Below are positions 1 through 64,000 of a stretch of 64,000 nt of DNA, one piece after another. The stretch is from the NCBI GenBank assembly GCA_965261135.1, contig OZ253443.1, forward strand, positions 2,597,677 to 2,661,676, read 5' to 3'. Origin of the DNA: Acidimicrobiia bacterium. GTDB taxonomy: Bacteria > Actinomycetota > Acidimicrobiia > Spongiisociales > ZC4RG35. The notes under the pieces are model-generated. The model was not told the DNA's origin. It was given only the letters and a program-made list of their open reading frames with translations, and did not search any database. A program made the translations under genes and the position numbers. The first letter of the stretch is position 1. Every line of letters starts with the position of its first letter.

Positions 1-2
1 CG

Positions 3-563
3 ATCCACGGGGAGTTACTTCACCACCATCTCCGCCACTACAAGGACAACCCTCGCCCCTCGGTCCGGGAAACGTTTACTCTCCGCCTTGCCGGGCTACT
101 AGAGATGTTCCTCCACTACCACCTAAGATCGTGTCTTGGCAGTCCTATAGACAGGGTAGCCACTGTTCCATCCAGGCAGCGTGACGCTCCCTGGGCAATC
201 GTGAGTCGGCTCAGACGGTTCTCTGGCCAAACCAACCCCCTCGTCTACGATCATCGAACCAACGGGTACTCTGTCACCTCCGACCTCCAACACCTGAGGG
301 TCTTACTTCTAGACGACACCTTCACAAGTGGTCAGAGCCTGTTTCTAGCCCACCAGACCCTCCTCGAGGCTCAAGCGGTGGTTATAGGGTCCGTCGTACT
401 GGGTCGGCACGTAAGACCTGACTACGTAGCGAGCAAACCGATGCTCGGGTGCGTGAAATCAGCCAAGTGGCATCCCACGAAGTGCTGCCGATGCGCTGGC
501 ATTGTGTGCGACCCACCGTTGCGAAACACAGTAACTTCTCCAGCAGCCCTCTTCGATTACTAA
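3..563 (+). CDS. Phosphoribosyltransferase (ComF-like) protein, 5'-truncated by the window edge
   Basis: Frame open from base 3 (IHGELLHHHLRHYKD...); PRPP-binding motif VLLLDDTFTSGQS. Confidence 0.75.
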   Translation: MHGELLHHHLRHYKDNPRPSVRETFTLRLAGLLEMFLHYHLRSCLGSPIDRVATVPSRQRDAPWAIVSRLRRFSGQTNPLVYDHRTNGYSVTSDLQHLRVLLLDDTFTSGQSLFLAHQTLLEAQAVVIGSVVLGRHVRPDYVASKPMLGCVKSAKWHPTKCCRCAGIVCDPPLRNTVTSPAALFDY

Positions 564-1042
564 CTCAGACACGCGGGTAACCGATGCATTGCAGAAACCG
601 CCACCCAGAGCGTCGGCCCGCCGCGATAGTCCAATAGCATCACAATCCGTTACCCACCAAATGCTCTCCTGATGACAGATATTCCGCCGTCTTCACGCGA
701 AGACGCCAGGGCTCCACCCCAGGTAGAATCGTAATGCGGCATGCGCTATGACAGATATTGGGATAGTATCCGCCGCAACGGAGGGCACGCCGGGGTGTGA
801 GAGTGGTCTCGCTTGGTGCGGCTCTTGTGGGTGATCTGAAGTGGTAGGTTTGTGCAGGTGCCCAGCCTCCAGAAGGGCCGCGGTTCGGGCACAGACCTTT
901 TCTGCTGGGAAGGTCGTTGGTCTCATGTGGGGGGTTTTTCGGCAAGGACCAGGTTGTGGCCCCGGCCCACTCCCCGACACCGAACTGTGGCCCACATTTC
1001 CGGCGGGTGGGTGAGACGCTTTGAACCGTAGACGGGCTGATC

Positions 1043-1581
1043 TTAGGCGGTTAGTAGGGGGATGAGTTGTTCTTGGGGGGTGATGCCTCCGTGGTGTCCG
1101 ATCGCGTGGGGGTGGATGTGTTGGGGGAGGATGACGGTGTTGGGTGATGCTAGGAGCGCGGCGGTTGGGAACTGTTGTTTGAGTTCAGGGTGGGGGTCTC
1201 CTCCGCCCAGCCACTGCCTCAGTTGGTCAGCATCCACGTATAGGGCTTGGGTTCTTTCGCTGATGCGGTGTATCTGTTCGCTGGACCCACAGAACATGAG
1301 TGCTCGTCCGTCGCCCCAGTAGTCCAGTCCCCGGGTGAGATGTGAGCCGAGTCTGATCCTTCCCTCTGAAGGGATGTCGAGGTGTCCGTGGTCGGCTGTT
1401 CCGATCAGCGCGGTGTTGGAGGGGACAGATCGTGATAGGCGGTTCCAGAGGCGGGTTGTGTCTTTGAGGGCTGTGCGGTATTCCACCGAGTGTTGTCCGT
1501 GCATGTGGGCGGCTCTGTCCACTGGTGAGAGGTAGACCACTATCAAGGAGGGGGTGGTGCGATCCAACAGCAGATGTGAGC
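1043..1581 (-). pseudogene. Alkaline phosphatase/nucleotide pyrophosphatase family protein, C-terminal part (split by IS110)
   Basis: Metal-binding motifs DRAAH, GTADHGH, GHHGG; in frame with 2853-3420 once the IS is removed. Confidence 0.85.
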
Positions 1582-1583
1582 TC

Positions 1584-2612
1584 CTATGTCAAAATCTGGG
1601 CTGTTTTCGGGGGTTGGAGGTGGGTCCAGATGCGGTCTGAGATTCGTCGTTTGAGGACACGGATTGCTTCTCTGTGGGTCTTTCCTCGGGTGATGAGTTT
1701 TTGGTAGTAGTGGCGTCCTTCGGTGTCTTGGCGGGCGATCTGGGTGAGAGCGACGGTGTGGATGGCCCGGTTGATTTGGCGGTTCCCGCCGCGGTTGAGC
1801 CGGTGTCTCACCACTCGCCCGGAACTGGTTTCGAGGGGTGCGGTACCGTTGGCCATGGCGAATTTGTCTTTGGTGGGGTACCGGTGGGGGTTTCCGACCT
1901 CGGCGATGATGGTGGCGGCGACCAGCACACCGACCCCGTGGATGTCACGCAGGCGGGTTCCGGTTTGGTTGACCAGTTCTTCGATCTCTGCGGTGAGCTC
2001 TTTGATTTGGGTGTCGAGTTGGCGCAGGGTTCGGATGCGCTGTTTGGCGACCCGGGCTCTGGGGGTGGTGTCTCGCCATAGCAGTTTCATGGCTTGGTCG
2101 AGGCTCTTTTGGGTGGTGAGCCGGGGAATGTTGTGGTGGTAGCCGGGTCGGAGCTTGCCGAGGTCGGCGTGGAGCCGGTTGGCCTGCGCGGTGCGGTCTT
2201 CTACCAGTTCACGGCGGTATGTGACCAGCACCCGTAGACTTTCGGTGTCCTCCCAATACGTCGGAGCGGCTAGGGTGTGGTCTCGGAGAGCGATCCGGGC
2301 GATCACCAACGCGTCGACCTGATCGGTTTTGGTCTGGGTGCGGCCCCGGCGCCGGACCTGGGCGGTCAACTGGGGTGGCATCTCCCGAACGTCCAGACCG
2401 GCTGTGACAGCGGCCACCCCGAGCGGACGACCGTAGGTGCCGGACCCTTCAATCGCCACCCTGGCCACATTACAGTTCTGCGCCCAGCTGACCAGTTGAC
2501 GGTGACCTGGAGGGGTGTTAGCGATGGTCCGGTACTCCAAGGGCGTGCCCAGGTGGTCCACCAGACAGGCCGCGAGGGTATCCTTGTGCGAGTCGATCCC
2601 GATAACGAACAT
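1584..2612 (-). CDS. IS110-family transposase/recombinase (DEDD RuvC-like and Tnp domains)
   Basis: N-terminal IGIDSHK, AIEGSG, KTDQVDA (DEDD); GTAPLETSSG catalytic-serine motif; RGGNRQINRAI; GGAGG RBS. Confidence 0.95.
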   Translation of the reverse strand: MFVIGIDSHKDTLAACLVDHLGTPLEYRTIANTPPGHRQLVSWAQNCNVARVAIEGSGTYGRPLGVAAVTAGLDVREMPPQLTAQVRRRGRTQTKTDQVDALVIARIALRDHTLAAPTYWEDTESLRVLVTYRRELVEDRTAQANRLHADLGKLRPGYHHNIPRLTTQKSLDQAMKLLWRDTTPRARVAKQRIRTLRQLDTQIKELTAEIEELVNQTGTRLRDIHGVGVLVAATIIAEVGNPHRYPTKDKFAMANGTAPLETSSGRVVRHRLNRGGNRQINRAIHTVALTQIARQDTEGRHYYQKLITRGKTHREAIRVLKRRISDRIWTHLQPPKTAQILT

Positions 2613-2631
2613 GGTTCATCCTCCGATACTT

Positions 2632-2840
2632 TGGGGGTATTTTCGGGAGCGGCAGAGGCTCGGCGAAGCGCATCCATGCGTCGAAACAAACACCCCCGAA
2701 AGGGCGGCTTAGGTCACGCTCCTATCAAGCGACAACACCGAGCGGGCAACCGGTGGGGAGGCACTCACACCAACAGCCAACCTGTTTTGAGGTGCGCAAG
2801 GGTTCATGGAGCCATCTCCACCGGCACTGCCACACCCCCA
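2632..2840 (-). ncRNA. Predicted IS110 bridge RNA (target-binding and donor-binding loops)
   Basis: Two long hairpins with internal loops. Guides AACCCUUGC (2796-2804) and UGUGAGU (2763-2769) match the target; AUAGGAGCGUG (2715-2725) and ACGC (2678-2681) match the circle junction. RNA ends approximate. Confidence 0.8.
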
Positions 2841-2852
2841 CATATAACACGC

Positions 2853-3420
2853 ATGGGTTGATGTCGGACAGAGACGAGTATCCGTGTCGTTTCGCTCCCC
2901 GGTAGAGCATGTCGCTGAGGGGAGAGTCTCGAAAGAACGAGGAGGGATGAATCGTGACAGGTGTGACACCGGCGGCGGCGAGGCGTTCCCACAGGTTGGG
3001 GGTGGGCAGGAAACCGGTCGGGTCATAGTCCACCCGGTTCCCTTCTTCTATGTCTTCCCAGAACATCATGTTCACCACTTTCTGGAGGGTGGGTATCCAT
3101 TGGGTGAACCCGGTCACTCCATGCTGCATGGGTGCCATGGCGGTGGCTACCGAGGAGAGACTGACCACGGTCGTGGTGGGAAACGGCGCCCTCAGTACAG
3201 CCTTTTGGGATCGGCGCAGCCTAGCGGCGGTGGGATGCGCCAGTTGGTGGGCGCCGAGACCGTCGTTGATGACCAGGACGTAGTTGCGTTTGTGGGGAAT
3301 CAGTTCAGCCAGGTCAGCGCGTAGGCCTCGGGTGGGAGACCGACCCGTTAGCCGGGTCTCCAACTCGCCTACGAGGTTCACCAGGTTATCCCCCTCATAG
3401 GAAGGCACCAGGTGGTCCAT
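2853..3420 (-). pseudogene. Alkaline phosphatase/nucleotide pyrophosphatase family protein, N-terminal part (split by IS110)
   Basis: MDHLVPSYEG...VLVINDGLG...FPTTTVVSLSSVAT...HGVTG family motifs. Confidence 0.85.
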
Positions 3421-3422
3421 GG

Positions 3423-3686
3423 CTAGGGTATTTGAGACTTTACGAGGATGGGGTTTGCGGACCATCCGAGCAGTTTCCAGTGCCATGGGGTGTTGTAACC
3501 CACTTTGCACATGGCTTCTTGGATGATGCCTAGGGGCAGCAGCTTTATCGCTTCTATCACGGTGACCTTTTCACCTTGATAGAGCACGCCCGGTAGGTGG
3601 GTGTTCTGGTTTTCGCTGAGCCAAGCCTCAGCGAATGCGTCTACCAGGTCTTCCCTGGTGACAGACGGGAGTTCTGTTGTGGCCAT
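3423..3686 (-). CDS. Small hypothetical protein (87 aa), first gene of an operon with the phosphatase
   Basis: AAGGAG RBS before ATG 3686; stop lies 2 nt before the phosphatase ATG. Confidence 0.6.
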   Translation of the reverse strand: MATTELPSVTREDLVDAFAEAWLSENQNTHLPGVLYQGEKVTVIEAIKLLPLGIIQEAMCKVGYNTPWHWKLLGWSANPILVKSQIP

Positions 3687-4284
3687 GGGGATGTTCTCCT
3701 TGTTGTCGGTCCTATCAGCCGTTTCCTCGAGAGACCGCACAGGGGGCGCAGGGACGATCCCGACCTCTGGGGAGGCCGGGATCGTTGTGGTGCGCCGTTG
3801 TGTGTTCTCCTCTCGGCTGGCGAATGGACATTCTCTTGGCCCGGGATCCCGCTCGCTGTTGTGGGTTAGCGACGGGGCCAGGGCCTCTGCTATGAGAGAT
3901 GTACCGAGGTTGCCCGCGAACACGAAAAACTGTTTTCGGAAAACCGCACATCACCTGTGTCCGGTCGCCCCGGGGCGGGCGTCTCCTTCAGGCACTGGTG
4001 ATGTTGTTGGCCAGGGTGGTCGTGGTGGGACCAGCGGGCACACCCGTGTCACTCTGCAGGGGAATACCCGGTGGGAACGGCAGGAGGGCATATTATCGGC
4101 AGGGCGGTGGCAGGCGCCGGGCAATCCCCGCAAAACGAACCAGCCATCCCACCGGTCTGCCACCACCCGAACGCGAGAGCGAAGTTTCGCGGCGCAACCC
4201 CTGTCTTTTCTCGAACACATACCCAGCTAGAGACGACGGGTTTCACTTCTCATAGGTCATGGAAGTGGGTTAGGTTGACGGGTT

Positions 4285-4689
4285 GTGACGCGTGTGAACG
4301 GACTTCGGACAAGGCCCGAGAGTGTTGGCGGGTTGTTGTTGGATGGCTGCGACCCGTTTCGGGCCAGGGAAGCGGTTGCTTTCAGGAACTCTCGGGGTGA
4401 GCGGCGGGTGAGCTGGTGGGTTCATCGTGGGGAGTTGGATGCCCTCGGAGAGGAGGCTGACCGGTCGGGTTCGAGCATGAGCGGGGTGGTGCGGGAGTGG
4501 TGGCTGGAGGGTTTGCCGGTGTTGGTGGATGTTTCGGTGTTATCGGCGCCGGGAGGGGGTTGGAGGAGATTGGTTCATCATTTGCCCCGGTTTTTGCCCC
4601 GTGTTCGGGGTATTCCTCGTGGTGAGTGGGTGGAGTGGCCGTTGCCCGGTGGGGTGTTGGACTTGGAGGCGCTGGTTCCCGGGGGCTAG
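4285..4689 (+). CDS. Hypothetical protein with ribbon-helix-helix-like segment
   Basis: RRVSWWVHRGELDALGEEADRSGSSMSGVVREW fits the RHH strand-helix-helix pattern; start uncertain. Confidence 0.45.
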   Translation: MTRVNGLRTRPESVGGLLLDGCDPFRAREAVAFRNSRGERRVSWWVHRGELDALGEEADRSGSSMSGVVREWWLEGLPVLVDVSVLSAPGGGWRRLVHHLPRFLPRVRGIPRGEWVEWPLPGGVLDLEALVPGG

Positions 4690-4835
4690 CCGCCTGCCCG
4701 TTGGTGGCATGGTCGGGTGGCTCTACGGGTGTTACAGGTCGTGGCTGCAAGGGGGTGTGTTACAGGTTGTTTTGGTGGTTTCGGGTCGCGTGTAGGGTTT
4801 TAGGTCCGCGGTTGGGCGATGGTGTCTGTTACGTG

Positions 4836-7802
4836 TTACGCCTGTGTGTTGGGTAGTTTGATTCCCCGCCGCACTCTGGTGACTTTCCCGTTGACACGAA
4901 CCGTTTCCGACGGTCCGTACCTGCGGGTGAGGAGCTCTTGGAAACTCCGGCCCGGTAGGGGTTCGATGTTCTGGGTGTCACAGTAGCGGGTGTAGGAGAC
5001 TGTTAGCCGAGCAGTGGGTGTGACAGCGTCGGGGTCATCGGTGGCACAGTCGTTTACCCACCCCTGGAACGAGCTGGTTGGTGGCTGGTCGGTTGGTCCG
5101 GTTGGGTGGTTGCTATAGGAACCGGCGGACATGGTACCGCTGGTGGGCGACGGGCCGCTGCCGCTGTGCTGGTGTTGGGTGGTTTGTAGCCAGTGGGCGA
5201 TGCGGTCGGGGAGGGTGTCGTAGTGGTCGAGTCTTTTGTCTATGGGTTCCAGACCGGTGTTCTCCGCGATTTGTCGGCTGATGTCCTCGCCGTTGCGGGT
5301 TTTGAGGTGTGCCCAGGCGTGGTCGGCGTTGATACCTTTGAGTTGGAACGCCGGGGACGGTTCTCCGTTTTGGGTTACCTGACACAAAAAGTGCCATCTG
5401 GGCATTCCCAGCAGGTCCCGGCTGTCGACGGGTGACGGTCCGGGTTGGGGTTCTTGCGGCGTGCGGGCCACTCGTTGGGGTTGTCCGCCCATGGCTTTGG
5501 CTATGTATTCGGCGTCTTTGGGGTTCCCCAGCCTGCCTGCGAAGATGTGGGTGCGGTTAGCGGCGATGATCTCCCGCATGTTCGGGGACAACACCGACGG
5601 GGATTGGTTGATGAAATGCACCTTCGCTCCGTACTTCCGAAGTTCTTGCGTCATGACTTCGGCTTGTGCTTCCAACACCGGCGCGTAGGATTGGAACTCG
5701 TCCAGGAACAGATGAAACGGACGCACCGGCCGGTCGAGGTTGTGGGTGAGGCTCCTTTCCTTGAACGCGGCGATCATTTCTCCCACGATCAATCGTGCTA
5801 GGAGGTTGTCGGTCTCTGATCGGTCGTTGTTGAGTGTCACGAACAGGATCTTCCCTTCGTCGATGATGTCCCGCCATCTAAGGGTGGTCTGGCTGGCGCC
5901 CAACAGCGCCTGGACGCGGTCTTGGGTCTTCCACTGCTCCAGAGCGTTGAGAGCGGGTTTCAACGCCGCCGAGGTTGGACCCTTGCTACCGACGATCATG
6001 GGATAGGTGTGATGCCACCATTTCTGATCCCGGGCAGGTAGGCGGGATATGGCCAGGTTCCTCCACTCCTCGTCCAACAACACGTTCTCGATACAGAAGA
6101 TGTTGGCCTGCAACTCTGGGGGGAGGTGATAATTGAGAGAGAGGAGACACTCCAACGTTTTCCGGAGGATGGTGGCCGTCTGGGGAGATTTCCCGTCTGT
6201 GAAGTAGGTGGGGAACAGCGCCACCGGCAGCATGCCTTTGAGAGTGTCTATTCGACCTCTTCGCAGCTCCTCTGGCACAACGGTCAGGTCGAGGGGGTTC
6301 CAACCGGCCGATATGGGTGTTCCCAACCCGTCGGTGGCTTGGAGATCGATCTCCACGATCCGGTCGGCGTGACGACTCCCAAGAAACTGTTTGATGTACC
6401 GAACCGCGGTGCGGTGCGGGTCTAGGAAGAGAAACCCCCGCCCGGTTTCGGCCAAAGCTATAACTCGTGACACGGCGTGCCAGGTTTTCCCCGAACCGGT
6501 GGCTCCTACGGTCCAGTCCACCAACGGGTCGGTGGGACCACCCCACGGGACAGCGACCATCCGCTCGGCGCCGTTCTCGGACAGCACCCCGATCGGCATC
6601 CACCCTTCCGGCGCCTGAGAATAGAACGTTTCCAACACTGGAGGGTCGGGCCAACGCTTGCCCGTGGTGGACTTGCCGATACTGGGCGGCGGCGGCGCCA
6701 ACAACGCCGCCAGGCTATCCCAGTGGAAAGCGGGAAGGTCCCTGCCGACCGTGCCCCGTTCCCACATCTCATCGAACCTCTTGTCGGACACTTTCTGGGT
6801 CGCCAACCGGTTGTAGTCGGTGGCCCAATGGGTGTCCAACACCCGACAGACGCGATCGGCTACCCGTTCGCACTCTGTCCGATGACCCGGACCAGGGCGG
6901 GACACCCGCAACAACACCCGCACACCCTCCACCCGGCCACGGCGATCGTCGGTCTCCCACAACCCCCGGTCCGGGTCGTAATCGTCCAACCCCTCCAACC
7001 GCTCCTCACAAACCCTCGCCCGTTCGGACGGTGACAGAGCCACCACGTCCACCATCAACTGGACATCCACCTCCGGATGATCGGCCATGATGTCGCCGAT
7101 CGGGGCCATGGGATGATCAGGACCCCCCGCCGGGGCGTTCAACGGCCGCGCCAGCACTCGGGGTGCCAACAAGCGGCGGACCACCGCACCGCCACCCTCC
7201 CCCACAGCCACACCATCAGACACCTCCACCCGGCCGTCGAGCGGCCAAGGTTCGATAACGGTCTCGGGCCACGCCTCGGCCACGGCACGTTTCACGCTGC
7301 GTTCCACCTCCCGGTCAACCGACAAACCCCACACCAACTTCCCATCTCCCCCATGGGTCCACAACACCCGGGCCACCCGCCCAGAAACCGTGTCCAACCC
7401 TCCAACAAGACGCAACAGCCACGACCACAACTCCAACACCCCACCTCCCTTACCCCTCTTCGGGCCCATGCCTGGTCGACGACGACCACCACCGCGCACG
7501 GGCACCACCCCAAACACCGCCCGACCACCCGGATCCCAACCATCCCCCACCCGCTTCCCACCCGCACGGCCCGAACGACGCGCCCACCAACCCCACACCT
7601 TACGTGGGACAATCCACAACACCCACAACAACGCCAACCACCAAACCACCAAACGCACAATCTCCAAAATCCCACCAACCCTGTCCCGATGAGCCGCCCA
7701 CCACGGCTCCAACCAACCCACCCACAACACCACAACCACGATCACAGCCCCGAGAAGGCCACCACCCCGGGGGTGCCTGGAATCTTCTTTCTTCTGGTTC
7801 AT
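4836..7802 (-). CDS. TraD/VirD4-like type IV coupling ATPase with N-terminal TM helices and C-terminal D5-primase-like winged helix
   Basis: Two N-terminal hydrophobic helices; Walker A GATGSGKT; FLDPH, WNPLD; Walker B LFLDEFQ; INQS. Confidence 0.8.
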   Translation of the reverse strand: MNQKKEDSRHPRGGGLLGAVIVVVVLWVGWLEPWWAAHRDRVGGILEIVRLVVWWLALLWVLWIVPRKVWGWWARRSGRAGGKRVGDGWDPGGRAVFGVVPVRGGGRRRPGMGPKRGKGGGVLELWSWLLRLVGGLDTVSGRVARVLWTHGGDGKLVWGLSVDREVERSVKRAVAEAWPETVIEPWPLDGRVEVSDGVAVGEGGGAVVRRLLAPRVLARPLNAPAGGPDHPMAPIGDIMADHPEVDVQLMVDVVALSPSERARVCEERLEGLDDYDPDRGLWETDDRRGRVEGVRVLLRVSRPGPGHRTECERVADRVCRVLDTHWATDYNRLATQKVSDKRFDEMWERGTVGRDLPAFHWDSLAALLAPPPPSIGKSTTGKRWPDPPVLETFYSQAPEGWMPIGVLSENGAERMVAVPWGGPTDPLVDWTVGATGSGKTWHAVSRVIALAETGRGFLFLDPHRTAVRYIKQFLGSRHADRIVEIDLQATDGLGTPISAGWNPLDLTVVPEELRRGRIDTLKGMLPVALFPTYFTDGKSPQTATILRKTLECLLSLNYHLPPELQANIFCIENVLLDEEWRNLAISRLPARDQKWWHHTYPMIVGSKGPTSAALKPALNALEQWKTQDRVQALLGASQTTLRWRDIIDEGKILFVTLNNDRSETDNLLARLIVGEMIAAFKERSLTHNLDRPVRPFHLFLDEFQSYAPVLEAQAEVMTQELRKYGAKVHFINQSPSVLSPNMREIIAANRTHIFAGRLGNPKDAEYIAKAMGGQPQRVARTPQEPQPGPSPVDSRDLLGMPRWHFLCQVTQNGEPSPAFQLKGINADHAWAHLKTRNGEDISRQIAENTGLEPIDKRLDHYDTLPDRIAHWLQTTQHQHSGSGPSPTSGTMSAGSYSNHPTGPTDQPPTSSFQGWVNDCATDDPDAVTPTARLTVSYTRYCDTQNIEPLPGRSFQELLTRRYGPSETVRVNGKVTRVRRGIKLPNTQA

Positions 7803-7847
7803 ACGACTTGGGATCCTTTCATCGCTCAGGGCGTTGTGTGACAGGTG

Positions 7848-8118
7848 GTCGGTTGGGTTGTCTGGTGGGTTCGCATGGGTTGTTTCTGTCGTCTGGTCTT
7901 GAACAAATCGCCGAGGAGGTGCTCGGGTCTCGGGAAACTAACGTGTCGCCGGTGCAACGGACGTGCATTAGTGGCGCCGAGTCGGTTGGGTTGTCTTGTG
8001 GGTTCGCATGGGTTGTTTCTGTCGTCTGGTCTTGAACAAATCGCCGAGGAGGTGCTCGGGTCTCGGGAAGCTAACGTGTCGCCGGTGCAACGGACGTGCA
8101 TTAGTGGCGCCGAGTCGG
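7848..8118. repeat. Tandem direct repeat, 133-bp unit x2 (7848-7980, 7981-8113) plus a 5-bp partial copy
   Basis: Units differ at only two positions (tctggtgg/tcttgtgg; gaaactaa/gaagctaa). Confidence 0.95.
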
Positions 8119-8868
8119 CTAGGTAGTCAAGGGTGTCATACGGTTCCTACACGAAAGAACCCGGCCAGGGGCTGATCCTGTCGTGATATCCGCCTTACAG
8201 AGGCGAGGCACTATCCACCTCCAACAACGCAAGCACGGAACACCTAAGGATCAACAAGCAGTCATGCCCCTGAGTCCGGACCGATCCGAACCCCCAAAGC
8301 CTGGGCAGGAACCTATCTGATTGGCTGGTGAACCGGGACGGGGCAGCAGCGTATGACGGGTCCACGAACCCCTCCACACCAACCACTGCGAGATTCTCGG
8401 TAGAAGACGGCACCGCCCCAGGCGAGCAACAGCAAACCGGATATGCAACTCATCGCCAGCCCGAGCCTAGCATCAGCCGGATGCTATTACATCGCTATAT
8501 CTCTCATTCTAACGCTATATAGGATAACATATTCAATCACAATGTGGACTATGTGTGTGCAATGCTGAATGGTCACACCTAACCAACCCAACGGCCGCCC
8601 CTCGAGGAACACCCCCGCTCGCACCCCGCGTCACTAATGCGCGAAAGCCGATTTTCAGCGCGTTTACCGTTAACAGAAAGTGCCAGACCCCCCATTGCTG
8701 TGGGGGGCCCGGCTAAGAACCGATCCCCCGGAGTTTGACAGGAGAACGGGTTCGATGCGATTCATTCTATCCGACGAAACCGCAGCCCGGACACAGTTCC
8801 AGGCTTCCATCGTTGACGCGGTGCGGTCCTCGCTCCCTCCTTCGAGACCCGGAGAAAGGTACAGGACC

Positions 8869-9195
8869 ATGAACACCAAACCCGCTACTAACTGGGCTGT
8901 CCCACCCAACACCCCGGCAGCCGTCCCCCAAAAACAGCCAGAAGTGCCGTCCAGCGGAAGTGACGGCCTCCCACCGAGCGGAAACCTTGGCGACCAGGAA
9001 ACACCCCCCATCCGGATCCTGTCCATCGACCAGGTCGAGGCGAAGGTCGGACTGCACCGAGCGACGATCTACCGCCTCGTCGCTCAGGACCTCTTCCCCA
9101 AACAGGTCCGACTCTCCTCCAACCGGGTGGGATGGATCGAATCCGAAGTGGAAGCATGGCTCCGCAACAGGGCGAACGACAGGAAAGAAAGATGA
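8869..9195 (+). CDS. AlpA-family regulator/excisionase
   Basis: ILSIDQVEAKVGLHRATIYRLVAQDLFPKQVRLSSNRVGWIESEVEAWL; GAAAGG RBS before ATG 8869. Confidence 0.88.
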   Translation: MNTKPATNWAVPPNTPAAVPQKQPEVPSSGSDGLPPSGNLGDQETPPIRILSIDQVEAKVGLHRATIYRLVAQDLFPKQVRLSSNRVGWIESEVEAWLRNRANDRKER

Positions 9196-9479
9196 CCAAC
9201 CAGAAGAACAAAAAATGGAGAGGGAAACTGTCCGCGACACGGGTGGCCCAAATCCGCCAACCGGGATATTACCGGGACTATGAGGTGCCCGGCCATTGGT
9301 TGCGAGTGCAGAACACGAGCCGGGGTATTAGCAAGTCCTGGGTGCAGCGGGTGACGATCGACGGGCAGGTCACCAACCTCGGCCACGGCCATTACCCCGA
9401 AGTCGCCCTCGAAGAGGCCCGACGGCGCGCCTGGGCGGCTCTGGATGAGATCGCAGCACGCCGGGATCCCCGACAATGA
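9192..9479 (+). CDS. Stand-alone integrase arm-type DNA-binding domain (P4 Int N-terminus)
   Basis: KSWVQRVTIDGQVTNLGHGHYPEVALEEARRRA...DPR; ATGA overlaps with alpA and with the next ORF. Confidence 0.75.
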   Translation: MTNQKNKKWRGKLSATRVAQIRQPGYYRDYEVPGHWLRVQNTSRGISKSWVQRVTIDGQVTNLGHGHYPEVALEEARRRAWAALDEIAARRDPRQ

Positions 9480-10354
9480 AACTCACCGTCCGCCAAGTAG
9501 GCGGAAAAGTGGTCGAGATCCGCTCGGTCGGATGGAGAGGCACCGGTACCCGGAAGCGATGGGTAACCGACTTGGCAAAATTTGTCTACCCCCATATCGG
9601 TGACCTTAGGGTGAAGGTAGTCACCAGCGCCCATCTGATGGCTTTCCTAGTGCCTCTCCTGCGGGAGAAGCCCGAGACAGCCCGTCAGGTGCTGTCCCAC
9701 TTGCGGGTTATCTTTGCCTGGGTCCGGGCGCACAACCTCCGGGGTGATGATCCCACAGAGATAGTCGCTAAGGCGCTGGGACTCATCAAGACCCGGGGCG
9801 AGCACATGCCGGCGCTTCCCCACGACCAGGTCGCCCCAGCACTGGAGCGAATCGACTCGTCGCGTGCTCACTGGGCCACCAAGTCCGTGGCGAAGGTGAT
9901 GGCACACACCGGGGCCAGGCAGAAAGAGATCCGCGGTGCCCGATGGGAAGAAGTCAACTACGACGACGCCGTACTGACTGTGCCAGGTAGCCGGACCAAA
10001 TCCGGCCAACCCCACAGGATCCCCCTTACCGGACCCGTCCTCGCCATTTTCGACCAGGCCAGAGAGCGCACCGGCGGTGTCGGGTTTGTGTTCCCCTCCC
10101 AGAGGGGCGGGCCGATCTCTGATGGCACGCTCAGCAAACTCATGAAGGCGCACCGAATTGGAAGCGTTCCGCACGGATATCGCAGCAGCGTTGCCTCCTG
10201 GGCAATCGAGAACCGCATCGAACGCACCCTGGTACGACTGATTCTCGGACACACCGTCCCCGACCTGCCCGCGGGTATCGACCTGCTTGAGCAGAGGCGA
10301 GCAGTGATGGAACAGTGGTCCCGGTACCTGACCGGCGCCACCACCACCGACTGA
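9476..10354 (+). CDS. Tyrosine-integrase core/catalytic domain apparently lacking the nucleophilic Tyr
   Basis: TGARQKE, RTKSG, PHGYRS, LGH present; no Tyr between LGH and DLLEQRR. Confidence 0.7.
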   Translation: MKLTVRQVGGKVVEIRSVGWRGTGTRKRWVTDLAKFVYPHIGDLRVKVVTSAHLMAFLVPLLREKPETARQVLSHLRVIFAWVRAHNLRGDDPTEIVAKALGLIKTRGEHMPALPHDQVAPALERIDSSRAHWATKSVAKVMAHTGARQKEIRGARWEEVNYDDAVLTVPGSRTKSGQPHRIPLTGPVLAIFDQARERTGGVGFVFPSQRGGPISDGTLSKLMKAHRIGSVPHGYRSSVASWAIENRIERTLVRLILGHTVPDLPAGIDLLEQRRAVMEQWSRYLTGATTTD

Positions 10355-10434
10355 CCATGCCCCACCCCCGCCCACCACCATCCTCAAGCCTTCACACCTA
10401 ATCCCGAACAAACGAGCAGAAAAGAGAACAACAA

Positions 10435-11586
10435 ATGGCTAAGTATCAACCTCAAAGACTCACCGACGCGTTTCTCCGGACCCTCAAGAAGCCCGGACGC
10501 CATACCGACGGTCCCGGGAGTCACGGCCTCACCGCAGACGCCAGATTGCTCAAGTCCGGCCAGTTCGTCATATTCTTCGAGCAAAGGATCCGCATCCTAC
10601 AGAAGGTCACAACACTGAGATTGGGGAAGTACTCCTACCTCACCCTCAAGCAGGCGCGTAAAAAGGCCGCAGCCAACACCCGAGCCGTCCAAGCAGGCCG
10701 CGACCCCCGATCCAGCGGGAAGCGCACTTTCGAAGAAATCGCCATCGAGTACATCGAGCTCTTAAAAGCACGCGGTTGGTGGCGGGAAGGAAGCCGCAGC
10801 TACCAAATCTGGATGAACAGCCTCCGCACCTATGTGTTCCCCTACATCGGACCCCTTCCGCCGGATCAAATCAGCAGCCTCCACATCATCCAACTCCTGC
10901 AGCCGATATGGACCAGCATAAACCCAACAGCCGTAAAGATCGCGGGTCGGATCAGCGAGGTGATGGACTACGCCATCGCCTGGGAACTGTGTGAAACCAA
11001 CCCCGTCCCCCGAGCCCTACCCGGTCTCGGCCCAGTCCACACAACAACCGAGCACCACAAAGCCCTCGACCACTGGCTCCTCGAAGACGCGATCAGGACC
11101 GTGGCCGCGTCCGGCGCCCACCCCAACGCCATCAACGCCCTCATACTCATCTTCCTCACCGGCGTCCGCAGCGGCGAAGCCCTGAACGCCACCTGGGACC
11201 AGGTCGACCTCAACAAAGGCACATTGACCATACCAGCGTCCAAAGACGGCCTGAGCCTCCGCGTGCCCCTCTGCGACGCTTTGATACGAGTGCTCAAAGA
11301 CACCGCCCCGCCCGGAAGCCGCACCGGACTAATATTCACCGCGCCCAGGGGCGGAAAAATATACTCCCAGACCCTAGGGAACCTACTTGAGGACAACGGA
11401 ATCGAGATGGACGTCCACGGCGCCAGGACATGCTTCCGAACCTGGGCAAAGAAAACAGGCATAGACGACGACCTAGCAGAAGCCGTCCTAGCCCACGGAA
11501 GAACCGACGACCCCTACATGCGCTACGACCTCCTCACAGAAAGAGCCAAAGTCCTACAACAATGGGCGGACTACCTAAACATCTAA
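10435..11586 (+). CDS. P4-type tyrosine integrase (intact)
   Basis: Arm domain, TGVRSGE, VHGARTCF, LAHGRTDDPYMRYDLL with catalytic Tyr; adjacent to tRNA 3' end. Confidence 0.92.
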   Translation: MAKYQPQRLTDAFLRTLKKPGRHTDGPGSHGLTADARLLKSGQFVIFFEQRIRILQKVTTLRLGKYSYLTLKQARKKAAANTRAVQAGRDPRSSGKRTFEEIAIEYIELLKARGWWREGSRSYQIWMNSLRTYVFPYIGPLPPDQISSLHIIQLLQPIWTSINPTAVKIAGRISEVMDYAIAWELCETNPVPRALPGLGPVHTTTEHHKALDHWLLEDAIRTVAASGAHPNAINALILIFLTGVRSGEALNATWDQVDLNKGTLTIPASKDGLSLRVPLCDALIRVLKDTAPPGSRTGLIFTAPRGGKIYSQTLGNLLEDNGIEMDVHGARTCFRTWAKKTGIDDDLAEAVLAHGRTDDPYMRYDLLTERAKVLQQWADYLNI

Positions 11587-11715
11587 CCAAACCCCCCAAC
11601 AGGACCACACCACCCCCCGCAAGTTACCCAACCAACCCCCCAACACAAACTGACACCCAGAACGGTACACCAACCGCCTATACTCCTGTGACCAGGGCAA
11701 ACAGCACAGTATTTG

Positions 11716-11789
11716 TGGAGACGATGGGACTTGAACCCACGACCTCCTGCTTGCAAAGCAGGCGCTCTTCCAGGCTGAGCTACGTCCCC
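11716..11789 (-). tRNA. tRNA-Ala (TGC), CCA not encoded
   Basis: GGGGACGTAGCTCAG...TTTGCAA...GTTCAAGTCCC...CGTCTCCA cloverleaf. Confidence 0.96.
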
Positions 11790-12057
11790 CTATTGGAGAC
11801 CGAGGATAACGCGCTGGAGCAATCCAGGTCCAATGCCTTTGAGTCTTGGGATGTGACCAGCGCCGGTCGGCGCAGCGTTCGAGGCATCAATGTCACCAGA
11901 GGCCGGCGACAAATCCTTCAACAACACAATCAGCTAGCGACAACGTCAGGTGTCTGTGTTCCACATTTCGCCTTCTTGACCACCAAGCCTATGATGCGAG
12001 GTGCAGCTATTGCAGGTGTATGCGGTATTCGCCGCATCGGAGGTAGGTGAAGACTAA

Positions 12058-13134
12058 ATGGCTGGTATCTACGGAGGGAAGCAGACCACTACGCCGCCGG
12101 GCACGACCGATTTCTTCAGCGATACCAAGTCGATACCTTCCCGTGAGATGCGGGAAGCAGCTCTCGACGCACCAATCGGTGATGAGCAAAAGGGTGAAGA
12201 CCCAACAACGGCCAGGCTCCTGGATCGCGTGGCAGAGATCCTCGGCAAACAAGACGCCATCTTCATGGCCTCAGCAACGATGGCAAACGAGGTCGCCCTC
12301 GCCGCTCACTGCCGCCCCGGCGATGAAGTGATTTGTGAGAGGACTTCACACATCGTCAATTTTGAGGCTGGTGGCTCGGGTGCTATCGCCGGAGTGCAGA
12401 CACAGTTGGTGGACGGCGAAAACGGGATGTTTAGCCCACACCAGGTTGCCGCGGCACTGCGGCCTAAAGGAAATTTGTATCTTCCCGAGACCGCCTTGGT
12501 CACTGTCGAGCAAACCGCCAACATGGGAGGCGGTGCTGTTTGGCCTCTCCAGCAACTAAGAGACGTCGCCAAAATCGCCGCCGAGGCCGGAGTGGCAACT
12601 CACATGGACGGAGCCCGGCTGATGAACGCAGTTGTCAAGACGGGCATATCGGCCAAGGACTATGCAGAGCCGTTTGATTCCGTCGTGATCTGTTTCACAA
12701 AAGGCCTCGGTTGTCCCTTTGGCGCGGTGCTCGCTGGCTCCAAAGAATTCATTCAACGAATCTGGCGCATTCGACAGCGCATCGGAGGAGGCTTGCGACA
12801 GTCTGGCTTCATGGCAGCACTTTGCTTGTATGCCCTCGATCACAATGTGGAGAGACTGGCAGTCGATCATCGCCACGCGGCTCAGATCGCAGCAGCGCTG
12901 GAATGCCTTGGGTGGGTGGAAGAAGTCTTGCCGGCAGAGACCAACATCGTGATCTTCGATATTTCTCGAGACGGTCCGACGGCAGCCCAACTCGTCGACC
13001 AGTTGCTTTCACGGGGCTTCGGCGTCGGTGCTTTTGGCGAGAGGCGGATTCGGATAGTCACACACCTGGGAGTGGATCAGAATGACACAAAACGTCTCTG
13101 CGGTGCTCTGGAAACGCTTCTGACCCCCGCCTAA
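12058..13134 (+). CDS. ltaE: Low-specificity L-threonine aldolase family (PLP)
   Basis: DFFSDT, GEDPT, TMAN, HMDGARL, CFTKGLG. Confidence 0.85.
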   Translation: MAGIYGGKQTTTPPGTTDFFSDTKSIPSREMREAALDAPIGDEQKGEDPTTARLLDRVAEILGKQDAIFMASATMANEVALAAHCRPGDEVICERTSHIVNFEAGGSGAIAGVQTQLVDGENGMFSPHQVAAALRPKGNLYLPETALVTVEQTANMGGGAVWPLQQLRDVAKIAAEAGVATHMDGARLMNAVVKTGISAKDYAEPFDSVVICFTKGLGCPFGAVLAGSKEFIQRIWRIRQRIGGGLRQSGFMAALCLYALDHNVERLAVDHRHAAQIAAALECLGWVEEVLPAETNIVIFDISRDGPTAAQLVDQLLSRGFGVGAFGERRIRIVTHLGVDQNDTKRLCGALETLLTPA

Positions 13135-13220
13135 CAGGCGGCTCAAAGAGTGCTCTGAGGTGGTTCGCCGGGCCGGAAACTGCGGAGACTGTGAGCCAAA
13201 GAGGGTCCGAACCCAAAACC

Positions 13221-14453
13221 CTAGGAGTCTGACGTCCCCCGTTGAACTCGACGGGGATCCAGCACCGCATCCTTCAAGGTAAACCACAGGTAGGGTGCAA
13301 CGGCCGCCGCCGAGAGGGCTGAAGCCATGTAGGTGTAGCCGATTCCGGCCCACGCAGCCACTAATCCCCCGAAAATAGCTCCGATGGGTACCGCCCCATG
13401 GACCACGAACAAGAAGCCGGCCAAGACACGCCCGAGAATCCGATCAGGCACCGCCGCCTGGCGATAGGACATGGCCACAACATCGATCTGAGCAGTCGCA
13501 AACCCGACCACCGCCAATCCCAGCCCACCGATCAAAGCGACTCTTGAGAATCCCACCAGCGAGAATCCGCTCGCTACGACAAGCACCGCAGCAACGCAAA
13601 TCCTCCACCGCGGGAGCTTCATAGCAATTGGCGGAGCCGCGATATAACCAAGGAAGTAGCCCACAGCCAACGCGCTGAGGGTGAGACCGAAACCAAAACC
13701 CGTCAGCCCGAAGCGGTCCTGGGCAATCAACACGAAGACCGACAAACTAGCAGCAGTTGCGAAATGGAGAGTACCGCTGCCTATTACAAAAGCCCTCAGG
13801 ACACCGTCTGTCCACACCCAGCGCAACCCTTCGAGAGTTTCAGCCAGTAGCCCGGCGCCACGGTCTTCCGACAGTCTTTCTTTCCCTCCCCTTGGAAGCC
13901 CCACCACGACTATGGCCGCCGTCAGGAAACAAACTGCATCTACCCCAACCGGCGCCCATGCCGCGTAAGCAAAGAGCCATCCTCCGAGCGCCGGCCCTGC
14001 AAAGCGTTGAGCCAAGGTCTGAGTTCCAAACAGCCAACTGTTAGCGATGTCGAGTTGGGCGGGGGTCACCAACCCGGGCACAAGGGCAAGGCCCGCGGGA
14101 TCAAAGAGGGTCTCACCTATACCAATGAGTAACAGAAACGCATACAAGACGACGATTGACTCGCCGCCCATGAAGACGTAGAGGGCGGCAACGCCCATGA
14201 CTACCGCCCGTCCGGCTTCAGCCAGAACCATCAGACCTCGGCGTTCAACTCGATCAACGATCGTCCCCGAGAGGGGCCCGACCAGGATCCAGGGAAGACC
14301 GGCAGCCACAGTTAGCCCGCTTATCACCACGGGGTTCCGGGTAGTTGAAGCTACCAACAACGGAAAGGCCGCTACCAGAATCCCGTTACCGACATTCGAG
14401 ATCGTATAGCCGGCGAGCAGCCTCCTGTAAGAGCGGCCCAGCCTCTGACTCAT
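13221..14453 (-). CDS. MFS transporter
   Basis: About 12 hydrophobic helices; MFS motif A GTIVDRVERR. Confidence 0.9.
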   Translation of the reverse strand: MSQRLGRSYRRLLAGYTISNVGNGILVAAFPLLVASTTRNPVVISGLTVAAGLPWILVGPLSGTIVDRVERRGLMVLAEAGRAVVMGVAALYVFMGGESIVVLYAFLLLIGIGETLFDPAGLALVPGLVTPAQLDIANSWLFGTQTLAQRFAGPALGGWLFAYAAWAPVGVDAVCFLTAAIVVVGLPRGGKERLSEDRGAGLLAETLEGLRWVWTDGVLRAFVIGSGTLHFATAASLSVFVLIAQDRFGLTGFGFGLTLSALAVGYFLGYIAAPPIAMKLPRWRICVAAVLVVASGFSLVGFSRVALIGGLGLAVVGFATAQIDVVAMSYRQAAVPDRILGRVLAGFLFVVHGAVPIGAIFGGLVAAWAGIGYTYMASALSAAAVAPYLWFTLKDAVLDPRRVQRGTSDS

Positions 14454-14521
14454 TGCAGCATCAATCCGGACAGTCCGTGGCTTTTAGCGGTGCGCGCCAC
14501 ATGGAAATGTGGATCCATTGG

Positions 14522-15499
14522 CTAACGCAACCAACATGCCGCTTTGTGGTCCGGTGCTTTGATTTCCAACGCTGGCTCAGCATCGCGACACCGCGCCTCG
14601 GCAAGAGGGCACCTGGTGTGAAAACGGCATCCCGTGGGTGGGTTTATCGGGTCCGGCACCTCACCTGGTATCACATTCAGCGCTCGAGCGCGCTCAATCC
14701 TCGGATCGGGTATGGGAACAGAAGATAGAAGAACCTCCGTGTAGGGGTGGATTGGATTCCGGTAGATCCTCTCTCCGGTTGCAACCTCCACGAGCTTTCC
14801 GGCGTACATGATTCCCACCCGATGAGAGATGTGGCGCACGACGGCCAAGTCATGGGCAATGAAAATGTAGGTGAGGTCGAGCCGTTTTTGAAGATCCTGC
14901 AGCAGGTTGACGACCTGCGCCTGAATAGATACGTCCAATGCCGAAACCGGCTCGTCGGCGATGATCAGATCGGGGTTGAGCGCCAGCGCACGGGCAATAA
15001 CGATTCGCTGACGTTGACCACCGCTGAACGCATGCGGATATTTGTCCATATCGGCTGCATTCATGCCTGTCAGTTCGAGCAACTCAACCACTCGTTCGGC
15101 AGCTCCCCTGGCGCTTTTGAACCGTCGGTGCACCACCAGCGGTTCGGCGATGAGTTCTCGGACCTTCATGCGAGGGTTGAGGCTTCCATAGGGGTTCTGA
15201 GGAATCAACTGCATGTTCCGGCGTATCGATCGCCGTTCCCGCCCCTCCAGCCCGGTGATGTCGCGGCCTGCGAATCTGACACGACCGGAGGTGATGGGCA
15301 CCTTCCCCAGAATGGCGCGCCCGGTTGTGGTTTTGCCCGAGCCCGACTCCCCCACCAGCCCGAACGTCTCACCGCGCTCGATCGAGAAGCTGATGTCGTC
15401 GACCGCGGTAAGGCGCGTTTGGCGTTGACCCCAGAAGCCCACGCGGCCGACGTTGTATGTGACCGTGAGTCCCTGAACTTCGAGGAGGGCGCTAGCCAT
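14522..15499 (-). CDS. Peptide/nickel ABC transporter ATP-binding subunit (OppF-like)
   Basis: [21 protein letters not shown]-terminal GCRFHTRC. Confidence 0.93.
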
Positions 15500-16505
15500 G
15501 CCCGAACTTCTCCCGAGTGGCCGCCAGGTCCGGTCGACTGTTCAAAGGATGCCAGCAGGCAAATCCCCGGCCTTCCGAAGATAGTTCAAGAACCGGTGAC
15601 ACGGACTCACAACGGGTCGTTGCGTAGGGACATCGAGGGGTGAAGCTGCAGCCGGCGTTGACATGTCGAAGATCGGGAGGCTGGCCCTCGATTGTCATGA
15701 GACGTTCCGCCTTCACATCGAGGCGAGGTGTTGAGCCCAAAAGAGCAGCCGTATACGGATGATGGGGGCGATAAAACAACTCGTCTGCCGTCCCCGACTC
15801 GACGATCTCCCCCGCGTACAGGACATTGAGAAAGTCACAGGCCCCGGCGACCACCCCGAGGTCGTGAGTGATCAGCAGGAGCGCCAGACCCAAATCTCTC
15901 TGAAGAGAGGAGATCAGTTCGAGGATCTGCGCCTGGGTGGTCACGTCGAGAGCCGTGGTCGGCTCGTCGGCGATCAGCATCATGGGATCACACGACAGCG
16001 CTATGGCAATTACCACTCGCTGCTGCATGCCGCCGGAGAACTCGAACGGATACTGACCGAGGCGGCGCCCGGGGTCGGGGATCCCAACCTTCTCCAACAA
16101 ATCGGCTGCTCTCGTGAGGGCTTCCCTCCTGCCTAGATCCAGATGCCGCGTCATGACCTCGCTCATCTGCGTGCCGATCGTGAGGATCGGGTTCATCGAC
16201 GCCATGGGGTCTTGGGACACTATGCTGATCTCCCGGCCGCGCACCCGCCGGGAGACCCTCTTATCCCGGAGCGACCGGCCCCTCCACAGAACCTCGCCGC
16301 CGATGATCCGGCCCGGCAGCTCGATCAGCCCTAGGGCCGCACGAGCTATGGTGCTCTTGCCGGACCCCGACTCGCCGACAATCCCCAGTGATTCACCCGC
16401 ATCGACAGTGAAGGAGACATCCCGGACAGCTTGGACCGTGCCGCCCCGAGCCGGGAAGACCACCTCAAGATTGCGAATTTCCAGGAGATGGTCGCCGTGT
16501 CTCAT
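15492..16505 (-). CDS. Peptide/nickel ABC transporter ATP-binding subunit (OppD-like)
   Basis: [24 protein letters not shown]; start set at ATG 16505 overlapping the permease stop. Confidence 0.92.
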
Positions 16506-17449
16506 CCCGACCAGCCCGTAGGGGCGTCGGCTGCCGCGGCGAACCGCTTGGCGCTTTCCTCGGGATCGGCTGCGACTCTGAGCCAACTGGCCAGGAGATT
16601 GATCCCCAACACCGCCACCGCGATGGCGATTCCGGGAAAGAGGATCAACCAGGGAGCGGAAAAGACGTACTGTCGACCGATCGCCACGTCGAGTCCCCAC
16701 GAGGTCTGCGGTGGCTGGATTCCCAGCCCGAGGAACGAGAGGGCGGCCTCGGAGAGAATCACATGGGCCGACTCGAGGACCGCCAAGGTCAGCAGCGGCG
16801 CGGTGAGGTTGGGCGCGATATGGCGCACCATGATGCGAACCGGTGATGCCCCGACCAGCTCCGCCGCCTCCACGTATTCGGCCTCTCGCGCCGACAGGAC
16901 GAGCCCTCGCGTCATCCGGGCGAACACCATCCAGATCCTTAGTGACAGCACGATGGCAAGAGTCAAGAAACTCGGCCCCACCACGGCGAGAATCGTCAGG
17001 GCCAGGAGGAGTCCGGGGAAAGAGAACAGCGTGTCGACGATGCGCATGATGACGGCGTCTGTCCTTCCGCCCCGGTATCCGGCCAGCAAGCCGACCGCGG
17101 TCCCGAAGATGCCGGCCAGCGTCACCGCTACCAGGGGGATGGTGAGAGATATTCTGGCGCCGTGGATGACCCGTGAGAACACGTCCCGGCCCAGTTGGTC
17201 CGTGCCGAGGATGTGTTCAAAGGAGCCGCCCTCGGCGTAGAAGGGCGGAAGCAGCCGCCCACCCAGATCTTGCTTATTGGGGTCTAGTGGAGCGATCATT
17301 GGGGCGAAGAGGGCGGTTGCGACCAACAGCACCAGGACAAGGATTCCAAACACGGCAGTGGGATCACGGAGAATCCGAATGAGCCAACCGGCCGATCGCG
17401 GGCGGTTGGCCCGACTACCAGGGTGAGGGGCGGAGTCCATGGCACTCAA
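16502..17449 (-). CDS. Peptide ABC transporter permease (OppC-like)
   Basis: LGTDQLGRD, EYVEAA loop, EAALSFLGLG. Confidence 0.93.
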   Translation of the reverse strand: MSAMDSAPHPGSRANRPRSAGWLIRILRDPTAVFGILVLVLLVATALFAPMIAPLDPNKQDLGGRLLPPFYAEGGSFEHILGTDQLGRDVFSRVIHGARISLTIPLVAVTLAGIFGTAVGLLAGYRGGRTDAVIMRIVDTLFSFPGLLLALTILAVVGPSFLTLAIVLSLRIWMVFARMTRGLVLSAREAEYVEAAELVGASPVRIMVRHIAPNLTAPLLTLAVLESAHVILSEAALSFLGLGIQPPQTSWGLDVAIGRQYVFSAPWLILFPGIAIAVAVLGINLLASWLRVAADPEESAKRFAAAADAPTGWSG

Positions 17450-18366
17450 TCGAAGTTCACTCGCGGATCGAGCAACGTGTAGGTGACGTCAACGATGATG
17501 TTGATCACGACCACCATGATCGCTATCACGAAGACAACCGCTTGGAGGAGGATGATGTCGTGCCGCTCTATGGCTTGCATTGCGGTAAAACCGATCCCCG
17601 GCCAGGCGTAAACCGTCTCGACCACGACCGCTCCTCCGGCCAAGGCGCCGATCAACTCCCAGCCGGCGATGGTGATGGTGGCGATGCCGGCGCCTTTAAG
17701 GGCATGAACGATCACGATACGAGCCCGAGATACTCCTCGGGCGGTCGCGTCCTTGACGTGCTGCGCGTTCAATTCATCGATCATCGAAGATCTCGTAACC
17801 AAGGCGATGCGTCCCACGATCGGTAGGGCGAGCACGAACGCCGGAAGCACCAGATGCTCGATCCCGCCGGAACCGGACGTAGGGAACCACCCGAGACCCA
17901 CACTGAAGAACACGATAAACACCAACCCGATCCAGAACTGTGGGAGCGAGACCCCCAGCAGACCGAGAGTGACGGCAGCTCGGTCCACCCACCCCCCGGG
18001 CCGCATACCGGAGACGACCCCGATCACCACGCCAAGCAGGACCCCCAGAGCGAAGCCGGCTGCCACCAGAACAATGGTGGGGAGCAACCGTTCGAGAACG
18101 ATGTCGATCGCTGGGCGTCGTTGCCAGAGGGAGTCCCCGAGGTCGAGTTGGACGGCGTCCACGATGTAGTCGCCCAGTTGGACCAGGATCGGTCTATCCA
18201 AGCCGAGTTGCGCTTCAAGGAGTGCGCGATTCTCCTCCGTGGCCTCCAGAGGCAGCATCACCGCCACCGGATCTCCGATGAGGCGCGTCACCACGAAGAC
18301 CACCACCATCACCGAGACCACTACCAACGCTGCTTGGGACAGGCGCTTCAGCAAGTATCGGCCCAT
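17446..18366 (-). CDS. Peptide ABC transporter permease (OppB-like)
   Basis: GLDRPI, HLVLPA, VVVETVYAWPGIG, LDPR. Confidence 0.93.
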   Translation of the reverse strand: MGRYLLKRLSQAALVVVSVMVVVFVVTRLIGDPVAVMLPLEATEENRALLEAQLGLDRPILVQLGDYIVDAVQLDLGDSLWQRRPAIDIVLERLLPTIVLVAAGFALGVLLGVVIGVVSGMRPGGWVDRAAVTLGLLGVSLPQFWIGLVFIVFFSVGLGWFPTSGSGGIEHLVLPAFVLALPIVGRIALVTRSSMIDELNAQHVKDATARGVSRARIVIVHALKGAGIATITIAGWELIGALAGGAVVVETVYAWPGIGFTAMQAIERHDIILLQAVVFVIAIMVVVINIIVDVTYTLLDPRVNFD

Positions 18367-18446
18367 GGCTTCTCCCGTCTCGTTGCTTCAACACCGGGCG
18401 CGCCACCCGATCCGATGATACGCCCGGTGTTGAATGTGTTGGGGTC

Positions 18447-20069
18447 CTAGGAGGACACTCCTATGTCAACCAGATGGATCAAACCGTCAGCGCGGGCGGA
18501 CCAGTCGATCCGGTCGGTCCCGGCGAAGACATTGGGAATGCTGATGAGCCAGACGTACCAGGCCCCGTCGTGTCCAGCCTGCCCGACATCTTGGTACAGC
18601 TTCAACCGAGCAGCCTGGTCGATTTCGGTTTGTCCAGCGTCAATCCATTCATCCGCTTCTGACGGGTCCATGGAACCGCAGCAACCCTGAGAGTGGTAGT
18701 AGGCAGACAGCGTCCGGTCACCGTCGAACAGGATGTTGTCATGTGGCACGAAGATGGCGTCAGGACGATTCTCGCGATCGATGAGGCGGTCGATGTACTC
18801 GGAGAACTCGGGTATGAATATCTCGGCGTTTACACCCACCTCGGCCCAGTATGCAGCCACCGCTTCGGTGGTCTCGCGGTCGAGCAGCGAATTGCCCACC
18901 AGGGAAACGAGCTGGATTTCCAACCCGGTGGCGCCGGCTTCCGCGAGCAACTCACGGGCGCGGTCGGGGTCGTAGGGGTAAGGATCGAGGTCGGGATTGA
19001 ATCCGAACCAGTTGGGGTTCAGCATCTGACCCTGCAGAATTTCTCCTATCCCCGAGAACAGACCCTCGGCGATTGCCTCCTTGTCCACCGCATGGTTGAG
19101 CGCCTGGCGGATTCGCACATCCTCGACGGGACTGCCCGCGCGGGCGTTCAGAGACACGATGAACTGCTTGAGCCCGGTGGGTGTGGTCCACGATTGATCC
19201 ACCCGGGCATTGTCCTCGGGAAGCAGGTCGGTCATGAGGTCGATCTCGTCATTGAGGACGCCGGCCAGACGTGTTCCGTACTCTTCGATGAAAGTAAACC
19301 GCGCAGTGGATACCGACGAAGCGCCACCCCGGTAGTCGGGGTTCGCCTCCAGTTCGACAGCGATGCCGCGGTCCCAGGAAACGAACCTGTACGCACCTGA
19401 GCCAACCGGATTCTCACCAAAGCCCGCGCTTTGAGATGCCTCGGGCGGAACGATGTAGAGCAATGTCATCCTGGTTGGAATCAGCGGATCAGGGCCGCTG
19501 GTGAGAATGTTGACGGTGTATTCGTCCACCTTCTCCGCACCCACCACGGTCCCTAGGTTGTCCTTGAGCGGCGTCGCGTAGTCCGGGTCGATTATCCGAA
19601 GGACGCTGTGTACGACGGCATCGGCGTTGAGAGGCTCGCCGTTGTGGAAGCTCACGCCTTCTTGCACCGTATATTGCCAGGTCGTATCGTCCACTGGAGT
19701 GCCGAGGTCAGTAGCCACACCGGGCACCAGATCGCCGGCGGCATTGCGCGTCACCAGTTTGTCAAAGACGTTGTCGTTGATGGTGAACATGGCGAACTGG
19801 TCAACGGCTTGAGGATCGAGCGATCCGGGTTCGGTACCCAAACCGATCACAATTCCCGCACCCGATGGTTCCGGCGCTGCCTCGGCGGCAGTAGTGGTTG
19901 GAGCCTCGGTCGCCGGGGGTGCCTCGGTGGTCGCCGGGGGTGCCTGGGTGGTCGCCGGGGGTGCCTGGGTAGTGGTCGTGGCGTCATCGCCGCCACAGGC
20001 GGCCAGCACCAAACCGAGCACCACGACGAGTCCTAAGAACCTGTAGTGCTGTCGTATAAATCTGCTCAT
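18447..20069 (-). CDS. Family-5 ABC substrate-binding lipoprotein
   Basis: Lipobox LAAC, T/A/P linker, SLDP, FHNGEP, DVRIRQAL. Confidence 0.92.
   Translation of the reverse strand: MSRFIRQHYRFLGLVVVLGLVLAACGGDDATTTTQAPPATTQAPPATTEAPPATEAPTTTAAEAAPEPSGAGIVIGLGTEPGSLDPQAVDQFAMFTINDNVFDKLVTRNAAGDLVPGVATDLGTPVDDTTWQYTVQEGVSFHNGEPLNADAVVHSVLRIIDPDYATPLKDNLGTVVGAEKVDEYTVNILTSGPDPLIPTRMTLLYIVPPEASQSAGFGENPVGSGAYRFVSWDRGIAVELEANPDYRGGASSVSTARFTFIEEYGTRLAGVLNDEIDLMTDLLPEDNARVDQSWTTPTGLKQFIVSLNARAGSPVEDVRIRQALNHAVDKEAIAEGLFSGIGEILQGQMLNPNWFGFNPDLDPYPYDPDRARELLAEAGATGLEIQLVSLVGNSLLDRETTEAVAAYWAEVGVNAEIFIPEFSEYIDRLIDRENRPDAIFVPHDNILFDGDRTLSAYYHSQGCCGSMDPSEADEWIDAGQTEIDQAARLKLYQDVGQAGHDGAWYVWLISIPNVFAGTDRIDWSARADGLIHLVDIGVSS
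19908..19970. repeat. 21-bp x3 coding tandem repeat (TTQAPPA linker)
   Basis: ggtcgccgggggtgcct(c/g)ggt three times. Confidence 0.85.
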
Positions 20070-20198
20070 TCGCTATTCTCCTCTTCTTCTTTTCCAAGCG
20101 TATCCGGCACACAACGCCACCAGGGAACGGCCCGTCATGGGTTTTTGTATGAACGCGCTTTTCAAATAGCGGTTACTGGTCCCAAGCCTACACGGTGC

Positions 20199-21557
20199 CT
20201 AGACAATCGGCCATCGTGATGGGAACCCGACACCAGTGACTTTTCGTATTCGTTTCCCGACCTCCTCCACCCGTTGGATCAGCCCCCATAAGTCATCCGC
20301 AAAGCGCGGTCTGCCCGCCTCCACCACCACCCTGCCCTCGACGATCACCGTATCCACCGATTCGCCGGTGCTCGAGTACACAAGATTTCGGACTGGATCT
20401 ATCAAAGATCGCCACTCGGAGCGGCGCGTGTCAAAGAGAACCAGATCGCCCCTCCTTCCCACCTCTATGACACCCAGCGAATTGCCGAACTGCAACGCAG
20501 CGGCGCCGGTTCGGGTTGCCAACTCAAGTGCTGTCTCCGCGGGTATAAGGCTCCTGTCTCCCCGAACATCTTTGTAAACGGTTGCCGCGAGATTCATACA
20601 ACGCACCATGTCCGAGAAGTTGGAACTGTTGACGGAGTCTGTTCCCAGGGACACTGGGATGCCGGCGTTCAATAACTCAGGAAGTCGTCCCCCCCTACCA
20701 GTGTTGCCTCCGGCCTTCATCACTGTGCTGGGACAAATCACCACCGCGGCCCCTGATCCGGCGATGAGTTCTATTTCGCTTTCGGTCAGGTCCATGCAAT
20801 GAGAGAGCACCACGTTGGGACCGAGAATCCCAAGCTCCGCCAGTCGTTCTGTTGGCGCTGATCCCGGCGCTCGGGCGCCACCCGAGTGATGGAGTGTCAT
20901 GGCGGTTCCGTAGTGGTCGGCAATCCTCTTGGCTCCAATCAGAAGCTCCGGGCTGCAGAAATCAAGGGAGAATGGCATGGCCCAGGCCCGCATCCGTCCC
21001 GAAAGACATCCGTCCAGTCCCGTGATGGAAGCTTCCAAACGCTCTAGCGCATCGGCGGTGTCATAGACCGGAAGATGCAACCCGTTCTCCAGATCCTGGA
21101 CCTGCTCACCGATTACTACCCGGCACCCGGCTTCGTCGTAAGCAGCCAGGCACGCCTCCGGATATTTGGTCGTGCCCGGATCGACGAAGGTCGTGGTTCC
21201 CGTCCGAAGCAATTCCGCCAAACCGAGCAAGGTGGTCAGATACTCCTCCTCCTCGGTCATGACCGATTGCATGGCAAAAACGTGTTTCAATCGGTCGGGG
21301 ACGTCATCGGGAAAGATGCCACGGACAGAATGGGCGTAGCTGATGTGCATATGACCATTGACGAACCCGGGCGTCACGATCATGTCTGTGGCGTCGATTA
21401 CCCGATTCGCCTGGATATGGCGGAGTTCGTCGGCTTTGCCAACGTGGGTTATCTGTCCATCTCGGACCACAACCGAGCCGTTTTGGATAATCCTTCTCTT
21501 GTCATCGACCGTTATAACGTATTGAGCTTTATCGATCTTGATACTCGAGTTCGTCAC
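20199..21557 (-). CDS. Metal-dependent amidohydrolase (MTA/SAH deaminase, atrazine chlorohydrolase superfamily)
   Basis: PGFVNGHMH, SHC, VVICP, SLGTD. Confidence 0.88.
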   Translation of the reverse strand: MTNSSIKIDKAQYVITVDDKRRIIQNGSVVVRDGQITHVGKADELRHIQANRVIDATDMIVTPGFVNGHMHISYAHSVRGIFPDDVPDRLKHVFAMQSVMTEEEEYLTTLLGLAELLRTGTTTFVDPGTTKYPEACLAAYDEAGCRVVIGEQVQDLENGLHLPVYDTADALERLEASITGLDGCLSGRMRAWAMPFSLDFCSPELLIGAKRIADHYGTAMTLHHSGGARAPGSAPTERLAELGILGPNVVLSHCMDLTESEIELIAGSGAAVVICPSTVMKAGGNTGRGGRLPELLNAGIPVSLGTDSVNSSNFSDMVRCMNLAATVYKDVRGDRSLIPAETALELATRTGAAALQFGNSLGVIEVGRRGDLVLFDTRRSEWRSLIDPVRNLVYSSTGESVDTVIVEGRVVVEAGRPRFADDLWGLIQRVEEVGKRIRKVTGVGFPSRWPIV

Positions 21558-21658
21558 GTTTCGGTCCTATCGCCCGGGTCGGGGATCTATCTGAGGACCG
21601 ACGTCTATTCGTGCCGGACGGAGATGGCCCGCGCTCGGTGTTGCAAGGTGTCTCTGTT

Positions 21659-23011
21659 CTATGAGGTCCTGGCTCCCTGCTTGGCCAGCTCGCCGGTGTC
21701 CACCAGGTTTTGCTTCGCCAGATACTCGGGATCCTCATAGCGGCTGAGAAGAAACGCGTCCGCAGACTCAAGGAGGTCGCTTCCGGTCAAATGGCAGCCA
21801 ACGAGTTCCGCGGCTCCTGTGCAAATCATCACCCCGTATCCCGACATCCCGGTCATGAGATAGAACCCCTCAGGGCCCGCCGGTCCGATCAGAGGGAGGT
21901 TCTCCGGAGTTTTCATGACATATCCGCCATCGACAACCGAGTAAGGCAGATGATCGCGGTACCGGGCCAGAGAAGGCACCATGGCGGCCATTCCGCGCAT
22001 GACGGCCTCGGGGAACATGAAGTCTGGCGCAGGGGCCGGCCAGGTTGGTTGATCTCGAACATCGGGCCGGTAGTTCCAGAGAGCTTCGAAGAAAGGCGAA
22101 TCGATGCCGCCTTCGGGCCGACCGAAGACCGGGGTCGCTATCTCCCCCAGCAACTCGTCGAACCCTTCCGCAACTAGAGCGGATCTCTCCTCATCGCTCC
22201 AGTCGATACTCAGAGGGTCGGTCCACAAGAGCATCGGAGCATCACGGGGAAACGCTCCAAGGTGATCCCTAAACGACACTTTGTGGTGAACCGATGCTTG
22301 AAGGGGTAGTTCAACTCCCACCAAATGGGCCAGTTGCTGCGACATTGGCCCGGCGGCGTTGACCACAACTGGTGTCGAGATCCGCCCGCCCGACCGCAAC
22401 AATGCGCTTGAGACGCTCCCTCTGACGATCTTGATATCAACTACCTCATCAACGATCACCTCCGCTCCGTGGCTTCTTGCCACTTCCAGCATCCAGGCCC
22501 CGAGCTGCTGGGCGCTGAACCATCCGCCCCGTCGGACGTGCACCGCACCGAGCGCTTCGCTGCTCAGATAAGGGAACCGGCCCAAGAGGGCTCGGGGAGT
22601 CTGGTAGATATCGAAGCCTGACTTCTCTTCAGTGGCGCTGGCGTGCCGATTGATTCGAACTGGGCCTGCGCCAAACCCCGAACTCGCTTGTGCGGCCTTT
22701 GTGAGAGACGCCAATTGCTCGCTGTCCCCCGTGACAAACAGGTATCCCCTCCGTGACATGCTGAAGAAGTCGTTCGATTGCTCCTTCATGACCTCCAGGA
22801 TGTCAATGGAGCGGTTGGTCAAGTCAACCATCGGCTTGTTAGGGAAGAAGTTGCGATAGCACTCTGATGATTTGTCAGATGTGAGCGAAAGTGGCGGACG
22901 GGGGTCAACGACAATCACTCCTTCCACTCCCTGCATCACGGCCAACTCATAGCAAGTCGCCACGCCCGCGATCCCGGCTCCAACCACAACCGCCCCTGCC
23001 TGCCGCGCCAT
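21659..23011 (-). CDS. FAD-dependent oxidoreductase (DAO/sarcosine oxidase/glycine oxidase family)
   Basis: VVVGAGIAG dinucleotide-binding motif, VVNAAGP, PLIGP, GMSGYG. Confidence 0.85.
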   Translation of the reverse strand: MARQAGAVVVGAGIAGVATCYELAVMQGVEGVIVVDPRPPLSLTSDKSSECYRNFFPNKPMVDLTNRSIDILEVMKEQSNDFFSMSRRGYLFVTGDSEQLASLTKAAQASSGFGAGPVRINRHASATEEKSGFDIYQTPRALLGRFPYLSSEALGAVHVRRGGWFSAQQLGAWMLEVARSHGAEVIVDEVVDIKIVRGSVSSALLRSGGRISTPVVVNAAGPMSQQLAHLVGVELPLQASVHHKVSFRDHLGAFPRDAPMLLWTDPLSIDWSDEERSALVAEGFDELLGEIATPVFGRPEGGIDSPFFEALWNYRPDVRDQPTWPAPAPDFMFPEAVMRGMAAMVPSLARYRDHLPYSVVDGGYVMKTPENLPLIGPAGPEGFYLMTGMSGYGVMICTGAAELVGCHLTGSDLLESADAFLLSRYEDPEYLAKQNLVDTGELAKQGARTS

Positions 23012-23351
23012 CTCAGTGCTCCAAGAAAGTCTCGGTCGCGGCCGTCTGTGGAGTTGGGGAGAGCGGTACTGGTCGATCAATCATTTGTCGGACTCCCATC
23101 TTTCCATCCGAAACTCGCTCTCTCGAACGATAGTTGGTTCCGCCCTCGCAGGCACCGCGAAGTGCGGGCCGCTAAGTCTGCTTCCCATAGTTGTTGACGG
23201 TCCTTGGTGGTGAGGTGAGGGCCTTCCCGCTTGATTTTGTGGGTAACCAATATCCGAATTCGGGTACAACCCTGTGGGTTTTGGAAGGCGCCGGGCCAAA
23301 ACCGGCCACTGCACAGAATCAACAGAGTTAAGATGGTGTTGGATTCATTTA

Positions 23352-23426
23352 GGGCTCATAGCTCAGGTTGGTTAGAGCGCATCCCTGATAAGGATGAGGT
23401 CCCTGGTTCAAATCCAGGTGGGCCCA
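23352..23426 (+). tRNA. tRNA-Ile (GAT), CCA not encoded
   Basis: GGGCTCATAGCTCAG...CTGATAA...GGTTCAAATCC...TGGGCCCA. Confidence 0.96.
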
Positions 23427-23790
23427 CAAAGCTGGATGAAAAACGAGAACCTCCACGTTGGGGGGTCGTTCTGGACCCGTAGTCAGGCCTTGATCTCTCC
23501 ATCGCGTCTCACGAAAAGCCCACCACGAGCGGTATGGGAGGACGGTCGCCTTCCCCCATCAAGTTGGAAGTCGTCCCACCTACGATCCTTCGTTGACTAC
23601 GCCTGGTTGGGTCAACAGGATATGTCATGCATTACAACGGAAAGGCTGGGGAATTCCCCGGCTGAGGCTGTCAGCCTTACCGGGATAGAAGGAGCAGGTT
23701 TGGTGAAGGTGGAAAAGCTTGATTCCGGCTCGGGGCACCTTTGGCCACTCGTGTATTGGGGTGGGTCCGGATGTGGTTCGCGGTGCGGAA

Positions 23791-24291
23791 CTAGTCCGTC
23801 TCCACCAGCATGGTGGGCTGGTCGGAACCGGCCGGGCCGGGATGCTCTGAAAACGGCGCAACCGGAGGGGGATCGGAGGGAGCGGTGGCCACCAGCACCG
23901 GAACCACGTTCTCCTCCAACAGCACCACCTCCACCCCGCCCACCACATCGGCCACCAGGTTGTACATGATGGCCGCCAGGGTGGTGAGACCGCTGGACAA
24001 AACCGCCCAGGTCACGGCTAGGATCGCCGAGAGGCGGATGAACTGCTCGGTGTTGGAAAACGGGGCTTCCCCTTCGTCCAGAAGAGTGATTTGGATCAGG
24101 AAGTCGGTGATCTTTTGGGGCATTCCCGACCTCTCCACCACCTCCCAGAACATCACCGAGGCCAACATGAACCCGAACGCCGCCACCAGATAGACGATGA
24201 AAGAAACCTTCAGAACTGTCCAGGGGTCCACCCGGCGGACGATCCTCCGAACCCGGTGAACCGAGTGGGTGGGCTGGGTGTCTAGCACCAC
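23791..24291 (-). CDS. DUF3566-family membrane protein
   Basis: RRVDPWTVLKVS...IMYNLVADVVGGVEV; canonical position after gyrA. Confidence 0.85.
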   Translation of the reverse strand: MVLDTQPTHSVHRVRRIVRRVDPWTVLKVSFIVYLVAAFGFMLASVMFWEVVERSGMPQKITDFLIQITLLDEGEAPFSNTEQFIRLSAILAVTWAVLSSGLTTLAAIMYNLVADVVGGVEVVLLEENVVPVLVATAPSDPPPVAPFSEHPGPAGSDQPTMLVETD

Positions 24292-24333
24292 TTAGAGACT
24301 ACCGGGCGCGCCGTTGCTGATACCGCGGCTCGG

Positions 24334-28757
<4,424 letters not shown>

Positions 28758-28862
28758 TCAGCGACCCCGTTTCGTACTCCATTATTTTAGCAGAACCCTG
28801 TGACAATCGCCGCATTACTCCAAGCTCTCTCTATGGCCATACATCGACTGTGACCTGGGGTT

Positions 28863-29180
28863 TCACCCTTTCGGGGATCGGGGCACGTTAATTTTCACAC
28901 TCGTGACGACCTGGGAGCCGAGCGCGGCGTTGATCTGGTCGGTCAAGCCGGCGGTTCCGTAGCGGAGAAGGGCGGCGTCCATCTGCGAGGGGACCTCCAC
29001 CACCAGACACCCTTCTTCCAGAACCAGGGGCCGGGCCTTGTCCCGCCACTGCCCCGAAACCAGGTCTCTCCACTCCCGACGGATTCGAAGATTGGCCGCG
29101 ACCCAGGGCACCCCCATCTTCGCCAGAATCTCTTCCACCTGGTGGCCGGCCCGGACGGGGTTGGTGCGCGGACGGCTCAC
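28863..29180 (-). CDS. DciA/DUF721-family protein
   Basis: W...G...A.P...L.V pattern; between recF and gyrB. Confidence 0.75.
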   Translation of the reverse strand: MSRPRTNPVRAGHQVEEILAKMGVPWVAANLRIRREWRDLVSGQWRDKARPLVLEEGCLVVEVPSQMDAALLRYGTAGLTDQINAALGSQVVTSVKINVPRSPKG

Positions 29181-30268
29181 TTCAGAGACCCCGGCGACAC
29201 TCTCCAGACCTCTCCACCGATCGGTGCCTTGCTCTCATCCACCGCCGAAATAAAGATCTGGGTTAAGGGCAGCCATTTCACCAGGGCCTCGGCCCGGTCC
29301 TGGTCCAGCTCGCTGAACACGTCATCCAGCACCAGGATGGGCGGAGCGCCCGCGGCCCGTTCCACAGCTTCGAAGACGCCCAGCCGGAGAGCCAGAGCCA
29401 TTGTTCGCTGTTCACCCTGGCTTGCGTACAGGCGCGTATCGTTGCAGTTCAGGGTAAGGACGGGCTCATCGCGGTGAAGCCCCACGGTGGTGGCGCCCAC
29501 CAGAAAATCGCGTCGGCGGGATCCGATCAGCGCCGCTTGGAGACGCTGCTCCCAGTCAGCGATCTCCACGGCGGGATCCAGCTTTCCTCCCCAATCCGAC
29601 CGATAGTCAACCGAGACCTGCTCACCCAATCCGGCGATGGCCGCGACCGCCCGCGACACCGGATCGGCCACTTCTCGGAAGGCCCGGGCGCGGGCAGTCA
29701 TCACCCTGGCCCCCGACATCGACAGCCGTTGATCCCACACTGCCAAGGTGATGTGATCCTCCTGGTCGCCCGTCTTCAAGAAAGCGTTCCGGTGACGAAG
29801 CGTCTTTTGATAATCGACCTGATCGGCCCGGGCCAGGGGCCACAGCAACCCCGCGGTCTCGTCCAACCACTCCCTCCGCAGGGCAGGCCCGCCCTTCACC
29901 AGCTCCAGATGCTCGGGGATGAACACCAACACCCGCCCGGCCCGGGCCAAGTCGCTGACCCGGGAGAGACGTGATCCGTTGAGAAGCAACCGGCGACGCT
30001 CCGTTCGATGCATCACCAGCTCTATGGTGTGCGGGGCCTCGTCATCGGTCTCCCCCCTTACGGCTGCTATATCCCGTCCGGCGGCAACCAATGCCCGATC
30101 AGGCGCTCCCCGAAAAGAGGCGGCCGTGAACAAGATCCCCACCGCCTCCAACAAATTGGTCTTGCCCACTCCATTGCCACCAACCACCAGATTGACTCCT
30201 GCCGACGGCGTCCACCGCAACTCCGGGTAAGACCGAAACCCGGCCAGAGCCAGCCAGGCCAGAGCCAT
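29177..30268 (-). CDS. recF: DNA replication/repair protein RecF
   Basis: GGNGVGKTNLLEA, ASQGEQRT, LDDVFSELD. Confidence 0.95.
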   Translation of the reverse strand: MALAWLALAGFRSYPELRWTPSAGVNLVVGGNGVGKTNLLEAVGILFTAASFRGAPDRALVAAGRDIAAVRGETDDEAPHTIELVMHRTERRRLLLNGSRLSRVSDLARAGRVLVFIPEHLELVKGGPALRREWLDETAGLLWPLARADQVDYQKTLRHRNAFLKTGDQEDHITLAVWDQRLSMSGARVMTARARAFREVADPVSRAVAAIAGLGEQVSVDYRSDWGGKLDPAVEIADWEQRLQAALIGSRRRDFLVGATTVGLHRDEPVLTLNCNDTRLYASQGEQRTMALALRLGVFEAVERAAGAPPILVLDDVFSELDQDRAEALVKWLPLTQIFISAVDESKAPIGGEVWRVSPGSLK

Positions 30269-31357
30269 CTATACGTTGACCGGCATCAACAGATAGAGAA
30301 ACTCTTTTCGGTCAGGATCGTCTATCACGCTGGGCTTCATGCCGTCGATAATTCGCAGCCGCACCTTCTCGGCGCCGGTGGCCACAACTCCATCAGCCAG
30401 ATACCTGGGATTGAAAGCAACTACCAGGCTGCTGCTCTCTCCCTGAAATTCCCCTTCCACGTGGTCGGTGGCCCTGCCCACGTCCTGGCGTACCACATTG
30501 ACTTCCGCTCCTCCCTCGGTGATGGTCAGTCTGATCGGATAGTGGTCCTCGGCAACCAACTCCATCCGACGAATCGTCTCCAGTAAAGCCTCTCGGTTAC
30601 ACACCAGTTGGTTGGGGTACTCGCTGGGCAACAACGTCTCGTACTTGGGAAAGTTCCCCTCGATCATGCGCAACCGCAGAGTGCCCGCCGTGGAACTAAA
30701 CACGCCCTCACGCTCGGTGAACGCGACATTTACCTTGCTGGCCCCCACTGTGTTGGGCAGCTCCCGCAATCCCCGAGCCGGCAGGAGCCCGGTTGCTTCC
30801 AGCCCGATGGCCGGCAGATCGCGGAGTGCCAGACGATAGGAATCGGTTGAGACCATCCGCAGCCGTTCGGAACTGGACTCTATCAAGACCCCTGTCAGCA
30901 CAGCCCTGCCCAAGTCGGTTGAAGCTGCCGGGGTTACCTGTCTGATGGCCTCGGTCAGGCCCTCTCCTTCAACGTCGGTCCCGGCTCCACCAGCTATACC
31001 CAGCTTCGGGAAGTCTTCGGAGAGCTGCCTCAGCGTATAGACAGGCTGGGCAGCCTCCCCGGAAATCTCCAACTCGGCTTGATCTCCTGCCCGAAGGGTC
31101 ACCATACCCGGCGGCATCCGGCGCACAGCTTGGGTGAGCAACCTACCAGGAACAACCGCCTTGCCCCATTGCTCCACCTCGGCCTCTATTTCGCTTCGGA
31201 CCGTAACCTCGAGATCAGTCCCGGTCACAGCCAGCCTTCCCTCGGACGCTTCGCACAAGAGCCCTTGCAACACCGGTAGAGAACTCCGTGAGCCGACTGC
31301 CCGCTGGGCGCGTCCCAATGCATCGGCTAGTTGTTCCCGGTTGGCTCGGATCTTCAC
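30269..31357 (-). CDS. dnaN: DNA polymerase III beta clamp
   Basis: TDLEV, TDSYRL, FNPRYL, YLLMPV; start set at GTG 31357. Confidence 0.95.
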   Translation of the reverse strand: MKIRANREQLADALGRAQRAVGSRSSLPVLQGLLCEASEGRLAVTGTDLEVTVRSEIEAEVEQWGKAVVPGRLLTQAVRRMPPGMVTLRAGDQAELEISGEAAQPVYTLRQLSEDFPKLGIAGGAGTDVEGEGLTEAIRQVTPAASTDLGRAVLTGVLIESSSERLRMVSTDSYRLALRDLPAIGLEATGLLPARGLRELPNTVGASKVNVAFTEREGVFSSTAGTLRLRMIEGNFPKYETLLPSEYPNQLVCNREALLETIRRMELVAEDHYPIRLTITEGGAEVNVVRQDVGRATDHVEGEFQGESSSLVVAFNPRYLADGVVATGAEKVRLRIIDGMKPSVIDDPDRKEFLYLLMPVNV

Positions 31358-31567
31358 AGAGGTACCCCTTTCTTCGGAGTTGTCTTTAAAATACTCTTTG
31401 TAGCAGTGATATCTGTTGTCTGTGGACAGCACGGGGAAACGGGCGGGTAGCTGGGCGAACTACAAGCCTGTTTGTCTACGGGCCGAATGGGTTCTCCCCA
31501 GTCGGCGGCGGGACGGGTGAGAGAATGGTGGATAAGCATCACGGGCTGTGGATGGAACTGTGGATAG
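31358..31567. other. Chromosomal origin oriC (dnaA-dnaN interval)
   Basis: DnaA-box-like TGTGGACAG 31421-31429, GGTGGATAA 31527-31535, TGTGGATAG 31559-31567; AT-rich unwinding tract tctttaaaatactcttt next to the first box. Confidence 0.75.
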
Positions 31568-32909
31568 CAGTTACCCGGTTCGCGAATCGCCTGTCACGGG
31601 ATATCTGGGAAAGGGTTCCGCGATAGGCGGAGATCACGGTGGAATGGTCTCGGTCAAAAGCCTTTCCAATTTTGGGAAAGGAAAGTTCGGTGAGTTCACG
31701 AGTGAGATACATTGCCATTCGCCGCGCCGCAGACGGGATGGGGCGTCTGCTGCGGTCGAGGATTTCCCCGGAGCTGATCCCAAAGGCTTCTGCACAGACG
31801 GCGATGATTTTCTCGGGCGTGGGAGCGCTGGCGGCGAGGTCGGAAATGGGAGCCAGTAATCGGGCGGCGCTTTCCGGAGTAAGCGGGCTGGGAGTGAGTC
31901 CCGAATAAGCGGACAGTCGCCGCAAGGCGCTCTCCAGGTCCCGGACATTGTCGGTAACCCGAGCCGCGACCATCGACAAGAGTTCCTCGGAAAGAGGCTG
32001 GGGTTGGGGATCCTTCTCCTCCATACCGCGAAGAATGGCCAGCCGAGTTTCAAAAGTCGGCGGCATGATATCGGCCAACAGCCCTCCGGATACGCGACTT
32101 CTTATCCGATCCTCGACGGCTGTCAAATCTCGGGGTCGTCGATCGCAACTGAGGATGATCTGTCTTCCCCGCTGATAGAGGCTGTTGAAAGTCCAAAAGA
32201 ACTCCTCCAGGGTTTGCTCCTTTCCCTCCAAGAACTGGAAGTCGTCCAGCAAAAGCATGTCCACTTGGCGAAAACGGCGTCTGAACTTATCCATTTGCCC
32301 CCTGCCGACGCACTGGATGAACTGTTGCACGAAGTTCTCGGAGGTGCAGTAGCGAACCACAAGATTGGGGTGTCGTTTTCGGGCGTGGTTGGCGATGGCA
32401 TGCAGCAGATGGCTCTTGCCCAACCCCGACGAGGCGTAGATGAACAGGGGGTTGTAGTAGCCACCGGGTTCTTCGGCCACAGCCGAGGCGACGGCGTGGG
32501 CGAAGTAGTTGGAGGGTCCCACCACGAAGTTGTCCAGCTGATGGCGGTTGGAAGGATGACGCGCATCCCGAGGCCGGGGGGCTTTTTCTTCAGGCAAGGG
32601 GGATACGGGGGCCGGCAGGCCGTTCGAAGATCGTGACGGGGAGGTCGATCGGGCCTGGTTCACGGTCACTCGGACTTCGAGGGAGGATGTCCCCTTGCCT
32701 GCAGTCCGCGCAGCGTTTTCGACCTCGGGGAGGAACCTGGTGGCTACCTGGTTGGCCACGAACCGGCTGGGCGCCTTCACGAGAATCTCCGATGGAGTCA
32801 GGGATACCCTTAGGTCTTTGAACCACCGGGACCAGTCGTCGGTAGAGGTGCAGGCGGTGAGCACTTCGCGAAAAATGGTTTGATTGAAGCAGGCGGGGGG
32901 CGGATTCAA
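31539..32909 (-). CDS. dnaA: Chromosomal replication initiator DnaA
   Basis: FVVGPSN, YNPLFIY, GLGKSHL, LLDDFQF, RDHSTV. Confidence 0.96.
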   Translation of the reverse strand: MNPPPACFNQTIFREVLTACTSTDDWSRWFKDLRVSLTPSEILVKAPSRFVANQVATRFLPEVENAARTAGKGTSSLEVRVTVNQARSTSPSRSSNGLPAPVSPLPEEKAPRPRDARHPSNRHQLDNFVVGPSNYFAHAVASAVAEEPGGYYNPLFIYASSGLGKSHLLHAIANHARKRHPNLVVRYCTSENFVQQFIQCVGRGQMDKFRRRFRQVDMLLLDDFQFLEGKEQTLEEFFWTFNSLYQRGRQIILSCDRRPRDLTAVEDRIRSRVSGGLLADIMPPTFETRLAILRGMEEKDPQPQPLSEELLSMVAARVTDNVRDLESALRRLSAYSGLTPSPLTPESAARLLAPISDLAASAPTPEKIIAVCAEAFGISSGEILDRSRRPIPSAARRMAMYLTRELTELSFPKIGKAFDRDHSTVISAYRGTLSQISRDRRFANRVTAIHSSIHSP

Positions 32910-32944
32910 AGCAGAAAGTTCTCCGGTTCCTGCGAAACGGAGGG

Positions 32945-32964
32945 CTATCCACAGCTGTGAAAAG
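32945..32964. promoter_or_regulatory. DnaA-box-like pair upstream of dnaA
   Basis: CTATCCACA 32945-32953 followed by inverted TGTGAAAAG. Confidence 0.55.
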
Positions 32965-33382
32965 ACCTGTGTCGAGTCGCAGGCGTCTGGGTTTTGGGGG
33001 CTGAAAAGGGGGGTGAGGAGGCGGTTTGCGAGGCTAACCGGTTAGGACTGGGAAATCCAACCGACACAGCAAAGTGTAAGGGTGGCGGATGAGCCCACGG
33101 CAGAGCGGATCCGTCCCTATCATTTTGGGCCCGGATAGCCGTTCTGACCTGCCGGAAGACACTTGTAGGGACACAAGGGCCGAAATCATGTAGTGCGGGT
33201 TGACCTGCCAAAACAACTCGGGAGGATTCTGTGTCCGATTCTTCGCGATTTAGCCCTTTTTTTGCTAGAAACGTTCACTATCTGTTTCGCGAGCTGTTGC
33301 GTTTTTGCATAGTACGATCCGATGCCTGATACAGAGCACCCGCATGGGACCCGTGAGGTTTGAACCAACCCGTCGGTAAATG

Positions 33383-33505
33383 TCAGGGGGACGGCGGCTT
33401 CAGTTGCAGTGGGAGACCGGCCACCATCAGCCATACCCTGTCAGCGCGGGAAGCGATGAGGTGATTCGCCCGCCCTGGCGTATCGCGAAATGCTCGTCCC
33501 AGGTC
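33383..33505 (-). pseudogene. cobU: C-terminal relic of adenosylcobinamide kinase/guanylyltransferase (CobU/CobP)
   Basis: [36 protein letters not shown] resembles the conserved CobU C-terminus; the rest of the gene is absent. Confidence 0.65.
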
Positions 33506-33511
33506 TTTATC

Positions 33512-33540
33512 TTGACTTCTGAACGCCTTTGCTATAGCCT
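33512..33540 (+). promoter_or_regulatory. Housekeeping-sigma promoter of the rpmH operon
   Basis: TTGACT-17 nt-TAGCCT. Confidence 0.6.
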
Positions 33541-33576
33541 TGGGAGTCCTCCCCGACGATCTTCGCAGGTGCGTAA

Positions 33577-33711
33577 ATGAAAAGGACCTACCAACCAAAG
33601 GTTCGCCGTCGTAAGCGACGGCACGGATTCCGCCACCGGATGCGCACCCGCGCCGGACGGGCGGTTATCCAATCCCGGAGACAAAAAGGCCGCAAGCGGC
33701 TGGCTGTCTGA
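33577..33711 (+). CDS. rpmH: 50S ribosomal protein L34 (44 aa; absent from the ORF track)
   Basis: [44 protein letters not shown]. Confidence 0.97.
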
Positions 33712-34037
33712 AGATAGACCCGCTTTACGAACCGCTGCGAACTTCTAGGCACTTTCGTTTGGTATTCTCGCGAGGCAAGCAATGTCGGGTGGGCGGCGTG
33801 ACGGTCGTCTCGGCGCCAGGTACCACAGGTTGCATCAGTGTAGGCCTGGTAGCAGGTCGCCGGGTTGGAACGGCTGTTATCCGCAATCGCGCAAAGCGGC
33901 GTTTACGCGCTGCTTTGGTGCAAGTCGGCCCGGTGGCGGGCCGCGATTATGTGATCGTGGCCACCCGGCAAGTGGCGGATGTCCCTTTCCGGACATTGGT
34001 GAAATGGCTAAAAGCCGCGCTGGGAAACGGTGATTGA
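33708..34037 (+). CDS. rnpA: Ribonuclease P protein component (start uncertain, possibly CTG 33708)
   Basis: [14 protein letters not shown]...[15 protein letters not shown] (RNR motif). Confidence 0.9.
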
Positions 34038-34312
34038 AGATGAACGAACAACCTGAGCAGGCACTGGTCGGCCCGGCCGACAAGGCCTTGTTGAGAGTGC
34101 TGAAGCTCTATCAAGAGCTGATCAGTCCGGCCTTCGGGTGCCGTTGCCGGTACCTGCCCACCTGCTCGGCTTACGCTAAGACGGCCATCGAGAGATTTGG
34201 CGCCTGGAAGGGAGCGATTCTGACAGGTCGTCGGCTGTTGCGTTGTCAGCCCTTTGGATCAAGCGGTTTTGATCCGGTTCCTGCCTCGAAGTTTGGAGCG
34301 GAACCGTGCTAG
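34034..34312 (+). CDS. yidD: Membrane protein insertion efficiency factor
   Basis: YQELISP...CRYLPTCSAYA...RCQPF...GFDPVP. Confidence 0.93.
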   Translation: MKMNEQPEQALVGPADKALLRVLKLYQELISPAFGCRCRYLPTCSAYAKTAIERFGAWKGAILTGRRLLRCQPFGSSGFDPVPASKFGAEPC

Positions 34313-35172
34313 ATCCGTGGTGGACTTTGTGGGACTGGATCAAAGAGGGGCTGGGCTGGTCTTTTGCTGTCTCATATGACCTGATCCCCAGCTTTGGGAT
34401 AGCAATCATTCTGGTGACGATCGTGATAAACAGCCTGCTGTTTCCGCTAACCGTGAAACAGACCCGAGCCAGTCGGGCGATGATGGTCATCCAGCCCGAA
34501 CTGCAGCGCATTCGGCGGGATTACAAGGACCAACGCGAGGAAATGCAGCGTCGCATGACGGAGTTGCAACGGGAGCACGGGGCGTCACCCCTGGGTTGCC
34601 TTGGCCCACTACTGGTCCAGTCACCTGTCTTGTTCGCCATGTTCCGGGTCTTGAACGATCCAACCGGCCTGATTAATGACCTTTCCCCGGTTCCGCCCGG
34701 GAGCGCCCTTTGGGAAGCCATCCGGGCCGAGGAGGCGGTTTTCGTCGGAATGGACCTGGCGTCGAGTCCCTCGCAGGTGATCAGCACGGGACTGACGGTC
34801 GCGCTCCCTTATTTGGCGACCATGATCACCATGATCACCATTCAATACATCCAGCAGTGGTACACACAGCGTGATCAGACGGCTGTGGCAGGAGACCGCC
34901 AGAAGCGGCAGATGCAGATGTTTACTCGTATCATGCCGCTCTTTTTGGGGTTCATCTCATGGAACTTTCCCGCCGGGCTGCTGCTGTACTGGACGACATC
35001 CAACATGGTCCGCCTGGGCCAGCAAATCGCCATCAACTGGATGGACGGACGGCCGGAGCCGCCATCCCCGCTGGGCGTGGAGGACAAGTCGGATGATGGG
35101 GGTTCCCAATCCGTCTCTCCACCACATTCCCATGCAGCTAAGAAATCGAGGAGGAGGAACAGGAGGAACTAA
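34306..35172 (+). CDS. yidC: Membrane protein insertase YidC
   Basis: GIAIILVT...LFPL, GCLGPLLVQ, FPAGLLLYW. Confidence 0.93.
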   Translation: MLDPWWTLWDWIKEGLGWSFAVSYDLIPSFGIAIILVTIVINSLLFPLTVKQTRASRAMMVIQPELQRIRRDYKDQREEMQRRMTELQREHGASPLGCLGPLLVQSPVLFAMFRVLNDPTGLINDLSPVPPGSALWEAIRAEEAVFVGMDLASSPSQVISTGLTVALPYLATMITMITIQYIQQWYTQRDQTAVAGDRQKRQMQMFTRIMPLFLGFISWNFPAGLLLYWTTSNMVRLGQQIAINWMDGRPEPPSPLGVEDKSDDGGSQSVSPPHSHAAKKSRRRNRRN

Positions 35173-35174
35173 TA

Positions 35175-36026
35175 ATGGAGTTAGTAGAAGTACGCGCCCG
35201 AACCCTGGAGTTGGCCGAGCAGGCCGCCTTGGAAGAAATGGGCCTCAAGGACCGCGATCTCGTGGAATGGGAGGTATTGCAAGAGCCGACCCGGGGATTT
35301 CTGGGAGTTGGCCGACAGGACGCCATCGTGCGGGCCAAGCGCAAGCCGGCGAAGCGTCGCCGAAGTCGAGGAGGCCGAGGCGCCAAGGGGTCTGTGGCCC
35401 GGAGCGCCAAAGGAAAAACGGGCCGCGAGCAGGGCAGCCGCCCCAAAAGACAAAAGGAGGCTCGGCCAGCCGATGGACGAGGTTCCGAGGGCCGGTCAGG
35501 CAAAAGGGCGCCGGCGGGGCGCGGGCAACCTCCCAGGAAAAACGCTTCTTCCTCCCCGGTGGAACAGGCTGAGGTCGCCAAGAGCTTTGTGGTCGGCCTT
35601 TTGGGGGCGGTGGATATGGAAGGAGAAGTCGAGACGAGGCTGGATGACGACCTGGTTACGGTGGAGATCAAGGGCGAAGAGACCGAAGTGTTGGTGGGAC
35701 CGCGGGGAAGCGGAATCGAAGCTCTGCACACCATCGCCAAGTCGGTTATCAAGCGCAAGACGGAAGGGGGGGCCCGGCTCCGGGTGGACATCGCCGGCTA
35801 TGGGACACGCCGCCGCGAGGCGCTGGCGATCTATGCCACCGGCCTGATAGAGCAGGTGGCTTCCGAAGGCGGCGAACTGATGCTCGAGCCGATGAATGCC
35901 GCCGACCGCAAGGTCATCCATGATACGGTTGCCAAGCACGATAATATGACATCCTTTTCAGAAGGCGAAGCTCCACAACGCTATGTAGTGATAGCTTACG
36001 TTGCGGCAGATCCCGATGAAGAGTAG
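35175..36026 (+). CDS. jag: Jag/EloR KH-R3H RNA-binding protein
   Basis: N-terminal Jag domain (GFLGVG), KH domain, R3H PMNAADRKVIH. Confidence 0.92.
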   Translation: MELVEVRARTLELAEQAALEEMGLKDRDLVEWEVLQEPTRGFLGVGRQDAIVRAKRKPAKRRRSRGGRGAKGSVARSAKGKTGREQGSRPKRQKEARPADGRGSEGRSGKRAPAGRGQPPRKNASSSPVEQAEVAKSFVVGLLGAVDMEGEVETRLDDDLVTVEIKGEETEVLVGPRGSGIEALHTIAKSVIKRKTEGGARLRVDIAGYGTRRREALAIYATGLIEQVASEGGELMLEPMNAADRKVIHDTVAKHDNMTSFSEGEAPQRYVVIAYVAADPDEE

Positions 36027-36064
36027 CCCGTTGCCAGCCAGGGGAGGGGATTGATCGAGATCGG

Positions 36065-36916
36065 CTAGCGGGTGTTTAGCTTGGCGAAGACTCGCTGCAG
36101 ATCGTCGATCGAGTTGAACCCGACCTTCACGCTGCCCTTGTGATTGCGATAGCTGATTGAGACGGGCAGACCCAACTGGTCGGAGAGCCGGGTCTCCAAC
36201 TCCACAATCTGCGCCGGCCGGGCACCCTTGGTTGAGCGCGGGGCCCTTCTGCGAGGCGCCCGGGCACTGACCGCCTCCTCGACTTGACGCACCGTCCACC
36301 CTTCCGCCACTGCCCGCTTGGCAATATGGGTGGCATATTTGGGATCGGAGACGGCCAAGAGCGCCCGGGCATGCCCTGCGGTCAACTGGGCAGTCTCCAA
36401 CAACTCGAGAATGGGAGGGGGAAGGCGAAGCAGCCGGATGCTGTTGGCCACGGTTGCCCGTCCCTTTCCCACCCGATGGGCCACTTCCTGTTGGGTCAGC
36501 CCGTGCTGGTCGATTAGATTCCGATAGGCGGAGGCCTCTTCGAGCGGAGTCAAGTCCTCGCGTTGCAGGTTCTCGATGAGCGCCTGGGTAAGGGAGCCGG
36601 TCTCGTCTGCGTGGCGGAGCATGGCGGGGATAATTTCAAGTCCTGCCAGTTGAGCGGCCCGCCAGCGGCGTTCTCCGGAAATGAGGGTATAGCCGTCCGC
36701 CGTCTCTTGAACCACCACCGGCTGCAGCAATCCGACCTCTACGATGGATCGGGCCAGGCCGCGCAGCGTTTTATCGTCATAACGGGATCGGGGCTGGGAG
36801 GGATTGGGCCGGATTTGGTTGACGGGGATTTCCCGATAAGGCAACCCTGACGGTGGCCCGCCGGTGGGGATGAGGGTGCTCAAACCCCGGCCGAGTCCTC
36901 CTCTACGGCTGGTCAT
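36065..36916 (-). CDS. parB: Chromosome partitioning protein ParB
   Basis: GLGRGL, NPSQPR, GERRWRA, ENLQREDL. Confidence 0.96.
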   Translation of the reverse strand: MTSRRGGLGRGLSTLIPTGGPPSGLPYREIPVNQIRPNPSQPRSRYDDKTLRGLARSIVEVGLLQPVVVQETADGYTLISGERRWRAAQLAGLEIIPAMLRHADETGSLTQALIENLQREDLTPLEEASAYRNLIDQHGLTQQEVAHRVGKGRATVANSIRLLRLPPPILELLETAQLTAGHARALLAVSDPKYATHIAKRAVAEGWTVRQVEEAVSARAPRRRAPRSTKGARPAQIVELETRLSDQLGLPVSISYRNHKGSVKVGFNSIDDLQRVFAKLNTR

Positions 36917-37701
36917 AGATTGGTTGCCCCCTTTGCTTGCAGACGATCACGAAGCTCTTCGGCCAGCCTCCGATAGGCGATCGCCCCCCGGTTCATATGA
37001 TCGAAGACATCAATGGGCTCCCCATAGGAGGCCGCCTCGGCGAGCCGGACTCTCCGGGGAATGTAGCTGCGGAAAACTTTGTCTCCGAAGTGCTCTTTTA
37101 CCTGTGCGGACACCTCTCTGGAGAGGCGTGTTCTGCTTTCTAGCATGGTTAGAAGCACTCCAAGCAGTTCCAGGGAGGGATTGAGAGCAGAGCGAACCAT
37201 TTCTATGGTGCGACTCAACTCCACTAGCCCGTCTAAGGCGTACTGTTCACACTGCATTGGAATCAGCACGTAACGGGCCGCGGCGAGTGCATTCACGGTA
37301 AGAAGACCCAAGGAAGGGGGACAGTCGATCAAGATATAGGAGTACTGGTTGTCGAGTACTTTCAAAGAATGGCGCAATATCTGCTCACGGGCCATCATGG
37401 ATACCAGTTCTATGTTGGCGTCCACGAGATGGCGGGTGGACGGCAGCAGAAATAGGTTTCTTACCGCGGTGGGCTCTATCGCATCCTCAATATGCGCGTT
37501 TTTGAGCAGCACGTCATAGATCGAGACTCCTACCTCTTCATGGTTGAAGCCCAGCCCGGAGGTGGCGTTGGCTTGCGGGTCCAGATCCAGTACCAGCACC
37601 GATTCGCCCAAACCTGCCAGAGCGGCGCCCAGGTTTACGGAGGTGGTGGTTTTGCCTACTCCACCCTTTTGGTTGGTGACGGCGATAAACGCGGAGGTCA
37701 T
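36913..37701 (-). CDS. parA: Chromosome partitioning ATPase ParA/Soj
   Basis: NQKGGVGKTT, DLDPQAN, DCPPSLG. Confidence 0.96.
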   Translation of the reverse strand: MTSAFIAVTNQKGGVGKTTTSVNLGAALAGLGESVLVLDLDPQANATSGLGFNHEEVGVSIYDVLLKNAHIEDAIEPTAVRNLFLLPSTRHLVDANIELVSMMAREQILRHSLKVLDNQYSYILIDCPPSLGLLTVNALAAARYVLIPMQCEQYALDGLVELSRTIEMVRSALNPSLELLGVLLTMLESRTRLSREVSAQVKEHFGDKVFRSYIPRRVRLAEAASYGEPIDVFDHMNRGAIAYRRLAEELRDRLQAKGATNL

Positions 37702-38318
37702 GTCTCACCAATGATAAGGAGCCACGCTGGATTACCAAGGATATTTGCCGGCACATGGCAGGTGCGGAAGCCCGGGAATACGGGTAGAGAGCGGTGTGAG
37801 CCGCCAATTACGGCTACGCCAGTGGGGGATAGCAGCCGCTCCAGGTCCTTGCGCAGCCTGTTGGGAGGAGCCACCGCCCGACAAACGAGCAGTTCGGCGG
37901 GAAGTCTCCATTCTCGCAACTGGGTTGTGGTAACAGCCACGTTATTTAGACTCAACAAACGAACCGCCCGCCGGGCCAGGTCGGCTCGGCGGACCGACCT
38001 TTCCAGCAATGTGACTTCACTAGAAGGCCAAGCGATAGCCAGCGGCAGGCCGGGAAGGCCAACGCCGGCGCCTATGTCCAGGATAGTTCTGGGCGGGCGG
38101 AGAGGACAGCGCCATGCCGAGGCAAACAGGAGGGAATCGGCGAGATGTCGAGAATACACCACCGGTTCCTCGCCAGAACCAAGCCCTCCCGCCGGAATGG
38201 CCTCCATAACCAGCCAATCCGCAAGTTGGCGGAGAAGATCGAGTTGTCGGGGGTCGAGAACCAGCCCTGCCCAGCGAGCAGCCCTTCGCACCCGCTCCAT
38301 TCCGGTGGGTTCGGTCAT
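37698..38318 (-). CDS. rsmG: 16S rRNA m7G527 methyltransferase
   Basis: RHLADSL, LDIGAGVGLPG, RAVA; start set at ATG 38318. Confidence 0.88.
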   Translation of the reverse strand: MTEPTGMERVRRAARWAGLVLDPRQLDLLRQLADWLVMEAIPAGGLGSGEEPVVYSRHLADSLLFASAWRCPLRPPRTILDIGAGVGLPGLPLAIAWPSSEVTLLERSVRRADLARRAVRLLSLNNVAVTTTQLREWRLPAELLVCRAVAPPNRLRKDLERLLSPTGVAVIGGSHRSLPVFPGFRTCHVPANILGNPAWLLIIGET

Positions 38319-38327
38319 AACGGGAGG

Positions 38328-38343
38328 AGTTTCACGTGAAACA
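38328..38343. promoter_or_regulatory. parS centromere-like site 1
   Basis: aGTTTCACGTGAAACa palindrome. Confidence 0.93.
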
Positions 38344-38377
38344 TCGAAGACCACCCGGCTCGGCGGGGCGTGGACCC

Positions 38378-38393
38378 TGTTCCACGTGAAACA
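38378..38393. promoter_or_regulatory. parS centromere-like site 2
   Basis: TGTTCCACGTGAAACA. Confidence 0.9.
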
Positions 38394-38503
38394 TGCCCCA
38401 GAGGGGGTAGGGAAGGGACGGAGCATTTCGGAAAACTACACCTTTGTAACTTAAGCCCACCGTTTGGATTGTACCTGCTGGCCGCCGGTGCGGTCCGCCA
38501 ACT

Positions 38504-39469
38504 TCAGGTAATCGAAGTCTGGAAGAAGAGCTTGAGGCCCAACACTGCCGCCTCCCCCGTGGCGGCGCCCAGGTCAGGAACGGCGACCACCACCGCCGGC
38601 GATCGAGTGTCTTTCAACATTGCCGTGGCTTGACCTTCCATATCCAGCGCCATTGCCTTCGCCAGGCAGGAAGCGATTAGCTTTCCTGCCAGGCTGTGGC
38701 TCTGGGGGGTGGCGAAGTACCCGACCACCCCGGTCGGGCGGTCCGACAACTGAAAAGAGATGATCAGGTCCGCTCCCATGCGATTCGCTCGTCGCGCTCG
38801 CACTCGTTCAGGAAAAGTGTTGTCAACTCCCCGGGACAAGATGGGTGTGCCGCCCCCCTGTTGAAGGGCTATCGAGGCCGCCGTGGCCGCTTCCCAACTG
38901 ACTGAAGCCTCTTCGTGGGTCCGGCAGGCCGGATCGAAGTAGATGCGGGCCCCCACCAGGGTGGCGGGTCGGGAGCGCAGCCATTCCCGCTCCCGAAGGG
39001 TTGCCCGACCCGACCGCATCTCCCCCCGGGCCACGAGGCGCAATTCGGTAATGACCTCCGGCCCGGAGACGCCATCGACCGCCAAACCCCGGTTGAGCTG
39101 GAAGTCCCGAAGGCCGCGCTCGGTCTGGGGACCGAAAATTCCATCAGGTTTGCCGGTGTCGAACCCCAGAGCGTCGAGGCGGCTTTGCAGTTCGGCTACA
39201 TCATCTCCGCGCAGCATGGGCCGCCGCAAAAAGAGCAGGCGGTCGCCGAGCCGATATCCGGCTTCGTACAGGGCCCTCCAACTTTCTTGTCCGACCACAC
39301 CGCTGCTCGGCAGTCCTCTTTCTTTCTGGAAAGCCCGCACCGCCGCCAAAGTCCCTCTTCCGAACTCTCCCGGCCGGTCGCGGTCACAAGTGTGGCCGAG
39401 CGCGGAGAGACGTTCTTGGATTTCTCTCACGCCCTCTCCGGAACTGCCTTGTTGATAACGCCGCATCAA
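38504..39469 (-). CDS. CwlM-like peptidoglycan-binding / amidase_3 protein
   Basis: Two PG-binding repeats (AVRAFQ, DGIFGPQT...FQ); degenerate amidase domain; canonical position after trxA. Confidence 0.82.
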   Translation of the reverse strand: MMRRYQQGSSGEGVREIQERLSALGHTCDRDRPGEFGRGTLAAVRAFQKERGLPSSGVVGQESWRALYEAGYRLGDRLLFLRRPMLRGDDVAELQSRLDALGFDTGKPDGIFGPQTERGLRDFQLNRGLAVDGVSGPEVITELRLVARGEMRSGRATLREREWLRSRPATLVGARIYFDPACRTHEEASVSWEAATAASIALQQGGGTPILSRGVDNTFPERVRARRANRMGADLIISFQLSDRPTGVVGYFATPQSHSLAGKLIASCLAKAMALDMEGQATAMLKDTRSPAVVVAVPDLGAATGEAAVLGLKLFFQTSIT

Positions 39470-39555
39470 TACCTGGTGCTTGTCAGAAAACCGACTTTCT
39501 TCCGATCAGGATAGAGCAGAGTCGCTGAGGTGCGCGGCAGCCTCGGAGCGATAGG

Positions 39556-39879
39556 TCAGAGGTGCTTCTGGATGTTCTTATACAGCCACTCTTTGGGGCG
39601 TGCGCCCACAATACGCTGGACTTCCTCACCGTTCTTGAACAGAATCAGGGTGGGGATACTCATCACGCCGTAGCTGGCGGGCGATTGGGGGTTCTCGTCG
39701 ATGTTCAATTTGGCGACAGTCAGCCGGTCGGGATGCTCGGTGGCCAGGGCCTCGAGATGGGGAGCGACCAGCCGGCAGGGTCCGCACCACTCGGCCCAGA
39801 AGTCGACCAGCACCGGTTGGCCGCCCGAGATGATGTCCTGGAAATTCTGGTCGGTGATAGTAAGCAGGTTTTCCGCCAT
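39556..39879 (-). CDS. trxA: Thioredoxin
   Basis: WAEWCGPC. Confidence 0.96.
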   Translation of the reverse strand: MAENLLTITDQNFQDIISGGQPVLVDFWAEWCGPCRLVAPHLEALATEHPDRLTVAKLNIDENPQSPASYGVMSIPTLILFKNGEEVQRIVGARPKEWLYKNIQKHL

Positions 39880-39910
39880 CGGTTGTTGATTCCTTTCTTG
39901 ACCGGGCCGA

Positions 39911-40846
39911 CTACAGCCCGAGAGTATTTTGAAGGTAGTGATCCGCGTCCAGAGCGGCTTGGCATCCCGTTCCCGCCGCCGTTACGGCCTGACGATAGAT
40001 CGGATCGGCGACATCTCCGGCGGCGAACACTCCCGGCACAGAAGTGGCCGTGTGGCCCGGGTTCGGGACAGTTACATAGCCGCGTTCATCCAATGTTACC
40101 CAGTCTGTGAACAGCTCCGTATTGGGCCGATGGCCGATCGCCACGAATACCCCGTTGAGGGGCTGGTGTCTGGTTTCGTCGGTGATGGTGTCGACCAGGG
40201 TGACTCCGCTCACCTGGTGCTCGCCGTGTATCTCTTGGACCACGGTGTTCCATTCCACTGCGATCTTCGGGTTGTGTATGGCGCGGCGGGTCATTATGGC
40301 CGAGGCGCGGAAGGTGTCCCTCCGGTGGGCAATAGTCACCGAGGAAGCGAATTTGGTGAGGAAGAGGGACTCTTCCATAGCCGAGTCGCCTCCTCCCACC
40401 ACCAACAGGTCCTTGTCCTTGAAAAAGAACCCGTCACAGGTGGCGCAGGCCGAGACGCCCCGGCCGGTAAGCCGCTCCTCGCCGGGGACCCCCAGCCACT
40501 TGGCGCTGGCGCCGGTGGCGATGATCACGGTATGGGAGAGGTGGACCGCGCCGTTGGCTGTTACCCGCAGCGGGGTGGAGGAGAAGTCCACCTCGGTGGC
40601 ATCCTCGGTGAGAAGTTGGGCGCCGAAGCGTTCCGCTTGCGCACGGAACTTCTCCATGATTTCAGGACCTAGGACTCCTTCGGGAAAGCCTGGATAGTTT
40701 TCCACGTCGGTGGTGATCATCAACTGGCCTCCGGGGGAACTGCCCTCCAGCACCAACGGGGCCAACTCGGAGCGGGCGGCATACAGCGCGGCGGTGTAGC
40801 CGGCCGGCCCTCCGCCGATAATCAATACCTTGTGAATTTCGTTCAT
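39911..40846 (-). CDS. trxB: Thioredoxin-disulfide reductase
   Basis: GGGPAG, CATCDG, GGGDSA, FAAGDV. Confidence 0.96.
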   Translation of the reverse strand: MNEIHKVLIIGGGPAGYTAALYAARSELAPLVLEGSSPGGQLMITTDVENYPGFPEGVLGPEIMEKFRAQAERFGAQLLTEDATEVDFSSTPLRVTANGAVHLSHTVIIATGASAKWLGVPGEERLTGRGVSACATCDGFFFKDKDLLVVGGGDSAMEESLFLTKFASSVTIAHRRDTFRASAIMTRRAIHNPKIAVEWNTVVQEIHGEHQVSGVTLVDTITDETRHQPLNGVFVAIGHRPNTELFTDWVTLDERGYVTVPNPGHTATSVPGVFAAGDVADPIYRQAVTAAGTGCQAALDADHYLQNTLGL

Positions 40847-41136
40847 TTGCGACCTCGAAGACTTGTCGACCCCCCGTTCCATATAAACAACCCGGCGACC
40901 AGGAATAGTCCCCCGAGGATTGCCAGGGAACCGGCCGGCCCCACCCCGATCGACAGCGCCCGATGGGCGGTGATCAATAAAAAAACCAGACCGATAGCGC
41001 CAATCACGGCCGCTGTGAATAAGAACATAGCGGTTCGGATCCAGCCCTCGATCCGGTCGGCGGTCATGGCTCGCACCTGCATGGCCGCCGACTCCAGAGC
41101 GTCGGCAAATCGGGCAGGCAGGTCTTCTAATTGCAT
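40843..41136 (-). CDS. Small membrane protein
   Basis: Two hydrophobic helices; stop overlaps trxB start. Confidence 0.55.
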   Translation of the reverse strand: MQLEDLPARFADALESAAMQVRAMTADRIEGWIRTAMFLFTAAVIGAIGLVFLLITAHRALSIGVGPAGSLAILGGLFLVAGLFIWNGGSTSLRGRK

Positions 41137-41243
41137 AACGCGGAAAAGGCTAGCGCATTCTGCCGCCTGGCCGTATGCGTTCCGACCAAATATGGCCATC
41201 TGGACCATCGCTATATATCATTATACTATGTTGCTATGGCTAA

Positions 41244-42599
41244 TCATCTCCAGAATCGGACCTCGGCGATGGAAGTCGAATAGTTTTCTGGTCCCACATA
41301 GGGCAACTCGGTGAACCAGATCAGCCAGGCGCCGTCTGGTCGGTGTGGCAAGGTGAGGAAGAAAGCCCCGGAAGTGGTCTTTCCGCCGGCCACCGGGGTC
41401 CATTCCTCCAGGGAGGCGGTGGGCGTCTCCGCCCAGGACAAGGTGTAGACGGTTCCCGGGGTGATACCCCAAAGCTCTAGCCGTCGGGCGCCGGAGGCAG
41501 GTGTCATCACCAGTCCCACCCCGGCTTTGATCAGCGATAGCGGGTCGTAGTAACGCTCGGTTCGCCAGGTGCTGTCACGGTCCCCGTCAACCAAAAACCC
41601 CAGGCGGTGGTCCATCTCCCCGCCGCCTCCATAGGGGTCGAGGGTAAAGACAACCGGGACATCCAGCAGTTCGGGCGCCGCCGCGGCAAGCACCGGGGCG
41701 GGAGAAGCAACCGGCTCGGGGGAGGGGAGGGTGGTGGTGGGCGAAGCGACAGTGGAGGTGGGCGCCTGCGGGGTGGTTGTCTGAGAAGTTGTGGACTCGA
41801 GGGCGGGAGGGGTAGACGCGGACCCGGCGGACAACAAAGTCCCCATGCCCACCAGCCCAACCGCCGTCACTATCAAGGCCGCGGTCAGCCACAGCCCGAC
41901 GCGGGAGCCGACGGACCCTTGGGTGGAGGAGAGAGGGATGGCCGGGGCCGCCGCGAGCCGGGCCGCCAACTCTGAAGAGGTTAATTCTCCGGCAGCGGCA
42001 TCGGCGAGGATGTGATCGATCGCGGGGGAGATCCCGTCCACCAACTCGGAGAGAGGCAAACCTTGAGAGGGTCTGCCGATGGCCCATTGCTCCAGAGCGT
42101 CCACCAGCTGCACCACGTCGGTGGCGAAGGTGCTTTCCTCGACGGGTGGTCCCACTCCTCCCAGCTTGGCCGGGTGATCCAGGGAGTAATAGATCGTGTT
42201 GGGGCTGATGCGGGCATGAACAACGCCGGCCTCGTGCAAGACGGACAGCGCATCGGCCAACCCGGCGGCGTTGGGTTGGAACTCGGCGGCGCTCGGTTTG
42301 GCGCCGGCCCCCAGCCGGTGATAAAGGGCTGTCCCTCCAGTCCATTCGTATGCGGCGAAAACTCCACCGGTAACCCGTCCGGCGTCAAAAACCGAGAGCA
42401 GGTTGGGATGGGCCGTCACGGTCGACCGTCGCACCGCCTCCAGGTACTCCGCCCGCAGGGGAGGAGTCGTTTCGGGCCCGAGCACCCGCAGTTGCACCGG
42501 CCGGTCCAGCACCGTGTCGGTGGCCAGCCACTCTTCGACGCCTTCGGTTCTGCCCAGGCGAACCTCGAGGCGATAACGGTCGGGGAGGGGAGGCGGCAT
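41244..42599 (-). CDS. Membrane-anchored Ser/Thr kinase-like (pseudokinase) protein
   Basis: RYRL...ATDTVLDRPV...HPNLLSVFD kinase N-lobe; catalytic HRD and DFG degenerate; TM helix, T/P linker, extracellular domain. Confidence 0.72.
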   Translation of the reverse strand: MPPPLPDRYRLEVRLGRTEGVEEWLATDTVLDRPVQLRVLGPETTPPLRAEYLEAVRRSTVTAHPNLLSVFDAGRVTGGVFAAYEWTGGTALYHRLGAGAKPSAAEFQPNAAGLADALSVLHEAGVVHARISPNTIYYSLDHPAKLGGVGPPVEESTFATDVVQLVDALEQWAIGRPSQGLPLSELVDGISPAIDHILADAAAGELTSSELAARLAAAPAIPLSSTQGSVGSRVGLWLTAALIVTAVGLVGMGTLLSAGSASTPPALESTTSQTTTPQAPTSTVASPTTTLPSPEPVASPAPVLAAAAPELLDVPVVFTLDPYGGGGEMDHRLGFLVDGDRDSTWRTERYYDPLSLIKAGVGLVMTPASGARRLELWGITPGTVYTLSWAETPTASLEEWTPVAGGKTTSGAFFLTLPHRPDGAWLIWFTELPYVGPENYSTSIAEVRFWR

Positions 42600-42668
42600 C
42601 GCTGGTTTGAAGAATATCCCCTCATTGATTCCCTAGGAGGGCGCGGCCACGCCAAACTATCCAATGGG

Positions 42669-43682
42669 ATGATGAGAGTTCTATATTTGACCCACCCTGC
42701 GTTCTACCGACATCAAGCCGGACGCCACCACCCCGAACGGCCCGCTCGGCTGGAGGCCGTCCAGCGGGGGGTGGACGCCTCGAGTCTGGCCATCGAGACA
42801 GTGGAGGCTCCCGAGGCGGATCATGACCTTTTGGCTTTGGCGCACACCTCCTCTTACATTTCTTACATCAGGGAGTTCATTGCCGCGGGGGGAGGGCGGC
42901 TTGACCCCGACACCGCCGCCGGCCCAGGGTCATGGGAGGCGGCCTGTCGCGCAGCGGGAGCGGGCCCCCATGCGGCGCAACTTCTGGAGAGTGAGACCGA
43001 GGCGGTCGCGCTCTTGGCGGTCAGGCCTCCCGGCCACCATGCCCTGGCCGATCGGGCGATGGGGTTTTGCCTGTTCAACAACGCGGCCATCACCGCTCGC
43101 CACCTGCAGGGCCGGGGAGAAAAAGTAGCGATCATCGACTGGGATGTGCATCACGGCAATGGGACGGACGCCGAGTTCCACCGCGATCCGGAAGTGTTCT
43201 ATATAAGCGCTCATCAATGGCCCTACTACCCGGGGACCGGTGCTCTCGACGAGATAGGGTCGGGGCCGGGCAAGGGATACACGATCAACGCCGCTTGGCC
43301 GGCCGGAACGGGCGGTGATGCGTACCGGCGGCTCTTTACGGAGATGGTCATCCCCCGCCTGCGGCGATTCTCGCCCGATTGGATCCTGGTGAGCTGCGGA
43401 TTCGATGCCCATCATTTGGATCCCCTGGCCGGGTTGCGGCTCACCGAGGGCGATTACCACTTCATGGCCGCCCGGCTTTCGGAAATCGTCCCGCCCAACC
43501 GGACATTGATCTTCCTGGAAGGTGGTTACGACCTCGATGCCATAGCCGAATCCACACGGGCGACCTTGCTGGGATTTGCCGGCCGATCCTATGCGTCTCC
43601 AACTCCGCCATTTACCTCCCCGCCTCCAGCTCATCGCATTCTGGACGCACTGGCGGATATTCATGACCGGGTGAAGGGGTGA
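42669..43682 (+). CDS. Histone deacetylase family (acetylpolyamine amidohydrolase-like)
   Basis: HPERPARL, RPPGHHA, GFCLFNN, DWDVHHGNGT, LEGGY. Confidence 0.92.
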   Translation: MMRVLYLTHPAFYRHQAGRHHPERPARLEAVQRGVDASSLAIETVEAPEADHDLLALAHTSSYISYIREFIAAGGGRLDPDTAAGPGSWEAACRAAGAGPHAAQLLESETEAVALLAVRPPGHHALADRAMGFCLFNNAAITARHLQGRGEKVAIIDWDVHHGNGTDAEFHRDPEVFYISAHQWPYYPGTGALDEIGSGPGKGYTINAAWPAGTGGDAYRRLFTEMVIPRLRRFSPDWILVSCGFDAHHLDPLAGLRLTEGDYHFMAARLSEIVPPNRTLIFLEGGYDLDAIAESTRATLLGFAGRSYASPTPPFTSPPPAHRILDALADIHDRVKG

Positions 43683-43734
43683 AGAACCCAAAAACCCCAT
43701 CCATTAGCGATCGGCGCCGACCAACATTGAGCCG

Positions 43735-45153
43735 GTGATTCCTGAAAGACTTACCTGGCTGTTGGACGCCGAGCAGATTCCTGGTCGGCTGGGCCGCCGC
43801 TTTGCCGAGTTTGGCCACCTTCTCTATCTGGTGGGGGGCACGGTGCGGGATGCCTTCATGACCCAAGGCCACACTGGTTCCGGCGGTGAGTTCGACTTCG
43901 CGACCGACGCACGGCCGCCGGCGATCAAAAGCATCCTGGAGGGTTGGGCGGAAAAGGTATACACCACCGGGGAGGCCTTCGGGACGGTGGCAGGCATCAA
44001 GGAGGGGGCCACCTTTGAGATAACCACCTTTCGAAGAGACGTGTACCGCACCGACAGCCGCCATCCGGAGGTTTCTTTCTCCAACACCATCGAAGAGGAC
44101 CTGGAGCGGCGGGATTTCACGGTGAACGCCCTGGCCATCAAGGTGCCTGACGCTCAGATGGTGGACCCGTTCGGAGGGCTGACCGATCTTGCCCGGCGTG
44201 TTTTGACCACCCCCACCTCGCCGGAGAAGACCTTTGAGGATGACCCGCTGCGGATGCTTCGCTTGTTTCGATTCTGGGCGGTGCTGGAGTTTCAGCCCGC
44301 CGCGCCGACACTCCAGGCAGTGGCGGGGATGTCGGGTCGCCTCCAGATAGTGTCGGCAGAGCGGATCAGGGACGAGCTCAGCAAGCTGATCACCGCTCCC
44401 CGTCCCGCCGACGCCTTGTCGGGGATGGTGAGATCCGGGCTGGTCGAGCACTTCTTGCCCGAGCTTTCCTCTCTTGAGATGGAACAGGATCCCCGCCATC
44501 GCCACAAGGACGTGTTGGCGCATAGCCTGGCGGTGGTGGAGAAGGCCCCTCCTCGACTGGTGTTGCGGCTGGCCTGTTTGCTCCATGACATAGGAAAGCC
44601 CGACACCCGCAGTTACGGGCCCAAGGGAGTCAGCTTTCACCATCACGAGGTGGTGGGCGCCCGACTGGCTCGCCGTCGCCTGGAGGAGCTTCGCTATCCA
44701 CGGGCGGTAATAAACGATGTAACTCAACTGGTGGAGCTACATCTGCGTCCTCACACCCTCAAGATGGGCTGGACGGATTCGGCGGTGCGCCGCTATGTGC
44801 GGGATGCCGGACCGCTCTTGGAGGATCTCAACGAATTGGTCCGCTGTGATGTGACCACCGTGAATCAGCGTCGGGCCATCTCTATTCAGAGTCGGATCGA
44901 CTGGTTGGAGGGGCGCATCGCCGAACTCAAGAAAAAGGAGGATCTCGACCGTCTCCGCGCACCGGTCAACGGCCATCAGATTATGTCCTATCTGGGGATC
45001 CCTCCCGGCCCGCCGGTGGGCGAGATTATGAAAATCCTCCTGGAAAGACGAATAGAAGAGGGTCCCTATTCTGAGCAGGATGCGCTGGAGATCGCCCGGC
45101 GGTGGGCAATAGGAAAGGGATGGGAAGACCCGGGCCCCCCTTCCCTGGAGTGA
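43735..45153 (+). CDS. cca: CCA tRNA nucleotidyltransferase with HD domain
   Basis: LVGGTVRD, FDFAT, RRDFTVNA, DDPLRMLR, LLHDIGK. Confidence 0.9.
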   Translation: MIPERLTWLLDAEQIPGRLGRRFAEFGHLLYLVGGTVRDAFMTQGHTGSGGEFDFATDARPPAIKSILEGWAEKVYTTGEAFGTVAGIKEGATFEITTFRRDVYRTDSRHPEVSFSNTIEEDLERRDFTVNALAIKVPDAQMVDPFGGLTDLARRVLTTPTSPEKTFEDDPLRMLRLFRFWAVLEFQPAAPTLQAVAGMSGRLQIVSAERIRDELSKLITAPRPADALSGMVRSGLVEHFLPELSSLEMEQDPRHRHKDVLAHSLAVVEKAPPRLVLRLACLLHDIGKPDTRSYGPKGVSFHHHEVVGARLARRRLEELRYPRAVINDVTQLVELHLRPHTLKMGWTDSAVRRYVRDAGPLLEDLNELVRCDVTTVNQRRAISIQSRIDWLEGRIAELKKKEDLDRLRAPVNGHQIMSYLGIPPGPPVGEIMKILLERRIEEGPYSEQDALEIARRWAIGKGWEDPGPPSLE

Positions 45154-46868
45154 AAAAAGCCATAGCGATCGTGGCGCTGGTGGGAGGACTGGCAGTTCTT
45201 GCCTCCTGCGATGGAGGCCCCGAGCCAATCGCTTCCTCCACTTCTTCGACCGTTACCGTCCCCGATGTCGGTGAAACACCGGAGACCTCCACCACGACCA
45301 CTACTACGACCACCACGGTCCCCCCGACCACAACCACTGCCCCACCCTCCACCACGACCACCACGCTCCCCCCGACCACAACCACTGCCCCACCCTCCAC
45401 CACAACCACCACAACCACCACGACCCCGCCGGAGCCGACATTGTGGGAGCGTCTCCAAGCGTCGGGAAGAGAAGGAGTAGGGGACTCCTTGTATCCAACC
45501 CTCGGCTCCTCCGGCTACGACGTAGAGAGCTACCTGATCGAGATGCGCTTCGATCCGATCACCAGGTGGCTGTCGGCCTCCTCCACCATCACAGCCATGG
45601 TCACCGCCGATCTCGATCTATTCAGTCTGGATTTTTTCGGCATGGAGACCAGCGGGGTGACGGTCAACGGCGCCGCGGCGGGCTACGAGCAAGTCTCCGA
45701 AGAGCTGATCATCGAACCCTCCCATCCGCTCGGGCATGGAGACTCGATGACGGTGGTTGTCTTCTATGAAGGAGTGGTTGTCTCCCGGCCCGCCCAGGCG
45801 ATCCAGGGATACACCTCCGGTGGGCATTGGTCGGTCGACGAGGAGACCTTCTTTGTGCTGAACGAGCCGGATGGCTCTGCCGCTTGGGCGCCTTTCAACG
45901 ATCATCCCCTGGACAAGGCGCTGGTAACTGTGGAGGTGGAGGTTCCCGCCGGTTGGACGGCGGTGTCAGGCGGAAGGCTTACAGAGTCACGGGAAGAAGG
46001 GCAGGCCGCGCTCTTTCGATGGTCGATGGAATATCCCGTGGCGCCCTATCTGGTTCCCCTCGGAATCGGGCGGTTTGCTTCCCGTTCCGAGCCCGACCCC
46101 CTGGGTCTGGAGATCACCACCTGGTATCCGGAGGGCCTGGACCCCGAGTTGCTCGATCCCTTCACCCGCCAGCACCGATTCCTGCAATTCCTGTCCGGGC
46201 TGTTCGGGCCCTATCCCTTCGAAACGGTGGGCGCCATGGTGGTTGATGCCGGAGTGGGGCTGGTCCTGGAGCATCAGACCCTCCCCACTTACGACATTTC
46301 TTTGCTGTGGGAGGAGGTGGTGATACACGAACTCGCCCACCAATGGTTCGGAGACTCGGTGTCGGTGGCGGACTGGAGCGACATCTGGCTCAACGAGGGC
46401 CCCGCCACCCTTGCAGAGTGGCTCTGGACGGAGGAAACTCTGGGAGTGACCGACTACGACCGAGTGGTGGCCAATCACTACCGACTGTTCTCCGGCGAGT
46501 TGTACCTCGATGAGAGCGGTTCTCCCGAAGAGGCGGCGGCCGCCGCTGCCCGCCGGTTCTATCCCCCCGGATTGCCACCCGCCAATGATCTGTTCAACTT
46601 TTCGGTGTACGGGCGGGGAGCGTTGACTCTGGCCGCCCTCCGAGACGACCTGGGCGACGCCACGTTTTTCGGAATGCTCAGAAGCTGGCACGACACCAAT
46701 CGCTACGGAAACGCCACCACCGCCGAATTCCTGTCCTTGACCGAAGAGACAGGAGGACCCTCAGCGCGCAAGTTGGTGGAAGCCTGGCTGTATGACCCAG
46801 TACCACCCCCTATGCCTGACCGAGACCTTTACCCTCTTGGGCACGAGGAGGATTCCCAGGGCGCATAA
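45150..46868 (+). CDS. M1-family zinc aminopeptidase lipoprotein
   Basis: Lipobox LASC, Thr/Pro linker, HELAHQWFG...WLNEG. Confidence 0.9.
   Translation: MKKAIAIVALVGGLAVLASCDGGPEPIASSTSSTVTVPDVGETPETSTTTTTTTTTVPPTTTTAPPSTTTTTLPPTTTTAPPSTTTTTTTTTPPEPTLWERLQASGREGVGDSLYPTLGSSGYDVESYLIEMRFDPITRWLSASSTITAMVTADLDLFSLDFFGMETSGVTVNGAAAGYEQVSEELIIEPSHPLGHGDSMTVVVFYEGVVVSRPAQAIQGYTSGGHWSVDEETFFVLNEPDGSAAWAPFNDHPLDKALVTVEVEVPAGWTAVSGGRLTESREEGQAALFRWSMEYPVAPYLVPLGIGRFASRSEPDPLGLEITTWYPEGLDPELLDPFTRQHRFLQFLSGLFGPYPFETVGAMVVDAGVGLVLEHQTLPTYDISLLWEEVVIHELAHQWFGDSVSVADWSDIWLNEGPATLAEWLWTEETLGVTDYDRVVANHYRLFSGELYLDESGSPEEAAAAAARRFYPPGLPPANDLFNFSVYGRGALTLAALRDDLGDATFFGMLRSWHDTNRYGNATTAEFLSLTEETGGPSARKLVEAWLYDPVPPPMPDRDLYPLGHEEDSQGA
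45287..45425. repeat. Thr/Pro-rich coding repeat (TTTTxPP linker)
   Basis: Duplicated cccccgaccacaaccactgccccaccctccacc units. Confidence 0.7.
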
Positions 46869-46987
46869 AAAGTGCGGGAAGTCGCCGGGTGCAGGGCACG
46901 CGCCATTCGACGAACCGGGGTCTCGGCCGCCCCGGAGTTTCAGGTTTTGCGATCAGCCCGGGAACGCATAGAATCCCCTTTGGTTTT

Positions 46988-47022
46988 ATGCGCATATTCG
47001 TATATAGTCATCTTGATGCGAA
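46988..47022. promoter_or_regulatory. Putative ARG-box operator/promoter upstream of argC
   Basis: AT-rich imperfect tandem palindromes (atgcgcatattcgtatat agtcatcttgatgcg) directly before the arg operon that contains argR. Confidence 0.45.
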
Positions 47023-47035
47023 TCGGTGATAGCAG

Positions 47036-48058
47036 ATGAAACTGAAGGCGGCGGTGATCGGTGCGTCCGGATATGCCGGTGGAGAGTTGATCCGGCTGCT
47101 GGATGCCCACCCGGTCTTCGACCTTGTGTGGCTCGGCGCCCATACCCGGGCCGGCGCGGCGTTGGGGGAGGTGCATCCTCATCTCTCCGAGAGTGATCGT
47201 CGGCTATCGCCCACGACTGTGGAGAACATCCCCCCGGTGGATGCCGCGTTTCTGGCTCTGCCGCACGGGGCATCCTATGAGTTGGGGCACGTGTTGGCAG
47301 AGAGAGGCGCGGCCGTGTTCGACCTGGGATCTGACTATCGTTTCGACACCGAGGCGCGCTATGAGACGGCCTACGGCGCTCTCCATCCGGCCGGCAATCG
47401 CCTGGGCGAGTGGCAATACGGCCTCCCGGAGTTGTTCGGCTTGGAAGGGGCGCGGAGGGTGGCCCTGCCGGGCTGCTATCCCACCGCGGTGCTGTTGGCG
47501 GCTGTTCCACTGCTGGCGGGGGGATTGACTTCCGGCCCGGTGGTGGCCGACTGCCTCTCGGGCGTCTCGGGAGCGGGAAGATCCCTCCGGTCCGATTTGC
47601 TGTTCGGGCAGGTCGCGGAAGGAGCGCAAGCCTATGGGGTTACCACCCATCGGCACCGGCCCGAGATCGAGATGGGCATGGAGATGGCCGGGGTTTCCGC
47701 CCGGGTCACCTTCACGCCCCACCTGCTTCCCATCCAGCGGGGGTTGCTGGCCACCGTAACCATGCCCGCCGTCGAGCCTCCGGTGGATCGTGAAGACCTC
47801 CTGGGTGTCCTGGGCAAGATGTATGAGGGCCGTCCTCTGGTGGAAGTGGTGGATCGTCCCCCCCAGACGCGATGGGTGGCGGGGTCCAGCCGGGCGCTGG
47901 TCACGGCCTTCTTCGATTCCCACACCGGGATGGTGATAGCCCAGGCTGCATTGGACAACCTCTTGAAGGGCGCCGCCGGCCAAGCCGTCCAAGCCGCCAA
48001 CCTGGTATATGGCCTGGAGGAGGCGACCGGCTTGGATATAACGGGGTGGATGCCATGA
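47036..48058 (+). CDS. argC: N-acetyl-gamma-glutamyl-phosphate reductase
   Basis: GASGYAG, PGCYPT, SGVSGAG, DNLLKGAAGQAVQ. Confidence 0.96.
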   Translation: MKLKAAVIGASGYAGGELIRLLDAHPVFDLVWLGAHTRAGAALGEVHPHLSESDRRLSPTTVENIPPVDAAFLALPHGASYELGHVLAERGAAVFDLGSDYRFDTEARYETAYGALHPAGNRLGEWQYGLPELFGLEGARRVALPGCYPTAVLLAAVPLLAGGLTSGPVVADCLSGVSGAGRSLRSDLLFGQVAEGAQAYGVTTHRHRPEIEMGMEMAGVSARVTFTPHLLPIQRGLLATVTMPAVEPPVDREDLLGVLGKMYEGRPLVEVVDRPPQTRWVAGSSRALVTAFFDSHTGMVIAQAALDNLLKGAAGQAVQAANLVYGLEEATGLDITGWMP

Positions 48059-49221
48059 GCGTTACTTTTCCGAAAGGCTTTTGGGCGTCGTCCGCCGTGG
48101 CTGGGATCAAGCCCTCCGGCGCGCCGGACCTGAGCCTGGTGATGGCCACGGAAACGGTCCCCGCCGCGGCGGTGTTTACCCCGAACAGGGCTGCAGCTCC
48201 GCCGGTGCGGCTCTCCCGGCGTCATATGGAGGTGTCGGGAGGACGGATCCGAGGGGTAATACTCAACTCGGGTTGCGCCAACGCCGCCACCGGGGCGCGT
48301 GGCGCCCAGGCCGCCCATGACACGGCTGCCGCGGCAGCCCGGGCTTTGGGATGCGCGGTCACGGAGGTGTTGGTCTGTTCGACGGGACCGATCGGTCCTC
48401 GGTTGCCCATGGACAAGATCATCCCCACCATTCAACTACTTGCTGCCCGGGCGGCTGCCAGCCCCGCGGCGGGGCGGGAAGCCGCGGCGGGGCTCATGAC
48501 CACCGACACCTTCATAAAAGAGGCGGCGGTCTCGGACCCAGGAGGATTTCGGGTGGGAGGGATGGCCAAAGGGGCAGCGATGATCCGCCCGAACATGGCC
48601 ACGATGCTGGCGGTGATCACCACCGACGCCATCGCCTCGCCCCATCGGCTGCGGGAGGCGCTTGGCCATGCGGTGGATGAGACTTTCAACAGCATCAATA
48701 TCGACGGGTGCGAGTCCACCAACGACACGGTGATACTTTTGGCTTCCGGCGCTTCGGGGATTGAGCCATCAGCCGAGGACCTGATCCGGGGGGTCCGATC
48801 GGTGTGCGCCCGACTTGCCCGCGACATCGTTGCGGACGCGGAGGAGTGCACACGAGTGGTGACCCTCCGCGTTAGTGGCGCTTCGAATAACGGTTCCGCC
48901 CGCCGCATGGGAATGGCGATAGCCGACTCTGATTTGGTACGCTGCTCCTTTTATGGGGGAGACCCCAATTGGGGGAGGCTGGTGGCCGCGCTCGGAGCCT
49001 GTGGGGAGCCCGTGGACGCCGATCGGATCGGAATCACCTACCAGGGTGCACCGGTGGCAAGGGGCGGGGTGTTCACGGGCGTGGACCTGGCCGCGGTGGG
49101 GAGCCTGCTGGTTGGCGACTTCGAGGTCGGGGTCACGGTTGGGGACGGTCCGGGAACCGCCGAGATCCTCACTTGCGACCTCACCCCCGGATACGTGACT
49201 TACAACGGGGAGCCATCATGA
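48055..49221 (+). CDS. argJ: Ornithine acetyltransferase / N-acetylglutamate synthase
   Basis: NSGCANA, KGAAMIRPNMATML, STNDT, DPNWGR. Confidence 0.95.
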   Translation: MSVTFPKGFWASSAVAGIKPSGAPDLSLVMATETVPAAAVFTPNRAAAPPVRLSRRHMEVSGGRIRGVILNSGCANAATGARGAQAAHDTAAAAARALGCAVTEVLVCSTGPIGPRLPMDKIIPTIQLLAARAAASPAAGREAAAGLMTTDTFIKEAAVSDPGGFRVGGMAKGAAMIRPNMATMLAVITTDAIASPHRLREALGHAVDETFNSINIDGCESTNDTVILLASGASGIEPSAEDLIRGVRSVCARLARDIVADAEECTRVVTLRVSGASNNGSARRMGMAIADSDLVRCSFYGGDPNWGRLVAALGACGEPVDADRIGITYQGAPVARGGVFTGVDLAAVGSLLVGDFEVGVTVGDGPGTAEILTCDLTPGYVTYNGEPS

Positions 49222-50123
49222 CCACCGGCCACAGCCCTCCCACCCGGCTCAAGCCTCGCATCGCCTCTTCGATGGGGAAGGCGGCCATCCTCATGGAAGC
49301 GCTGCCTTACATCCGTCGTTTTGCCGGGACCACCGTGGTGGTCAAGTACGGCGGCTCGGCGATGGATGACCCGATTTTCGCCCAGTCCTTCGCCAGGGAT
49401 GTGACGCTTCTCTCCCAAGTGGGGATCAAGGTGGTGGTGGTCCACGGCGGCGGGCCACAGATCACGGCGGCCATGAAGAGGGAGGGGATTGCTCCAACCT
49501 GGGTGGACGGACTGCGGGTGACCAATGCCCGCACCATGGAGTTGGTGCGCAGGGTGCTGGGAGGGGAGGTCAACGGTGAGATCGCCCGCCTCTTGGCGAC
49601 CAGCGGCGCCAAGGCGGTGGGCTTGAGCGGTGTGGATTCCGCACTGTTCCGCTGTCGGCGGCTGGACAGCCGCCTGGGGAGGGTGGGTGATCTGTCCGAA
49701 GTGAATCCGGCTCTGGTGGAGCTCCTTTTGGAGGGAGGGATAACACCGGTGGTGGCGCCGCTGGGACTGGGCTTTGACGGTGAGGTCTACAACCTGAACG
49801 CCGACACCGTGGCCGGCGCCCTGGCCGCCGCGCTGGGAGCCCAGAAACTGGTGTTCCTCACCGATGTGGAGGGGGTGTACCGCAATCCCAACGACGCCTC
49901 CTCGCTCATCTCCAAGATGACCCTGGCCGAGTTGGTGATGATGGTCGACCGGTTCAAGGGAGGAATGCTTCCCAAGTTGCGGGCGGTGGTGGAAGCCATG
50001 AAAGGCGGGGTCTCCCAGGCCCATGTCCTGGACGGGCGGGTTCAACACGCCCTGTTGTTGGAGATGTTCACTCCCGAGGGAATAGGGACCATGGTCATTC
50101 ACCAGGAAGGAGAGCAAAAGTGA
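49218..50123 (+). CDS. argB: Acetylglutamate kinase
   Basis: VVKYGG, VHGGGPQI, NLNAD, GGMLPK. Confidence 0.95.
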   Translation: MTTGHSPPTRLKPRIASSMGKAAILMEALPYIRRFAGTTVVVKYGGSAMDDPIFAQSFARDVTLLSQVGIKVVVVHGGGPQITAAMKREGIAPTWVDGLRVTNARTMELVRRVLGGEVNGEIARLLATSGAKAVGLSGVDSALFRCRRLDSRLGRVGDLSEVNPALVELLLEGGITPVVAPLGLGFDGEVYNLNADTVAGALAAALGAQKLVFLTDVEGVYRNPNDASSLISKMTLAELVMMVDRFKGGMLPKLRAVVEAMKGGVSQAHVLDGRVQHALLLEMFTPEGIGTMVIHQEGEQK

Positions 50124-51310
50124 GCTCCTGGATCGAGAACGCGGACCGGACACTCATCCCTGCCTATGGGCGAACGCCAGTTGTCTTCACCCGGGGCGAG
50201 GGCGTCTGGCTTTATGATCGGGAGGGGCGGTCCTATCTGGATTGTCTGACCGGTTTGGCGGTGGTGGCGGTCGGACACGCCAACCCACGGGTGGCGGAGG
50301 CCGCCCGCGTCCAGCTCTCTGAGTTGGTTCACGTCTCCAACATCTTCTATACCGAACCGATGGTGACATTGGCCGGACGACTGACCGCACTTTCCGGGCT
50401 GGACAGGGCGTTTTTCGCCAACTGCGGGGCCACCGCCAACGAGACGGCCATCAAGCTGGCCCGCCGGTACGCCCAGGGAAAGCACGGCGCGCATCGCTAC
50501 GAGGTAGTTTCTCTGCTGGACTCTTTCCACGGGCGCACCCTGGCCACCCTGGCGGCGACCGGCCAACCCGGCAAACAGCAGACGTTCGAGCCGCTCCCGC
50601 CCGGGTTTCACCAGGTTCCCCCCGGAGATATCGACGCACTGGGCGAAGCGGTCACCGACCGCACCGCGGCGGTGATGGTGGAGACCACCCAGGGCGAGGG
50701 GGGTGTGGTTCCGCTCTCCGCCCATTACCTCCAAGAAGTTCGGGAAATGTGCAACCGGAGGGGGATTCTGATGATCATCGACGATGTCCAGGCGGGCATA
50801 GGGCGCACCGGGCACATGTTTTCTTGGCAGGGCCTGGGTTTCGAGCCGGATATCGCGACCGTGGCCAAGGCGCTGGCCAACGGTTTGGCGATAGGCGTCT
50901 GCCTCGCCCGTGAGGAGGTCGCCACGGCCTTTCGTCCCGGCGATCACGGCACCACTTTCGGCGGCGGTCCGGTTCCCTGCGCGGCCGCGTGTGCGGTGTT
51001 GGACGAGATCGCCGAGCGGGATCTGCTGGCCAACTGCCTGGCGCGTTCGCGCCAGTTCGCTGAAGGACTGGAAGCTCTGGATGGTGTGAAAAAGGTTCGG
51101 GGACGGGGATTGCTGCTGGCGGCCGTCCTAGAAGGGGAATGGGCGGCTGCGGCCACCCAGCGGGCATTGCAGCTCGGGTTGGTGGTCAACAACGTGCGGC
51201 CGGATGCCGTGCGCTTCGCCCCTCCGCTCACCATCACTCCCGAGGAGACCACCGAAGCGATATCGCGATTCGGCGTGGCCCTATCAGATTCGATTGCCGC
51301 GGAGGGTTGA
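50120..51310 (+). CDS. argD: Acetylornithine aminotransferase
   Basis: SFHGRT, QGEGG, DDVQAGIGRTG, HGTTFGG. Confidence 0.93.
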   Translation: MSSWIENADRTLIPAYGRTPVVFTRGEGVWLYDREGRSYLDCLTGLAVVAVGHANPRVAEAARVQLSELVHVSNIFYTEPMVTLAGRLTALSGLDRAFFANCGATANETAIKLARRYAQGKHGAHRYEVVSLLDSFHGRTLATLAATGQPGKQQTFEPLPPGFHQVPPGDIDALGEAVTDRTAAVMVETTQGEGGVVPLSAHYLQEVREMCNRRGILMIIDDVQAGIGRTGHMFSWQGLGFEPDIATVAKALANGLAIGVCLAREEVATAFRPGDHGTTFGGGPVPCAAACAVLDEIAERDLLANCLARSRQFAEGLEALDGVKKVRGRGLLLAAVLEGEWAAAATQRALQLGLVVNNVRPDAVRFAPPLTITPEETTEAISRFGVALSDSIAAEG

Positions 51311-51787
51311 ATGAGTTCGGCCGGCGCTCGCAGGCGGGCATTGCGTGGTCTGCTCGCCCGGGGAGACGCCGCGGAGCAGGCGGAGTTGGCAAAAGGGCTG
51401 GCTGCAGAAGGTTTCGTGGTCAGCCAGTCCACTGTCTCGCGGGATCTGCGTTTCCTGGGGGTGGTCAAGGACCGGCAGGGTCGCTACCGGCTGGACTCCC
51501 GCAATGCCAGGGCGGAAAGCTCCACAGACCCGGAGCGAAAGCTGGGCAAGGTGATCAACTCCTATACGGTGTCGATAGAGGCCTCGGCCAACCTGGTGGT
51601 GATGAGGACTTTTCCGGGCGCCGCCTCGGTGGTGGCCTCGGCCCTGGACGCTGCTCTGGAGAAGGGAGAGATTGTAAGTGTTCTGGGAACCGTGGCCGGA
51701 GATGACACCATCCTGGTGGTGGCGGCTCGGCCATCGGGTGGCCGGAATGTGAAGGAGCGACTGGAGAGCATCGGAGAAATGGTATGA
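51311..51787 (+). CDS. argR: Arginine repressor
   Basis: [17 protein letters not shown]. Confidence 0.95.
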
Positions 51788-52989
51788 CCAAGGTGGTTCT
51801 TGCTTACTCGGGCGGCCTGGACACTTCGGTGATCCTGGCCTGGCTCCGAGAGGTTCACGACGCGGAGGTGATTGCCTACACCGCCGACATCGGCCAGGGC
51901 GAAGAGGTGTCAGAGGCGCGCCAGAAGGCACTCGACACAGGCGCCATCGAGGCGGTGGTCTCCGATCTGCGTCACGAATTCGTCACCGAGGCGGTGTTCC
52001 CCGCCTTTCGGGCCGGGGCGCTCTATGAGGGCTACTACCTCTTGGGGACCTCCCTGGCCCGGCCGATCATCACCCAGGGCATGATCGAGGTCGCCCGGCG
52101 GTTCGACGCCGACGCCATCTCCCACGGCGCCACCGGCAAGGGCAACGATCAGGTTCGTTTCGAGTTGTCGGCTTATGCTTTGCAACCCGACATCCAGGTG
52201 ATTGCTCCCTGGCGGGAGTGGGAGATGCGAGGCCGCGCCGATTTGGTGGAATACGCTCGCCAGCGGGGAATACCCGTCCCGGTCACGCCCGAAAAGCCCT
52301 ATTCCACTGACGCCAACCTGCTGCACATCTCCTATGAGGGAGGGGTGCTGGAAGATCCGTGGGTCGCCCCGCCGGAGAATATGTTCGCTCTGACCGTCGA
52401 TCCTCGCTTGGCGCCCGATCAGCCCGAGGAGATTACGGTTGCTTTCGAGAAGGGTGATCCGGTGGCCGTCAACGGAGAAAGGCTGGAGCCTGTTGCGCTG
52501 CTGGCGGAACTGAACCGCCTGGGCGGCCGCCACGGGGTGGGCCGGGTCGACATAGTGGAGAACCGGTTCGTGGGAATCAAGAGCCGCGGGGTGTACGAGA
52601 CGCCGGGGGGAACCATCCTCTTCCATGCTCTACGGGCGGTGGAGTCGATCACCATGGATCGTCAGGTGGCCCATCTCCGGGACGAACTCGCCCCCCGCTA
52701 CGCCGAGATGGTCTACAACGGCTTCTGGTTCGCTCCCGAGCGCCACGCCCTGCAGACGCTCTTCGACGAGATGGCGGAGGTGGTGACCGGCGAGGCGCGG
52801 CTCTCTCTCTACAAGGGGTCTGCGACGGTGCTGGGCCGCCGTTCCGACCAAAGTCTCTATGACCCCGAGCGCGCCACCTTCGAGGAGGACGAGGTGTACG
52901 ACCAGGCCGATGCCGGCGGGTTTATACGGATTAACGCTCTCCGACTGCGTCCCCCCGGCTCTTCGGGGTCGGTTGAGGGAGAGTCTTGA
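51784..52989 (+). CDS. argG: Argininosuccinate synthase
   Basis: [30 protein letters not shown]. Confidence 0.97.
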
Positions 52990-54353
52990 CCCTCTGGGAA
53001 GGGAGGATTGGAGGCGCACCCGCTGCCGAGATGTGGGAGTTCACCGTTTCGGCCGCCGATCGGCGCTTGCTCGGGGATGATGTCGAGGGGTCATTGGCCC
53101 ATGTGGGGATGCTTGGGGAGGTCGGAATATTGTCGAAATCGGAGGCCGGGACCATCACCGATGGCCTGCGGGCTATCGCCGCGGAGGCCCGGTCGGGCGC
53201 CTTTATCTTCACCGAGGCCGACGAAGATGTCCATTCGGCGGTGGAGCGTCGCTTGGTCGAACTGGTGGGACAGGTGGGCGGGAAACTCCACACGGGCAGG
53301 TCCCGCAACGATCAGGTTGCTCTGGATCTCCTCTTGTACATGCGCCGAGGGGCGGCCGGACACGCCCAGGGGCTGGCTCGTCTGGCGATGGTCCTGGTGG
53401 AGACAGCGGAGGGGATGGGCCCGGAGGTGGTTGTTCCTACTTATACCCACCTGCAGCAGGCCCAGCCGACCCTCTTTGCCCATCACCTTTTGGCCTACGC
53501 GCACATGGTGACCCGCGATCGGCGCCGCTTCCTGGACTTGAGCGCCCGGCTGGACTGCTCTCCGCTGGGCGCGGGGGCCTCGGCCGGATCATCCCTTCCC
53601 CTCTCGCCGGAGAGAACCGCAGCCCTCTTGGGGATGTCGAGTGCCTTCGCCAACTCACTGGACGCCGTCGGCTCCAGGGATCGGGCCGCCGAATACGTGT
53701 GGTGCTGTACCCGAGCGCTGGTTTCCCTATCCCGCTTGGGAGAGGATTTGGTCTTGTGGTCGACCCGTGAGTTCGGATGGATGACCTTGGCGGACGAGTT
53801 CGCCACGGGCTCTTCTGCCCTGCCGCAGAAAAAGAATCCCGATGTCGCCGAGTTGGTGCGCGGTAAGGCAGCCGGGGGGATCGGGTCCCTCACGGCGATG
53901 CTCGCCTTGGAAAAAGGGTTGCCGATGTCCTACAACCGCGACTTGCAAGAAGACAAGGAGCACCTCTTTCGGGTTGACGACGACCTGGAGGGCGCCGAGT
54001 CCGCGCTGGCGGGACTGGTGGCATCCGCCCGATTTCATCCCTCGCCGCCCGCTTCGGAGACCGCGGCCCTAGATCTAGCCGAGGCTCTGGTGGGGAGGGG
54101 GACACCTTTCCGGGAGGCGCATCGGGTTACCGGAGAGTTGGCGGCCCGGCTGTGGGCCGAGGGTCGGGACTTCTCGTCTCTCAGTTCCTCCGATCTTGCC
54201 GGTGCTCATCCCAGTTTTGAGCCTTCCGACCTCAGTCTCCTGGATCCTGTTTTCTCGGTGAAGCGGAGGGCCACTTCCGGGGGAGGCAGCCCTGAAAACG
54301 TGGCCGCCCAGATCGCTCAACTCCGCGCAGAACTCTCCGGCGAAGAGCCGTAG
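52986..54353 (+). CDS. argH: Argininosuccinate lyase
   Basis: [22 protein letters not shown]. Confidence 0.96.
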
Positions 54354-54564
54354 ATCTCCCCGGTTCGCTGGGTTCCCGGTTTTGGTGGGGACCCCAGGAA
54401 AGACCTCTCACGACGTCATGCTTCAATAGGCAACAGTTGGATCATCATTGATGGACGGGAAAGGTTGGAGCTCGAAAACCGTCAACCGAAGGCTTCTCCA
54501 AACCTAAACTCAAGGCCAACCCGACAGGATGCCTCCCTGTAACCCTGAAGACAAAGCGTATTAG

Positions 54565-56088
54565 GTGAACCGACCCAACCTTGCCACGCCCACCCGGCCG
54601 CCGTTCTGGCGTAACGCCACCTTCCTGAAATGGGCGGCGCAACTCGGAGTGCTCTTCGGGGTGGTGGTTCTGGGTTATGTGCTGGTTGGCGAGGCAGCCG
54701 CCAACATGAAAGCGCAGGGACTCTCGTTGGACTGGGATCTCTTGACGGATCCCCCGGGCATCCAACTGGGAGAAGGGGTTTTCATTATCCCCGAAACCGG
54801 GTTGGAGGTGTTCTATACGGGAGCGGTGAATATGTTGAGGATCGCCCTGTCGGGAATCGCGGCGGCCACCGTGGTGGGGGTGGCAGTTGGTATAGCCCGG
54901 CTGTCCTCCAACTGGCTGGCGTCCCGGCTGGCTACGGCGTTCGTGGAGACGGTTCGCAACATTCCGGTCCTGGTGCAGGTGGTCTTCTGGTTTTTCCTCG
55001 CTTCCATTCTTTTTCCGAACCTGGAGGAGGATAGCTCCGGTCCGATCCCCGGAGTGCTGCTGGTCAGCCGTAAAGGGGTTTCCTTCGCGTGGCCCTTTCC
55101 GCAGGAGACCTTCTGGCAGTGGGGCGCATTCCTGGTGCTGGGTTTTCTGACCGCCCGGTGGATATATCGCAGCCGGATGCGCCAAGCCGAAGAAATGGGG
55201 GAGGACACCCGGCCTCTCACCTGGGCGGTGGCGACGCTGCTGGCTTGGGCATTGGTTGGCTGGGTCGCCCACCCATTGGCCGGGGCTCTTGGATGGGTGT
55301 TCGGCTTATTGGCCGCTCTGGTGGGTTTCGTTCCGGTTTTGGCGTACCAGATGCTGTTGGCGTTGGCCGCCCTCTATCTGGGGTGGCGATGGATTCATCG
55401 GTTCTTGGAGTCCCGTCGCAGTCCCGCCGGCATGGCCAGACTCACCGACGACGACTACTTCCGGTTGGTGCTGGCAGGGCTCCTGGGCGCCGGTGGAGCA
55501 GCGGCGCTGCTGTTGCTGCCGGCGGTCACCGATCTGGGAGTCAGCGTCTTCCAAGGCCTTTTGGAGTTCTTCGATCAGAAGTTCGACTTCCTTCGCACCG
55601 GGGCGCCCGTGGTGATCGGACAGCCATCGGTGGAACTGCCGGGCCGATTCCCGCAGATCGCCCCTTCCGGCATGACCATGACTCCCTCTTTTTTCGGAAT
55701 CTGGATGGGAGTGACTCTCTACACAGCCGCGTTCATCGCCGAGATCGTCAGAGGCGGCATTCTTTCGGTGCCCAAGGGCCAGAGCGAGGCGGGATACTCC
55801 CTGGGTTTGAGGCGGGGGCAGCTTCTCCGCATGGTCACACTCCCACAGGCATTCCGGGTGATTCTTCCTCCGCTGGGCAACCAATATCTGAATTTGTCCA
55901 AGAACACCTCGCTTGGGATCGCAGTGGCCTTCCCGGAGATGGTGCAGGTTGGCCAGACCATGTTCAATCAGACTGGCGACACCATCCAGGTGATCCTTTT
56001 GTGGATGGGGTTCTATCTGACCATCAGCCTTTTGATTTCGCTGCTGATTAACTATTACAACCGACGCGCCCAACTGGTGGAGCGGTAG
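54565..56088 (+). CDS. Polar amino-acid ABC permease (AapQ/BztB-like)
   Basis: VETVRNIP, AFIAEIVRGGI, KGQSEA, KNTSL. Confidence 0.85.
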   Translation: MNRPNLATPTRPPFWRNATFLKWAAQLGVLFGVVVLGYVLVGEAAANMKAQGLSLDWDLLTDPPGIQLGEGVFIIPETGLEVFYTGAVNMLRIALSGIAAATVVGVAVGIARLSSNWLASRLATAFVETVRNIPVLVQVVFWFFLASILFPNLEEDSSGPIPGVLLVSRKGVSFAWPFPQETFWQWGAFLVLGFLTARWIYRSRMRQAEEMGEDTRPLTWAVATLLAWALVGWVAHPLAGALGWVFGLLAALVGFVPVLAYQMLLALAALYLGWRWIHRFLESRRSPAGMARLTDDDYFRLVLAGLLGAGGAAALLLLPAVTDLGVSVFQGLLEFFDQKFDFLRTGAPVVIGQPSVELPGRFPQIAPSGMTMTPSFFGIWMGVTLYTAAFIAEIVRGGILSVPKGQSEAGYSLGLRRGQLLRMVTLPQAFRVILPPLGNQYLNLSKNTSLGIAVAFPEMVQVGQTMFNQTGDTIQVILLWMGFYLTISLLISLLINYYNRRAQLVER

Positions 56089-57831
56089 ATGAGCCTCGAA
56101 CAGTATGGGCTTATTCCGGCCGAGCCGCCCCCCAAGGCGCTTCGCCTGAGCGGCCTCAACTGGATCCGTAAGAACCTCTTCGCCTCGGTATTCAACGGGA
56201 CGCTGACCGTGCTCCTCACGGTGGGGCTGCTGGTGGGAATCTTGGCGGCGCTCCGCTTTGTCTTCAGCCCGGATCGTCGCTGGGAGGTAATCCCTCCCAA
56301 CGCCGCCAATTACACAGTGGGATCCTATCCCCGCGACGGCTTGGCCAACATTTGGTGGTCGGTTTGGATCATCGCCGCTCTTGCCGGGATATCCACCGTC
56401 CTCTGGGGCGCCAAGGGCCGGATCCCGTTGGTGAAGGTAGTGGCGGGGGTGAGGGCGGCAGGGGTGACCGCTTTGGTGGTGGGAGTGCTGTCGCTTTGGT
56501 CTCCCGCCGGAACCGCAGTCCAATCCTTGCTGGTCTGGGGTGGGGCCGTCCTCGTGGCGGCCGGGTGGGCGCTTATGAGGATGTTATGGGATGATAGGAC
56601 GGTGCCCACTACGAGCGCCTTGGCCGGTTTGGTCGCACTGGGACTGGCTGTGATGTGGTTCCTACGCTTGGACAGCACCGCCCACTGGCACCTGCGGTTG
56701 ATCGTCACCTCCTTGGTGCTATTAGCGTTCCATGGGCTAGGGCGGCTGGCCGCACGGTGGGCTTCGCCACGGGCTCTGAGAAGAAGTGTCACGCTCCTGT
56801 GGGTGGTCTCGTTTCCCGTGATCTATATGCAAATCCAGCGCAGCCCCAGCCTGGAGTGGGAGGAGGTGCTCCCGTGGCTTCCCTCGGCGGTTCTCGTGGC
56901 GGCGGTCGGGCCGGTCGTGATCGGGCTGGTCAGCCGTCTCCAACGAGAGCAAGCCGCAGCGGTTAACTTTCTGCTGGGGGGAGTGGCGATCTTCTCCTGG
57001 GTGGTGCAGTGGCCGATGGCCATCCGGGTGCTGACGCTGCTGCTGACGCTTTTCTCCATGGCCACTCCCACTTTCGCCTCCAGCCCGCAGGCTCGGAAGG
57101 CCTTCTACTGGTCGTGGTTGGGAGGATCGCTCTGCGCCCTGTATTTCTTTCTGCTGGGGGTGGGATCGACTGATCTGGGCATCCGCGGGGACTTCCTGGG
57201 CGGATTCAACCTCACTATCCTGCTGGCGGTGGGGGCGATTGCTCTCTCCTTCCCCGTCGGGCTGCTTCTGGCCTTGGGGCGCACCTCGACCATGCCCATC
57301 TTTCGGCTTTTGTCCGTCGCCTACATAGAGCTGGTCAGGGGGGTCCCGCTGATCACCGTGTTGTTCTTTGCCGACAAAGTCATTCCCCGCTTTCTGCCAC
57401 CGTGGGTGGATGTCACCGGAGAGATGAAAGCGCTTCTGGCCATTACTGCCTTCTCCGCCGCCTACCTCGCCGAGAACGTGAGGGGCGGGCTGCAGTCGGT
57501 CTCCAAAGGACAATTCGAGGCGGCCCGGGCACTGGGAATGAGCACCGCTCAGATGACCATGCTCATCACTCTACCCCAAGCCTTGAAGGCGGTCATCCCC
57601 GCCTTGGTGGGCCAGACCATCGCCCTCTTCAAGGACACCTCGCTGGTGGCCATCATCGGGCTGGCCGACTTTTTGAGAGTGGCCCGCGATGTGGTGCCCA
57701 ACCAACCCGACTCCTTGGGGAGCGTTCTGGAGAACCTGTTGCTGGCGGCGGTGGTCTATTGGGTTTTTGCTTTTAGCTTCAGTCGGGCCAGCTTACGGCT
57801 GGAGAAGCGTTTGGGTGTAGGCACCCGCTAG
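56089..57831 (+). CDS. Polar amino-acid ABC permease (AapM/BztC-like)
   Basis: YIELVRGVPLIT, AENVRGGLQ, GQFEAA, KDTSL. Confidence 0.85.
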   Translation: MSLEQYGLIPAEPPPKALRLSGLNWIRKNLFASVFNGTLTVLLTVGLLVGILAALRFVFSPDRRWEVIPPNAANYTVGSYPRDGLANIWWSVWIIAALAGISTVLWGAKGRIPLVKVVAGVRAAGVTALVVGVLSLWSPAGTAVQSLLVWGGAVLVAAGWALMRMLWDDRTVPTTSALAGLVALGLAVMWFLRLDSTAHWHLRLIVTSLVLLAFHGLGRLAARWASPRALRRSVTLLWVVSFPVIYMQIQRSPSLEWEEVLPWLPSAVLVAAVGPVVIGLVSRLQREQAAAVNFLLGGVAIFSWVVQWPMAIRVLTLLLTLFSMATPTFASSPQARKAFYWSWLGGSLCALYFFLLGVGSTDLGIRGDFLGGFNLTILLAVGAIALSFPVGLLLALGRTSTMPIFRLLSVAYIELVRGVPLITVLFFADKVIPRFLPPWVDVTGEMKALLAITAFSAAYLAENVRGGLQSVSKGQFEAARALGMSTAQMTMLITLPQALKAVIPALVGQTIALFKDTSLVAIIGLADFLRVARDVVPNQPDSLGSVLENLLLAAVVYWVFAFSFSRASLRLEKRLGVGTR

Positions 57832-57843
57832 CGTGAGGGAGTA

Positions 57844-58599
57844 ATGATGGAAAACCAAGCAGCCAACCAGATCATCGTATGCGAGAACGTGAAGAAGTGG
57901 TTCGGGGATTTTCAGGCCCTCCGAGGCGTTACCACCTCCATAGCCGAGGGGGAGACGGTGGTGATCATCGGACCGTCGGGGTCGGGTAAATCCACCTTCA
58001 TACGTTGTATCAATCGCCTGGAACAACACCAGGAGGGGCGGATCGTGGTGGGCGGAACCGAACTCACCTCCGATGTTCGAAACATTGAGCGGATCCGCTC
58101 AAACGTGGGGATGGTCTTCCAGCAGTTCAACCTGTTCCCTCATCTCACCGTGCTGCAGAACATCACTCTGGCCCAGGTCTGGGTCCGCAAACGGAGCAAG
58201 GCGGACGCCGAGGAGCGGGCGCTGGCTCTCCTGGAGCGGGTGGATATTCCCGAGCAAGCCTCCAAGTACCCGGGCCAACTCTCCGGCGGCCAGCAGCAGC
58301 GGGTGGCCATTGCCCGCTCGCTGGCCATGGATCCCAAGATCATGCTGTTCGACGAGCCGACTTCCGCTCTCGATCCCGAGATGATCGCAGAAGTGCTGGA
58401 AGTGATGCGCGAACTGGCCCAGACCGGGATGACCATCCTGGCTGTCACCCACGAAATGGGCTTCGCCCGCGAAGTCGCCAACCGCATCCTGCTGTTCGAC
58501 GAGGGCCAGATAATAGAAGAAGGTCCCCCCGCAGAGTTCTTTAGCAATCCCCGCCACCCCCGCACCAAGATGTTCCTAAAACAAATCCTCAGCCATTGA
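57844..58599 (+). CDS. Polar amino-acid ABC ATP-binding subunit (AapP/GlnQ-like)
   Basis: GPSGSGKS, LSGGQQQR, DEPTSALD, THEMGFA. Confidence 0.94.
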   Translation: MMENQAANQIIVCENVKKWFGDFQALRGVTTSIAEGETVVIIGPSGSGKSTFIRCINRLEQHQEGRIVVGGTELTSDVRNIERIRSNVGMVFQQFNLFPHLTVLQNITLAQVWVRKRSKADAEERALALLERVDIPEQASKYPGQLSGGQQQRVAIARSLAMDPKIMLFDEPTSALDPEMIAEVLEVMRELAQTGMTILAVTHEMGFAREVANRILLFDEGQIIEEGPPAEFFSNPRHPRTKMFLKQILSH

Positions 58600-58827
58600 G
58601 GCCGGGCTGACTCCGGCGGCTCGCCGCGAATTCCCAAAACCGGCGCCTTGGTAGAGATGGGCTTTGCCGGGCAGCAAGATAGAGGCTCCTGATCGGCTCG
58701 GACCTTTATGTCATATTTATCCTTAAGGTGACATTTTTTACCAAGGCCCGTGGACACAAATCCAGGAGACGAGGTCCGGGGGCTTGGTAAAATGCCTATC
58801 GAACAAAGACGAGGACAGGAGGGAGAG

Positions 58828-59031
58828 ATGAGCGAACCTACCAAGGGCTACATAGTTCGAGGAAAGAAACGGTCGCCCAAAACCTATCCGACGGGGCGGG
58901 TGTGCATCCAGAAGGGATGTGAGGTGAAGCTGAACCGCTACAACCGCCGCGAGTACTGCTACAACCACGCGCCGGTTCGTTACCCGCGAGTCCGGGGAAG
59001 GGTGCTTCCCGAAACGCCTAGTTGGACTTAG
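58828..59031 (+). CDS. Small basic Cys/His protein (putative zinc finger)
   Basis: AGGAGG-type RBS before ATG 58828; CIQKGC...YN...CYNH. Confidence 0.6.
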   Translation: MSEPTKGYIVRGKKRSPKTYPTGRVCIQKGCEVKLNRYNRREYCYNHAPVRYPRVRGRVLPETPSWT

Positions 59032-59142
59032 CCCACTCGGTCCGGGGCCGAAATCCCGGACGACCTGCCTTCGGCGGAGCGATCGCGCCGGGGCGGATTT
59101 GGGCATTCCCCCGGCCGGCTTTGGTTCAGGGGGTGGGGAGTG

Positions 59143-61092
<1,950 letters not shown>

Positions 61093-61257
61093 GGTGCGCT
61101 CCTTCGTTGCTCTGCGACTTGCTCCCGAATTTAGGGGCCGTTCTATAGGTTGGTCAGGTCGGTGATAGTCCCGATAGGGGACATGGTAGATGCGTGTTCG
61201 CCAGCAGGAGACGCCCTCGACGGAATTGCGGCGTCGGAAGCCGAGCCGGACGGGGTT

Positions 61258-62766
61258 TCAGCGGCGGCGGGGGTGCATGGGGTAGCGGCGGCGGTACAGG
61301 GTGTACAGCCCTTCTGCGACCAGGGTGGCTATCGCCAGGACCTGCACCCAGTCTCCCAGTCGGACATAGAGAGTCGGCCCCGAGGTTCGCGTCCGCACCT
61401 CTCCCAACAGCAGGGCCTCTTCGGCCAGAGCGGTCTGGGGACCGGTCTCGCCCGAGGGGGTGATGATGGTGGAGCGGCCGGTCACCGCGGTGTGGATCAA
61501 CGGCATTCCCAGTTCGGCCGCCCGCATGCGGGTGATCCCGATGAACTGGTCGGAAGCCACCGAGTAGGGGTAGCTCTCCTGGCTGGTGGCCAGGATCAGC
61601 AGCCCGGCGCCCTGTTTCGCGGTCTCCCTGCCGTAGCGGGCAAACGACCCCTCGAAGGAGATGACCGATCCGAACGGGCCGAATCCCAGGTCCCACAGGA
61701 GGGGTCCGTCTCCCCGGATCATGTCCCGGGGCACGGCTTCCAACTCTTCGACCCACCCGAACCAACCCCGGCCCGGCACGTACTCTCCGAAGGGAACCGG
61801 GTGCTGTTTGTGGTATTCGCCTACGATCTGCCCACTCTGGTCGAACACCACATTGGCATTCACCCAGTGGGTGTCGTTGAGGGGGCGGTCCCCACCGGCC
61901 AGCAGAACAGCACCGATTCGGGCCGCCTCGGCGCCCATCGCCTCGCCCACCTCGGGAGCATTGATGGGATCGGCCGTCCAGGAACCGGTGGAGCCCTCCG
62001 GCCATACCACCAGGTCGACGCTGCCCGGCGCCAGGGTGCGGGTGATCCGCAAATGGTTCTGGTATACCTGGTGCCTCTCATTGGGACAGTGCTCTCCCGG
62101 ACAGGGATTGTTCCCCTGCACCACCGCCACCCGCACCACCTCCCCGTCGATTTGGGGAGGCCACAGTAGGCCGCCGACCAGCAGTATCGCCACCACTCCG
62201 GCCACCCCGGCCGCCAGACGAAGGGATTCAGCGTTGCGGGTGCGGCGGGCGGCCAGTAGAGCGAGGGCGGCCGCGGCGGCCGCCACCAGCACCGTCCAGC
62301 CCGAAGCGCCGATCCATCGTGCGGCGGCGCGGGGAGGGGACCATTCGCTCAAGGGATAGCCGGCCATTCCCCACCCCAATCCCCCCAGGGGCCATCGCAC
62401 CCTGATCCATTCCATCAGGGCCCATCCTCCCACCGCCCGGACGAACCACCGGTAAGAGGACAATTCGGCGCTGCGCGCCATAAAAACCGCGTAGACGGCT
62501 GGAAAAAACGAGAGCACCACCAATGGGGGAATGAAGGCGATTACTCCCAGCTCAGCAAGCCACGGTATCAATAGCCCGAAGAACGCTCCGCCGAACGCCA
62601 GGCCGGCCGCCGCGGCCGTCAAGAGAGAGTTGATCCGGCGGGTCTGCAGCAGGAAGAGGGCGATGGCCGGCACGGTTGCCCACCACCAGGACCGGATTGG
62701 GAAGGCCATCGCCAACCCGGCGCCGGCCACAGCCGATGCCAAGATCGGGGCGACTCTGTCGATCAT
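61258..62766 (-). CDS. lnt: Apolipoprotein N-acyltransferase
   Basis: VQGN, VVWPE, KQHPVPFGEY, ISFE, RAAE. Confidence 0.9.
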   Translation of the reverse strand: MIDRVAPILASAVAGAGLAMAFPIRSWWWATVPAIALFLLQTRRINSLLTAAAAGLAFGGAFFGLLIPWLAELGVIAFIPPLVVLSFFPAVYAVFMARSAELSSYRWFVRAVGGWALMEWIRVRWPLGGLGWGMAGYPLSEWSPPRAAARWIGASGWTVLVAAAAAALALLAARRTRNAESLRLAAGVAGVVAILLVGGLLWPPQIDGEVVRVAVVQGNNPCPGEHCPNERHQVYQNHLRITRTLAPGSVDLVVWPEGSTGSWTADPINAPEVGEAMGAEAARIGAVLLAGGDRPLNDTHWVNANVVFDQSGQIVGEYHKQHPVPFGEYVPGRGWFGWVEELEAVPRDMIRGDGPLLWDLGFGPFGSVISFEGSFARYGRETAKQGAGLLILATSQESYPYSVASDQFIGITRMRAAELGMPLIHTAVTGRSTIITPSGETGPQTALAEEALLLGEVRTRTSGPTLYVRLGDWVQVLAIATLVAEGLYTLYRRRYPMHPRRR

Positions 62767-62839
62767 CGGTCCATCTTGTTGTCAGGCTACCCAAGAGCTC
62801 GGCGCAGGTAACCTCTGTCGAGTGAACGAGGCTCCCTCG

Positions 62840-63616
62840 ATGACCGATTTGGAGTTGGCCGTGGCCGCCGCCCGCCAAGCGGCCGCGCGTCTGAAAGAAG
62901 CATGGGGGAACGCCTCCGAAGTGGAGTTCAAAGGGGAGGTGGACCCCGTTACCGATGTGGATCGCCGGGTGGAGGCCGAGATACGCCGGATGTTGATCTC
63001 TCATCGCCCTTCGGATGGGATCGTGGGAGAAGAGGAGGGCGGACATCTTCCCGAGCGGGGTCGGGTTTGGATTATCGATCCCTTGGACGGCACGGTCAAC
63101 TTCATCCACGGATTGGCGCCGGTAAGCGTCTCGGTAGCCCTTTGGGAAGACGGAGCGCCCATGGTCGGAGTGGTTATAGAGGCCATCCACGGCGAGGAGT
63201 TCACTGCGGTGCGCGGGGAGGGCGCCCGGCTTGGCGCCCGGCCGATCTCGGTCAGTTCACATGCCCTTCTCTCCCAGGCCCTGGTGGCCACCGGCTTCCC
63301 CTACGACCGCAGGGAACGGGCGGACGAGTACGCAGCTTTGGTGGGGGCGGTTCTGGCCGAATGCCAGGGAGTGAGACGAAGGGGTTCGGCGGCGTTGGAC
63401 CTCTGCTATGTGGCCGACGGTCGATTCGACGCCTATTGGGAACAAGGCTTGGCGGTTTGGGACATGGCGGCCGGGATCCTGATGGTGGACGAGGCGGGTG
63501 GAAAGGTAACCGGACTCGACGGAGGAAAAGTTCCCTTGGACGGATCGCTGGTGATAGCCACCAACGGCGCTGTCCATGGCCGGTTTGGAAAGGTGCTGGC
63601 CAAAGCGGTCGGCTAA
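62840..63616 (+). CDS. suhB: Inositol monophosphatase family
   Basis: GEE, WIIDPLDGTVNF, GSAALDL, WDMAAG. Confidence 0.9.
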   Translation: MTDLELAVAAARQAAARLKEAWGNASEVEFKGEVDPVTDVDRRVEAEIRRMLISHRPSDGIVGEEEGGHLPERGRVWIIDPLDGTVNFIHGLAPVSVSVALWEDGAPMVGVVIEAIHGEEFTAVRGEGARLGARPISVSSHALLSQALVATGFPYDRRERADEYAALVGAVLAECQGVRRRGSAALDLCYVADGRFDAYWEQGLAVWDMAAGILMVDEAGGKVTGLDGGKVPLDGSLVIATNGAVHGRFGKVLAKAVG

Positions 63617-63635
63617 GGAATCCTGGGAGAAATAT

Positions 63636-64000
63636 ATGGGAAGTCACACCAAGAAGATATTCGACTACACGGTGATCGACGTGGCGCTTGTCGAAGAAAT
63701 CACCTCCGGGGCCATAGCGGAGGCCGAGGACATGCTGTCCGAAGTGTTGGACGCCGACCTTCCCCGCACCTATTGCAACACCCTGGCGCCGCTGGAGGAG
63801 GCGGGGGAGGTAGTGGGAAGGGCCTTCGGGACCGCCGGCTTCATGGGTTATGTCCACACCGACCAAGAGGTGAGAGATGCGGGCCGCGCTTGCGGCGAGC
63901 GGCTCTCCAAATGGCATACGGAACTCGCCTTCAACCCCAGGCTCTACCACTCGGTTGAGGCGTTTTCGGCCACGGAGGAGGCTGGCTCGCTCTCTGGAGA
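63636..64000 (+). CDS. M3-family oligopeptidase (thimet-like), 3'-truncated by the window edge
   Basis: Open frame MGSHTKKIFDY...RTYCNTLAPL...YVHTDQEVRDA...LY resembles the M3A N-terminus. Confidence 0.65.
   Translation, partial: MGSHTKKIFDYTVIDVALVEEITSGAIAEAEDMLSEVLDADLPRTYCNTLAPLEEAGEVVGRAFGTAGFMGYVHTDQEVRDAGRACGERLSKWHTELAFNPRLYHSVEAFSATEEAGSLSG

What the first reader, a model, noticed from the sequence alone, without database searches (positions are those of the whole stretch)
2632..2840. IS110 bridge RNA whose four guides can be read against target and donor (GC core)
Seen (minus strand): joining the flanks gives target AACCCAT-GC-TCACA; joining the IS ends gives circular donor CATAGGA-GC-GTGTT. 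The 5' non-coding end has hairpin 1 (CCGGTGG...CCACCGG closing, AACAG/CTGTT apical stem). Its internal loop holds AACCCUUGC (2796-2804; 8/9 identical to target left plus core) opposite UGUGAGU (2763-2769; complementary to GCTCACA with one G-U). Hairpin 2 (GCUCGGUG...CGCCGAGC) holds AUAGGAGCGUG (2715-2725), an 11/11 match to a sequence that exists only at the excised circle junction, opposite ACGC (2678-2681; complement of GCGT). Established: this is the LTG/RTG/LDG/RDG layout of IS110 (IS621-type) bridge RNAs; IS621 uses a CT core. Inference: an intact RNA-guided recombinase with a GC core and preferred target near AACCCWT-GC-TCACA, a candidate programmable tool.
Basis: partly seen in the sequence, partly recalled or inferred. 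Interest (0 to 1): 0.85.

Follow-up and report, generated by a model that had tools for sequence, protein, structure and literature searches.

The report
IS110 insertion sequence with GC-core bridge RNA
This is a complete IS110-type jumping gene whose upstream non-coding RNA carries short guide sequences matching both its insertion site and its own joined ends, an ordinary member of the recently described bridge-RNA recombinases that recombines at a GC rather than a CT dinucleotide.

Summary
Every motif lies at the stated minus-strand coordinates.

The element is a 1,269-bp IS110-group insertion sequence (1582-2850) with GC on both sides. It splits a phosphodiesterase gene, and removing it plus one GC restores the frame. 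Its 342-aa recombinase is intact and aligns with IS621 at all five catalytic residues.

In the window copy alone, only the 11/11 donor match beats chance: 0 of 1000 shuffles. The target guides do not: 962 and 208 of 1000.

Comparison settles it. Across 21 related copies (20 distinct sites, 14 distinct target loops), each copy's loop matches its own flanks better than other copies' flanks. No permutation reached the observed score (0 of 5000) for either the left or the right guide.

Refinements:
- The left guide spans about 11 nt plus core, and the right guide 9-10 nt.
- Target base -2 is skipped or mismatched in most copies.
- The four bases after the right donor guide (AUGG) covary with target CCAT, acting as a long handshake guide.

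Transcription and activity are untested. I rate it a new member of a known kind, of modest interest.

The parts
1582..2850 (-). Body of the IS110-group insertion sequence (1,269 bp), without terminal inverted repeats.
   Evidence: The same ends (GC|GTGTT ... CATAGGA|GC) recur in 13 further full copies with unrelated flanks. Two of these are 83-84% identical copies in the same genome.
2851..2852 (-). Left copy of the GC core dinucleotide.
   Evidence: GC is the only sequence shared by both junctions. It is present at both junctions in all 14 copies.
1580..1581 (-). Right copy of the GC core dinucleotide.
   Evidence: Removing 1580-2850 (1,271 nt, the body plus one GC) restores the reading frame of the host gene.
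2853..2863 (-). Left target (CATCAACCCAT), the span read by the left target guide.
   Evidence: RNA-library contigs of a close copy align through 2863 and then continue into a different flank.
1573..1579 (-). Right target (TCACATC), read by the right target guide.
   Evidence: Positions 1-5 and 7 form Watson-Crick pairs and position 6 a G-T wobble.
2613..2850 (-). Left non-coding end (238 nt) that encodes the bridge RNA. The structured part is about 2824-2658. The RNA ends are not mapped.
   Evidence: Folds, the alignment of 14 variants and the donor-loop architecture.
2811..2824 (-). 5' strand of the basal stem of the target-binding loop (CCGGUGGAGAUGGC).
   Evidence: It pairs with 2750-2762. 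Pair 42/102 changes GC to AU in 2 sequences and to GU in 2.
2796..2808 (-). Left target guide, (C)AUGAACCCUUGC, ending in the core GC.
   Evidence: Over the 9 variable positions it matches 7 of 9 in the ungapped register. Cognate guides beat non-cognate ones across 20 sites, with 0 of 5000 permutations reaching the observed score.
2772..2795 (-). Apical stem-loop of the target-binding loop. In this copy it differs from that of the relatives.
   Evidence: In the relatives the apical stem covaries: pairs 58/85, 60/82, 61/81, 62/80 and 63/79 have changes on both sides. The window copy breaks three of these columns.
2763..2771 (-). Right target guide, GGUGUGAGU. It pairs with the core through a G-U.
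   Evidence: Covarying examples: UGUGA with TCACA here, AGUGA with TCACT in L002, AUGA with TCAT in L016.
2750..2762 (-). 3' strand of the basal stem of the target-binding loop (GCCUCCCCACCGG).
2736..2743 (-). 5' strand of the basal stem of the donor-binding loop (GCUCGGUG).
   Evidence: It pairs with 2658-2665. A duplex was predicted between the two flanking segments in all 14 variants (energies -11.3 to -19.6 kcal/mol), with differing sequences.
2718..2725 (-). Left donor guide, AUAGGAGC (left donor ATAGGA plus core). It is followed by GUG (2717-2715), identical to the first 3 nt of the element.
   Evidence: An 11/11 match to the joined ends, reached by 0 of 1000 shuffles. AUAGGAGC is invariant in 14 variants; GUG is AUG in L025.
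2678..2681 (-). Right donor guide, ACGC (complement of the core plus GT).
   Evidence: Invariant in 14 variants. Four nucleotides alone are not significant.
2674..2677 (-). Handshake guide of the donor loop, AUGG (complement of target CCAT at -4 to -1).
   Evidence: It covaries with the left target: AUGG with CCAT in 11 of 14 variants, AUGU with ACAT in L023 and L026, ACGG with CCGT in L025.
2658..2665 (-). 3' strand of the basal stem of the donor-binding loop (CGCCGAGC).
1584..2612 (-). Recombinase gene (342 aa), with GGAGGA at 2624-2619 upstream. The stop codon lies 2 nt from the end of the element.
   Evidence: Pfam DEDD_Tnp_IS110 (6.7e-33) and Transposase_20 (2e-19). NCBIfam NF033542, 216.8 bits against a cut-off of 140. 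IS621 chain 8wt6_A at E = 4.6e-21, with D7, E55, D97, D100 and S264 aligned to its catalytic residues.
1587..1592 (-). TTGACA at the right end, overlapping the left donor.
   Evidence: Conserved in 13 of 14 copies. No matching -10 hexamer at 14-19 nt was found across the joined ends.
2853..3510 (-). N-terminal part of the interrupted phosphodiesterase gene.
   Evidence: Pfam PF01663, profile positions 2-105. It aligns to residues 2-197 of an intact 374-aa homologue.
1043..1579 (-). C-terminal part of the interrupted phosphodiesterase gene.
   Evidence: Pfam PF01663, profile positions 158-249. It aligns to residues 199-373 of the same homologue.

Best explanation
The stretch is the left non-coding end of an intact IS110-group insertion sequence, and it encodes a bridge RNA.

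The RNA forms two stem-loops, each with an internal loop. The first loop reads the target:
[quoted passage not shown] The second loop reads the element's own joined ends:
[quoted passage not shown] The 342-aa DEDD/serine recombinase would bind both loops, cut beside the shared GC dinucleotide and exchange strands. The excised circle would then enter the target with no duplication. The four bases after ACGC (AUGG) would pair with target CCAT once the top strands are exchanged, as a handshake.

Shown here: the boundaries, the GC core, the intact catalytic residues, the two-loop architecture, and the covariation of the left target, right target and handshake guides with the flanks.

Inferred by homology with IS621: that an RNA is made, the order of cleavage and exchange, and the circular intermediate.
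For: Boundaries and core:
- 14 full copies share GC|GTGTT ... CATAGGA|GC with unrelated flanks.
- Removing the element plus one GC restores the frame of a PF01663 gene. The two halves align end to end with intact homologues of 368-393 aa, within about 2 residues.

Recombinase:
- Both Pfam domains match.
- The NCBIfam model 'IS110 family RNA-guided transposase' scores above its cut-off.
- It aligns to IS621 (8wt6) and ISCro4 (9t56), with D7, E55, D97, D100 and S264 at the catalytic positions.

Guides:
- Over the 9 variable left-target positions, cognate guide-site pairs score a mean of 8.05 (n = 20 sites) against 5.29 for non-cognate pairs (n = 360).
- Over right-target positions 4-9, the means are 4.44 (n = 16) against 2.37 (n = 194).
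- Shuffling sites among guides reached the observed sum in 0 of 5000 trials for each guide. The same held with one representative per distinct loop: 14 for the left guide, 11 for the right.
- Perfect 9-of-9 left-guide matches occur in L010, L011, L012, L016 and L023.
- By my reading of the strings, the right guide pairs over 10 nt, core included, in L002, L003, L017, L020, L023 and L026. A G-U stands at the core in all but L023.

Handshake guide: three types match three left-target types.

Donor guide: 11/11 to the joined ends, reached by 0 of 1000 shuffles, and invariant in 14 variants.

Structure: target-loop stems with compensatory changes. A donor-loop basal duplex was predicted in all 14 variants (-11.3 to -19.6 kcal/mol), and apical hairpins of unrelated sequence in 13 of 14, none in L023.

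The layout agrees with Durrant 2024 (sections 6, 7, 12 read) and with the handshake passages of Hiraizumi 2024.

A second site for this loop type: contigs from two RNA libraries of one study carry a close copy (2 differences and 1 gap in 170 nt at the left end, 7 in 207 nt at the right end). At the left end they continue into a different flank after 11 nt of shared left target. A separate contig at a right end does the same after 5 nt of shared right target.
Against: - No RNA ends, promoter or activity are shown.
- No sigma-70-like promoter was found in the integrated context (0 found). None was found across the joined ends with spacers of 14-19 nt (0 hits). IS621 and ISPpu10 rebuild a promoter at that junction.
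- Rfam has no matching family (0 matches at E up to 1).
- In the window copy alone the target guides are not beyond chance.
- The left guide has two mismatches here, at -8 and -2.
- The apical stem of its target loop departs from the relatives' covarying stem.
- The donor loop and the donor ends never vary in this set, so donor covariation could not be tested.
- No clear handshake guide is seen in the target loop. The bases after the right target guide lie in a covarying stem.
- The whole-region fold is not unusually stable (z = -1.62).
Confidence: 0.88

Rival explanations
1. The element is a genuine IS110 with a bridge RNA region, but this particular copy is stranded. Its RNA would be poorly expressed or its altered target-loop apical stem would impair it, so it no longer moves.
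For: - No promoter-like site was found in place or across the joined ends.
- The apical stem differs from the covarying stem of the relatives.
- The genome holds only one copy of this type. It has no other site within 2 mismatches of the 18-nt target, and two sites at 3 mismatches.
Against: - The reading frame is full length with all five catalytic residues.
- A close copy with the same guides sits in a different flank in contigs of another study, so this loop type has inserted at least twice.
- The element lies in the same orientation as the gene it interrupts, so read-through could supply the RNA.
- The promoter scan uses an E. coli-type consensus, which may not fit this class of bacteria.
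Confidence: 0.15
2. The matches act at the DNA level rather than through an RNA guide, for example as recombinase-binding sub-terminal repeats or as regulatory sequence of the transposase gene.
For: - The donor-type motifs are invariant, as a protein-binding site would be.
- No transcript was mapped.
Against: - The target guides vary with the flanks of each copy, which a fixed protein site would not do.
- The guides sit in internal loops of stems that keep pairing through compensatory changes.
- The sense and antisense arrangement is that of IS621, where the RNA is necessary for recombination in vitro.
Confidence: 0.03
3. The complementarities are chance matches in a G+C-rich leader.
For: In the window copy alone, three of the four guide matches are reached by many shuffles: 163, 962 and 208 of 1000.
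Against: - The donor match was reached by 0 of 1000 shuffles.
- Cognate guide-target scores were reached by 0 of 5000 permutations.
- The handshake guide covaries with the left target.
Confidence: 0.01

Closest known systems
IS621 of Escherichia coli and its bridge RNA (Durrant et al. 2024, PMC11208160; Hiraizumi et al. 2024, PMC11208158; structure 8WT6)
   Same: - The recombinase is of the same family, with all five catalytic residues aligned.
- The RNA is encoded in the long left end.
- A target-binding loop is followed by a donor-binding loop.
[quoted passage not shown]
- A handshake guide follows the right donor guide.
   Different: - The core is GC, not CT.
- The handshake guide in the donor loop is 4 nt (AUGG) rather than 2.
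- The right target guide is 9-10 nt rather than 4.
- The left guide skips or mismatches target base -2 in most copies.
- No local 5' stem-loop appears in the fold.
- No junction promoter was found with the consensus scan.
- Protein similarity is distant (E = 4.6e-21).
ISCro4 / IS622 of Citrobacter rodentium (Perry et al. preprint 10.1101/2025.05.14.653916; structure 9T56)
   Same: An IS110-group bridge recombinase with target and donor loops and handshake guides (passages read). The protein matches at E = 2.7e-18.
   Different: - It has a CT core.
- It comes from a gammaproteobacterium.
- Its activity was shown in human cells, whereas nothing has been tested here.
ISPpu10 of Pseudomonas putida (preprint 10.64898/2026.03.19.712850)
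   Same: A bridge RNA with wobble pairs and a mismatch tolerated inside the guide interfaces, and left-guide mismatches tolerated at some positions (passages read).
   Different: - It has a CT core and a junction promoter.
- Its target carries a stem-loop as a second specificity element. I did not test for one here.
- The position next to its core does not tolerate mismatch.
IS1111 group of the IS110 family
   Same: The same recombinase family, also with a guide RNA (Durrant 2024, section 12).
   Different: IS1111 elements carry the RNA in a long right end and have sub-terminal inverted repeats of 7-17 bp. Here the right end is 2 nt past the stop codon and the RNA lies in the left end.

Membership tests
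IS110 family recombinase (DEDD RuvC-like domain plus serine Tnp domain) | Both Pfam domains and the curated family model score above their cut-offs. | tested here: met
   PF01548 scores 114.1 bits (cut-off 29) and PF02371 scores 70.2 bits (cut-off 21.3). NF033542 scores 216.8 bits (cut-off 140).
IS110 family recombinase (DEDD RuvC-like domain plus serine Tnp domain) | The catalytic D, E, D, D and S residues are present. | tested here: met
   D7, E55, D97, D100 and S264 align with IS621 D11, E60, D102, D105 and S241. The alignment is; the residue roles are from Hiraizumi 2024 passages.
IS110 group (as against the IS1111 group) | Long left non-coding end and short right end, with the RNA upstream of the recombinase gene. 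| tested here: met
   The left end is 238 nt (2850-2613). The right end is 2 nt after the stop codon. The criterion is from Durrant 2024, section 12.
IS110 group (as against the IS1111 group) | No target-site duplication and no terminal inverted repeats. One core dinucleotide is shared by target and donor. | tested here: met
   GC lies on both sides in 14 of 14 copies. The frame is restored only with a single GC. The donor guide reads ATAGGA-GC-GTG with one GC.
Bridge RNA (IS621 type) | Two stem-loops, each with an internal loop. | tested here: met
   Folds, compensatory changes in the target-loop stems, and a basal donor-loop duplex predicted in all 14 variants.
Bridge RNA (IS621 type) | The left and right target guides are complementary to the target and covary with it. 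| tested here: met
   cognate scores exceed non-cognate scores, with 0 of 5000 permutations reaching the observed sum for either guide.
Bridge RNA (IS621 type) | The left and right donor guides are complementary to the joined ends. | tested here: met
   AUAGGAGC(GUG) matches 11/11, reached by 0 of 1000 shuffles. ACGC is complementary to GCGT.
Bridge RNA (IS621 type) | The donor guides covary with the donor ends. | tested here: inconclusive
   The guides and the first 5 nt and last 7 nt of the element are invariant in all 14 variants, so there is nothing to covary.
Bridge RNA (IS621 type) | Handshake guides lie 3' of the right guides. They are complementary to the non-cognate DNA and not to the cognate DNA. 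| tested here: met
   In the donor loop AUGG, AUGU and ACGG match target CCAT, ACAT and CCGT. AUGG is not complementary to the donor's AGGA. In the target loop no clear handshake guide is seen, because the bases after the right target guide lie in a covarying stem.
Bridge RNA (IS621 type) | A promoter is rebuilt across the joined right and left ends. | tested here: not met
   0 hits with spacers of 14-19 nt. TTGACA lies at the right end, but the nearest TA-rich hexamer is only 10-13 nt away. The consensus is that of E. coli, so this does not exclude a promoter of another type.
Bridge RNA (IS621 type) | The RNA is expressed and bound by the recombinase. | not testable with these tools
   Contigs of two RNA libraries cover 2613-2863. 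Contigs cannot show transcription, ends or strand.
Bridge RNA (IS621 type) | A match to a curated covariance model. | tested here: not met
   Rfam 15 gave 0 matches at E up to 1 over 1400-3100. I did not establish whether Rfam holds a bridge RNA family at all.
Bridge RNA (IS621 type) | A CT core. This is a property of the characterised members, not a defining feature. | tested here: not met
   The core is GC. Durrant 2024 Methods restrict one analysis to 'CT core guides', which implies that other cores exist in their data.

The most novel reading that the evidence does not exclude
This clade of Acidimicrobiia elements may be a natural bridge recombinase that differs from IS621 in three ways:
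- It works at a GC core.
- It checks the four target bases next to the core mainly through a 4-nt handshake guide in the donor loop, after strand exchange.
- Its left target guide tolerates a one-base slip in register at target position -2.

One and the same guide is found at sites that fit in either register (L013 and L017). If so, it would widen the sequence space open to bridge editing and say something about how proofreading is divided between the two loops.
Probability: 0.4. Interest if true: 0.5.

Novelty: new member of a known kind. Interest (0 to 1): 0.35.

Why it matters
Bridge recombinases are being developed as programmable tools for insertion, excision and inversion. In the passages I read, the characterised ones (IS621, ISCro4/IS622, ISPpu10) all use a CT core. 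[quoted passage not shown]

A natural clade built around GC offers a ready comparison set for the rules of guide length, mismatch tolerance and handshake pairing. It has a long right target guide and a 4-nt handshake. It also offers 14 naturally reprogrammed target loops with their sites.

For genome annotation it is simply an insertion sequence that has inactivated a phosphodiesterase paralogue.

Tried and rejected
- Rfam search of 1400-3100 at E up to 1 gave nothing.
- Class-wide DNA search of 401 genomes: 3 of 401 genomes had a match, G000 included. It scored only 2 candidates per genome, so it is not a survey.
- The metagenome scan added 4 loci, all duplicates of types already held.
- Promoter scans found none in place and none across the joined ends.
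- Search of the own genome for the 18-nt rebuilt target at up to 3 mismatches found only two sites, both at 3 mismatches. So there is no evident free target there.
- A long-range closing helix (GUGGCAG at about 2833-2827 with CUGCCGC at 2655-2649) looked possible by eye. RNAalifold drew a different pairing of the 5' end. The divergent relatives could not be aligned column for column, so I make no claim.
- A handshake guide in the target loop was rejected, because GCC after the right target guide pairs with GGC in a stem that covaries.
- A contig of run X4 joins 1576 to 2854 (skips 1277, side 28, depth 4). Another joins 1540 to 2855 with 37 other letters between. These may be element-free relatives of the host gene, but they are too short and too unlike to count.
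- Word depth in the RNA-library contigs is higher on the left end than on the recombinase gene. Contig depths cannot rank parts of a gene, and the left end is shared by several element variants, so this is not evidence of expression.
- Literature: the phrase 'GC core' had 0 occurrences in the 10 papers listed of the 51 returned. 'Core' and 'handshake' passages were read.
- Supplementary tables of Durrant 2024 and Perry 2025 list predicted bridge RNAs and element boundaries.

Full report
**What is there**

On the minus strand the window carries a 342-aa open reading frame (2612-1584). It is preceded by 238 nt of non-coding sequence and followed by 2 nt. The protein has both IS110 domains: PF01548 at 6.7e-33 and PF02371 at 2e-19. 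It passes the NCBIfam model 'IS110 family RNA-guided transposase' at 216.8 bits against a cut-off of 140. It also matches the solved IS621 and ISCro4 recombinases at E = 4.6e-21 and 2.7e-18. In that alignment D7, E55, D97, D100 and S264 stand opposite the IS621 residues that Hiraizumi et al. 2024 name as the composite active site (passages read).

**Boundaries and core**

The same genome (one contig, 2.79 Mb) holds two more full copies at 83-84% identity. Genomes of Acidimicrobiia and one contig binned as Caldilineaceae hold eleven more. All 14 copies begin GC|GTGTT and end CATAGGA|GC, and their flanks are unrelated. GC is the only sequence common to the two junctions.

In the window the element splits a PF01663 phosphodiesterase gene. 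The upstream piece matches profile positions 2-105 and the downstream piece positions 158-249. Removing 1580-2850 (the body plus one GC) puts the two pieces in one frame. The pieces align to residues 2-197 and 199-373 of an intact 374-aa homologue from the same genus, abutting to within about two residues. Homologues of the upstream piece were found in 60 of 61 genomes of the family. Most had open frames of about 360-390 aa.

**The observation**

The two closing stems appear in the minimum-energy folds.

Taken alone, the window copy gives one significant match. The 11-nt identity to the joined ends was reached by 0 of 1000 dinucleotide shuffles. The other three longest core-spanning matches were reached by 163, 962 and 208 of 1000. 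So the reading of the target loop could not rest on this copy alone.

**Comparison with other copies**

I collected 21 copies or left ends, including more distant ones: L023, L025 and L026 at about 65-67% identity (protein for L023, DNA for L025), and fragments L021, L022, L037 and L038. They give 20 distinct sites and 14 distinct target loops.

Left target guide:
- The 12 nt before the apical stem follow the left flank of their own copy.
- The 9 variable positions match 9 of 9 in L010, L011, L012, L016 and L023, and 8 of 9 (wobbles aside) in ten further rows.

Right target guide, from the strings:
- It follows the right flank for up to 8 nt beyond the core.
- Here UGUGA pairs with TCACA. In L002, GGUAGUGA pairs with TCACTACC. 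In L016, GAUGA pairs with TCATC. In L023, UAGGUUGA pairs with TCAACCTA.

Scores:
- Left guide: cognate mean 8.05 (n = 20) against non-cognate 5.29 (n = 360).
- Right guide: cognate mean 4.44 (n = 16) against non-cognate 2.37 (n = 194).
- Re-dealing sites among guides reached the observed sum in 0 of 5000 trials for each guide. The same held with one representative per loop.
- I dropped L014 from these counts because its flanks duplicate those of L013.

**Register of the left guide**

In 16 of 21 rows the best fit skips target base -2, the A of CCAT. In 5 of 21 rows (the window copy, L013 and its duplicate L014, L023 and L026) the fit is ungapped. L023 and L026 carry the A in the guide. The window copy and L013 have a mismatch there.

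The same guide occurs at L013, where the ungapped register fits 8 of 9, and at L017, where the skipped register fits 8 of 9. I have no explanation beyond tolerance of a bulge or mismatch at that position.

**Handshake guide**

The four bases after ACGC are AUGG in 11 of 14 variants, AUGU in L023 and L026, and ACGG in L025. The last four bases of their left targets are CCAT, ACAT and CCGT respectively. L019 is the exception, with AUGG against CCTT, one mismatch.

This is the position of the donor-loop handshake guide of IS621. There it pairs with the target top strand after exchange and must not pair with the donor. AUGG is not complementary to the donor's AGGA.

This also explains why all targets of the clade share CCAT, even though most left guides do not read the A.

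**Donor loop**

AUAGGAGC and ACGC are invariant, and so are the element's ends. Complementarity is therefore shown but covariation cannot be tested. The three bases after AUAGGAGC equal the first three of the element in 13 of 14 variants.

A basal duplex is predicted for the donor loop in all 14 variants (-11.3 to -19.6 kcal/mol) from differing sequences. The apical segment folds into a hairpin of unrelated sequence in 13 of 14, and not in L023. The target-loop stems show compensatory changes.

**A second site for this loop type**

Contigs from two RNA libraries of one study match 2694-2863 with 2 differences and 1 gap, then run on into an unrelated flank. They therefore align over 11 nt of left target. 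One of the two differences is at 2788 and the other is not listed, so it could fall inside those 11 nt. Another contig matches 1575-1781 with 7 differences and then diverges, so it shares TCACA and continues CC. That fits the right guide better than the window's own site does. The two ends may not belong to one copy. Contigs do not prove transcription.

**What is missing**

- No promoter-like site was found, in place or across the joined ends. This is unlike IS621 and ISPpu10.
- No RNA ends are known.
- There is no Rfam match.
- The target-loop apical stem of the window copy departs from that of its relatives.

**Comparison with what is known**

The layout is that of IS621. The differences:
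- a GC core;
- a longer right target guide;
- a 4-nt handshake guide;
- the skipped base in the left target;
- the lack of a recognisable junction promoter.

In the passages I read, the characterised systems all use CT. Durrant's Methods imply that other cores exist in their catalogue, whose tables I could not open. The literal phrase 'GC core' had no occurrence in the 10 listed of 51 papers returned.

**Verdict**

This is a genuine and probably functional IS110-group element with a bridge RNA. It is a new member of a known kind, with a few features worth a bench test.

Noticed in passing
L025 (genome G369, same genus), minus strand about 2660-4022 of the locus: The homologous element there is 2,595 bp long. 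A second, different IS110-family element with its own reading frame sits inside its right end, between TTGAC and ATAGGAGC. Only one base (C) is shared by the two inner junctions, so I could not assign its core.
   Followed up: partly
L007 = own genome, G000:C1 about 919980-923035: A decayed relative in the same genome. It has target and donor loops (LTG ending ACAUGC, RTG CUAGUUGAGU, AUAGGAGCGUG, ACGCAUGU). It lacks the GCGTGTT left end, and its recombinase frame breaks off after about 60 codons.
   Followed up: partly
L008 and L009 = own genome, G000:C1 about 1910987-1914028 and 290187-293228: Two copies (99.5% identical over 1,469 bp) of another IS110-group element. Its left end holds GAUAGGAGC, and also AUGAGUGGUC, the complement of the left junction of L009. 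This again looks like a right donor guide followed by a handshake guide. The core could be TC or CA, and I did not resolve which.
   Followed up: partly
L037 (G404) and L038 (G401): Fragments that keep the left end with the bridge RNA region but not a full recombinase gene. The DNA matches cover query positions 25-533 and 21-248 only.
   Followed up: no
L013 and L014 (genome G403, about 984 kb and 2,653 kb): Two copies with identical flanks for at least 25 nt on both sides. This suggests a duplicated segment that contains the element rather than two insertions.
   Followed up: no
window 1587-1592 (minus strand): A perfect TTGACA at the right end, kept in 13 of 14 copies (TTGCCA in L011). It has no -10-like hexamer at a usual distance across the joined ends. 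Its role is unexplained.
   Followed up: partly
L019 (contig binned as Caldilineaceae): A full copy lies on a 3.4-kb contig assigned to another phylum. Its DNA is 83% identical over the whole element, although the protein match was given as 61%. This could be a binning error or a transfer.
   Followed up: no
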